DNA from: Mobula hypostoma | Lineage: Eukaryota | Length of the DNA: 64,000 nt | Assembly: GCF_963921235.1 (NCBI RefSeq) | Contig: NC_086097.1 | Span: 30,568,001 to 30,632,000, forward strand | Reading direction: 5' to 3' | Shown here: in pieces, positions 1 through 64,000 of the stretch | Numbering within the stretch: position 1 is the first letter of the stretch | Layout of the letters: each line of letters starts with the position of its first letter | The notes under the pieces: model-generated | Seen by the model: only the letters and a program-made list of their open reading frames with translations | What the model was told of the DNA's origin: nothing | Databases searched by the model: none | Translations under genes and position numbers: made by a program

Positions 1-510
1 CTTTTTGACCCCTGGCATACCATCCTTTTAACCCAACTCTTTCCTCCTACATAGTTCTCCATTTTTCTATCATTCATGAGCCCAAGAGTCTCTTAAATGT
101 TCCTAAAGTATCTGCCCCTACCACAGCCCCTGGAAGTGTGTTCCATGCACCCAACACTGTATATTAAAAAAAGTCCTCTGACATCCCAATACGGTCCTCC
201 AATCATCTTATGATAATGTCCTCTTATATACCCATTTCAGCCCTGGGAGAAAGTATCATTTGGCTATCTTCTCTTATATTCTTGTACACCTCTGCCAAGT
301 CACCTTTCATCCTTCTTCATTCCAAAGAGAAAAACCCCATCTTGCTTAATCTATCCTCATAAGACATGCTCTCTAACAGACAGCAATTATGGTAAACATC
401 CTTTGCACCCACTCTAAAACTTTCATACCCTTCCTATAATAAGGTGACCAGAAGTGAACACAATACTCTAATTATAGTCCAACCAGGGTTTTATAGAGCT
501 GTAACATTAC
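1..510 (-). mobile_element. CR1-type LINE 3' fragment
   Basis: Reverse complement aligns by eye with the CR1 ORF2 C-terminus and 3' UTR at 50040-50610. Confidence 0.75.
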
Positions 511-2094
511 CTGGCTTTTGCCCAAAAGGCACCAGTGATCTTTGAAACATTTTAAGAGGAAGAAAGGGTCTTGGGTCAAGTCTATGGAATGGGGGTTTAG
601 CCCACAGCTGTCGGATCTAGAGGGAGTATTGTACAAGACTAGTCTACAAGATGTCTCTTATACACTTGTACAATAGCTAATACAATGGCTAATACAAGAG
701 GGCATAATTTTAAGGTGGTTGTTGAAAAGTATGGGGCAATGTCAGAGGTAGAGTTTTTTTTATATATAGGATAATGAAAACATAGAACACTGACAGGGAT
801 GATGGTAGAGACAGATACATTAGAGGCATTTAAGAAACTCCTAGGCAAATGGATGAAAGAGAAATGGGGAGAAAGGATTAGATTGATCTTAGAGTAGGTT
901 AATAGGTCAGCACAACATCATGGGCTGAAGGGACTATGTTCTATGACTACACTGCTGAACCAAAGTGTTGTCATTGGACGTAAACAGTGGGCAAGCTGAC
1001 CAGACCGAACAGCCAGACTGGGCAGCAAGATTAGTTTCTCCCTTCCACCAATCAGGTAATAATAAAAGAATAATTTGGACCTTTGCAGTAATGTCCACCC
1101 AAGTTAAAATCAGTCAATGTCAATTGACATGCCAGCACTTAGAAGTGGTGTTGGGTATGGTCTCCAATACATCAGGCTCAAAGGCTCCAATGTTCTTCCA
1201 AATATTATCTCATCCTTTATATATAAAAAAAATCAACTGTCACATGTACATCAAAACATATGGTGAAATGCACTGCTTCCATTGGTGATGTGCTGGGGAT
1301 AGCTACAAGTCTCACCATGCTTCCAGCGCCAACATAGCAAGCCACAATTTATTGACACTAACCCATACATGGTTGGTGCAAGGAAACCAGAGGAAACACA
1401 TGTGGTCAAGGGGAAAACGATGTCATGTGCCTGTGAAACGGCTGCAAGTCAGTTTTCCATTTCACCTGTGTGTACATGTAATTGTCCCAATGACAAACCA
1501 AGATTCAGATTTATCACATATGCATTGAAACACAGTACAGTGAAAGGCGTTGTTTGCATTACCAACACAATCCAAGGATGTGCTGGGGGCAGTTGGCATG
1601 TGTCACCACACATTCCAACAACACTTTGATCTCTCAACCTACATTACCAATGGAATATTCAAGCTTGTCACTTGTAGAAGCTTGTTGCTGGATTTCCAAC
1701 TCAAGAGTTAAACTTCCAAATGCACGCATTTGGCTTTAGATCATCAAGGTTATAGAACATGCAACAGATCTGCATGTTGCAACTGATAAATAATTTTACA
1801 TGTGGCAATTATTAATCGTGATACATGAGGCACTAATAGATATATTAAGAGCTTTGGAAACATCCAAGGCTTTTATTCCTCATTCTCAAGGGACAGGATG
1901 AGAAGGGAGAAAGAAATTCTGCAATTACCTTTAGAAATTAACTCCTGCGATATAGGAGTTTCTGGCAATGAGAGTTAGCCTTACCCATTCCAAATAATTC
2001 AGTATAATGATAAACCACCTTGAACTTCCACAGCTGGTATAAAGGCAGTCCACACAGCTGCTTAGTCAGAAGTTCTTGGAACTGAACCTTAGCC

Positions 2095-2992
2095 TAATTT
2101 CAGGTTGGCTGCCAGTGACAGGTGGTGTTCAGATCACTTCTTTTCAGGTTATTTGTTAGTAATCTGGATGATGGAACTGAGGGCTTTGTGGTCAAGTCTG
2201 TGGACGATACAAAGTTAGGTGGAAGGGCAGGCAGCACTGAGGAAGCAGGGAGCCTGCAGAAGGACTTGGACAGATTAGAAGAATGGGCCAAGTGGCAGTT
2301 GGAAGTGTATAGTCATGCACTTTCATAGAAAGAATAAAGGAATAGACAACAGGAAGCAAATTCAGAAACTGTAAGTGCAAAGGGATCTTAGAGGTCCCTA
2401 GAAGTTAACTAGCAGGTTGATACAGTAGTAAGGAAGGCAAATGCAATATTCATCTTTACTTAAAGAGGACTACAATTTAAAATTCTTGTGTTGTCATCAA
2501 AGAGTCCAGAGGAGGTTCACAAGGATGATTCTGGAAATGAAGGGGTTAACATACGAGGTGTATTCGGCAGCTCTGGGCCTATACTCACTGGAACTTTGAA
2601 AGAATGCGGGGGGAGGGGGAGATCTCATTGAAGCTTACCGAATGTTGAAAGGTCTAGTTAAGATGGATGTGGAGCAGATGTTTCCTATGGTGGAGGTATC
2701 TAGAACTAGAGGGTACAGTCCCAAAATTGAGGAGCGGCCTTTTAGAACAGAGGTAAGGAGGAAACTTTTCAGCCAGAGAGTTGTGAATCTGTGGAATCCC
2801 CTGCCACAGAATGCAGTGAAGGCAAAGGCCAAGTCTGTGGGTATATTTAAAGCTTCCTGATTTGTGAGGGCATCAAAAGATATGGCAAGGCGGCAGAGGT
2901 TGAATGGGATCCGGGATCAGCCATGATTGAATGGTGGAGCAGACTCAAATGGGCTGAATGGCCCAATTCTGCTCCAATGTCTTATGGTCTTA
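2095..2992 (+). mobile_element. CR1-type LINE fragment (RT C-terminal part and 3' UTR), decayed
   Basis: ORF pieces VVKSVDDTKLGG...LQKDLDRLEEWAKWQ and RTRGYSPKI...FRTEVRRKLFSQRVVNLWNPLPQ; ends in a tcttatggtctt tail. Confidence 0.85.
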
Positions 2993-3412
2993 AAAGCAAT
3001 GATGTAATGCTGGGGCTTGAAAGGCCACTGGTCAGACCACTTTTGGAGCATTGTGAACAGTTTTGGGCCCATTACCCAAGAAATGTGCTGGCTTTGGAGA
3101 TTTAAGAAAATGATGCTAGGAATGAAAGGGTTAACATATGAGGTGTGTTGATGGCTCTAGGTCTATAGTTGCTGGAGCTTAGAAAAATGAGGAGGAGCTT
3201 ATCAAAACCTACCAAATATTTAAAGGCTAAGATAGAATGGATGTATAGAGGATGTTTCAAATAGTGGTGAGTCTCGGGCCAAAGAGTACAACCTTAGAAT
3301 AGGTGGATGTCCCTTTAGAATAGAGATGAGGAGGAATGTTTTTTCACCACAGGATGATAAATCGGTGAAATTCTTTGCACAGACGGCCGTGGATACCAAG
3401 TCATTGGGTATA

Positions 3413-4329
3413 CAGTTGGCCCTCCTTATCCACGAGGGATTGGTTCCGGGACGCCTCACGGATACCAAAGAACGTGGATGCTCAAGTCCCTTATTCAACC
3501 TGTCTCACTACGGTGGACCTTATTTAACCTGTTTTAGTGCGGTGGGCATTAGGACCCGGCAGCGGAGCTCTGAATCCGCAGTGTTTCTGTTCACAAAAAT
3601 AATCATGATCGCAATTTAAAATAAAATGGAAATAATAAAGCGATCAGAAAGAGGTGAAACGCCATCGGTCATTGGAAAAGCATTAGGCAACAGTCCGTCA
3701 ACAATCCGAACAATTTTAAAGGATAAAATGAGAAAGGCCCTGCCCAGTTAAAGCTAGAATTATTACTAAGCAACGCAGTGGTTTAATTATTGGGTTTTGG
3801 GTTTTTGATCCTTCACATCAACCCAGCAGGGATGAAGTGCGCACTCGGGAGCGATCTGTCACTGGATCAAACTCGGGAACGATCTGTCACTGGTTCGAAC
3901 TCGGGAACTTCCATTCCCGAGTCTGGCGCTGAAACATACGTTTCTTAAGTATTTTATATGCATAGAAAGTATATAGTATATATTTTACCTAAGACAAACA
4001 TTTGACTAACTGACGCTAAATAATACCGGATGTACCTGTTCCGACTTACTTAGTAAGAGAACTTCCGTTTTCTTTCGATCCCAATCCACGATAACCTACG
4101 CAACATCCTCCTGTATACTTTAAATCATCTCTAGATTACTTATAATACCTAATACAATGTAAATGCTATGTAAATAGTTGTTATATCGCATTGTTTAGGG
4201 AATAATGACAAGAAAAAAAAATCTGTACAGGCTTGAACAGCAAGTGCTGGATGAGCACTTCCGGGTTTTCTCAATTCGCAGTTGGTTGAATTCGCGCAAG
4301 CGGAACTCGCGGCTAAGGAAGGCCAACTG
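3413..4329 (+). mobile_element. TcMar-Tigger non-autonomous element (MER2-like) with transposase HTH remnant
   Basis: TA target duplications at 3411-3412 and 4330-4331. TIRs CAGTTGGCCCTCCTTATCC / GGCTAAGGAAGGCCAACTG. 3626-3727 encodes MEIIKRSERGETPSVIGKALGNSPSTIRTILKDK (pogo/Tigger N-terminal HTH). It splits a CR1 3' end. Confidence 0.9.
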
Positions 4330-4841
4330 TACTTAGAGGTCAATAGGCATTTGATTCATAAGGGCATCAAAGGTTACAGGAAGAAGGCTGAAGACTGGGG
4401 TTGTGAGGGAAAAATAAATCAGCCATGATCAAATGATGGAGCAGACTTGATGGGCCGAACCAGGGTGACATAAAACAAGGAGGGGAATTTCTGTAATGTA
4501 GTGGCTCTCTTCCTCTTGCCCATATTTTTTCAGATCCTGTGAAGGACTATTTGCCCAAGCAGTCTTGGTGAGTGGTTGTGGTGATCCAGTCAATACCACA
4601 TGATTCAAGGCTTGGGTTGCAGTTAGTCATAATTTTGTTGTATTTGGGTTAGGGTGAGAAATTGGACAGCTAGATACATTTCCAGGGCAGAAATAGCTCA
4701 TATGAGGGGGCATGATTTTAAGGTGATTTAGACGAATGTTTAGGGGTATGTCAAAGGCAGTTTTTTTTTACAAAAAAGTGCTGGGTGAGTGGAAAGGTAG
4801 GAGTGAAAGGTTAGACTGATCTTAGAATAGGTTAAAAGGTT

Positions 4842-5256
4842 GGCCACTGAATGTATGTTCGTGGTCTTCTGCTGCTGTAGCCCACCCACCAAGGTTCGAT
4901 GTGTTGTGCATTTAGAGATGCTCTTCTGCACAGCAATGGTTATTTCAGTTAGTTGTTTTCCTGTCAACTAGAACCAGTCTGGCCATTCACCTCTGACCTT
5001 TCTCATTACAAGGTACTTCCCGCCCACAGAACAGCAGTTCACTGGATCCCAGATCAATCCTGTCTGGGCACCAACTACCAATCGACAGTCAGTCATATTT
5101 CTTCACAAGTCTGATGTTTGGTCTGAACAACAACTGAACCTCTTAACTATGTCTGTATCCCTTCATGCATTGAGTTGCTGCCACGTGATTAGTTGATTAG
5201 ATATTGGCATTAACAAGTAGGTGTGCAGGTATATCTAATAAATTGGTCATTGAGTG
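4842..5256 (-). mobile_element. Tc1-family transposon fragment
   Basis: Minus-strand peptide QLTEIT..VQKSISKCTTHRTL resembles Tc1 transposase. The terminus resembles a CACTCA..GGCCACTTTATTAGGTACACC-type TIR. A related small piece lies near 36840-36930. Confidence 0.65.
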
Positions 5257-6339
5257 TGGGTCCGAGGTGACCAAATATCATATCCAAGTTAGCTGACAAT
5301 ACAAAATTAGGTAGGATTGTGAATAGGAAAAGACAAGTAGAGGCTTCAAGGGGATATAGATAAGCTGAATGAGGAGGAAAGAACATTGCAGACAGAATTG
5401 ATTTTAGAATATCATTGTCACCTATACTGGTTTACAGTGAAAAGTTCTTTCTTTGTGTGCCATCCAGACAGATCACATCATACCATACACAAAGTAGTAA
5501 AAAGAAAACAATAAAGTAGTGCAGCCAGACAAAGCACAAGGTTCATGATGAGGTGAATCGGGAAATCAAGAGTTCATCTTTCAGCAGTTCAAGTACAGAA
5601 GCGAGTGTATAGATGCTGGAAATCCAGAGAAATAAACAAAAAAAATCCAGAACGAACTCAGCAAATCAGGCAGTGGAATAAACAGTCAACATTTCGAGCT
5701 GAGACCCTTGATCAGATCTGTTCAAGTTTCTGATAACAGCAGAACAGAAGCTGTTCTTAAGCCTGGTAGGAAAATTAACATCCTACTTTGGGGCACAAAA
5801 TAGAAAAGCAATATTTCTTCAAATAGCGAGAGATCGTTAAATGCTGATGTTTAAAAGGAACCCAGATGCCCTTGGATGCAAGTCACTGAAATGCAGCAAA
5901 CAGTTAGAATGTTGGTGTTTCATGTAGAAGGATTGGAGTACAGAGTAAATACTGCAATTACATACAGGGCCTGGATGAGAGTGCACCTGGTGTATTGTAC
6001 AGTTTTACTGTTTCTTACAATAAAAAGGATACACTTACTATCAATAGACAGCAGTGAGAATTCATTAGACTGGCTCCTGGGATGGCAGGTATGTCATACA
6101 AGGCGACGTTGAGTTTTCAATCTCTGTATTCTCCAGAAATTAGAAGATCTCATTGAAGCTTACAAAAATTCTCACAAGACTCAGCAAAGGGGAAGCAGGG
6201 AGGATGGCAGGATGGCATACCTTGGCAAGATCCTCCAAAGCCAGGTAGTACAGAGAAAGAGGGATCAGAACTAGGCAAATTAGGATTATTGATAAGAAAG
6301 CTTTTCACTCAAGGGGGAGCTGATTCTTTGCAATTCTCT

Positions 6340-7006
6340 TTCTTTTTAAATCTTTTTATTGAATAAGTATACAAAAAGGTAAGCCATATAAACATTAATA
6401 CAATGTTAAAATATAATAAAATTACAGAAGGTATCAATACCAAAAAAGAATACTACAAACAATGTAATTTAAACATAAGAAACCAAGATAACATAATAGT
6501 ATACTAAATTTTATATATATATATATCAATAGAAAAAAAGAAAAAAAAACCCACCGTGCAACTAACTAAAAGCAAAGCAAAGCAAAGCAATGGGCTAACT
6601 TGAAACCAAACAGAGTTAAACTTAAAATCACGTCCTCAATCCCGACCTCCATTAAAAACAGTGAAGAAAAAACAAGGGTATATATTACATTAAATGAAAA
6701 TATCGAATAAAAGATCCCCAAGTCTGTTCAAATTTAAATGAAGAATCATAAAGGTTACTTCTAATTTTCTCCAGATTCAAACATAATATCGTCTGAGAGA
6801 ACCAAAAAAAGGTAGTTGGAGCATTAAGCTCTTTCCAATGTTGTAAAATACATCTTTTCGCCATTAAAGTAAGAAATGCAATCATTCTACGGGCTGAAGG
6901 GGAAAGATTACTAGAAATTTTAGGTAGTCCAAAGATAGCAGTAATAGGGTGAGGAGAGATATCTATATTTAATACCTTAGAAATAATATTAAAAATGTCT
7001 CTCCAA
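6340..7006 (-). mobile_element. Young 5'-truncated fish-type L1 (ORF2 C-terminus and 3' UTR), copy 1
   Basis: Open frame WRDIFNIISKVL...AKRCILQHWK...LNLEKIR...WGSFIRYF; AATAAA and A-rich tail; 17-bp TSD attctttgcaattctct at 6323-6339 and 7007-7023. Confidence 0.9.
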
Positions 7007-7654
7007 ATTCTTTGCAATTCTCTACCCTGAAAAGTTGTGGAGACCAAGTTATTGAGCTCATTCTATAGGAACACCCCATCAACTCTCCCTTCAGCCTATG
7101 ATGCTTTAGAGAACCCAATGACTAACATGAGGAGCCATAATTTTAAAATGATTGGAGGAAAGTTTGGGGAGGGGAGAGAAGGGATGTCAAAGTTGTGTTT
7201 TTTTATATAAATACATTTTAGAACATGCTGCCAGAGGTGATGGTAGAGGCAGATACAATTGAGGCATATAAGAAACTCAGACAGGTACATGGGTGACAGT
7301 AACAATGGAGGGCTATGTTGGAGGGTTGGGTTAGATTGTATTTAGAATTAGTTAAAAACTCAGCTCAACATGATGTGCTGAAGAGCCTGCACTGTGCTGT
7401 ACTGTTCTACGTTCTAGAGCTCGATGGTTTCTAGATTAAGGAAAATAAGGGAGGAGGGATAGTGCAGGAAAATAGTGCCAGTGATCTTGATGAACAGAGA
7501 AAGAGGTTCCAAAGGTCAAATGTTTAACTCATTTGCTGAATTCTTACATTTGTGTTTGTGTCCTTTTTTAAAATCTATGCAGGGTAGCAATGATGTATTT
7601 AAGAGGATCAATCATTATCCAAACAAGGATTAGAGGCATCATGGGCAATGAGTG

Positions 7655-7990
7655 GGCAGCACAGCACAGTGATTAGCACAATCACTTTATAGCACCAGCG
7701 ATCACCGATTGGGGTTCATTTCCCGCCACTGTGAGGAGTTTGTACTGCGGCCGCACGGGTTGCTTCCGGGTGTTCTGGTATCCTTCCACATTTATATGGT
7801 TATGTTGCAAAAACATACGGGTTAGGATAAGTAAGTTTTGGACAGGCTACGTGGGTGCTGGAAGCATGGCAAAAACTTGCAGCCTGCTCCCAGTACATCT
7901 TCTGACTGTGTGGTTGTCGACACAAACAAGGCATTTCACTGTAAATTTCGATGCGCAAGTCACAAATAAAGCTAATCTTTAAAGCTAATC
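7655..7990 (+). mobile_element. V-SINE (tRNA-like head, V domain, Rex/Babar-like tail)
   Basis: Core gaggagtttgtac...gggttgcttccgggtgttctggt...ccaca and tail catttcactgta...acaaataaagctaatcttt. Many further copies occur in the window. Confidence 0.7.
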
Positions 7991-10826
7991 CTTTAAAATT
8001 ATCTGCCATGGCTTTCCAGTTTAATTCACTCAGTCATATACAAAAACAATTAAATTAAATTCAGTGAAACAATCTGCCTAAGGAACTTAAACAGGACAAG
8101 CAGCATCGGTGGGAGAAGAAACTGTCAATGTTTCAAGTCAAAACCATGCATCAATAATTAAATTCACTGCAGAGATTTCAAGTGATGGACAAACATTTGG
8201 TGGGGTGTAAGGAGAACTCCTTCCCCCAACACAATTAGCAATGACAATTTGCTACTCTGCTTACAAGAGTGAAGCAAACCGTAAAACACAAGAAAACAGA
8301 AGTAGGCCAGTAAGCCCATCGAGCCTAGCTTGCCATTCAAAACAATACGAAGACAAGAAGCAACATGATAGAGGTAGACAAGATTATGAGGGGGATAAAT
8401 TGAGTGGACAACCAGCAACATTTTGCCAGGGCACAAATAGCTAAAATGTTTTGGATGAGTGGAGAAAAGTTTAGAGGAGATGTCAGATAGTTCTCACCGC
8501 AACCCCCCCCCCCCCAAAAACACAAAGATAGTGGCAAGTGCCTCGAATGCACTGCCAACAATGGTGGTAGAGCCATTAGGGGCATTTAGGGCACCTGAAT
8601 GAAAGAAAAATCAAGAGCAAGAGGCTATGTAGAAGGAAAGTGTTACATTGATCTGAGAGTAGGTTAAAAGGTCGGTACAATATCGAAGGGTGAAAGGTCC
8701 CATAATATTATGTGATTTATCTTCTTTTCTGTGATTCATGGCTGATCAGCCCCAGGATTCAACCCTGCTACCTGTGCCAGTAACCCATAGCTCACTTTTA
8801 AAACGTTATACTTCCATGATCTAGCCTCCTGGGAAATAGAGTTTCAGGGATTCAACACCATCCACCCCCCATCAAGGAGCATTTCCTTGACTTCTTAGTT
8901 TAAAACAATCACCCCTCCCCCTTCCCTAATAATATAGCTCCTCATTTGATGGTCTCCCACGAGTTGCTCACAGGGCTATCAAAAAGAAACGACAGAAATG
9001 TAAACAGCAAGTAACTTTCCATGCCAAAGAGAATAGGACCAACAAGCAATGTTATACAAAATTTATGAGGGGTGCAGATGAGGCAAATACAGCAGATTGA
9101 GATAGACTAGAACTAAAGGTCACAGGTTAAGGGTGAAATCAGAAACGCTTAAGGGGAATTTTTTCACTAAGGTAATGCAAGTGTGGAATGAGCTGTCAGT
9201 GAAGTGATGGATGTGAGATTGATTTCAATATTAGAGCAAAGTTTGGGCAAGTACATGGATGGGAGGATTATGGAGGACTGTAATCCAGGTATGGGTCAAT
9301 AGGACTAGGGAGAATACAGTCTGACATGGACTAGATGGGCCAAACGGCCCATTTCTGTGCTGTAGTGCTATATATCTACGTCCATTTTGCAGAGGCAGTA
9401 GACTCAAAACAAGCCAAAAAGCTTTCTCCTGTATCATTACAATTCTGCCATTTGTTTATTTTTGATACAAATCAGCCAGGTATAAAACTCCATGGAGCAT
9501 TGTGTTCCTTCCAGTCACCCTCCCAACTGAACTCCTTGACTCGTATCCCACTGCACTAATACATGTAGATAGCGAGTCTGTGCATGAACAGCAAACATAA
9601 AAGCACAAACAATGAAACATGAACAAAGAACCAAGAACATTTCTGCCCTGCTATGTGCACAAATTTTTCTTCAAGAAAATCCCACTGCGAGTATCCTAAA
9701 GCTACAATAGTCTAGCACGTTAAAAACTTAACACTTAAATGTTGCCGGAAGAGTGGGATGCAGCATACAAGACACACAACTACAATATTCCCAGAGAACT
9801 GTGGAATTGTGCAGAACCAAAGTAAGACATGGAATATCGAACAGTACAGCACAGGAACAGGCCCTTTGGCCTCATCAGCGCCAACTGAATTAATCCCATT
9901 GCCACAGACGGCTGTTGAAGCCAGGTCATTGTGTATACTTGAAGTGGAGGTTGATAAGTTCTTGATTAGTAAGGACATTAAAGGTTACGGGGAGAAGGCA
10001 GAAGGATGGGGTTGAGAAGGATAATAAATTGAATGATAGCAATTGATGATCAAATGCCAGAGCACACTCGATGGGCCAAATGGCCTAATTCTGCTCCTGT
10101 CTTATGGCGTTCAATTCCTGCCGCTGTCTGTGGGAGTTAGTACATTCTCTGTGACCATGTGGATTTCTTCTGGATGCTCTGGTTTCTTCACACTTTCCAA
10201 AGATGTATGGTTAGGGTTTGTCAGTTGTGGGCATGCTATGTTGACATCAGAAGCACATTGAGACTTGCAGGAAGCACAAGCAGCATAATACTTGCTGATT
10301 TAATTTGACACAAATGATACATTTCACCAAGTTTCAATGTAGATTTGACAAATAAAACTAATCTCCCTCTTTAAATTATGAAAAGGTCAGTTGGACCGGT
10401 ACATTGGTTAGAAAGGTTTAGAATATTATAGTCCAAACACCAGCAAATGGGACAAGCCTGTATGGGGCATTTTGGTCACTATGGACCAGTTTCCGAGATG
10501 TACAACTCTAATGCTACCCAATCTCTTGAATACTTCTATAATTTTGTTTTTAATACAGATTTCTAACATTGGCAGATTTTTGCTTTTCAAAAGCTGTCCA
10601 TGTTGCTTTACCTATAGTCAGCCCAGTACAAACATTCAAATTTGCAGCAAATTCTACTTGGGAATGCTCCAATGGAGCACCTGGAATGTGTTCTAAATAC
10701 AAGTGCAAGGAAAACTGATGATTCAGTCATCACAATATCACTGTCTTCACAAAAACTAGCTGCTACTTAACAGTGTCCACATTTCAACAGTAGAAAAAGA
10801 TTATGAGACATATAAAACTATACATA

Positions 10827-12694
10827 CACTGCTTATAAAAAGTATTCCCCCACACCCCCCCCCAAGCCCAGGTTTCATGTTTCATTGTTTTACAACACTG
10901 AATCACAGTGGATTTAATTTGACTTTTGGTTTGGTCACTGATCAACAGAAAAAGACTCTTTAGTGTCAAAGTGAAAACAGATCTCCACATAGTGATCTAA
11001 ATTAATTACAAATAAAAACACAAAATAATTGATTGCACAAGTATTCACCCGTTCAAGTAAGACACAACAAATCATCACTGGTGCAGCCAATTGGTCTTAG
11101 AAGTCAAAATTAGCTAAATGGAGAACACCTGTGTGCTCCATTATTAAGGACCCCCAGCACACAGGGCATGTCCTTTTCTCACTGTTACCATCAGGTAGGA
11201 GGTACAGAAGCCTGAAGGCACACACTCAGTGATTCAGGAACAGCTTTTTCCCCTCTGCCATCCGATTCCTAAATGGACATTGAACCCATGAACACTACCT
11301 AACTTTTTAAAAAATACACATTCCTATTTCTGCACAATTTTAATCATATATAATAATTTCTTTATCTTTCTTCTATGTTATACACTGCATTGAGCTACTG
11401 CTGCTCAGTTAACAAATTTCACGACACATGCCAATGATAATAAACCTGATTCTGATTCTACAGTCAGGGTGTTTCAATTGATTGTAGTAAAAATACACCT
11501 GTATCTGGAAGGTCCAACTGCAGGCGAGTCAGTATCCTGGCAAAAACCACACCATGAAGACAAAAATACACTTCAAGCAATTCCTCAAGAAGGCTATTGA
11601 AAAGCACAAGTCAGAAGGAGATGGATACAAGAAAATTTCCAAGTCATTGACCATTACTTGGAGTACAGCTAAGTCAATCAAGAAACAGAAAGAATATGGC
11701 ACAGCTGTATATCTGCCTAGAGCAGGCTGTCCTTAAAAACTGAGTGACCGTGCAAGAAGTGAGCGAGACCACCAAGAGACCTATGATAACTCTGGAGGAG
11801 TTACAAGCTTCAGTGGCTGACAGGGGAGAGACTGCACAAACAACCACTGTTGCCCAGGTGCTTCACCAGTCCCAGCTTTATGGGAGAGTGGCAAAGAGAT
11901 AGCCACTTTTGGAGAGGGGGTGGAGAGAGAAGGAGAACACATGAAATCTCAGCTGGAGTTTGCCAGAAGGCATGTGGGAGACTCTGAAGTCAGCTGGAAG
12001 GTGGTTCTATTGTCTGATGAAACCAAAATTGAGCTTTTTTAAGACACTACGTTCATTGTTTGGCTTGTGCCAAACATAGCATCTTCAAAACCACACCACC
12101 CCTACCATACAGCATGGTGGTGCTGCATGCTTCACTGCAGCAGACCCTGGAAGACCTGGGAGGGTAGAGGGTAAAGTGATTGCAGCAAAATACAGGGAAA
12201 TTCTGGAGGAAAAACCTGATGCACTCTGCAAGAGAACTGGAATTTGAGAGAAGATTTGTTTTCCAGCAAGACCTCAATCCAATACAGAATTTGTGGCTGG
12301 ACTTGAAAAGGGCTGCTCACTCACGATCCCCATGCAATCTGACAGAGCTTGAGCAGTTCTGTAAAGAAGAATAGGAAAAAATTGCAGTGTCTAGATGTGT
12401 AAAGCTAATAGAGACCTATCCATACAGACTCAAAACTGTAACTGCTGCCAAAGGTGCATCTACTAAATACTGACTCAAAAGGGCGAGTAATTATGCAATC
12501 AATTATTTTATGTTTAATAATAGTAACAAATTTAGATCACTTTGCAGAGATCTGTTTTCACTTTGACATGAAAGAGTCTTTACTGTCGATCAGTGTCAAA
12601 AAATCCGAATTAAATCCACTGTGATTCAATGTTGTAAAACAATAAAACCTGAAAACTGCAAGGGGAAAGGGGTGAATACTTCTTATAGGCACTG
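10827..12694 (+). mobile_element. Tc1 transposon with long TIRs and a disrupted transposase
   Basis: TA flanks. TIRs of about 220 bp begin CACTGCTTATAAAAAGTATTC and end GAATACTTCTTATAGGCACTG. Transposase pieces MKTK...GDGYKKISKSL...STAKSIKK, VLLSDETKIELF and FVFQQDLNPIQNLWLDLKRA, with stops and deletions. Confidence 0.92.
11137..11459 (+). mobile_element. Rex1/Babar LINE 3' end inserted in the Tc1 element
   Basis: Encodes SIIKDPQHTGHVLFSLLPSGRRYRSLKAHTQ*FRNSFFPSAIRFLNG; (GATTCT)n tail; interrupts the Tc1 5' region. Confidence 0.75.
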
Positions 12695-12699
12695 TAGAA

Positions 12700-13110
12700 A
12701 CATGAAACAGAGTAAAATACATTGTTTGCGTCAACGATCAACAGTCCAAGGATGTGCTAGGGGCACAGAGACTTCAAAGTTGAGCTTTATCTTAAAAGTT
12801 TTGTTTTATTTGTCCAATATGCTTTGAGAAACTGAAATGTGTTGCTTGTGTCAACTACCACAGTTGAGGATACGCTGGGGGCAGCTTGCAATGCTGTCAT
12901 ACTTCTGGTTCCAATACAGTAGACCCACAATTTACCAACCTTAACCAGTATGTCTTTAGAATGTGGGAGGAAACCAGAGCACCCAGCGGAAACCCATGCA
13001 GTCACGGGAGAATGTACAAATTCCTTACAAACAGCGGGGAATTGAAAGCCAATCAGTAAACGCTGACGCTATAAAGCAATTCCAATAACTGCTAAACTGC
13101 TGTGCTGCCA
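12700..13110 (-). mobile_element. V-SINE
   Basis: Reverse V-domain gtgggaggaaaccagagcacccagcggaaacccatgcagtcacgggagaatgtacaaattccttac. Confidence 0.7.
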
Positions 13111-13115
13111 ACTAA

Positions 13116-14015
13116 GGCTACGTCCACACTAGACCAAATAAATCGGTAACCGAAGTTTTTTCTCTTCGTTTTGACCCTCCGTCCACACTGAAACTGCGTT
13201 TTCCTCCCCTGAAAATGGAGATTTTCTAAAACACCCTCCAGAGTGTATAAATTTGAAAACGCTGATTGTGCAGAGCAGTGTGGACAGGGTAAACGGATAT
13301 CTTTAAAAACGCTGTCATGATGTGTCGGAACCGATAGTGGCGGCAGCGCGGCATTTCATTGTTTTCTTGAACGCAACCCCCCACACAATCTAACAATTTC
13401 AGAACAGACGGCAACGAGACTGAAGCCAGAGTTAGAAATGTACTCTCCAGATACTTTGACCCATAGCTTACTGAATAAATAAGTATACTCACTTTGCCCT
13501 GTTTTCTGTCCTTGCTTGTATGAAGGTGCTTTACCTATTTATGTAAGTACTTCTCTAACAATAGATGTGTAACAGCCTAATGTAACATTGTATGGAAATA
13601 CAAGATAACACTGATGCAGACATATTTTATACATTTAACAAGGTGCTTTATTAATGCAACAGAATTTTTCAACGTTCGTCGTCAGTCGGGTCATACTGTC
13701 CGTGAACTCCCTGTCAATTGCCTCCATACGTTCCAGTATTTTTTGTTTTTAAGTTTTAAGTCCTCCTGCATGAGAGCCAACAGCAATTCCTTTGAAGTTA
13801 TTCCAATCTGTAACTGGACAAACACGCACCAAGTATACTGCTTCCTCTTCGCTTGTTTTCTGTGTGTCCTGCGCATGCCCAGTAGGAGGAGATTCGCCCA
13901 AATATACGTTCTAAAGTGGACGCAGATATTTTTGAAAAACGCCTGGTGTGGATGCCTATCATTTTTACGTGAAATCGGCGTTTTCAAAATTATCCGGTCT
14001 AGTGTGGACGTAGCC
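13116..14015. mobile_element. PIF/Harbinger non-autonomous DNA transposon (900 bp)
   Basis: Perfect 20-bp TIR GGCTACGTCCACACTAGACC at both ends; TAA target duplication at 13113-13115 and 14016-14018; CpG-rich interior suggests a young insertion. Confidence 0.9.
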
Positions 14016-15283
14016 TAATTCATTGGGATTGCCCAAGGTTATGAAAGACTATTGAAATGCAAGTCGTTTTGGACCTCCTCAAATTCAACTGGCTGAAGCT
14101 GCAAATAACACTCATCCTCCCGTTTTTACAGCGCAAAATAACAATGTGCCTTGCTGCAGAGTTACAACAAACCAGGGAATATTTCAATTTAACAATTTTT
14201 AGCTGGCATAAAAGGAAGCTACATTTCCACACAAGTCTGGCAATGTCTCATGTCAAGTTACAGTATTACTTGTTCAAATTTACTGATGTTTAAAAACACG
14301 ACTGGCCTCAGGCTATGCAAAACACATTGGTGAAAGGATTACCCGTTGAAAAAGCAGCTGGTTTAAATGTGCAGGCAAGATTACGACACTGTAACTGACG
14401 CTTGAGTGAACATCAGAGCTGTAAACTCAGCCCTTCAGCCCACCACATCAACTCTGACACCACATTAATTCCATTTACATATGTCAGCTGCATGGCCATT
14501 TACACATTGGCAATTCAGCTATTTGTTTAAATTCTTAAATGTTGTAAAAGTCTCTGCCTCCAACAGGCAGTATGCTCCACGCAATACAGTCCTTTCTTAT
14601 TCTTCCTACGTTCTCATCAGCTTCCCCACACCCTCAAATCCTACCCCAAACCTACAAACGAGGGGTCACTTTCAGCAGACAATCAATCTAACAACTTGCA
14701 CATCTTTCAGATGTGGGCTGAAACCCACACAGTCACAGGAAGAGCATGCAAACTCCACACGGACAGCATTGGAGCTTAGAAATGAACCCAGGCTGCCAGA
14801 GCTGTGGCAACTGCTCTATGAGCTACTCCATTTTTGTCCAAGGCTGACTACAACATTGGGTACAATGCTACTACAGTACAATAAAACTGTGTACTCCATT
14901 ATTAAGGATCCCCGGTACCCAGGGCATGCCCTTTTCTCAGTAGTTATCGACAGAGGAATTCATCTGCCAAGTCTGGGGTGTCCAGGGAGGGATGGCACTT
15001 CTGGTTAAGTGCCTTGTCATGTCCATCCTGGGGCAGCTCACTCACCTTTGGTTCCCACTTGACACTCAGCTCTCACCTGTGACTCCAAGTAGCTGTTTGT
15101 ATGCGACAACAGCCACATCCCAGTACACCATTTCAACAGGTAGGCTAAACTAGGTGAGGGTAGCCAGAAGGCCTCATACCCCGACAGAATTGAGACGTGC
15201 CTGTCCTAGCATATGAAGTCAGCAACACACATCAAAGTTGCTGGTGAACGCAGCAGGCCAGGCAGCATCTCTAGGAAGAGGTA

Positions 15284-15321
15284 CAGTCGACGTTTCAGGC
15301 CGAGACCCTTCGTCAGGACTA
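15284..15321 (-). ncRNA. Minimal type I hammerhead ribozyme motif (inverted copy, sense to Jagged pre-mRNA)
   Basis: Exact reverse complement of 15362-15399. Confidence 0.7.
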
Positions 15322-15361
15322 ACTGAAGAAAGAGCTAGTAAGAGATTACTAGATCTTCAGT

Positions 15362-15399
15362 TAGTCCTGACGAAGGGTCTCGGCCTGAAACGTCGACTG
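15362..15399 (+). ncRNA. Minimal type I hammerhead ribozyme motif
   Basis: UAGUC-CUGACGA-AGG(GUCUCGG)CCU-GAAA-CGUC-GACUG: conserved core boxes CUGANGA and GAAA, stem II AGG/CCU, palindromic ACGU in place of stem III, GUC cleavage triplet (after 15394), stem I UAGUC/GACUG. Confidence 0.72.
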
Positions 15400-15804
15400 T
15401 ACCTCTTCCTAGAGATGCTGCCTGGCCTGCGTCGACTGTACCTCTTCCTAGAGATGCTGCCTGGCCTGCTGCGTTCACCAGCAACTGTGATGTGTGTTGC
15501 TTGAATTTCCAGCACCTGCAGAATCCCTCGTGTTTGCATATGAAGTCAGCTCTGGTTCGACTGGGCGAACAGTGAGATCCAACAGCCAAAGTGGCAGAAC
15601 TGCAACACTTCATGGAGAGAAAAGGCATGATAAGGCAGATAAAAAGTTATGGTTATCCACTGTAACAAAGGATGACGACTACTCATACCACTGGATCTGG
15701 ATTTCTGAGGTTGAGAGGGTGAAACTGTCCCAGTGCAATAGCTTTTCCACTTTAACTCTCACACAGGTTTCACTGTCATCGTTGGATATGACAGACAACC
15801 AACA

Positions 15805-16371
15805 TGCTGTAGTTTTCTGATTGACTGTAAGTGAAAAGTATTACATACTTACTGCAAATAATAGACTGCCTTTATACAGTGCTCTCGACAATTGCATCCT
15901 CCAAATCTTCATTTTCATTATGACATTCAAGGTGATTAGCAATACCTTCAGATCTTCGTAGGTCCTAACCTGAAGTATTGACAATTGTTTCATTTTCACT
16001 CAGCTGCTTCTGCCATCTCCAAGTCTGAATGGTTGAAACCACTGAACAAAATAATTCTAAATGGTCTTGCTACTTATTTCTCGCCAACTATCAGACACAA
16101 AAATCACAGCTTTTTGAACAAACACAAACAACACGATTTAAAAGCTGTTTGCTCTAAGCATAGCACAATGTCTAATGGCTATACAGGTTCATGCAACTGA
16201 TGCTAGTTCGAAACAGTTCAGCAAGTCTCTTGTTCCAACTATGCAGCATAGTGTCCCAAATAAACAAATGGAGTCCCAGCTATTTTCTCGATTTGTTTTT
16301 GTTCTTTGAGAGTGGTCCCAAATAAGTGGCTGCCCCTATTAACCAATGGACCAATTAACCAGAATCCACTG
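15805..16371 (-). mobile_element. Probable Tigger/pogo-derived DNA transposon fragment
   Basis: Ends in aattaaccagaatccactgt (CAGTGGATTC.GGTTAATTGG-type TIR); minus-strand acidic remnant LECHNENEDLEDAIVE; left TIR not found. Confidence 0.45.
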
Positions 16372-16424
16372 TGCATGTAAATGTACATGTAAATGTACAT
16401 GGCAAATAAAGTTAATCCTTGATT

Positions 16425-16560
16425 GGCAATGGAACAATATCCCAGCAGTTGTACTGAAGGCATATGCTCCAGAATTAGCTGTGCCTCGAGCCAAGCTGTT
16501 CCAGTACAGTTACAACACTGGTATTTACCCTACAATGTGGAAAATTGCCCAGAAAGCAGG
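16425..16560 (+). mobile_element. Old LINE reverse transcriptase fragment (CR1/L2 group)
   Basis: NNIPAVVLKAYAPELAVPRAKLFQYSYNTGIYPTMWKIAQ is the pre-RT motif of APE-type LINEs. A probable continuation lies near 19130-19370. Confidence 0.7.
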
Positions 16561-17638
16561 GCAACTCCAATCAAACTAACTACTGACCCATCTGTCAGCT
16601 GTAACTCAAAGCCATGGAACACGCTGACAGCAGCGTTTAACTCATAGATGACCTACTCACTGGACCCAATCTGGGTTTCACCAGGTTACCCCAGCTACGA
16701 ACTTTGAAGCTACATAGCTACCAGCTACAAACCTTGGACCAATAGCCAAATTTCTGAGGGGGGAGGCACACAGACTGACATGGATATCATCTGATGGAAG
16801 TGCGGCATCAAGCCTCAAAGTTCAAAAGAAATTTATTATCACAGTACATATATGTCATTATACACTACCTTAAGATTCTTCTACCTGCATGCATTCACAA
16901 TAAAACAAAGAAATACAATGAAATCAATATAAAACTACACACAGAGGCTAACAACCGACGTGCAAACAAAGACAATCTATGCCAATATATTAATAACAGG
17001 AATAGATAAATAGTAAATAAATAATACTGAGAACATGAGATAGAAACCATGAAAGTGAGTCCAAAGGTTGTAGCATCAATTCAGAGTTGATGAGCTTCAT
17101 GCCCAGCAAAAATGAGGTGGTCATGAAGCCCCATCAGCTGGAGAGACACCTGGCACACAGGACAGGTAATGGTGGTTGTTGGAAGGCAATCACCTCTTCT
17201 CCACAAGCCCCCCCACCCTCCATCCCACGGCTGCAGGACAGAGCCCGAGACTCAACCATCTTCAGCCGCTTTACAAGTAAGAAGTGGAGATGTTCAATCA
17301 TCAGTGAACAATATTCAATTTTATTCACGACTCCTCAGGAAATGGAGCAGTCCATTATTGCATGCAAAGAAAATTCAAGCAGCAAGAACCTTCAATCAAC
17401 AGGTGCCAAGCAATAACATCAACATTCCAGGGAGAGGGCAGGAGAATGGGGTTGAAAGGGATAATTAATCAGCCATGATGGAATGATGGGCTAGACTCGA
17501 TGGGCCAAATGGCTTAATTCTACTCTCATGTCTTATGGTCTTATTCCAAAGTTGTACAGGTTATAATTGGTCACATAAGTGTAACTGGGAGGCGTGGGCT
17601 CGTAGGGCCAAAATGGCCTGTTACCATGTTGCATCTCT

Positions 17639-18322
17639 TTTTCTTTCTTTTTAAATCTTTTTATTGAGTAAGTATACAAAAAAGGTAAGCCATATAAACA
17701 TTAATACAATGTTAAAGTATAATAAAATTCCAAAAGATAACAATACCAAAAAGAAAATACTACAAACAATGTAATTTAAGCATAAGAAAGCAAGATAACA
17801 TAATAGTATACTAGATTTTATATATATCAATGGAAAAAAAAAGAAAAAAAAACCCCAAAAAAAAAACCCACCGTGCAACTAACTAAAAGCAAAGCAAAGC
17901 AATGGGCTAACTTGAAACCAAACAGAGTTAAACTTAAAATCACGTCCTCAATCCCGACCTCCATTAAAACAGTGAAAAAAAAAACAAGAAGGGTAAATAT
18001 TACATTAAATGAAAATATCGAATAAAAGGTCCCCAAATCTGTTCAAATTTAAATGAAGAATCATAAAGATTACTTCTAATTTTCTCCAGATTCAAACATA
18101 AAATCGTCTGAGAAAACCAAAAAAAGGTAGTTGGAGCATTAAGCTCTTTCCAATGTTGTAAAATACATCTTTTCGCCATTAAAGTAAGAAATGCAATCAT
18201 TCTACGGGCTGAAGGGGAAAGATTACTAGAAATTTTAGGTAGTCCAAAGATAGCAGTAATAGGGTGAGGAGAGATATCTATATTTAATACCTTAGAAATA
18301 ATATTGAAAATATCTCTCCAAT
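17639..18322 (-). mobile_element. Young 5'-truncated fish-type L1 (ORF2 C-terminus and 3' UTR), copy 2
   Basis: Nearly identical to 6340-7006; 13-bp TSD atgttgcatctct at 17626-17638 and 18323-18335. Confidence 0.9.
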
Positions 18323-20642
18323 ATGTTGCATCTCTAAACAAGTAAAAATAACTAGAATATCAAAGCACAACCACAAGAAACTACAGGGGGTTGTGGATAC
18401 AGCACAGAAACCAGCCTCCCCCCCCCCCCACCATGGACCAACAACACTTCTCTTCGCCTCGGTATAGCAGCCAGCATAATCAAATCCCCACCCACTCCGG
18501 ACATTTTCTCTTCTCCCTCTCCCATCAGACAGAAGATAAAGCTTGGAAGTACATACTGCCAGGCTTAAGGACAGCTTCTGCCACACTTTCACACTTTAGG
18601 CTCGCCTGATACGTTAAAATGGACTCAACCTCACAATCTACCTCGTCATGGCCTTGCAATTACATATTGTCTACCTGCACTGTCACTGTGAAACTGTAAC
18701 ACTACTCTGCAATCTATTGTCCCTTTTACTTGTACTACACCAATACACTCATGTGATTAAATGATCTACATGGTTAGAAAGAATGGTTAGCTTTATTTGT
18801 TACATGTATTGTACATAAAAACAGTGAAACGTGTCATTCACGTCAAGTCAAATCAGCAAGAATATGCAAGTGAAAGTGATCTGATACCAACACAGCATGC
18901 CCACAACTTACTAATGCCAGCTGTCTTTGGAATGTGGGAGGAAACGGGAGGAAACAGGAGCACCCGTAAGAAACCCACACAGAGTCAGGGGAAGAAATAC
19001 AAACTCCTCACAGAGAGAGGAAGGAATCTAACCTTAATATAATGTAAAGCACTGCGCTCTACACTACTGCACCACCCTGGATGGCATGGAAAAGACCTTT
19101 TCTGCTTTGTGCGAGACAATAATAAACCAAATTACTTTCCACAGTCAACTGCATTGCCATTGCACAGTCCCCCACCACGAACATCCTGGGGTCATACTCA
19201 ATTGAACCTGCAACAATTCAAGAGCTGGATATATTGTGCCATGTTGGTCAATTAATGACACCCCAAGACTTTCCACCATCAACAAGGTGCAAGTCAGGAG
19301 CTAATGGGATTTCTTCACTTACCTGAACAAGTTCAGCTCTAAAAACTCAAGAAACTCAACACCATCTGAGGCAAACTACAAGATATAGGAGCAGAATTAG
19401 TACATTTGGCCCAACAAGTCTGCTCTGCCATTTCATCCTAGCTGATCCATTTTTCCTCTCAATCCTATTCTCCTGCCTTTTCCTCAAACTTTCACACTGA
19501 ATAATCAAGAACCTATCAACCTCCACCTTAAATACACCCAATGACCTGGCCTCCACAGCTTCCTGTGGCAATGAATTCCACCGATTCACCACTCTCTAGA
19601 CCAGCACCCTTTCCACTATCATACACATTAATTCCCTCCACCACCAGTGGGTAATGTACCTTGTACAAAATGCTTACTTCATCTACTTAATGTCACTGCC
19701 AAAGGCAAAAGCTGCAGGCATACCATCATGGAGGCAAGAGTATAGATAGGGTAACTTCAAATGGGCTTTTTCCACTGAGGTGGAAATTAAGGTCATAAGT
19801 TAAGGATGAAAAGTGAAATATTAAGGGGAACCCAACAGGGACCCTCACTCAAGAGAGTGGTGAGAGTGTGGAACGAGTTGCAGATTCAATTGTAACATTT
19901 AAGAGAAGTTTGGCTAAGTACATGGATGGGAGGAGTATGGGGGACTTTGGTCCAAATGGGGGCCGATGGGACGAGGCAGTCTGGCATGGACTAGATGGGC
20001 TGAAGGGCCCACTTCTGTGCTGTAGTGTCTATGAAAGGCTCATCTGCAAGCCTCACACCACCTGAATTTGAAATACTCAACTCCTGGGACAAAATGTGGG
20101 ACTCACTCCACTAATGGAGGAATAGTGTACTTTCTCAAGGGCTACTGGAGAGGGGCAAATAAGTGCTGGCCTAATCCCAAAACAATGAAATCAATATGAG
20201 ACACACGGAAGGTACTGGGATCTTAACCCATCAATCTGCTCCAAACACTATTTTAAAAACTTCACCTTTGTGGCATACTGTACCTCAATACTATACAGAA
20301 AATGCTATAAGTACAAATGTTTAATGAAAGTGGGTTATTTTCATGACCCACTGAAAGCTTTAAAAAACCTCCCATTTCATTTTCATTAACAAATTTCAGA
20401 ATCCAACTCCTGTAGCAAGATTTTCCTCCCAAAATAACATGCAGTTTTACACAACCTGAGGATATCCCAAATTGCCTTAATGTTACTTCACCCAGGATAC
20501 ACTCTCTTCTCATTGCTATCATCAGGGAGAAGGTACGTGAACCTGAAGACACTGTCAATATTGTAAGGAACATCTTCCTATCCTCCACAATCAGATTTCT
20601 GAACAGGTCATGAACTCTACCTCACCACTCATTCCCTTAATC

Positions 20643-21865
20643 CGGGGTCCCCAACCTTTTTTGCACTGCGGACCGGTTTATTATTGACTGACCCGGGGGG
20701 GGGGGGAGTGGGGAGGGGAGGGTTGCCAACGGACAAGACTAGTAGTCAAATGCGTTGTGTTTACCCCGAGAAAGACTACCATGACCATGAAGCATTGCGC
20801 AGGCACCTGTGTGTGTGTTAATTGGTATGATTTGGTAGGTTATTTTTTGGGTCTCAGAACACTCAAAAATTTTCCCATATAAATTAATGGTAATTGCTTC
20901 TTCGCTTTATGCCATTTCGGCATGAAAGGTTTCATAGGAACGCTCTACCTTAGCGGGGGAAATACAGGACAAGGGCAGTCCCGTATGGGACAAACCAATT
21001 TAGCCCAATATACGGGATGTCCCGGCTAATACGGGACAGTTGGCAACCCTAGTTGGGGGTGTTAATCACAACCGAAATACAGGTGATAAGTCACTTATAA
21101 GTGGCTAATACACTCAATTTCATTTCTAAAAGGGTTTATCTAATGAATTTATTAAAAACACAGCGCATATTTTCCTCGCATGAATATAGTGATAAGTCAA
21201 TTATAAGTCACTTGTAAGTCAATAGCATCATAACATTTTAAGTAACGTTTGGATATTAAACACACAGCACACATCTTCCCTGTATGAACATATAAAATCA
21301 TTGCAACACACCAATATCGCTAAATCAGTGGGAGCCCTGGGCTTGTTTTCCTACAACAAGACGGTCCTATCGTGGGGTGATGGGAGACACCGATCCTCGA
21401 AGGGGGTTCCTTATGTCCAGTCTATTCCGCAATTTAGTTTTCGTTGCATTCATTGCAGAAAACTCCACTTCACAGCGATATGATGTTGGAAATGGAAGCA
21501 ATGTTTTCAGTGCTTTTGTGGCTACCTCAGGATAGTCAGCCTTGACTTTGATCCAGAATGCCAGCAGAGATGTTATGTCAAACATACTTTTCAGCCCAGC
21601 GTCATTTGCAAGCTCGACGAGTTGATCTTCTTCCCGTGCTGACATGGATGATTCACCGGGGACATCCACAAATGGGTCACGGACCCATTCCTTTGCACGT
21701 CTTGGTCATTTGCGTTGGGTCACTGATGATCTCGTGTGCGTTCAAGTTCAACAGTGGCCATGACAGGGAATGAGAAAAGGTGCAGCTGACTCATATCGCC
21801 AAATCATATCATTTCCTCACGGCCCAGTAGCACATGCTTTGTGGCCCAGTGGTTGGGAACCGCTG
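20643..21865 (-). mobile_element. hAT Charlie/Buster-type internally deleted transposon
   Basis: TIRs CGGGGTCCCCAACC / GGTTGGGAACCGCTG. 8-bp TSD ccttaatc (central TA) at 20635-20642 and 21866-21873. ORF 21367-21669 (FWIKVKADYPEVATKALKTLLPFPTSYRCEVEFSAMNATKTKLRNRL) is the hAT dimerisation domain. Confidence 0.92.
20719..21050. mobile_element. Nested hAT-Blackjack-like MITE inside the Charlie element
   Basis: Inverted termini AGGGTTGCCAAC (20719-20730) and GTTGGCAACCCT (21039-21050); subterminal TACGGGA/TCCCG repeats. Confidence 0.65.
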
Positions 21866-24349
21866 CCTTAATCCCATGGTCTACTCTCCATTCCTATCAG
21901 AATGTTTTTTCAGCCCTTTACATCTATCACCTCCCAGCTTCTTACTTCATTCCCCCACCCCCCCCCACCCTCCATCACCCACTCACCTTCCCCCTCACCT
22001 GGTCTCACCTATCACCATCCATCTTGTATGCCTTCCCCTCCTCCCATCTTCTTATTCTGGCTTTCTAGTTCTGTCAACTATTTAGTCATCTCCTAGATGT
22101 TCCCTGATCGGTTGAATTCCTCCAGCATTTTGTGTGTATTACTCACTACTTTGCTATCTTTTTGCAATACTTATTTTTTTCATTTATTTCTTATTATAGC
22201 CATGATCTTTATGTACCGCACTATACTGCTGCTGCAAAACAACAAATTTCATGATGTATGTCGTTGATAATAAACCCGATTCTAATTCACTTTTCAAGTG
22301 TGGTCACTCTCAAAATGTGCACAAGATCGCATCTCCTCAAACCAACCACCACCCATTCAGGGTCAGTTAAAGACATGAGTTGGTTGGCAGCAGGGTCAAC
22401 CTGGGATGAAGCACAATCGTGCTCACTGTCAGTAGGTCAAGGGACAGTGGAAACATTTCAAGAATTGCATCTCCATAATGTATGTGTATGTCTCAATATG
22501 CTGAGCATGCCAACCTTTACAGGTATCATGTTCTATGACCTAAACTGTAACAGACATATGACATTTTAGGAAGAGCTTCTTCCCCTCCATCAGATTTCCA
22601 AATGGACAATGAACCATGAACGATACCTCATTATTTTATTGTTCTTTTTGTACTTCATTTAATTTATATTTACACTATGTACACAGCGCAAAAACAAGCA
22701 AAAAATCATGTATAGTATAGATAGATAAATTATAATTATAGAAATTTTATGCATTGTACTATATTGCTACCTCAAAATAACAAATTTCACGACATACATC
22801 AGTGATAATAAACCCGATTCTGATAGGATCTCTTTATAACCAGAGCAGCAATTACCAAGACATCTTTTGATATGATGACACACAGTAAGCTGTAAATAAC
22901 TCTGTGTATATATAACCCTAGCTAAAATACCTCCCTATAAAATTTAGGCACTTCACTCCTCCCAGCCCCAGGCTATGAAATTCAGTATTTAGGAACTTTA
23001 GCGGCCTCCATTTTTCATGTTCCCCTTCCCCCTCGATAAGCACCCAACAGCTGCAGGGTAATCCTGAGACTTCCAGCTGCAGCTTCCCTGCCAATCTACG
23101 TCAAGACCATTCACCACTTTAGAACAGCAGGGCTGAGCACAACTCAATTGACTGAAACTCTCCTCACACCGGGAACTCCTGTTCAGAGATGGGAAATGCA
23201 GCCAGGACCCTGTACCCACTGTAACTGCACACATCTGCTATAGGCCAAGGAGAACACCACTCCAAGTTCAGTGGATTTAAACATAATCAATTCATCTATA
23301 AGCAGCAGCATTCTTACTGCAACATTGCTACAAGAACATAGAATAGTACAACCATACTTTCCTCCAATCATCTTAAAAAGTCATGCCCCCGCATAATAGC
23401 TTTATTTGCCCTGGGAAAAAGTTGCTGGGGGTTCATTCGATCTATATCTCTTATCATCTTGTACACCTATATCAAGTCACCCTCTTATCCTCCTCCACTT
23501 CAAAAAGAAAAGCCATAGCTTGCTCAACCTAACCTCAAAAGACATGCTCTCTAATCAAGGCAGATTCCTGGTAAATGTCATCTACACTCTTTTTAAAGCT
23601 TCCACATCCTTCCTATAATGAGCCAACTAAACTGAACACAATATTCCAGTGGGGTCTAACCAATGTTTTATAGAGTTGCAATATTACCTCCTGGTTCTTG
23701 AACTCAATCGCCCGACTAACATACACCTTCTTAACAACCCGATGAACAACGGGGGAATCTAGGGATATGGACCCAAGGGCCTCTCTGTTCTGTCACACTG
23801 CGAAGAATCCTGCCATTAACCCTGTATTCTGCTTTCAAGTTCGGCCTTCCAAAGTGAATCACTTTACGCTCTTCCATACTGAACTCCAGCTGCCACTTCT
23901 CAGCCCAGTCTGCATCCTATCAATGTCCTGTTGTAATCTACAATATTTACATGATCTACAGTTCCACCAACCTTCAAACCATCAGCAAATATACTGATCA
24001 GAAAGAAAGCCAGACCTTGTCCTCTCTCTCTCTGAATACGTTTGTATCTGTTATTTGCATCACTTCCTTCTGTTTGTACATAACCAGTTCTGAACTTGAA
24101 TTCAAAGCTTGATTATAAAATCTTTAAAGAAATCTTCAGTAGGGAGTACACAAAGAGCAATCTAATTTACCCCACCTCCCCTTTGTCCAGATCTCAGCAA
24201 CTATTTCCCAATCAACTAAGACTTCCTTTAACTTCCTTTATTCTTTGGTCAAGACTTGCCAATTCTTCACAGTGCACAGCACTGGGAAGGAAAATACTTG
24301 CCTGCAGCCCCTTTTGCAGCTCCATGTAGAAGGCACCAGTGTAAAGTTC

Positions 24350-26615
24350 AATACATCCAGGTACACGGCAGGATAGTGTGAGCTGAATGCAGAGTAAAGC
24401 TCCCCTACATTGCCCCTGGTCTGGGAACGTGCAATAGGACAACAATAGAGAGAGTGGGTGAGGAGAGGGCTGTTAATAGTGGAAGTCTTTGACCAGAGAG
24501 CACAGCTCAGAATACAGGGACATCCTTTAAAACAGAGATGAGGAGTAATTTTTTTTTTTAGTCAGAGGGTGGGTGAATCTGTGGAATTCATTGCCACAGG
24601 CAGTTGTAGAGGCCAAGTCATTGGGTATATCTAAAGTGGAGATTGACAGATTCTTGATTAGTAAGGGTATCAAAGGTTATGGAGAGAAGGCAGGAGAATG
24701 GGGTTGAGAGGGATAATAAATCAACTAATCGAATGGCAGAGGAGACTCGATGGCTAAATGGCCTAATTCTGCTCCTGTCTTATGGTTAAACACAGTAAAG
24801 CTCCCTTCACCTATTTTCAGCGAGTACTGCCTCTTTGTGCCTCTCCCTGCGCTTTCTCTGGACCACTGCAGAATATAGAACGTAGAACAGTGTAGTACAG
24901 TACAGGCCCTTCAGTCCATGCTTATTTTATTATTTAAAGATAGTGCTGACCAGCCCCTTCCAGCACAATGAGCAGAGTTACCTAGCAACCCACCTATTTA
25001 ACCCAAGCCTAATCACAGGACAATTTACAATGACCAACCAACCCGCCTTTGGACTGTGGAAGGAAATTGGAACACCTAGAGGAAACCCATGGTCATGGGA
25101 AGAACATACAAACTTCCTTACAAAGGACTGGAATTGAACTCCAAACTCCGACACCCTGAACTGTAATAATGTCGTGGTAACCGTTACACTACCATGCCGA
25201 CTTTTTAAATCTACTCCAATATCAATCTAACCCTTCCTTCCCATGTAGCCCTCCATTTTTGTTTCATCAATGTGCCTATCCAAGAGTTTCTTGAATGTCC
25301 CAAATGTATCTGCCTGTACCACCACCCTTGGCAGCATGTACCACTATATTTTGAGTTCTACTTTCCTTTTCACAACTTCAGCATACTTGTGTATGGAACA
25401 ATCTGTCTGAATGGAACACAACTAGAAGCTTTTCACTGTTCTTGGTACACTCACACACAGAAGCAACACAGATTAGACAAACTCCTACTACCCAGTCTTT
25501 TCACAATCCCAGTGCTGGGACATTATGGTTTAGAGATAAAGATCAAGTAATTATCACACACACACACACACACAAATGGTGGAGGAACACCGGTCAGGTA
25601 GTATTCACTGCGAGGAGCTGAGACCCTTCAGCAGTCCTGAGGTGTCACAGCCTGAAACATCGACTATTTATTCCTCTCCAAACAAGTTGCCTGACCAGCT
25701 GAATTTTTCAAGCATTGTGTGCTACGTTACTCTGGATTTCCAGTATCTGCAGAATCTCGTGTGTGTAAACTAAAGTGATTAGAATCAGAATCAGATGTAA
25801 TATCACCAGCATATGTCATAAAATTTGCTAACTTTTAGCAGCAGTACAATGCAATACATGATAATTATATAGAAAAGAAAAAACTGAGTTACCTTAAAAA
25901 TATGTTTATTAAATAGTTAAATTAAAATAAGTAGTGCAAAATAACAAAAATAATAAAAATATGAGGTAGTATTCATGGGTTCAATGACCATTTAGAAATC
26001 CGATGGTGGGGTGGGGGTGGGGGAAGAGAAGCTGTTCCTGAATTGCTGAGTGTGTGCCTTCAGGCTTTTGTACCTCCTTGCTGATGGTAAGCATGAAGAG
26101 GGCATTGTCTGGGTGGTGGGGATCCTTAATGATGGATGCCACTTTCCTAAGGCACTGCTCCTTTAGCTTTAGTTTGTCACATGAATAACCGAAACATACA
26201 GTGATACACATTGTATGTATCTACTCAAATCAGTGAGGATCGTGCAAGCATCTCCATGCTTCTAGCACCAGCATAGTATGCCCACAACTCACTAACCCTA
26301 ACACGTATGTCTTAGGTATGTAGGAGGAAACCAGAGCACCCAGAGAAAACTCATGTGGTCACAGGGAAAATGTACAAACTCCTTACAAACAGTGGCAGAA
26401 GTCAAACCCTGATCAATGATCACTGAGTTTACCACTACACTACGGTGCATGGTAAAGCTCCCTCAACACTGCCCCATCACATTCCCAAGGCAGAGACAGC
26501 ACAGATTAGATACCAAACAGATCTCCTAAATACTGTACATCATCCCATCAATCTCTCCCAGGGCAGATGCACCACAGGTTAGATACAGAGTAAAGCATTT
26601 TTTTTACACTGCCAC
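24350..26615 (+). repeat. Decayed ~60-bp minisatellite relic interrupted by retroelements
   Basis: Recurring unit like cccagggcag..acagcac.ggttagatacagagtaaagctccc...cactg.cccatca at about 24355-24425, 24790-24810, 25455-25540 and 26450-26615. Confidence 0.5.
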
Positions 26616-27028
26616 TGGCAATTACTGTTACTTTAGGAATCAGGTATGCATTTCAAGAGAATAAACAGAAGATGTGGGTGGGGAGAATTACCTACAGTAG
26701 TTAATCATTTTCTTTAAAGCACAACATTCAAATTGCATATATGTACTCTCCTGTGTGCACAGTTAGTCATCAGAAAACATTTTAGGAATTAGAACTTCCA
26801 TCTATTGCATGTCTGAACTTCTCAAAACTACTGCTTTTTAGAAACCCACCCCCAACCATTGCCTATCCCCCACCCCCACATCTATTTTACCCCTGGCAAA
26901 TGCATAACATAACACACCTTTACAAAAGCTGCCAGCACAATCCTGAATGCAGATGTGTTTTTTTTATTTTAAAGGCAGCATGAGCCCAGACAAGTTGGAA
27001 AAATACCTCTGTAGGTTGGGCTACTCAC

Positions 27029-27080
27029 CAGATGTTGCATTGTCCTGGTCCCAGGCTTCCAATATTAATGTGTATGATCT
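27029..27080 (-). CDS. Jagged-family Notch ligand (JAG1/JAG2-like), internal coding exon equivalent to exon 3 (N-terminal C2/MNNL domain)
   Basis: Minus strand reads AGA TCA TAC ACA TTA ATA TTG GAA GCC TGG GAC CAG GAC AAT GCA ACA TCT G = RSYTLILEAWDQDNATS+1 nt. This matches Jagged RS(Y/F)TL(L/I)(V/L)EAWDxxN and keeps an N-glycosylation sequon. The 52-nt length and phase 0 to phase 1 match JAG1 exon 3 as recalled. Acceptor ctaattctcttttctcttccttctcAG, donor G/GTGAGTAG. The paralog cannot be resolved from 17 aa. Confidence 0.93.
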
Positions 27081-27107
27081 CTGAGAAGGAAGAGAAAAGA
27101 GAATTAG
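27081..27107 (-). promoter_or_regulatory. Branch point, polypyrimidine tract and 3' splice acceptor of the Jagged exon
   Basis: Reverse complement is CTAAT-tctcttttctcttccttct-CAG, directly before the exon. Confidence 0.85.
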
Positions 27108-27810
27108 CAAGGATCAAAACCCATGGCACACTGCGTTATGACCAAGCCTCAACATCCAAGCCTCACACCATTCTAATTTAAACTCAAGAAATTCTGTACA
27201 TGCTGGGAAACACATGAAGCACTGGAGGAATTCAGCAGGTCAGGCAGCATCTATGGAAGAGAATAAATAACTGACACTTCGGGCCAAGACCCTTTATCAC
27301 TACTTGCAATCGTATCTTTGTTCTTTCACTTTCGCTGGGCTAAAACCCTGAACTCCTTCCCTAACAGCACTGTGGGTGTACTCACACAAGTGATGCAGAG
27401 GCTCAAGAGGACAGATCACCACCACCTTGAATTAGTCATGCTATCTTCATTAGTGCTTGTTACTAGCCATCAAAGTCAAGTTTGTCAAACATGCATAAAG
27501 TACTCCTGCAAGCCACCCATCATCCTGACTTGCAAATATATCGCCGTTCCTTCACCATCGACAGTTCAAAATCAAGGAACTCCCTCCCTAACAGCATTTC
27601 GGTATATCTGCACCTCAACTATTACAGTGGCTCAAGGGCAACAAACCATTCTAGTTAACCACCCCAAACCCCTGTATTACCCACAGTCACTTCACCATAC
27701 TGTAAGCGATATCTCATAATGCTGTATACATTATAAATGCATGGTATTGTGTATACTTCATTTCATATCTGTACTTTAACCTACAAGTTTATTTTTCTGT
27801 AATTCTTTAT

Positions 27811-28536
27811 TCTTACGAAACCCATTTTTACTGGGCGTCTATAGAAATACGGCTCATTAGCCCCTGGACTAACTGCCACTGGACTCAGCGCTGAGAAAAC
27901 CACCTTTCTGTGTCTAGGATCAGTATAACTTGAGTTCCATCAAAATCAGGAAGTTGGGATGTTCCGACCACCCGCACCCCAACCTGAGCAAATACCATGT
28001 AAATATTGCCCACTTGCATTATACGTCACCAAGAAATAACAGATTGTACACAGCATTCAGTTGTAAAGAAGGTGTATTAATGAATGTCAACTGAAACCGT
28101 TATTAAAGAAAGAAAAAGATAAGAGAAAAACTAAAGGGCTCATTACAATTAAAAAAGTCAAATCTTCACAAGCTTGGAGCACAGATCTTCCAAAAGCTGG
28201 ATGTGTCCATTTCACTCATGGTACCAACTCCTATTCACTGATCACCACTAGAATTTCCCATCTTGGACTCCATCGAATTGTGCATTCCAGTTGGATCGAA
28301 TCCTACGACCAGTTCTCTCTAGCTTCTTCTCTCTCCATCTTCCGCTGAAAAGACCTCAATCCACCCCAGTATCCACCTCAAAACCTCTGCCTAGTTTTCC
28401 CTAGAACCTTCTCTAAATTCCACCATCCTAATTGGCTGACTCAACATTCCTAAGCTGAACAACAACCTCTCATCTTTAACAGTAACCCAAACACTACCAG
28501 TAGAACACACAGTAAAATCTTAATCAGGGCATTACA
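27811..28536. mobile_element. Probable solo LTR
   Basis: Termini t(c)ttacgaaaccc ... gggcattaca (degenerate TG..CA inverted ends); flanks tttat/cttat; splits a Rex/Babar-like tail whose intact form is seen near 55260-55440. Confidence 0.45.
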
Positions 28537-28611
28537 CTTATGTTATCTTATAAATTTCCAATATATGCAAACGTGTGAGGCAAACAAAGTTGAGCCTTGA
28601 ACCTTAGTGAT

Positions 28612-28709
28612 ACACATCTCTCCATCAGCACTTCCAGAAAAATGATCCACACATGATCACATTGCTGCTTGTGGAGTTCCAGATCAATAAACATCTAGAT
28701 CCACAAGAC
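28612..28709 (+). repeat. Deu-domain-like SINE fragment, locally duplicated (copy A)
   Basis: Direct repeat of 29373-29468; contains gatcacattgctgcttgtgga, similar to the DeuSINE core. Confidence 0.55.
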
Positions 28710-29225
28710 CATAAGACACAGGAGCAGAATTAGGCCAATCAGCCCATCCAGTCTGCTTCACCATTCCATCATGGTCGATTTATTTTCTGTCTCAACCCCA
28801 TTCTCCTACCTTCTCCCCATAACCTTCGACATCCTTACTAATCAAGAACCACTTTAAATACACCCAATGACTTGGCCTCCACAGCCATCTTGGCAATGAA
28901 TCCCACAGATTCACCGCCCTCTGCCTAAAGAAATTTAACCTCATCTCTGTTCCCAAGGAATGTCCTTGTATTCCGAGGCTGTGCCCTCTGGTCCTACACT
29001 ACTCCACTATTGGAAACATCTTCTCACGTCCAATTTATCTAGGCCTTTCATATTTGAAAGGTTTCAGTGAAATCCCCTCCATTATTCTAAACTCCAACAA
29101 GTACAAACAGAGCCATCTAACAATCCTCACACATCAACCCTTTCATTCCCAGGATCATTTTCATATACATCCTCTGGACCCTCTTCAATGCTATCACATC
29201 CTTTCTTAGACAAGGGGCTCAAAAC
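28704..29225 (-). mobile_element. CR1-type LINE 3' fragment
   Basis: Starts with the reverse tail caagaccataagac; homologous to 2500-2990. Confidence 0.8.
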
Positions 29226-29372
29226 TTGTCATATATGGTGAATAAAGTTGATTCTTGATCTTTAGGGATTGGCAATAAAGTACTGGCTCAACCTGCAAAG
29301 CCCATATCCCTTGAATAAACATCTTTTTAAAAAACACAGCAGTGTTTTAGTTTTCCTAACATCCTGGCCTAC

Positions 29373-29468
29373 ACACATCTCTCAAACGACACTTTCAGAA
29401 AAATGATCTGATCGTTATCACTGTTGCTTGTGGAGTTCAGGATCAATAAACATTGATCCACGCAAGAC
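29373..29468 (+). repeat. Deu-domain-like SINE fragment, locally duplicated (copy B)
   Basis: Direct repeat of 28612-28709, including non-SINE-looking 3' flank gatcaataaacat..gatccac.caagac. Confidence 0.55.
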
Positions 29469-30152
29469 GAAATCAGTGGCTTTGAAAGGTCATCAGCCCG
29501 AAATGCCAACTGGGCCTCTTCACAGACGCTGCTCATTATGAAAATTCTATCAATTTCTTATCCATTTAAGTCAGTTTTCTACTCACCCTCAAAGGGGGCT
29601 TGGTCAGGCGGGTCTCACTGAAAACAGTCAGCATGTTGGGTTCAGCTCAACTATGTCAATAGCACTGTTGGCCAACTCAAAAGATCACTTCTAACCTCAG
29701 GACCTCTAAAATCTGGCTACTCATTTCAAAAATAATGGGAGTTGCTGATTAATTCTTCCTCTCAAGCTCCATCAACAAGTCTACAACAGACTCAGACAGG
29801 AGGATAAGCAAACCACCTCCACTCCTCCCCAGAGGGATGAGGTTCAAAGTTCCTACCCCTGCCAAACTAGCCACGTTCACCACACATCATGGTGCATAAT
29901 TACTCCTGCGTTTCAACAGAAAATTCTATGCATTTTTTGGTAAAGAAACTAAATTAACCTTTTCTGCTAATAGAGTGGGGGCATAATGTTAAGGTGATTG
30001 GAGGAAAGTATCAGTAGAGATGCCAGAGGTAGGGGTTCTCTCCCCCCCCCCACAAAGAGTGATGGTACATGGAACACCCTCCCAGGGGTGGGGGTAGAGG
30101 TGGACACTCAGGGATATTTAAGAGGCACATGGATGAAAGAAAAATGGAGGGT

Positions 30153-30455
30153 TAGACAATAGACAATAGACAATAGGTGCAGGAGTAGGTCATTCGGCCC
30201 TTCAAGCCAGCACCGCCATTCACTGTAATCATGGCTGATCATCCACAATCAGTACACCGTTCCTGCCTTCTCCCCATATCCCTTGACTCCGCTATCATTA
30301 AGAGCTCTAACTCTTTCTTGAAAGCATCCAGAGAATTGGCCTCCACTGCCTTCTAAGGCAGAGCATTCCACAGATCCACAACTCTCTGGGTGAAGAAGTT
30401 TTTCCTCAACTCCATTCTAAATGGCCTACCCCTTATTCTCAAATTGTGGCCTCTG
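30153..30455 (-). mobile_element. Young CR1 3' end with (TCTATTG)n tail
   Basis: agacaatagacaatagacaatag tail; near-identical in reverse to 57006-57209; inserted into an older CR1 end. Confidence 0.8.
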
Positions 30456-31019
30456 GAAGGGAAGGGTTTGATTAATTTAGATTAGGTTAAAGGGTCAGCA
30501 CTTCCTGCCCCTGCCTGTAAGGAGTTTGCATGTTCTCCCCATGACCACGCAAGTTTCCTACAGGTGCTCCGGTTTCCTCCCACTATCCAAGGACACACCT
30601 GTTGGTAGGTTAATTGGTCCCATGATTAGGCTAGGATTAGAATCAGGGGTTGATGGACAGGGAGGCACAAAGAGCTGTTGGGCCTACTCCACACTGTATC
30701 TCAATAAACTAATTATTTAATAGACACCATCTTGTACCAAACATTCTGTACTGTGCTGTAATGTTCTAGGTTCTATTTAAAATAATTTCTGTCTGCTTCC
30801 ACCATTTCCCCAGGCAGCCTCATCCATGGGCAGTACACACAATCTCTGAAATTGTTTGAACCTAAACCCCTTCTACAACTGGTTTAATATTTAAACTTTG
30901 GTCAGGGGATAAAATCTCCACTATTGCAATCCCTGAATTTTAACCTAATCCAGACTGGTACTCCATTGTGACAGGGGCTGCTGCTCTCAGGAGCACTGCC
31001 CTCCTGACAAAAGTCCTGG

Positions 31020-31345
31020 GCGACATGGTAAAGAAGTAATTAGCATATCACTTTACAGCACCGGCTTTCACCGATCAGAATTCAATTCCTGCCACTGACT
31101 GTAAGGAGTTTGTCTATTCTTCCCGTGACCACGTGGGTTTCCTCTGAGAGCTGTGGTTTCCTCCCACATTCCAAAGACGTATGATTAGAGTTAGTAAGTT
31201 GTGGACATGCTCTATTGGCACAGGAAACATGGCAACACTTGTAGGCTATCCAACACAATCCTAGCTGATTTGATTTTTGACACAAAGACACAATACACTA
31301 TGTTTTGATGTTTCAATGCATATGTGACAAATAAAGCTAATCTTT
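31020..31345 (+). mobile_element. V-SINE
   Basis: tgtaaggagtttgtctattcttcccgtgaccacgtgggtttcctc...cccacattccaaagacgta core and aaataaagctaatcttt tail. Confidence 0.75.
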
Positions 31346-31494
31346 AGGATTTGAACTGAAACTCTTTCCTCCTACTCCTGTTATATTCAATGAACAGGAA
31401 AAATATTGTGTGGCAGTAACAAAATAGATTCAAGATCAGCCACTGCACTGAACAATCCTGTCAACAATGATCAGAGGGACGCAATCATTTAGAT

Positions 31495-32125
31495 GTTGGA
31501 GCATTGACCTGTCCTGGGATAAGCATGCCAGTGTCATCAAAAAGATGACAATGTAGGCTTGGCATGCAATGTGACAAAATTCTATAGATGCACAGTACAG
31601 AGTATCCTGACTGATTGCGTCATGGACTGGTATGGAAACCCCAATGCTCAAAAATGGAAAAGACTACAAAAGATGGTGGATTCAGCCCAGTTCATCACAG
31701 GCAAGCCCTCCCCACTATGGAGAATGTTTACATAGAGCATTGCCACAAGTAAACAGTTCCAGGCCATGCTCTCTTGTCGCTACTACCATCGAGCAGGAGG
31801 TACCAAAGCCACATCACTAGGTTCAGGAACAGTTATTCCCCTACAACCATCAGGATCCCGAACCAGTGTGGATAGCTTCATCCAACAATTCTGAACTGAT
31901 TCCACAACCTACAGACTCACTGCTAAGGAAACCACAACTCACGTTATCAGTATTATTTTTTATTTGCACAATTTGCCTTTTTCACACATTGATTGTTCAT
32001 CAGTCTTTATTTACGTATAGTTTTTCATAAATTCTATTCTATTTTTTTCTGAAAATGCCTGCCAGAAAATTAACCAAGGTTGTATATAATGACACATGTA
32101 CTTTGATAGTAAACTTACTTTGAGT
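31495..32125 (+). mobile_element. Rex1/Babar LINE 3' fragment
   Basis: Decayed SILTDCVMDWYG, LQKMVDSAQFITG and GHALLSLLPSSRRY motifs followed by a T-rich 3' UTR. Confidence 0.7.
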
Positions 32126-33544
32126 ATTTAGCTGAGTAATATCACAAACAGAATGCCAATTTCAGTCTTCAATTTAACCAAAATTGATGCACAATTATTG
32201 AAGAGCAGAAGACAGGAGGCCTTGAATTTAAGTCTTGCAAGTGTCCAGAAAGTTAGATGCTCTCTGGGATTTTGCCAAGAGGAGGAAGGCACTCTCAATG
32301 GAAATCTGAGATAACAATACGCAGTTAAAGAATGTCTGGGGAAAAAAAAGAGGAAATTTGGGGGACATTTAGTTTTGCTAGCTGGCAGAGTGATCTTGAA
32401 ACTAAACGCAAGAAGCCGCCCAACTGAGTAGGAAGGAAACCACCTACCCTTACCCAGTCCAGCACATGACTCTACTCACACAGTACAATGCAACTCTCCA
32501 AGGACAATTTGAGCCAGGGTCATCAAGAGGTACAGCAAGGAAACAGATCCTTCTGAATAACTACACCACCCAATTTTATTAACCTTAATTTTTCAAACTG
32601 ACATTTTCATCAACTCCCCCCCACCCCCAGATGTTACCACTCACCTACACATTAGAGTCAATTTAGAGTGACTAATTAGCCTATCACCCGATAGTTCCAC
32701 TAACACAGTGGAAATACCAAGCCATTTGGCACAACTCATTCATGCTGATCAAGCTGCCAAGATGAGCTAGTCACATTTACACGTAGCTGGCCCATATTCC
32801 CCTAAACCATTCCCATGGACAACAGATCAGCTGGACATTCGCCTCATTTCAGTTCTGGGATGAGGAAGCACAGCAGCATAACATTTTACAGCACCAGTGA
32901 TCAGGGTTCAATTCCCATCACTGTCTGCAAGGAGTTTGTACATTCTCACCACTTCCTCCCACAGACATATGGGTTAGTAAGGGTCAGTAAGCTGTGGGCA
33001 TGCTGCGTTTGCCCTGGAAGCATGGCAACACTTGCAGGCTGCCCCTAGCACAAATTTTGGACCGTTGGTCTTTGAACGCAAATGACATTTCACTGTACAT
33101 TTCAATAAATGTGTGACAAATAAAGCTAATCGTTATCTTTAAAATTGCCACATTTGCTTCTGAAACACTTCTAAAAGTATGGAAGATTATTTGCTATTCA
33201 CCCCCAACTGATTTGCAATTTCAACCCACAATCTTCGTAATGAGGGAGGAAATCAGAGTTCCACTTGAAAACACACATGGCCACAGGGAGAACATACAAA
33301 CTCCTCAGACATTACAGAGGTCGGGGTGAAGCCACTCACTGGTACTCCAAGGCAGCAACTCTACGTGCGACACTATCTAGATACTCTATTGGAAGCTGCT
33401 CTGCAATGAGGCAGCAGTACAACTGCTAACCCAACAGTGATCAGCATTTCACAATCACCATCTTGAAAAATTTGCAGACAAAAAGAGATGCAGCACAAGA
33501 ATATACTCTTCAGCCCACTGAGTCTGTGCTGACCACTAAAGCTT

Positions 33545-34070
33545 AAAGATTGGTGAGGCCTAATTCGCAGTATTGTCTCTAGTTCTGGTCACCTACTTAC
33601 AAGGAAGAATAAAATTGAAAATGTGCAAAGAAAACTTACAAGGATGTTGCTGGCACTTGAGTTATAGTGAAAGGTTGAATCAGTTTGGACTTTTATTCCC
33701 TGGAGCACAGGAGAATGAGGGGAGATTTGATAGGGGTATATAAAATGATGACGGGTATAGATAGAGTAAATGTAAGCAGACTTTTTCCAGTCAGGTTGGA
33801 TGAGGTAAGAACTAGAGGTAATTGGTTAAGGGTGAGAGGTGAAATGTTTAAGGGGAACGTGAGGGGGACCTTCTTCACTCAGTGGTGAGAGTGTGGAATG
33901 AGCTGCTAGCGGAAGTAGAGTATCTGGGTTCAATTTCAACATTTAAGAGAAATTTGGATAGGTATATGGATGGGAGAGGTATGGTTACTTGCAGGTTAAT
34001 GGGACTAGGCAGAATAATAGTTTGGTATGGATTAGGTGGGCTGAAAGGGACCATTTCTGTACAGTAGTGT
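33545..34070 (+). mobile_element. CR1-type LINE 3' fragment
   Basis: YSLEHRRMRGDLIGVYKMMTGIDRV...RTRGNWLRV...VRVWNEL. Confidence 0.85.
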
Positions 34071-37000
34071 TTTAATACGAAGATTTATTTGTCAAATGTA
34101 CATCAAAACATACGATGAAATGCATCATTTATGAAAACGACCAACAGTCCAAGGATGTACTGGGCAGTCGGCAAGTGTCGCCATGCTTCCAGTGCCAATA
34201 TAGCATGCCCACAACAAACCAACCCTAACTGATCCATCTGTCTTTAGGATGTGGGGAGGAAACCAGAGCCCCCAGAGGAAACTCACGATCACGGGCAAAA
34301 TGTACAAATTCCTTAGGCAGTGGCAGAATTGAACCGAGGCCACTGGCACAGTAATAGTGTTATACTAATCATTATTCTATTGTGCCACCACACAGTAGCC
34401 TACCATGGTTCATGGTAACTACCTATTCTGCTAATCTTACACAAGTGTTCTCCCCACATTCTCAACAGCTCCCGCGGACATTAGGAAAATTCAGTGACCA
34501 AATTAGCCCTGTATGTAAAAATCTGTATGCCTTCTGCTGTTGGAAGAAATTAGACTACCTGGAGAAAATCCACATTGCCACAGGGAAAACGTGAGGCAAG
34601 GAATTAACCTATAGTTTCTAGCCCCATTCTACTGGCTAAGCACCATGTCTCTTGCAAATAAAATTCTTTGCACCTCACTGCTAGAGTATGCTCACACAGG
34701 CAACTTTGGGTTACTTGCCACAGTGTATTCCTGACAAACCTAGACTTCACATGCATTGATAATATACTCTCTGAACAACCTGTAATTATCCAGATCTCAC
34801 TTCCTTACACCTACTGATCATTTCCCAATGTCAACACAATATAACCCTTCCCCCACATAGCCCTTTTTTTTTCTTTCATCCATGTGTCTATCTAAGAGTC
34901 TCTTAAATGTTCCTAATGCATCTACCTTTACCACCACCGCTGGTAGCGTGTTCCATACATCTACCATTCTCCGTGTGAAAAACCTACCTTTGACATCCCT
35001 CCTCCAATCACCTTAAAATTATGCCCCCTCATATTAGTCATTTCTGTCCTGGGAGGAAATCTCTGGTTTTCCACTCAATCTATGCCCCTGGTACACATCT
35101 TTCAGATCACCTCTCATCTTTTTCACAAAGAGAAAAGCCTTAGCTCATTCAACGAATCATCGTAAGACCTGCTCTCTAATCTTCTCTGCACCCTTTCTAA
35201 AGCTTCCACATCCTTCCTATATTGAGGCCACAAGAGCTGAATACAATACTCCAAGCATGGTCTAACCAAAGTTTTATAAAACCTACAACTCTACAAAACA
35301 TGTGGACAAGTGGCCAAAAAGTTTGGACAAAGCAATAGAATTTGAGAAGGATAGAAAGCTGGAAATGCTCTTGACAGGAATGACATAAGGTGGTAACCAG
35401 AATGGTGTGGTGCAGTGGTGCAAAGACCCAGGTTCACTCTGATCTCTGGAGCTGTTAACATGAAACTGCACATTCTGTTTCCCCTAGCTATACCAGTTTC
35501 TTCCCGCATCCCAGAGCTGTGTAGACTGGTAGGTTCATTTGTGGTAGGTTAAATGAACCTGAACATTGTGAGCTGCCCCCAGCACATCCTTGGCTTGCGT
35601 CGGTTGTTAACACAATCAACACATTTCACTGTATGTTTCAACATACTGTACATGGGATAAATAAACTTTAACTCACTATAAGTTACCCGGTGTGTGAATA
35701 AGTGGTAGAATCTTGGGGTGAGTTAATGGGAATGTGGAGGGTACAAAACGGGATTGTCATCAGGGTGGTGCCAATGGGTTCTTGATGGTCAGTGTGGACC
35801 TAGTTGGTCATTGGTCCCATTTCCATGTTGTATGACCAAGTTGATTAGGGAAAAGTACAAGGGGGATTTTAACTGTAAAGTTTCCCATCCCACCCACAGA
35901 GTGCTGGGTGTGTGGAGCACTCTGCCAGTGGTGTCAGAGGCTGATACATTAGGGACATTTAAGAGATTCTCAGACAGGGACATTGATGATAGAATAATGA
36001 ACGGCTACGTAGGAGGGAAGGGTTAGATTAACCTACTTCAAGATCAAAGGGTTGGCACTTCATCCTGTTGCCAAAGTGTTTGAACTTGCTGTAATGTTCC
36101 AAAGACCTTCTAAAGACTAAAGTACTGGTGGCAAAAGGGGTTTAACCCGAACCTCGTGTCTATTTTATTACATGACTTTTGGCTCGGTAAATGCTGCAAT
36201 GCAATTGTGTCTTGGTTTTACCTCCATGACATTATAGTACCAAATCACGATTATATAGAGAAAAGTTAGTTGTCCAGAACCTCAACATTCAGTCCAAAGT
36301 AATGTCCCACAGCATGACTACTACAGAGAGAAGGTATTCAACAGATAGGGATGTACTCTGTTCCTCAGCCAGCTGTCATTAATTTGACATGCCCTTCTTC
36401 CCAGCACCCATTGCACAGTACGGATATTAAGCCATTCTGCAATGTTGGGGGAAAGAGGCCAAAAAAACAGACAAGAATCTTGGAGAATGAGATAATTTTA
36501 ACCATACGTTTTCTATAAATCAACAAAACCAATATATATCATACACAATAAGTGTATCTCCATTCAACATAATCACTTCCTGCACTCAGTTGTACTAGCA
36601 GCCTCCACATTCTCTAACCAACCCTGCACACAACCAAAACCACATTTATAAGCACAAGATATTCTGCAGATGCTTAAAATCCAGAGTAACACACACAAAA
36701 TGCTGGCGGAACTCAGTAGGTCAGGCAACATCTATAGAGGGGAACAAACAGTCGACATTGAGCCGAGACCGTTCATCAGAACTGGGAAGGAAGGGAACAC
36801 AAGCTGGAATAAGGTGGGAGAAGGGAAGTAGTACAGATGGCACAACACAACAAAGCTTGATGTGGATGGGCTGCAACAGCAGACCACACTGTAGACCACT
36901 CATGTACCTAATAAAATGACCACTGTGTATATTACCATGAACTATCTCAAGATTAATTTTCTTGCCAGCATTCACAGGAAGAAATACAACAGAATTTTAC

Positions 37001-38984
37001 CAAAAAAACAAACAGAAAAACAACCAATATGCAAAAGGAAGCAAGATTCAACATTTAAAGACTTGGGGATCGCTTGGCCTGGAAGGTCCTGACTAAATTC
37101 AAGCGTCCCATCAGGCTCGTCCATTTGGGGCTAAACGCGGAATGTAAATGGGGAACAAGAAATTTCATACTTAGTCTACATCGTCCAATGATCACTACTC
37201 CACACACTGGTAAAAGGTTGTGATCAAGCTGAATTTCATCCTATCTAGCCTACTGAACTTATTATGTCTGAGTACAAAAAAGATGGGGTCACTGGGCAGA
37301 TACATTGCCCGATTCAGATGTATTAATTAATCACATGTACATCGAAACATAGTGAATGGGTTGTTTGCACTTATAACCAACACACCAAAGGATGTTCTGC
37401 AGGTAGACCACATGTGTCACCACACATGCTGTCAATGTTCAGAACAAATCAAGCAGCAGCAAGTTAGCAATGGCAAAATAAGCCCCTTCTCTCACTCCCC
37501 CACCACACACACACACCTCCACCTGCAGGACTAACTGCCTCCTGGTCTCGCCGTGGACTCAGACATCAGGCCTCCAACCTTCACATTACTACCTCCAGAC
37601 TCACTGACTTTAATTTTTGACCTTCAGACTTTCTACCTCCAGACTCACTGAATTCTGAACTTTGACCTTTGACTTTGCCCTTCAGACTTCACAGATCTCC
37701 GGGTATCAACCTCTGGACTCATCAATCACAGGCTTGACCTTTGGGCCTCAGCTTTTGGACTCGCATGACCTCCAAGCCCAGTGACTGGGAGCTTACTGGC
37801 CCTCATGACTCCGCACCTGTAGGGAACTGACCCAGGACTCACTGACCTAGTGATCACTTGTCAACCTGACCTCCAAGATCACTTTCAACTGCAGAGCATT
37901 CCAACCTGGACACCAAACACCAGCTCCTGTCCCTGACTCTTCATTTACTGTCCTGGACCTCTAATTCTTCCTCACCCATCTCCAAACCCTAACCTGACCC
38001 CCAACTTTCCACACTATCCTCAAAACTAATCCTGCGAACCTTAAAAAACAACTAAGTCAGAGCCAGGATCTGGAAGGACATCGCAGTTTGGCACCATCTT
38101 GAGTTTTGACTCCAAGTAATAATATTAAGCTACACAGCCCACTGAAGGTTTTACTCATCTAGTAGTGTCAAAATCTATGACTGAGTTATCACCAACTACT
38201 GAACACCAGTTGTATTTTGGTCATCCTATTGATTCATTGAACAGGTTGGTGCATTAACAAAGCCAGCCGCCTGGATCCAGAAACTTAACCAGGACTGTGA
38301 TGCAGTCAGATGCCATTAACTGGAGCCTGTGAGACACACCAGTTCATGTTGGACTCTATTTGGAGTCTCCAGGGCAATGATCAAACCACAAGTTCAGACA
38401 GCCCGTCTTCTCGCTCACAGACAAAGATTTTGAGCTAATTTAATGCTGTAGACTGTGGCAGTAAAGAATATACCTCACTTGTCATTATGCAACCAACATA
38501 ATAGATTTGGCGGGGGTGGGGGGGGGGAGAGAAATCAAAGTGGTCGGAAGTAAAAAGTCATCCATTTCACAAACCCTCAACCAGGCATAAAATGTCACCA
38601 CGACTGCACAATTTTGTAGCCTCCAGTCTCATGGGTGTAGCAAAGACACTGACAGCCAAAAAAAACTTCTTTTTCAAGTCCACATTCAAGGTCAGTGTCT
38701 GGGACTTAACATTGCTAGGAATTTTATATTAAACTGCAGAGCAGGGAAAATTAATACAACTCAACACATACAAATGCTGGAGAAACTCAGCAAGACAAGC
38801 TGAGCAGGACATGGAGAGGAATAAATAGCTGAGATTTCGGGATGAAGGGTCTTGGTCTGAAACATTAACTGTTTATTCGTCTCCACAGACACCACCTAAT
38901 CTGCTGAGTTCCTCCAGCATTTTGTGTATTACTCTGGATCTCCTGTATTATTAATACAACTTAGTGTTTGTTGTTTGCTAGAGA

Positions 38985-39515
38985 GTGTCCCCTTATCCAA
39001 GGAAGAACGTGCTGGTGTGGAGACTGTTCAAAAGAAGTTCAAGAGAATGATCCTGGGAACAAAAGAATTAACATATGAGGAGCGTTTGAAGGCTCTAAGC
39101 ATATACTCATTGGAGTTTAGAAGAATGGGGGGGAGGGGGGGGGTCCTCATTGAAAGCTATCAAATATTGAAAGGCTGAGATAGAATGGAGGTGGAGGATA
39201 TTTCCCATAGCAGGAGAGTCTAGGACCAGAAGGCACAGCCCTCTAAAGAGAAGGATGTCCCTTTAGAACAGAGATGAGGAAGAATTTCTTTAGTGAGAGG
39301 TGATGAATTTATGCAATTCTTTGCTACAGATGGCTGTAGAGGCCAAGCCACTGGCAAAATTTAAAGCAGAGGTTGATAGGCTGCTGATTAGCAAGGGCTT
39401 CAAAGGTCACTAGGAGAAAACAGAAGGGGTTGAGAAGGATAATATAATAGTCAAAATCAAATGGTGGAGCAGACAGAATGGCCCAAATGGCCTGATTCTG
39501 CCAATTCTTATGGTA
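38985..39515 (+). mobile_element. CR1-type LINE 3' fragment
   Basis: VETVQKKFKRMILGTKELTYEERLKALSIYSLEFRRM. Confidence 0.8.
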
Positions 39516-40399
39516 TCAAACCAACACCTCAAGTATAATCTGGTCTTCAAACTTTTCTTATTGACAAGACATCTTTCAAAGCTACTAAGCTTAAATGCCA
39601 GGGATCTTAAAATTATTGTCTTGGTCAGAACACCAGAACTAGGCTCTGAACAAACCTGTCAAACCTAAACCTACTCACGTCAAGCTTTCTATTAAACTTT
39701 TTCAGGTTCTAGGATTTCACTTTCTTCCTTCTCTCTTGAAGACTGGCTCCAGCATCTAATACAGTAACATCAATGACCACTTGTCAGACTCAACTCAATC
39801 AGTAGTGCTCCTTTACAGCAAGCTTCTCATGCCTACATTTCAAAGCAACACTTCTGGTGATCCAAGTTAGGCAATCATTCAACCCACTACAGCAATCGAT
39901 GTAATGGTATCGGATAAGTATATGAATAGGAGAAATTTTTCTACACTTCCCACTGCCTCAGTAAAACACCCCGCATAATCAAACACCCCATCTACGCTGG
40001 ATATTCTCCCTTCACCCCCACCCCATCAGACAGAAAATACAAAAAGCCTGAAAGCACGTACCACCAGGCTCCATGGACACCTTCTACCCACTGCTACAAG
40101 ACAAAATACGACTAAATGGACTTGACCTCAATAGTTCCCCAACACAATGAGATAGATTCTTGACCTCAATCTACCTCATTTTGACCTTGCACACTGCCAC
40201 CCTGCACTGCACTTTCTCTGTAACTGCAACACTTCGTTGTGTACTCTTATTGTGCTACCTTGTACTATCTCAACACACAATGATTCCAAAACAGCTACCT
40301 CCCCCTTCACCATCGGGTTTCCGAGCTGCCATGAATCCACAAACACCACTTCATTATTCCTTTTTATTTGTAATATTTATTTTATAACTTTCTTCCTTA

Positions 40400-40830
40400 A
40401 GGTTGTTATAGCCATGGTCGGCTATGGGGGACAAGTTCCCACTACCTATTAAATGCTCCCAATGGCGTGCGCCTCAAATAGACTCTGACAACCAAGTCCA
40501 GCTCCTGGCCTTCACGTGTGGCTTAGATACTAAACTACACCCATTCGGGAGTAAACCCTGAGGGAAGGCTTCGGGAGTAAACCCAGAAGGAAAAATCTGG
40601 AGCTGGAGTCCTACATTGAATTCAATGCAGACTGGCAACTCCTGCGATGCTGCTGGTACCAAACTGTATCGGTCTCCGTCGTTTCTTTGGGTTCATCAGT
40701 TGCGTGGAGAGGGGGGGAGCTTGCTACATGGGCAACGACTTGCTCTCCATATTGTACTGCCCAGGCTTACACATCTAGACAGCTAGGACACAATATCCAC
40801 GGTCAACCCTGACCAACAGAGGCCTCAGGC
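40400..40830 (+). mobile_element. GC-rich insertion, probable RTE-related non-autonomous element
   Basis: Sharp compositional break inside an AT-rich Rex/Babar tail; repeated gagtaaaccc motifs. Family assignment is from recollection only. Confidence 0.35.
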
Positions 40831-42089
40831 TCTGAATTTTATAACTTATACCAGTTAAAGTCATTGCATATATTTAAAGTGGGGATTCTCGATTAGCAAG
40901 GTCTTCAAAAGTTACAAGGAGAAGGCAGAAAAAAAGGGGTTGAGAGGGATAACAAATTAGCCAGGATTGAATGGCAAAGCAGACTTAATGTGCTAAATGG
41001 CCTAATTCTGCTCCAATATCTCATGGTCTCCACACTGTACTGCTGCCACATAAGAAACATCACAATCTAAGTTAGTGATAACACACCTGATTCTATTGCA
41101 ATGAAATCATCTGTCTGGATGGCATGGAAAACAGGTTTTCACTGTAGCTCAGTACATGTAACAATAATAAACCAATATAGCCACATGGTGGTTTTAGTAG
41201 TCAGCAGAGACACGGTGGGCCAAAAGGCATCCTTTGGCTTCATATCTCTTTGCAAGAGACAAAACACACCACCATCACTTCCTTTTTGCAACACTAGGTC
41301 AAGGATTAGAGGAAACTAACTCAGAAAAAAAAAGGGATGCGGAATTGGTGCCAAGCCAATCAGAAGTGATGTCAGGAAGCAGGTTTTTAAAACTGAGCTC
41401 TGCTCCTTATGAAAAATGTTCCGTCAATAGGTTAGATTATTCAGCAACTCTCTAGAGCACCAAAATTCCAGAAAATCCTGCTTTGAATTCTGATTACAGA
41501 GCCAGTTTTGGGAAAAATAAGCCTTTTGGAGGTTGTTGATCAAGTTAATGTGAATGATAAAGTCAGCCTCAAGGTTAACAGCAGCAAGAGAAAGCAAGAA
41601 CAGGAGAAATAAGTCACTAGACAGAGATATGATCGGCATCCTTTGAGGTCTGCTGCAAATAATTTGGGAAATACCAGACCCATCTCTGCAATAATGCTCC
41701 TTGGCTACCAGGACCAGAAAGCTGCTGAATTCCCAACCGAAATCCACCATGAAGTGTATCCATAAAGACAACTGCTGACCAAGTTTTTTTTAAAATATAA
41801 AAGCCATACTGTCTCTATCACATTTGAAATGAAAGGGTCTTCAGAAAGGGAAGCAGTCAAAATAAATGGGGAATTTCAGCCCTGGTAACTTACTGAAGTT
41901 TATCGGCTACTGAGATGGTATGGCAGCATAGTGGTTAATGTAATGACTCGGTGTCAGCAAATCAGGTTCAACTCTGCTCTAAGCCTGGACTAGATGGGCC
42001 AAAGGGTCCAATTCTGCACGGTAGTGCTCTGCGACTCTACAGGAACAAAGTAATTATGCTCACAAAATTGGAGTAAATGAAGACAGGAA

Positions 42090-43892
42090 ATGTCAGGGTA
42101 ACAGGAAAGATACTAGCACGGATAGAAGATCGGCTGACTGGTAGGAAATGAATGGGAATAAAGAGCCATTTTTGGCTGGCTGCCTGCCGATGACCAGTAG
42201 TTTTCTGCAGGGATCAAAGTTGGGAGGGTTTCTTTTCCACATTATACGTTAATGATTTGATTGACAGAATTGATGGATTTGTGGCCAAGTTTGCAGGCAA
42301 TACAAAGATAAGTACGGGGGGCAGGTAGTGCTGAGGAAGGACTGCATGCAGAAGGGGAATTAGTTTAGGGGAATTGGCAAAGAAGTGGCAGATGGAATAG
42401 TGTAGAGAAGCATATGGTCATGCACTTTGGTAGAAGGAATAAAAGCATAGACTACTTTCTAAACGGGGAGAAAATTCAGAAATCAGAGGTGCAAAGGGAC
42501 TTGGGAGTCCATGTGCAGGATTCCCTGAAGGTTAATTTACAGGTCGAGTCAGTGATAAGGAAGGCAAATGCAATGTTAGCACTCATTTTGAGAGGACATG
42601 AATACAAGAGCAAAGTAGTACACTGAGGCCTTATGAGGCATTGGTCAAACCACACTTGGGAGCATTGTGAGCAGTTTTGAGCCCCTTATCCAAGGAAAGA
42701 TGTGCTGGCATTGGAGAGGGTTCAGTGGAGGCCACAAGAATGATTCTGGGAATCAAAGTATCATGCATAAGGAGCATTTGATGACTCTGGGCTTGTACTC
42801 AAAGTTCACAGTAAATGTATTACCTAAGTACATACATGTTACATATACAACCCTGAGATTAATTTTCTTGTGGGCATACTCAATAAATCCAATACCATAA
42901 TAGAATAAAAGACCCCACCAACAGGATGGGCAACCAGTACGCAAAACAAACTACAAATACAAAAATGAAAAAATAGCAATACTAATAATAAATAAGCAAT
43001 AAATAGAGAACATGAGATAAAGCATCCTTGATAGTGAGCCCACAAGTAGTGGGAACTGTTCAGTGATGGGGCAAGTGAAGTGAAGTTATCCCGTCGGATT
43101 CAAGACCCTGATAGTTGAGGGGTAATAACTGTTCCTGAACCTGGTGATGAGAGTCTTGAGGCTCCTGTACCTTCTCCCTGATGACATCAGTGAGAAGAAA
43201 GCATGACCTGGCTGATTGGGTCCCTAATAATGGATGCTCCTTCCCTGCGACAACACTCCATGTAGATGTGCTCAGTGGAGGAGAGGGCTTTACCTGTGAT
43301 GACTGGGCTGTATCCACTACTTTTTGTATGATTTTCTGTTCAACAGCATTGGCAATTCCATACCAGGCTGTGATGCAGCCAGTCAATACACTCTTTACCA
43401 CATACTGTATCTGTAGAAGTTAGTCAAAGTTATAGATATCATGCTGAATCCTCACAAACTCCTAAGGAAGTAGAGGCGCTGCTGTACTTTTTTTTTGTAA
43501 TTGTACTTGCTTGTTGGGCCCAGGACAGATCCTCTGAAATTTTAACACCAAGGAATTTAAAGTCACTGACCCTCTCCACCTCTGATTCTCCCGATGAGCA
43601 GTGGCTCATGTACTGGCTCACTGGAGTTTAGAAGAATGAGGGGCAAATTTCATTGAAACCTATCAAATATTGAAAGGCCCAAATAGAGTAGATGTGAGAG
43701 TCTAGGACTAGTAGGGCACAATCTCAAAATACAGGGACATCCCTTTAGTACAGAGCTGAGGAAGAATTTCTTTAGCCAAAGGCAGCAAATCAGTGGAATT
43801 CATTACTACAGATGACTGTGGAGACTAAGTCACTGGGAATATTTAAAGCAGAGGTTGGCCTAATTCTGCTCCTATGTCTTGTGGTCTTATGG
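42090..43892 (+). mobile_element. CR1 LINE fragment split by a Rex/Babar insertion
   Basis: MVMHFGRRNKSIDYFLNGEKIQKSEVQRDLGV...; CR1 stops near 42800 (gggcttgtactc) and resumes near 43618 (tcactggagtttagaagaatgagg). Confidence 0.75.
42800..43610 (-). mobile_element. Rex1/Babar LINE 3' fragment
   Basis: VERVSDFKFLGVKISEDLSWAQQASTITKK and VKSVLTGCITAWYG...IQKVVDTAQ. Confidence 0.8.
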
Positions 43893-44204
43893 TAATCAGA
43901 TCATTTTCAGATAGGCAAGCTGCAACCAGGAGGTTGCTACACCTGTCAATGCTGGAATTCATCTTGAATTTAGAGAAGAAAGAGCCGATTGCAGACAAAC
44001 ATGCTACTAATGCAAAGGAATTATGGATTAAACAGCTTTATGCAGATCTGACAAATAAAGCATAATGTGGGGAAAATGTCAAAATATGACAGGACAAAGC
44101 TTCAAGGCAAGAACAAAGTTTAAAGCAGATGGCCAGGTAAGTTCTTTTTTTTGTACACAGTGGTGGGTACCTGGAATGTGCTGACAGGGCAAGTGGTGGA
44201 AACA

Positions 44205-44495
44205 GGTAGTGTAGTGGTTAGTACCACTGTTTTACAGTACCAGCCATCAATCAGGGTTCAATTCCCACTGCTGACTGTAAGGAGATTGTATGTTCTCCCT
44301 GTGATCATGTGGGTTTCCTCTGGGTGATCTGGTTTCTTCCTACATTCCAACACATACGGTTAGCAAGTTATGAGTGTTACGATGGCACCGGAAACGCTTG
44401 CGGGCTGCCCCAGCACAAACCTAACTAATTTGATCTTACATAAATGTCACATTTTGCTGTATATTTCAATGTACATGTGAGAAATAAAGCTAATT
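44205..44495 (+). mobile_element. V-SINE
   Basis: A-box-like tagtgtagtggtta, B-box-like ggttcaattccc, V domain and aaataaagctaat tail. Confidence 0.75.
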
Positions 44496-47400
44496 TATCA
44501 TAGTGGCATTTAAGCAGCATTTAGATAGGGACATGAACATGCAGGAAGTGGAGTGATTTGGACCATGAGCAATTCAATGGTATTAAATTTAATTTGACAT
44601 CATGGCTATTACAGAAATGCGTCCTGAAAGGCCTAGTCCTGAGCAATACTGTTATGTTCTCTGTAGCACACTGCTGTACAGAGATCTGGATGCCTTCATA
44701 CACAGTTAGCCTGCATGTACAGGTAGAGCAAATAATGAAATAGACTAATGGAATGCTGGCCTTTATTGTCAAAGAGATGCTGTATAATAAAAAGTCTAGC
44801 AACAACCGTACAGGGTGTTGACAAGACCTCACCTGAAGTACCGTGTGCAGCTTTTGCCTACTTAAGGAGGGATTTACCAGCATTAAAAGGCAGTTTACAG
44901 AAAGTTTATTCAGTTGATGCTGAGATGATTTTCCACTTATGGAGATATCTAGATTTGGGGGCTGTGCTTTCAGAGTAAGACTATTAAGACATAGGAGCAG
45001 AAACAATCCACTCGGCTCATCAAGCCTGCCCATCATACAGAAAGATATATTAAAGTGTTGATGGGTGGAGGGAACATGGATTCACTTTCAAGGACTCTTC
45101 ATCTCACATTCTTGATATTTATCGCTGATATATTATGAATATTTTTTTCCCTTTTGTACTTGCACAGTTCGTTGTCTTTTGCACATTGGTTATTTGTTCC
45201 TCCTGCTGGGTGCGGTCATTCATTGATTCTATTCTGTTTCTTGTATTTACTGTGAATGTCCACAAGTAAATGAATCTCAGGGTTATAATATGGTGACACA
45301 TGCGCATTGATAAATTTATTTTGAACTATGAAGGAGAGATTCACATGACAGAAACATCTATTTAGGTTGATCTGAAGAGCCTGTTTCTGCGCAGTAAATA
45401 AAAAAAACACTATAAGATTGTGCAACATGATCCAGACATGATTCCACTGCAATGAGAGAAGAGAAGGAAAATAGTAAGTAATAGTGGAATGGAGAATCAA
45501 AGACTACTCAGCACACAGCACGAACTACTATTATTGATGGCTGGAAGGGCTCCAACACCATTAAGATTAATGGTTAGCTTTATTTATCACATGTACATCA
45601 AAACAGTGAAATGCAGCATTATCATTAACGACCAAGGCTGGGTATAACCTACAAGAGTCACCATGCTTCTGGTGCCAACACAGCATGCCCACAACTCACT
45701 AACCTTAACCTATACGACTTTAAAATGTGGGAGGAAACTGGAGCACCTGGAGGAAAACCATGCAGTCACAGGGAAAACATACAAAAACTCCTTATCGTCA
45801 GTGACAGAAATTAGGAGGATAAGTTGAGAGCGCTTTTTTCTCTGGAGTGGAGGAGAATGAGAGGCAACTTGTTAGAGGTGTAGATGATAAGAGGAAAAGT
45901 TAGAGTGGAGAGCTGGAGACATTCCACCCCCTCCAGACAAAAATGGTTAACATGAGGGGTCATATACAAGGTGACTGGAGGAAGGTACGGGGGGGTGGGG
46001 GGAGAGAGCAGAAGAGAATCTGGTAAATTTATTATTTACGTTTGTATTTTTTTTAAAAAACAGAGTGGTAGGTCTGTGAAATGCCCTGCCAGTAGTGTGG
46101 TAGAGACAGATACATTAGAGACATTTAAGAAACTCTTAGACAGGCACATGGATGAAAGAAATGTGTTGGGCTATGTGGCAGGGAAGAGTTAGACTGATCT
46201 TAGAGAAGATAAATGTTCAGCACAACATGGTGAGTCAAAGGGTCTGTGCTGTACTGTTCTATATGCTGTAAACATTGGTAGTGCCCTTGTCCAACCACCC
46301 CCCACATTACAATGAATTGTGCATTGACTACAACAGACTGCCCAAAGAGTCAAAGTTTTGTTCCTCCATAGGACAAAAAAGAGATCAACTACCAGTACTG
46401 GTGTAGTGGAATCCTTCCGTCAGACCACATTTCATTTCATGATGATCGTCATCTTAATTCATGCTTGGAGATAGAAGGTGCCATTTCTCACTGGTTTGAT
46501 TTCAACACTTATGAGAAGTTCAGATAAGTACATGGATGGATGGGGGGGGGAGTGGGTGGTCTAGGCTAGGCAGAACAGTTCAGCATGGACTAGAAGGGCA
46601 TGTTTCTCTGCTGCAGAGCTCTATGACTAGGTAAAGAGAAAATCAATTCAGCTAAGAGCTGTGGGGGTGGCGGGGGCGGGGAGGGAGGAGCACGAGCCAG
46701 TCAAGAAAATGAGCGAGTGCGAGGGGGGGGGGAGAGGAGAAGAAAGTAAGGCTTTAACAATGTACCAGGAGATACAGGTGACTTGTGTGAAGAGATAGGA
46801 TAGATTTGTTGGGCTGAATGGCCTGATTACACCATGTAACTCCATGTTCTGCAATTCTATTTAAGATACACTAGAAAATTGTAAATCTGGAAAGGAGAAA
46901 ACCCCTCCTAGTGATCACCATCATCTCAGCTGCATGAAATGTGAAAGGAGGCTCCACAAGGCATTCTGGTTTTGGACCTTTCAACAGGTTATTCTGAACA
47001 CGAGGTTCAAATTTAGATCAGCATGGAGCAAAAACTGGCAGCCGATCATCCTGGATGGAAACACAACAGCTGCACCACACAAGCACGCAATGAAAGATCG
47101 AGGGGTGGGCTTTTATCTTAAGCTGTTTGAATCCACACTTAGAAACTGGGCTTTAAATACATCTTTTGGCCCCACTTTACATTTATTAATAGAGAACACA
47201 CTTTTTGTCCTCCATGCATTACCGATCAGATTAGGATACATCAACCCTAAACACAAAAAGGCAAATAAGTCAGGATACAAAAGGAGAATGTTGAAGCTCT
47301 TACAGAAATGCTCAAATCTGCTCTAGCTACAGGTGAGGTATCAGATGACTGGAGGGCAGCAAATACGGGATCTTTACCCAAGGGCAGAAAGGATAAGATA

Positions 47401-48392
47401 ATTACAGGCCAGTGGGTCAAACATCAGTGAAATTTTTGGTAGAATTGTAAGGGACAAAATTAATCTGCACTTGGAGAGGCAAGAATTGATCAGGATACTC
47501 AGTGTGCTTTCGTAGCAGTAGGGGTGTTGTGATGAAGTTGTATAGACGTTGGTGAGGCCTAATTTAGCGTATACTGTGCAGTTCAGCTCACTAACCTACA
47601 GGAAAAACAAGTAAGTTTAAAAAAGTAGGAAGAAAAGATTCACAAGGATGTTACCAAGAGTTAGGAGAAGGTTGAATAGATTAGGACTTTACTTCCTAGA
47701 GTGTAAGAGAATGAGGGGAGATTTGATAGAGGTATACAAAACTATGAGTATAGCCAGGGTAAATATCAGCAGAATTTTTCCACTGAGGTTGGGTGACACT
47801 AGAGGTCAAGGGTTAAGGGTGAAAGGTGAAATGTTTAAGTGGAACACGAGGGGGAATTTCTTCAGAGGGTGGTGACAGCAGAAGTGGTAACATTATTCTC
47901 CATTTCCTTTTAGCTGTCTCTTTGATTCTCCATCACCACCATTTATTTATTGTATTTTCATCAAAACAGTGAAATGCATAGCAAAATAGTGACTAACGCT
48001 ATAAAATTAGGAGTCAATTCCTGCTGTCTGTATGGAGAGCATACGTTCTTCCATGGTCACATGGGTTTCCTCCAGGTGCTCCAATTTCTTTCTATATCCC
48101 AAAGACACAAGGGGTTGGGTTGGCGCCAGAAGCATAGTAACATAGCATGCCCAGCACAGTTCTCGCAAATAAGATTTTCCACAGATGACACATTTCACTG
48201 TACATGTGACAAATAAAGCCAATCTAATTTCTCAATCTCTTAACCCAATGATGTGCTGGGGTAGACAGCAAGAGTCATCATACATTCTGGTGCCAAAACA
48301 GCATTCCCACAATGTTCAGCAGAACAAGGAACTATAAAAGCAAAAGTAAAACAACCCCTTTCCCACCCCCTCACAAACAAGCCTTCAACCCT

Positions 48393-48468
48393 GGCCTGCT
48401 GCGTTCACCGGCTACTTTGATGTGTGTTGCTTGAATTTCCAGCATCTGCAGAATTCCTGTTGTTTGCG
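48393..48468 (+). mobile_element. Short 5'-truncated copy of the Penelope-like element
   Basis: Matches 15463-15537; 9-bp TSD ttcaaccct at 48384-48392 and 48469-48477. Confidence 0.75.
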
Positions 48469-48974
48469 TTCAACCCTTTGCAACTGCTTTTGCTTCCCCT
48501 CCAGTGCCCACCACACAAACACAGATCTTACTTTTTCCCCTTCCCTCAACTATTCCCAAGCCAATGAATGAGACTAACTTTGTTGAAAGAACTCCATTTG
48601 GATAAATTCTATGGAGAGAGGAACAAACTACACGCTGGAAGAACTCCACAGGTCACGCAGCATCTCAACAGATCCCTCATCCCGAAATGTCAACTGTCTA
48701 TTCCTCTCCACAGATGCTGTCTGACCTACTGAGCACTTCCAGCCTTTTGTGTATGTTGCACAAAAGTTCCAGCATCTGCAGAATCTCATGTTTATGGAAC
48801 ACTTTGAGAATGTGCACTTTTGTTATAAAACTGTTGGAATTTACGCCTTTCAGATGAGATGTTAAATTAGGACCTAATTTTCCCCACAGGGATGCAAACA
48901 ATCTCACAGCTTTTTTGCAAGAAATGTGGGATCTCTCTGTATACTGCTGAGAGCCAAATTTCTTTAGTCAATCT

Positions 48975-50612
48975 TAGGGATGATTTACAGTGGATTGAAA
49001 AGCTTGAGCATATAAACATTAAGAAAGAGGATGTGCTGCAGCTCTGGGAAAGCATCAAACTGGATAAGTCACTGGGACCGGACAAAATATACCCCAGGCT
49101 ACAATGGGAGGTGAGGGAGGAGATTGCTGCGCCTCTGGCAATGATCTTTGCATCATCAATGGGGATGGAAGAGGTTCCAGAGGATTGGAGGGTTGCAGAT
49201 GTTGCTCACTTATTCAAGAAAGGAAATAGGCCAGGAAATTATAGACCAGTGAGTCTTACTTCAGTGGTTGGTAAACTGTTGGAGAAGATCCTGAGAGGCA
49301 GGATTTATCAACATTTGGAGAGGCATAATATGATTAGGAATAGTCAGCACGGCTTTGTCAAAGACAGGTCGTGCCTTATGAGCCTGATTGAATTTTTTTG
49401 AGGATGTGACTAAACACATTGATGAAGGTAGAGCAGTAGATGTAGTGTACATGGATTTCAGCAAGGCATTTGATAAGGTACCCTATGCAAGGCTTATTGA
49501 GAAATTAAGGAGGCATGGGATCCAAGAGGACCTTGCTTTATGGATCCAGAATTGGCTTGCCTAACAGAAGACAAAGAGTGGTTGCAGACGGGTCATATTC
49601 TGAATGGAGGGTGACCAGTGGTGTGCCTCAGGCTCTGTTCTGGGACCTCTCCTCTTCATGAATTTTATAAATGACCTTGATGAGGAAATGGAAGGATGGC
49701 TTAGTAAATTTGCTGATGACACAAAGGTTGGAGGTGTTGTGGATAGTGTGTAGAGCTGTCAGAGGTTACAGTGGGACATCGACAGGATGCAAAACTGGGC
49801 TGAGAAGTGGCAGATGGAGTTCAACCCAGATAAGTGTGAGGTGGCTCATTTCAGTAGGTCAAATATGATGGCAGAATATAGTATTAACGGTAAGACTCTT
49901 GGCAGTGTGGAGGATCAGAGGGATCTTTGGGTCTGAGTCCATAGGACACTCAAAGCTGCAGCGCAGGTTGAATCTGTGGTTAAGAAGGCATACAGTGCAT
50001 TGGCCTTCATCAGTTGTTGGATTGAGTTCAGGAGCAGAGAGGTAATGTTGCAGCTGTATCGAACCTTGGTCAGACCCTATTTTGAGTACTGTGCTCAGTT
50101 CTGGTCACCTCACTACAGGATGTGGAAACTATAGAAAGGCTGCAGAGGAGATTTACAAGGATGTTGCCTGGATTGGGGAGCATGCCTCATGTGAATAGGT
50201 TGAGTGAACTTGGCCTTTTCTCCTTGGATCGATGGAGAATGAGAGGTGACCTGATAAGAGGTGCATAAAGATGACGAGAGGCATTGATCATGTGAATAGT
50301 CAAGAGGCTCTTTCCTAGGGCTGAAATGGCTAACACGAGAGGGCACAGTTTTAAGGTGCTTGGAAGTAGGTACAGAGGGGATTGTCAGGGGTAAGTTTTT
50401 TTTTATGCAGAGAGTGGTGAGTGCGTGGAATGGGCTGCCGGCGACTGTGGTAGAGGCAGATACATTAGGGTCTTTTAAGAGGCTCCTGGATAGGTACATG
50501 GAGTTTAGAAAAATAGAGGGCTATGGGTAATCCTAGGTAATTTCTAAAGTACATCTTTGGCACAGCATTGTGGCCAAAGGGCCTGTATTGTGCTGTAGGT
50601 TTTCTATGTTTC
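48975..50612 (+). mobile_element. CR1 LINE, longest copy; ORF2 RT domain with frameshifts and stops
   Basis: KSLGPDKIYPRL...PEDWRVADV...GNYRPVSLTSVVGKLLEKI...SQHGF, then VYMDFSKAFDKV, SGVPQ and SKFADDTK motifs; ends in tttctatgttt tail. Confidence 0.95.
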
Positions 50613-52914
50613 CATCACTAAGCTTCAAAGGCCTGTAAATTGCTTTGGGATCTGAGGTAGTGTATGAATTCAGTTTTGTTCTGGGCCATACAGTAACTGG
50701 ACATTGAAACATAGGTGGCATTGTGATGTAGTAGTTAAAACAACACTTTACCATAAGACCATTACAGTGACAGTGATCTGGGCTTAACTCCACTGCTGTC
50801 TGTAAGGAGTTTGTACATTCTCTCTGTGGCTGTGTAGGTTTCCTCAGAGTACGGCAGTTTCCATCCACATCCCAGAAACATACAGGTTAGGATTAGCAAG
50901 CTGTGGGCACGTGTGACAATTCAATATAATTTTTAAATCACAGCACCATGGACTGAATAGACTGAAGGATATGAGAGAGGGTGCATGTGTGTGTGTCTAA
51001 GGTGTAGGAAGCCACATCGTAGACAGCGTGGTTGGACTATAAAAAGGGGCTCTATTAAAAGGATCAGGCCAGTCCACTAAAAGGAACTATATTCTGTTCT
51101 AATTATATCACCAATATATACAGATCATCAAACCGCAGCATGGAGATAAAAGTATTGGCAGGGCCTGGTGTTGACAATCTCAATGTATGTGTAACACACT
51201 TTGGCCGGAATGTAACCCCGAGGTCCAAGATATCATGGAGGGCTGAAGGAAAAGTCCCTACTTTGCATCACTCAACCAATGCCCAACTCATATTGGATGC
51301 AAGAAACTTGGTGTTCAAAGTATTTGCCATGTGATTAATCATTCTTCAAGATGACAAACCATCCATTTTGCTGGAGGAACTCAGTAGATCAGGCAGCATT
51401 TATGGGAGGGAATACCAGTTGATGTTTCAGGCTGTGACCCTTCATCAAAGTGTGCAAAGAGCACAAAGGGCAAAGAAAAGTGTTGCAATGAGACATAACA
51501 CTCACCTGCTTTTTTAAAAATATATATTTCATTACAATCTCAAGCTTCCAAACTACTGTAAGAGTCAATGGAAAATGAATGAAATTATGTCAATATTGTC
51601 TCGTCCAGGGACACTTGAGATCTATAGTAACTAAGCTGTCACGAGTGTTATTTATGCCTTAGCAGCACTGTCAGGTCAAATTAAAAAAATTATCGGTTTG
51701 AGGCTCACTCCAGACTCTGCAACAGAAGCCAGCTTCTGGAATACTAATGTCAATGCCACTTCTCCATTGAGATACTGAGCCAATGCTCTGCTGCTTAATT
51801 ACAAAAGATCCCATTTTCAAGTGAGAAATCCCACCAACTACCCTAGCCCACGTTTATTAATATTAATTTCAAGACTGTACTGCAACTCAGTGGTGTAGGG
51901 GTTAGCATAACGCTTTACAGTGCTGACTGCAAGATCGGAGTTCAAATCCCGGTGCAGTCTGTAAGGGGTTTGTACATTCATCCTATGAATGCGTGGAGTT
52001 CCTCCAACATTCCAAAACATACCAGTTAGGGTTCACGAGTTTATGGACACGCTATGTTGACAATGAAAGCGTAGCGACGCTTGAGGTCTGCTCAGGATAA
52101 TCCTGATTTGATGCAAAGGATACATTTCATTGCATGTTTCAATAAACAGGACAAATAAAACTCATTTTTATTTGTGGGAAATGAGTGCAAATCCTAAATT
52201 ATAACAGCAACATTTACTGCAAAGGGAGCTTCACTGACCCTAAAATACACCAAAACATGAGAAGTGTAGTGGAAATCTTTAATTCCAACCTGGATCAGCC
52301 ATGAATGCTCCCACAAAGAATCCAGTATATTTCAATGTTTCAAGTGTCCTGCTCCTACTCTCCCTTCTCTCTCCTTCTGACCTGCCTAGTTCCTCCTACA
52401 CCCACCCTAATCACCATCATCCTGTTTCCTTCCTCCACCCCCGCCACCCACTTCATCTGCCCATCACCCACACACCCCCACTAGGACCCCCTCTACTATT
52501 CAGAGTGGAGCAGTCTCGTTTGCTATCGGACTTAACCAGACAAATCACTCCACCAATTAAGAACAGCCATGATGCACCACAAGCCACAGAATCAAGAAAG
52601 AGCTATCAACCTACTGTGTCATGGCTGGGTGAGGTCTCCCGTGTTGAGTCAAGTTAAGCCGCAAGCCCTACTCCTGGATGGCTGTGAAAACCAAATCATG
52701 GTTGGATATATTTGAAATGGTGGTTGATGGGTTCTTGATTAAAGACATCAAAGGTTACGGGAAGAAGATACGAGAATGGGGTTGAGAGGGATAATAAATC
52801 ATTCATGATGGAATGGAGGAGCAGACTTGATGGGCTAAACAACCTAATTCTGCTCCTTTGTCTTATGGTCTCTCTGAATTCCATGTTCCATCTTTCTCTC
52901 CCATCCACTTTCAT

Positions 52915-53732
52915 CATAGAAACAGAAAACCTACAGCACAATACAGGCTCCGCGGCCAAAAAAGCTGCGCCGAACATATCCTTACCTGAGAGATAACCTA
53001 GGGTTACCCATAGCCCTCTATTTTTCTGAGCTCCATATACCTGTCCAGGAGTCTCTTAAAAGACCCTATCATATCCACCTCCACCACCGTTGCCGGCAGC
53101 CCATTCCACACACTCACCACCCTCTGCGTAAAAAAACTTACCCCTGACATCCCCTCTGTACCTACTTCCAAGCACCTTAAAACTGTGCCCTCTTGTGCTA
53201 GCCATTTCAGCCCTGGAAAAAAGCCTCGGACTATCCACACGATCAATGCCTCTCATCATCCTATACACCTCTAACAGGTCACCTCTCATCCTCCGTCGCT
53301 CCAAGGAGAAAAGGCCGAGTTCACTCAACCTATTCTCATAAGGCATGCTCCCCAATCCGGGCAACGTCCTTGTAAATCTCCTCTGCACCCTTCCTATGGT
53401 TTCCACATCCTTCCTATACAGCTGCAACATTACTTCTCGGCTCCTAAACTCAATCTCACGATTGATGAAGGCCAACGCACAATATGCTTTCTTAACCACA
53501 GAGTCAACCTGCGCAGCAGCTTTGAGTGTCCAATGGACTCGGACCCCAAGATCCCTCTGATCCTCCACACTGCCAAGAGCCTTACCATTAATACTATATT
53601 CTGTCATATTTGACCTACCAAAACGAACCACCTCACACTTATCTCGGTTGAACTCCATCTGCCACTTCTCAGCCCATTTTTGCATCCTATCAATGTCCCG
53701 CTGTAACCTCTGACAGCCCTCCACAGTATCTA
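52915..53732 (-). mobile_element. CR1 LINE 3' fragment, same subfamily as 48975-50612
   Basis: ORF 53056-53748 LQRDIDRMQKWAEKWQMEFN...LFSLERRRMRGDLLEVY; short internal deletion relative to the plus-strand copy. Confidence 0.92.
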
Positions 53733-54894
53733 CCCAACAACCCTCCATCTGTAGCCCTTTGTCACATCAACCAATCACCTTACAGCCTCTGTCACTATTC
53801 CCACTCCCTCCTCCTCTGCCTGAATCCACCTTTCTGGCTCCTGCTTCACCTCCTCTCCATCTTCCAGTCCAGATGAAGGCTCTCGACCAGAAACATCAAC
53901 TGCCCACCTCCCTCCACAGATGCTGCCCAATATGCTAGAAATTCCCCCGGTATCTTTTTTTTTTTGCTGCTCTTTTCTTCTCTGCCACTTCAACCTCAGT
54001 TGGAAGATGCACAAAGAGAAACTTCAGATCTGCCAATTCACCCTCCAGGGTAAAGCTTCACTGCTAAGCTTACATCCTGTATCTACACAAGAGCAATAGC
54101 CATTGGCTACTAATATTCTTGAAAAACCTTATAAACCAAGCCACTGATATAATTATATGGAACACAGAACAGTATAACACAGTACAGGCCAATCTAACCT
54201 TTCCCTCCTACAGCAGCATAAAAGCCAAGCCAGGACCAACAGGCTCTGGGCCATCAGACTGATTAACTCACGTTGATTTGAGTGTATTTCTATGTTAAAT
54301 TGACTGTTCTATTATAAATTTTTATAAATTACTATGATTGCATATTTAGATGGAGATGTAACAAAGATTTTTACTGCGAAGGATGCAAGAAATAAAGTCA
54401 ATTCAATACATAGCCCTCCAATTTTTATCTATGTGCTACCTAAATTTCTTAAAAGTCTCTAATGTATCTGCCTTCACCACCACCTCTGACTCACCCTATA
54501 CTTGCCTCCAATCACCTTAAAATTATGCCCCTTCATATTAGCCACGCCCACCCTGGGAAAAAAAAAGTCTCTGGCTGTTCATTCGATCTATGCCTATTAT
54601 CATCTTGGACACTTCTATCAAGACACCTCTTGTCCTCCTTCACTTCAAAGAGAAAAAGCCCTAGCTCACTCAACCCATCCTCAGAACACAATATCTTATT
54701 GCGTTACTATTTTGATTTAGCCAAGAGACACATGAGCGACAAAAACATTTTCAATTGCAGCAGGCAGCCCTATTTTATGGAACAGCAGGATCGTTAATTG
54801 AGGAACATCGAATGGAATGGAATGGCTCTGGGGTTGATGAGGTGGAAAAGGGAGGAGCAGGGTAAAGCAACATACACTGGGAAGCAATTTACTC

Positions 54895-54995
54895 AACCTC
54901 TAGACTTAAAGCCAATGGTGTCCTTTTCTGAAATGCAGACACTATTGTAATGTAGGATGACAATCTGTCCACAGCAAGTCGCCAAACAGTAATGT
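54895..54995 (-). mobile_element. Ancient DeuSINE-like remnant
   Basis: Reverse complement cattactgtttggcgacttgctgtggacagattgtcatcctacattacaatagtg resembles the Deu domain as recalled. Confidence 0.5.
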
Positions 54996-57005
54996 CAAAA
55001 TGTTTATCATTCATTCCAAGAAAAGTAAGAATTCCCATCAACACTTGGGAACTCTTGCTTTTGGATGTTTTACATCTGCTTGTAATGGTTGGCATAATGC
55101 TTCCCAGCAGCAGCAGTAAGATCGAAGTTCAATTCCTGCCACTGTCTGTAAGGAATTTGTACATTCTCCCCGTGACCATGCAAGCTTCCTCCAGGTGTCC
55201 CGGCTTCCTCCCACATTCCAAAGATGTATGGGTTAGAGTTAGCAATTTGTGGACATTTGTGTATTTAGGTACATTTTATTCCACATCTGTACTTTAACCT
55301 CTAACTTTATTTTCATATAATTATTTAGTTTTTATATTTGTTGAATGTTGTTGCTTTCTGTTGCATGTCGCGCCCTGCCCAGCACTCCAGAGCAATTTCC
55401 AAACACGTGAACATTATAAGGCAAATAAAGTTGATCCTTTATGCTATGATATCCTGGAAGCATGGCAGCACCTGCAAGCTGCACCCCCGCCCCCAGCACA
55501 ATCCTCAAACTGTGCTGGTTATTGATCCAGAATAACACATTTCATTGTATGTTTCAATGTAGATGTGACAAATAAAGCTAATTTTTAAATCTTAAATGGG
55601 ATACCTCTAAATGCAGTACTCCCTCAGTACTGCCATATATTTTTTTTTAAAAAGATGTAGTTGTTGAGATACAGTACGGAATAGGTCCTTCCAACCCTTT
55701 GATCTGCACCGCCCTGTAATCCCCAATTTAAACCTAGCCTAATCACAGGACAATTTACAATAGGTAATTAACCTACCAACCAGTATGTCTTTGGACTGTG
55801 GGAGGAAATCCATGCGACCATGGGGAGAATGGACAAACTCCTTACAGGCAGCGGCAGGATTGAACCAGGTCATTGGTACTGTAAAGCGTTGTGCTAACCG
55901 CTCTGCTACTGTGCAACCCTGCTTCATCACCAAGCAGAACTATCAGGAGGGTGTGAAAGAATCAATTGATTCCAGAGATAAACCAGACAGGAATGAACAA
56001 AAACTACTGAAAGGTCTTTCTGCTATCTGCCAGAGAGAAAGAAGACACAAAGGACTTCGTCAACATATTCCTCTGTCCTCCACAACCTTCCCCTTAGTGA
56101 TTCTGGGAATGTAAGGGTTAATGCATGAGGAGTGTTTGATGACTGGGCCTCTTGCAGGAGCTTGGAAGAATGAGGAATGTTCTCAATGAAACCTATTGAA
56201 TATTGAAAGGCATAGATCGAGTGGACAGGGAGAACGTTTCCTATAGTGAGGGAGTCTAAGACCAGATGGCACAGCCTCAGAATAGACTATTCCCTTTAGA
56301 ACAGAGATGAGGAGGAATTTCTCTAGCCGGGGGCAGTGAATCCGTGGAATTCATTGCCACAGACAGTGGAGGCCAAGTCACTGGGTACATTTAAAGTGGA
56401 GGTTGACAGGTTCTTGATTAGTAAGGGTGTCAACGATTACGGGGAGAAGGCAAGAGAATGGAGTCAAGATATATAACAAATCAGCCATGTTGGAATGGCT
56501 TAATTTTGCTCCTGTCTCTCTTGTCTTAAACATTTTGAACAGCCTATGGATGTTTCACTGAAGTCCATCTCAATAATCTGGAATATATCCAAGAGGGACC
56601 ACCTCCTTGATATTAAGATACCCTAGAATTTCATTCCTTTCTGATCTCACCGTCCTCCAGAACCTTCCCCTTGGTGAACACATATGTGAAGTACTTATTT
56701 AATACTGCATCTACTTGCTCTGCCTCCCAGCACAAATTCTCCCTTCATCTTTGATTGGTCTCATCCTCTTGTAGTACCATCTTGTTTTTAATGTATAAAA
56801 TGCCTTGCAATTTTCCTTAATTCTTCTTGCCTTGCCAGGAACATCTCACAGTATACTATTTTACCACCTTGAGATTCATTTTCTTGTAGGTATTTACAGG
56901 AAAATACAGAAATACAACAGCATTAATGAAAACTATACATAAAGACTAACAAGCAACCAATCTGCAAAAGACAAATTGCTAATAAACAAATACTGAGAAC
57001 ACGAG

Positions 57006-57209
57006 TTCTGCCTCAGAAGGCAGTGGAGGCCAATTCTCTGGATTCTTTCAAGAAAGAGTTAGATAAAGCTCTTAAAGATAGCGGAGTCAAGGGATATGGA
57101 GAGAAGGCAGGAACAGGGTACTGATTGTGGATGATCAGCCATGATCACAGTGAATGGCAGTACTGTCTTGAAGGGCCAAATGGCCTACTCCTGCACCTAT
57201 TGTCTATTG
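57006..57209 (+). mobile_element. Young CR1 3' end
   Basis: Reverse match to 30153-30360; tail ctattgtctattg; nested in a Rex/Babar fragment. Confidence 0.8.
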
Positions 57210-57898
57210 CAGTCCTCAAAAGTGAGTCTATAGGTTATGAAATCAGTTCGGAATTATGGTGAGTGAAGTTATCCACACCAGATCATGAGCCTGATGGCTG
57301 AAGGATAATAAATGAACCAGGTGGTGTGGGACCTAAGACTGTTGTACCTCTGCCTGACAGTGACAGCAAGAAGAGAGCATGGCCTGGATGGTGGGGTCCT
57401 TGATGATGGATGCTGATTTCAAGTGGCAGTCCCTTTAGCCTTCCTGATTCTCTGTTCAAGTTCATTCCTACTCCTTTTATATTCCTCCAGGGTTAGTTAG
57501 CTTTCAACTTCCTAAACCTCACATATGCTTCTTTTTTTTTGATGAAATTTGCGAGATCTGTGTCTATGCATACTCAAAGAGACAAGTTCAATTTCCCAAA
57601 AGAGATACACCATGCCTGCAAACAGTAAATCTCAAACATCATACAGGATAATAGAAAACATTTAACATGCACTGCATACTTAGCAAGGAATAGTCAATGC
57701 CAGCAAGAGATTAAGCATCAACTCTTGACATTCACTGGCACTGCCAGGTCACTGATCAACTTGTACATAAATACAAGATCCAGCAGAGGCTGGAATTTGG
57801 AGCAACACACAAGATGAAGAACTTAACAGGTCAAACAGAAAATGGAGCGACAAACTATGTTTCAGATTGAGAATTTTCTTTTCTTGATGGATTAATTT

Positions 57899-58150
57899 GG
57901 GGCAGCATTGTAACATAGCAGTTAGAGTAATGCTATTACAGCACCAGCAACAATTAGGGTTCAACTCTCACCACCATCTGTAAGGAGTACACATTCTTCT
58001 CATGACTGCATGGGTTTTTTCTGGGCGTTCCAGTTTCCCCCCACATTCCAAAGACGCACAGGTTAGTAGATGAATTGGTCACTTGGGTGTAATTGGGCAG
58101 CACAGGCTCATTGGGCCAGAAGGGCCTGTTATGCCATACCTCTAAATCAA
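57899..58150 (+). mobile_element. V-SINE with CR1-type tail
   Basis: tRNA-like head and V domain followed by gggccagaagggcctgtt, which resembles CR1 3' ends. Confidence 0.7.
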
Positions 58151-61100
58151 AACAACTAAGTAGTCTATCCGTTACCCTGACCATTCCTTCCTTACATGAT
58201 CCATCACGTCACCTACAAAACTCAGCCAGGCTACTCCCAACCAAGAAACCTTACCAAGGAAAACCTACCAGGCGCATTGGGACCTTTTCTACAAGCACTC
58301 TACCATCACAGAGAGAACATCAAGGGAGTAGAAAATGCCTCAAAAGGATCTTTTCAAAGCTTTCCAAAACAAAAACTGATTCACAGAACTCACCTGGCCT
58401 GTGACCAGTGGATTCAAATTGGAGAAGCATTCAGGAAGGTACTATGTACTGACCCAGAGGGAATGGCGGAGGGCTCACAGACTCTGAACAACCTACCCAC
58501 TTGACTTAATGCCTCCTAACCTAATTGTGAGGATCCTCTGATCCCACAGACCTCAGCAGCTATCTTGGGGGGCGGGGAGACAAATCTACTAAAACCTATC
58601 AAATATTGAAAGGCCTGGATAAGACTGGATCTGGAGAGGATGACTCCAGTAGTGAGGGAACTGGACCAGAGAGCACAACCTCAGAATACAAGGACTTTAG
58701 AACAGACACAAGGAGGAATTTTTAGCTCGAGGGTGAATAATCTGTGTAATTCACTGCCACGGACAGCTGTGGAGGCCAAGTCATTGGGTACATTTAAGCA
58801 GAGATTTGTAAATTCTTGATTCATAAGGATAGCAAAGGTTACGAGGAGAACGCAGGAGAATGGGGGTGAGAGAGATAGTAACATGACGGAATGGCAGAGC
58901 AGACCTGATGTGCCAAATGGCCTAATTCTGCTCCTCTATCATACCATCTTAGAATCCACAGAACTGAAAGCAAGCAAGCCATCCTCAACTCCATAGGACT
59001 ATCTAAATACCCCTGCTACAGGGCATTCACCTTCCCTGAGGAGAGGCAATGTCCAAATACCAGTAAACTCAACACCTTCACTATCCACAAAATATCGAAG
59101 TAATCTGTGTTCACCAAGGCAGTGCAGGTTCAGCAGAAAAAGGTTTTTATTTTAAATAATAAATTAAAACAAAACCAAACCAGAACAAGGGCTGTGCATT
59201 ACTTTAATCATTGCAGTTCCACACAAGTGCAGTGCCATTCAGTCCGTGTATGCAGCATAACCTGCAAACTCAAAAGGATAAAACAAACATAGAGCTACAA
59301 GTAATTCTCACAATCCCAAACAAAGGCAGGATTTGACAGTCCCCATACACCAAACATCCTGCTAGACGGATTAAAATTAACACCACCTTGGTTTCTATAT
59401 TAAAAATGTTTTTTTTTTGTTGGTGATATAAATTAGAACAAAGGAGGGTCAGTAATCTGAAGTAACTAATTTAAGGGCAACTACAAAGATGGTGAAAAGA
59501 TGAGAAGATGCATCATGTAATGATCTTGGATAAACTTATTAATAGCCTAGCGAAAGCAGATTCAACAGTAACTTTCAAAATGTACAGAAAGGAATCATTT
59601 GCAGGGCTCCAAGGTTGGAACTTTTTTTTAAAAGAAGCCAGTTGTCTAATGGCACTAGAAATTTTGTGCTGCAAAATTTAGCAAATGGAGCTCCTGTTTC
59701 ACTCCATTGTAAATCAACAGCCCAAAGATTTGAAAATGTAGATGAGGTTTATTTTTCTGCATACCTCAGAGGAACACCATTTTACACAGGCTGCACTTTC
59801 CAATTCACCTCTTTCTTCCATGTCTCTTAACTCATCAAACATTCCAATGCAGAATAATTGCCAAGAGCAGCTGACCAGTCATCCAACACAGCCAGATTTT
59901 GAAGGAACAAGTCTAGACTTGATGTCAGGGTACTTACCAATACGAAAGGTGACCTACCAGAGCAAAGGGCAAGGCTTTGTAAAAACAGATGAAAAAAAAA
60001 CAAGTCCTGAGGAGCTTTTGTTTTGTTAAACAGTCCTGATAGACATCAGCACACATTAGTACCCACAATGATAAAAGACCCAAGGTTTCCAGTATGCTGC
60101 TGCAGTTTTTAGTTGCATTGGTTTAAGTATCCTTGTGCTACATCAAAGTGCTTTATGCTTTTGAAATGAACTGTATAGATCGCTTGAAATATTGCTCCAA
60201 CCATTTCTTTGTATAGGACAGGGTGGTTAGTGCAATGCTTTTAAGCACTAGCAATCAAGAGATCAGGGTTTAATTTCTTCTGCTGTCTGTCAGTAATGAG
60301 TATCTATGTTCTCCCTGTGACTATGTGCATTTCTTCCAGGTGCTCCAGTTTCCTGTCACACTCCAGAGATGCATGGTTTAATAAGGGTTAGGATGAGTTC
60401 TGGGCCCTTGATGTCACAATCTACTCATTATGATCTTGCACCTAATGTTTACCTGCACTGTACTTTCTCTGAAGCTGTACACTTTTGTTATTGCTTTACC
60501 CTGTTCTACCTCAATGCACTGCATAATGATTTGATCTGTACGAATGGTATGCAAGGCAAGCTTTTCACTACATCTTGGTACATGTGCCAATAATGAACCG
60601 TCCAATTATCTCTCCACACATTTACAGCATTTTCTCACTTTTTACTCCAAATTTACACCATCCAGGAGATTTTTCTTTGGGACATTTTGCTCAACACCTA
60701 GGTTGCACAGAAGGGACACACAATGTGCTGAATGAAATCAGCAGTTCAGACAGCATCTAAGAGGATCGGAGAGCAAACATTTCAGATTGAGACCCATCAC
60801 CTGGAGTGGAGGCCAGATGATAATTCTTCCCTAACACATTGAGAGTCCATTTCCTTAATCAGCTGAGTTCCTCCAGCTCTGTGTGTGTTGCTCCAGATTC
60901 CAGTATCTGCAGTCGTTTGTGTCACCATAGACAGGCCATTTGGTCAAATCAAATCACGCTACAACTTATGCCCATTTGAACCTATTCCAAACATTACAGC
61001 ATTATTCTCCATTATCACCTCTGTTACAGATTCCCTTCAATCACTCCCTGTGGCTGAGAATTCTACATTCTCCAAACTTTCTTCTGAATTGCCTATCGAT

Positions 61101-61899
61101 CGCTTGTGACCATCTTAAGTAGATGGCTTCTAAATGCACAGCTACACAGATGTGGAAATGTGCTCCTTACTCACTCTGTCAAAGTTGCTCATTATTTTAA
61201 GAATCTCAGATACACCAGCTCTGAGAAACCTGTTCTCAGTCTATTCTGGTCATCTTTCCTGACGAGCTCATCCTCTGATTTCTGATTTCATCCAAAGACC
61301 TGCATACTCTGATGCTCCTATGATCTTAATATGAGGCAGCCAGAAGTACCTCTGAGCTTTGAGCAAGTTTGACCCAGATGTGCAATCATGAGAGGATGGA
61401 TAAACTTGGATTGTTTTCTCTAGTGGCAGAGGCTGAGGGGAGATCTGATAGAGGTTAAAGATGATGAGAGCAATTGATAGGGTAGACAGGAAATATCTGT
61501 TTCCCAAGTTGAAATGTCTAATACCAGAGGGCATGCATTGAAGGTGGTGGTGGGGGGGGGGGGGGGCGGGGAGGAGTGTTGTTTTCACTCAGTTGTGGAT
61601 GCCTGAAATGCACTGCCTGGTAGGGTGGTAGAGGCAAATACATTAGAGGTTCTTAAGAGACATATGGATAGGCACATGGATGCAAGGATGATGCAGGGAT
61701 ATGGACATTGTGTTGGTAGGACGGATTAGTGTTGGATGTTTTTGATATGCTTTTTAGTTGGTTTGGCACAATATTGTGGGCCGGATGGCCTGTTCCTGTA
61801 CCATACTGTTCAAAGCAGCATTTTTACTTCAATCCTTCAAACCAAAGGGTTCATTTTAAAAAAGATCTTGCAGTGATTGGTGCATTTCCATACAAAGAT

Positions 61900-63560
61900 C
61901 TTTGGCTGCAAAGTTACCAAAACTCAATTTTTTCTTTAAGTAAAAAAATCTATTGTTTTTCCTACCAAAATGTTCTACCTTGCATTTATCCAGTTGCGAT
62001 GACTTACCCATTCTGTAGGTTTATTTGCGTCCGCCTGTAACATTCTGCAGTTCTGCTGTGTTTACAATCAACACCCCTACTCCATGGAATAAAAGAAAAC
62101 AATTTCTAAATCTGCAGATGACATCAAGAGATTAAAATCGGAAATGTGAACTGCAGTGATCCTAGGATTGAACGTTGTGGAACAGCATCATCCACTAACT
62201 TCCACTATCAACAGTTACCTTTTAAACCCATGCTTTGTCCTGAATCAATTCTATGTGTCCCTTGATGTTACATTCTGAGTTTATATACTGGTTATTATGG
62301 GCGCTTTTGTGAAAGCCCTTAAAAATTTAGATCAATTACATTTACTGTTGTAGCTACTCTTTCTGTTAGCTCCTCAAAAAGTTCAGTAAGATTGATCGAG
62401 GCTTTTAAAATCCACGCTCTCCATTATAGTGCTTCCATCATTAAGGATTCTTACCATCTGGGACATGCCCTCTTCTCATTACTACCATCAGGGAGGAATT
62501 ACAGGAGCCTGAATACAGAGTCAACATTTTGGGAACAGCTTCATCCCCTCCACCAGACTTCCGAATGGTCCACGAATCCATGAACACGACATTGCTATCC
62601 TGCTCTTTTTGAACTTCCTTTTTATATTTCTTATTGCAGCTTACAGTAACTATATTACACTGTACTGTGCCACAAAGCAACACATTTCACAATAAATGTC
62701 AGTGATAATGAATCTGATTCTGAAAATGATTCGTCTTTTAAAAGAGATCAAAGAAATTAGCTTTATTTGTCACATGTATGTCGACGAACACCACAGTCCA
62801 AGGATGTACTAGGGAGACAGCTCGCAAGTGGCGCCACAATTCTGGTACCAGCGTAACATGCCCACAACTTGCTAAGGCTAACCCATACACCTTTGGAATG
62901 CGGGAGAAAACCAGAACACCCAGAGGAAACCCACAGTTACAGGGAGAGCGTACATACTCCTCACAGACAGCGGCAAAAATTGAACCTCGCTGATTGTGTA
63001 AAGTGATGGAGCTAACCGCTATACTACCATGTAACCCCTTCTCACCTTTGGTAAGAATTCTATAATTTTTCCTAGCACCACTGTTAACCCGACTGTTTCA
63101 TTGCCTCCACAACATGTTCTATCCCCATTATGAAATACAGGTATTACATCAGCCTTCCACCAATCCTCTGGCACAACACTATTAATGTAGCAATGCCCCT
63201 GCTATCTACTCCTCAGATTCTCTTACAATGCTTGGATACAATCCATCTGGACCAAGGTCCTTCTACTCCAAGTTGGATTCACTAATTTAAACTATCTCCT
63301 TTCTCTATTTTAAACACTAGTTATCTCATCATTCACTGACATGACAGCTCGTTCCATCTCCTTGCTAAATACGGAAGTGAAATAATGATTCAATACTTGT
63401 GCCAACTCCCTGTAATTACCATCTAACCCTTAATGACCCTATTCTCATCCCAACCCACACTTCTATGGTCTGTAAAATATTTTACTATTTTAAGTTCCTT
63501 GATAATTTAATTTCCCTTTCCACTTTGGCTTTCTAATTTGGTTTTTGACTCCTTTCCTGT
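61900..63560 (-). mobile_element. Old, diverged CR1 ORF2 fragment interrupted by Rex/Babar and V-SINE insertions
   Basis: Reverse complement near 63360-63403 encodes AQVLNHYFTSVFSK; GPDG.YP motif near 63235-63255; SSADLE (FADD-like) near 62105-62125. Confidence 0.6.
62755..63035 (-). mobile_element. V-SINE
   Basis: Reverse tail attagctttatttgtcacatgta and reverse V domain; another copy is truncated by the window end at 63805-64000. Confidence 0.7.
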
Positions 63561-64000
63561 TGCTTTCTCTCATGCCTCTGCTGTCCACACACTTAATGTT
63601 TGCCTCTTTGCTTAGTCTCAACTGCTCCCATATTTATCATTCATAGTACCTCGTGCTTAGCGAGCTCTTTTCAACAGAAAATATTTGTCCTGCATTGCTG
63701 AACACAGTACAACTTTTCCTGTTACCATCCACATGCTACTGCTCAACTTATCCTCCCAAGTTTTATCCTCAGAAAGTTTTTCACTCATTCATCAGAAGAA
63801 CCTTATCTTTGTCACGTCTACATCAAAACATATAGAGAAATGCTTCATGTGTGTCAACAACCAAGAAAGTCCAAGGATGTGCTGGACAGCCGTAAACGCC
63901 ACCATGCTTCCGACACCAACAGAGCATGCTCACAATCTACTAACCCATGTGTCTTTTGAATAAGAGATGAAACCAGAGCACCTGGAGGAAACCCATGCAG

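Follow-up and report, generated by a model that had tools for sequence, protein, structure and literature searches.

Minimal type-I hammerhead ribozymes (min-HHRs) sit in the pLTRs of metazoan Penelope-like elements (PLEs) (Cervera & de la Peña 2014, PMC4209133). No cleavage was detected in vitro for published single min-HHRs, and dimers were cleaved weakly (PMC4209133). More generally, the hallmarks of PLE insertion given in the sections of Craig et al. 2021 (PMC8557442) on which we draw are a high level of 5' truncation, partial tandems that give rise to pLTRs with the HHR inside the pLTR, an inverted 5'-truncated copy adjoining the 5' end, and a tail of 30-40 bp that is often found at one end only. 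For one PLE, the Poseidon-clade element PAc of Anolis carolinensis, insertion has been followed in vitro, and the relevant part of that report (Mob DNA 2024, PMC11167929) describes a protein that cleaves and extends both target strands. In the same part, RT is described as starting at two adjacent internal sites, with the tail being the stretch between them, and insertion as unaffected by mutants of the hammerhead core (PMC11167929). For PAc, no build-up of RNA ends at the cut site was reportedly seen in vivo.

The insertion described here is an ordinary truncated copy of a hammerhead-bearing PLE, of a kind that has been in print since 2014. It lies within a 64,000-nucleotide stretch of the Mobula hypostoma genome (the window), to which all positions refer unless the contig is named. 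Positions 15224-15535 very probably hold two 5'-truncated copies of a PLE pLTR end joined head to head, likely the product of one insertion in which both nicked strands were primed. Each of the general PLE hallmarks listed in the sections cited above (PMC8557442) is seen in it, no difference from them was found, and its very short length makes it an extreme example of that architecture.

The insert measures 312 bp and is enclosed by exact 15-nt direct repeats (GCATATGAAGTCAGC; 100% identity), the left TSD copy at 15209-15223 and the right copy at 15536-15550. Two pairs of inverted arms were found, one of 77 nt (15253-15329 and 15354-15430) that is 100% complementary and one of 72 nt (15221-15292 and 15430-15501) that is 99% complementary. 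The right arm alone contains a perfect tandem duplication of 39 nt (15391-15429 and 15430-15468), and the final 34 nt of the insert (15502-15535) lie outside the hairpin. The RNA fold of the whole palindromic stretch reached -249.9 kcal/mol, compared with -105.3 +/- 5.4 in shuffles (n=100; z = -27), none of which was as good (0/100), and the CpG observed/expected ratio was 0.62 in the insert versus 0.26 across the whole window. The original prediction had described a palindromic, CpG-rich insertion of ~310 bp that has a 15-bp flanking repeat and forms a near-perfect hairpin, and this description is borne out, with the length now exact.

Reading from left to right, the insert opens at 15224-15347 with an inverted, 5'-truncated PLE pLTR 3' end on the minus strand, which is without the tail, runs from family position ~141 down to 15 of a 175-nt reference end, and is 96% identical to the family copy L016 (q15-141, minus strand). 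The arm alignment reaches 15221, so that the last 2-3 nt of the left TSD copy could alternatively be assigned to the end of the inverted arm. Between the arms lies a 7-nt centre (ACTAGAT, 15348-15354) that, with its neighbours, forms a tip hairpin (CTAGTAA/TTACTAG). With 6-7 nt asymmetric at the centre of the insert, the join is not clean, and it may reflect a switch of template or a small deletion at a later time. The direct, 5'-truncated pLTR 3' end follows on the plus strand at 15355-15501 (family positions 34-141) and holds the 39-nt duplication, which is private to this insert. The 34-nt PLE tail, also on the plus strand, closes the insert at its right end only (15502-15535).

Each arm carries one minimal type-I hammerhead motif. 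The string UAGUC-CUGACGA-AGGGUCUCGGCCU-GAAA-CGUC-GACUG is found at 15362-15399 on the plus strand, with a predicted cut after 15394, and is mirrored on the minus strand at 15321-15284, where C3 falls at 15316 and C17 at 15289, the predicted cut site. In order, the plus motif reads UAGUC / CUGACGA / A / GGGU-CUCG-GCCU / GAAA / CG / UC, the cut, and GACUG. Helix I (UAGUC/GACUG) thus has 5 bp including one G·U, an unpaired A follows the CUGACGA core box, GGGU-CUCG-GCCU forms helix II (3-4 bp by the descriptor), GAAA is the second core box, positions 15.2/16.2 are a palindromic CG, and U16.1 and C17 stand directly before the cut. Both sites match a min-HHR descriptor (CUGANGA, 0-1 extra nt, helix II >=3 bp, GAAA, a palindrome of 0-6 nt, UH, and helix I >=4 bp), and they are the only matches in the 64-kb window. 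On 200 dinucleotide shuffles, the same descriptor gave a mean of 0.005 matches, with 1/200 containing any match and 0/200 containing two. The motif had been predicted to be intact on each strand, and the descriptor finds it so on both.

The motif of the insert agrees with published min-HHRs in its CUGANGA and GAAA boxes, its GUC cut site, its 5-bp helix I, and its palindromic 15.2-16.2 (CG), without a real helix III (PMC4209133). This fits the proposed reading as a minimal type-I hammerhead in which a palindromic ACGU replaces helix III. Published min-HHRs are mostly solo motifs of truncated copies; some come in pairs on opposite strands with a short distance between them, and others, as in the family described below, lie in both pLTRs ~3.5 kb apart (PMC4209133). 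There are two differences. Helix II is 6-8 bp long in several published families but 4 bp (GGGU/GCCU, loop CUCG) in the insert, and G10.1-C11.1, which is highly conserved among published min-HHRs, is a G·U pair in the insert and in the recently active lineage (PMC4209133).

An Rfam search at E <= 10, covering window positions 14500-16300 and the family copies L016, L048, and L035, returned no hammerhead family; the matches at the locus and in the three copies were to generic miRNA-hairpin models only, all below gathering scores. The hammerhead families of Rfam are type I, type III, HH9, HH10, and type II, and their models include helix III. We think that a motif without helix III accounts for the miss. 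When the isolated motif was folded, the minimum-energy structure kept helices I and II and also paired the core GACG with the cut-site CGUC, and the energy was no better than that of shuffles (z -0.7 and -1.4).

Across the family, 56 motifs could be compared. The A after CUGACGA is present in 56/56, and positions 15.2/16.2 are C in 54 and G in 48 of them, respectively. The core boxes and GAAACGUH are kept in 34/56, with changes falling almost entirely at CpG sites. Position 11.1 is U in 35 motifs, C in 18, A in 2, and G in 1, the insert copy having the G·U pair. The U11.1/A15.1 state of the insert is shared by 12 of the 13 motifs in a set picked by the 5' region, which makes the version in the insert that of the recently active lineage; letter for letter, its motif is identical to pLTR motifs of long copies (e.g., L048, L041, and L042). 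Pairing was scored on 54 of the 56 motifs (38 distinct), L014 and L040 having been dropped for deletions. In the hammerhead register 94.7% of cells pair, as against at most 45.3% in slid registers. None of the nine pairs changed on both sides, and the observed pairing was reached by 201/500 shuffles. The copies (mean column identity of 94%) are too alike for this covariation test to say anything on selection; the variation is that of CpG decay.

In the animal's own 3.48 Gb genome, the right arm and tail correspond to the 3' terminus of a repeat that is very abundant, and the two arms represent its last 130-160 bases. A first look yielded at least 1803 candidates with a probe from the 3' end, at least 4388 with a mid-ORF probe, and at least 2290 with a probe from the 5' region, 40 being scored per probe. 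The 5' truncation points of family copies are many and different, from 130 nt to >2.8 kb, and the longer copies extend back through a coding region. In the 691-aa ORF of one copy (L070), RVT_1 covers residues 182-342 (E 7.5e-6; 26.2 bits, below the Pfam cut-off of 29.6) and GIY-YIG residues 594-668 (E 6.5e-4). In the ORF of a second copy (L069), GIY-YIG scored 22.6 bits, which equals the Pfam cut-off, and a more decayed copy (L043) has RVT_1 and then GIY-YIG in the same order. The translation shows YIDD, a CKRNKCYTC (CX5CxxC) linker upstream of GIY-YIG, and LLYIGET..RF.EH. Searched against PDB sequences, the 691-aa ORF had 0 matches at E <= 1.

Endonuclease-positive PLEs are built as an RT with a GIY-YIG endonuclease C-terminal to it, and a CX5CxxC-type motif is shared by Nematis, according to the sections of Craig et al. 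that deal with these features (PMC8557442). Judged by its encoded domains, the parent is an abundant, endonuclease-positive PLE of ~3.5 kb with a single ORF. Its linker resembles the Neptune/Nematis-type motif, and the clade is likely one other than Poseidon. The Penelope-like link that had been proposed is upheld, the arms being the 3' pLTR end of a family with an RVT_1-then-GIY-YIG ORF.

When loci were selected by the 5' ORF region, 9 of 19 carried the 175-nt end module, hammerhead included, in direct orientation ~578 nt upstream. Three copies have the ORF flanked by direct pLTRs, with self-identities of 99.4% over 716 nt, 98.1% over 530, and 95.2% over 746, and with HHR motifs at 793 and at 4308/4310/4397, one per pLTR and ~3.5-3.6 kb apart. 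The genome search for a parent encoding both RT and GIY-YIG was thus answered by pLTR-ORF-pLTR copies. ORFs of 758-784 aa from an ATG are still open in the copies examined, and with pLTR pairs of up to 99.4% identity the family looks recently active. As in PAc, the HHR is found at the start of the ORF or shortly before it, and there are two putative cDNA start sites with an optional tail of 30-40 bp between them. In PAc, however, the HHR overlaps the start codon, whereas in Mobula ~140 nt separate the cut site of the upstream pLTR from the first ATG that follows the tail; both points of comparison are limited to the portion of the PAc report drawn on here (PMC11167929). Cleavage and extension of both target strands, as described for PAc in that portion, would give head-to-head products like those of the Mobula family (PMC11167929).

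The 3' ends of family copies fall at either of two reference positions, ~141 and ~175, which are separated by 34 nt. Among 11 long copies, which were chosen by ORF and are hence unbiased for the 3' end, 7 end at q139-146, 3 at q175, and 1 at q115. In the insert, the inverted arm ends at ~141 and the direct arm at 175, and the 34 nt between the two family ends are the tail of the insert; in tandem or pLTR copies, those 34 nt run directly into the 5' UTR and ORF. By similarity to the right arm of the insert, 29 copies were sampled, and in 12 of them an inverted partner lies <=40 nt from the 5' end. The inner break points are different in all 12 of these head-to-head pairs, the tail is present in 0/12 inverted partners, and 5/12 partners end at 139-145. 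The junction of the 39-nt duplication occurs once in the 3.48 Gb genome. Together, the varied centres and the unique duplication junction suggest that the palindrome was most likely built at insertion rather than copied from a palindromic master.

How such a structure could arise is suggested by the published in vitro work on another PLE clade, from which we infer the two-strand priming step. The endonuclease would nick both target strands 15 bp apart, and from each nick RT would begin a cDNA at either of two start sites within the RNA, between which lies the 34-nt tail. Both cDNAs would abort after ~130-160 nt and be joined at a few bases of microhomology, creating the palindrome. The hammerhead is carried along as a passenger of the pLTR. 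In the parent, it would act on the long or tandem RNA, cutting it upstream of the ORF. With nothing but the palindrome ACGU for helix III, the hammerhead is predicted to act only as a dimer. With one sense and one antisense motif per strand in a ~125-bp perfect duplex, the copy in the insert is predicted to have no catalytic activity.

The arms differ from the family column majority at 2/127 positions (inverted arm), 0/76, and 3/106, and both are ~98-100% equal to the majority sequence. These figures, along with flanking repeats that match at 15/15 positions, sit well with the earlier description of the insertion as young. It had also been taken for a non-autonomous PLE derivative, and a distinct young element of this sort, retrozyme-like or SINE-like, could in principle spread as a ~310-bp palindromic ribozyme unit using PLE enzymes in trans. 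Short palindromic copies are frequent (12/29), which speaks for such a unit. Non-LTR retrozymes of animals were reportedly described by Cervera and de la Peña in 2020. The part of a recent preprint that concerns their origin argues that they are non-autonomous and derive from PLE pLTRs, and they share with the insert its short length, the absence of an ORF, PLE-type type-I hammerheads, and pLTR derivation (bioRxiv 10.64898/2026.07.22.740005). Retrozymes as described there are tandem direct repeats giving circular RNAs, however, whereas the insert is one inverted pair with one sense motif per strand and without a unit of its own. Furthermore, all 12 palindromic copies differ in their inner break points, the duplication junction of the insert is unique in the genome, and the arms have no sequence of their own, with 0-3 differences per arm from the autonomous pLTR majority. 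The arms are the autonomous family's own end, so this part of the original prediction does not stand, and we consider a self-spreading palindromic unit highly improbable.

It could also be argued that a single cDNA folded back, by snap-back or by a template switch onto the nascent strand, in place of two primed cDNAs. Such an event would account for arms that are 100% complementary over 77 nt, and the tight tip hairpin at the centre (CTAGTAA-GAGA-TTACTAG) is what a fold-back primer would give. A fold-back should mirror the first strand, though, and the tail and the 39-nt duplication are on the direct arm alone. The inverted arm also stops at ~141, which is the alternative 3' end of the family (7/11 long copies at q139-146), and none of the 12 partners in other pairs has the tail. 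A fold-back origin is very unlikely on these grounds, and we retain the priming of both nicked strands as the preferred origin.

Apart from its origin, the genomic setting of the insert raises the question of an effect on the host. Pfam profile searches of the genome placed a DSL exon at contig positions 30537817-30537951 (-) and an MNNL exon at 30692421-30692726 (-), which bracket the window (30568001-30632000 on the same contig). The best solved relative of the DSL exon is Jagged-1 (E 3.7e-38), ahead of Jagged-2. Within the window, a filter for Cys-rich ORFs and a local ORF listing found no Notch-ligand exon. Provided that the two exons are parts of a single gene, the insert lies in an intron and its minus-strand motif is sense to that gene, in line with the Jagged context that had been claimed for it. 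A broader interpretation would then join two ideas, namely that a Neptune-like PLE left its natural footprint at the locus through TPRT on both strands and from two start sites, with one arm begun at each site, the tail confined to one side, and a new centre made at every landing, and that the sense hammerhead of the insert, together with its duplex, affects Jagged-like RNA through cleavage, editing, or small RNAs. This combination strikes us as very improbable indeed.

That the element has been exapted by the host, its sense hammerhead cutting the Jagged-like pre-mRNA or its ~125-bp hairpin feeding small-RNA or editing pathways, we consider extremely improbable. The orientation of the minus motif relative to the flanking minus-strand MNNL and DSL exons and the extreme stability of the hairpin are what one would expect of such a role, but the copy is one of thousands and near the family majority, hence young, the hairpin would sequester the motif, and single min-HHRs were without detectable cleavage in vitro (PMC4209133). 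A search of sequencing runs for a stretch of the family listed only contigs of uncertain type, and no run on record as RNA.

Three further origins were rejected: L1-type twin priming, which gives non-overlapping RNA parts, whereas q15-141 and q34-175, the family coordinates of the two arms, overlap; a DNA transposon of the foldback or MITE type, the arms being PLE 3' UTR with an extra 34 nt at one end and a flanking duplication of 15 bp; and a non-LTR retrozyme, the motifs lying on opposite strands and the sole internal direct repeat being the 39-nt duplication, which is without the core.

Alone, the insert matters little, and its modest value lies in the very abundant and apparently recently active family to which it belongs. 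The many head-to-head stumps, one-sided tails, and two discrete ends of this family are in vivo observations consistent with the model of two start sites and both strands, which was put forward on the basis of a single in vitro system from a different clade. A second test of that model, and of the role of the PLE hammerhead, could be made with this family. In ten older, diverged relatives of the 3' module, whose helix I upstream strands are too decayed for scoring, inspection by eye finds the same HHR letters bar CpG decay.

Besides the 312-bp head-to-head insert, the 64-kb window holds six further fragments of the 3' module of the Penelope-like element (PLE), each comprising the hammerhead region and the conserved tail end. 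Three lie on the plus strand (25639-25764, 48390-48465, and 48676-48785) and three on the minus strand (27228-27304, 36650-36783, and 51360-51447). Identity to the reference is 92% for one of the six and 65 to 74% for the other five. In the older fragments, the hammerhead letters are unchanged apart from erosion at CpG sites, while the sequence upstream of CUGA differs. The end module is therefore common to several PLE lineages. The window that hosts these fragments is flanked by two minus-strand exons of a Jagged-like gene, the DSL exon at G000:C1:30537817-30537951 and the MNNL exon at G000:C1:30692421-30692726. As these lie ~155 kb apart with the whole window between them, the entire window is probably intron of this gene.

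When the hammerhead motif was isolated (window 15360-15401; family locus L016, 1470-1511), its minimum-energy fold paired GACG (core G5-G8) with CGUC (positions 15.2 to 17), a pairing that a C at N7 allows. In a monomer, this rod-like alternative would be in competition with the active core. For the same two segments, the fold energy was no better than that of shuffled sequences.

Elsewhere in the genome, a 2.9-kb family copy (L045/L043, G000:C67:1774559-1783936; joined coordinates 5631-8521) sits within a satellite array whose period is ~44 to 47 bp, and the copy is flanked by a duplication of ~13 bp (TCACCATACCATT). At its 5' end lies an inverted 44-nt piece that includes the tail, whereas the 3' end of the copy is tailless and terminates at position ~141. 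The arrangement is the mirror of that in the window copy, with the tail on the inverted 5' piece rather than on the 3' end.

A 67-bp-period tandem array was also seen at L038/L046 (G000:C63; reverse-complement joined coordinates 1-935), with units 96 to 99% identical to one another and a PLE copy ~5.4 kb downstream. This array is unrelated to the window palindrome.

Two family copies carry long open reading frames (L048, 881-3235; L068, 3-2354). In both, the frame continues unbroken upstream of the first post-tail ATG, spanning the 34-nt tail and reaching the pLTR, and the upstream in-frame ATG at L048 881 is a candidate start codon.
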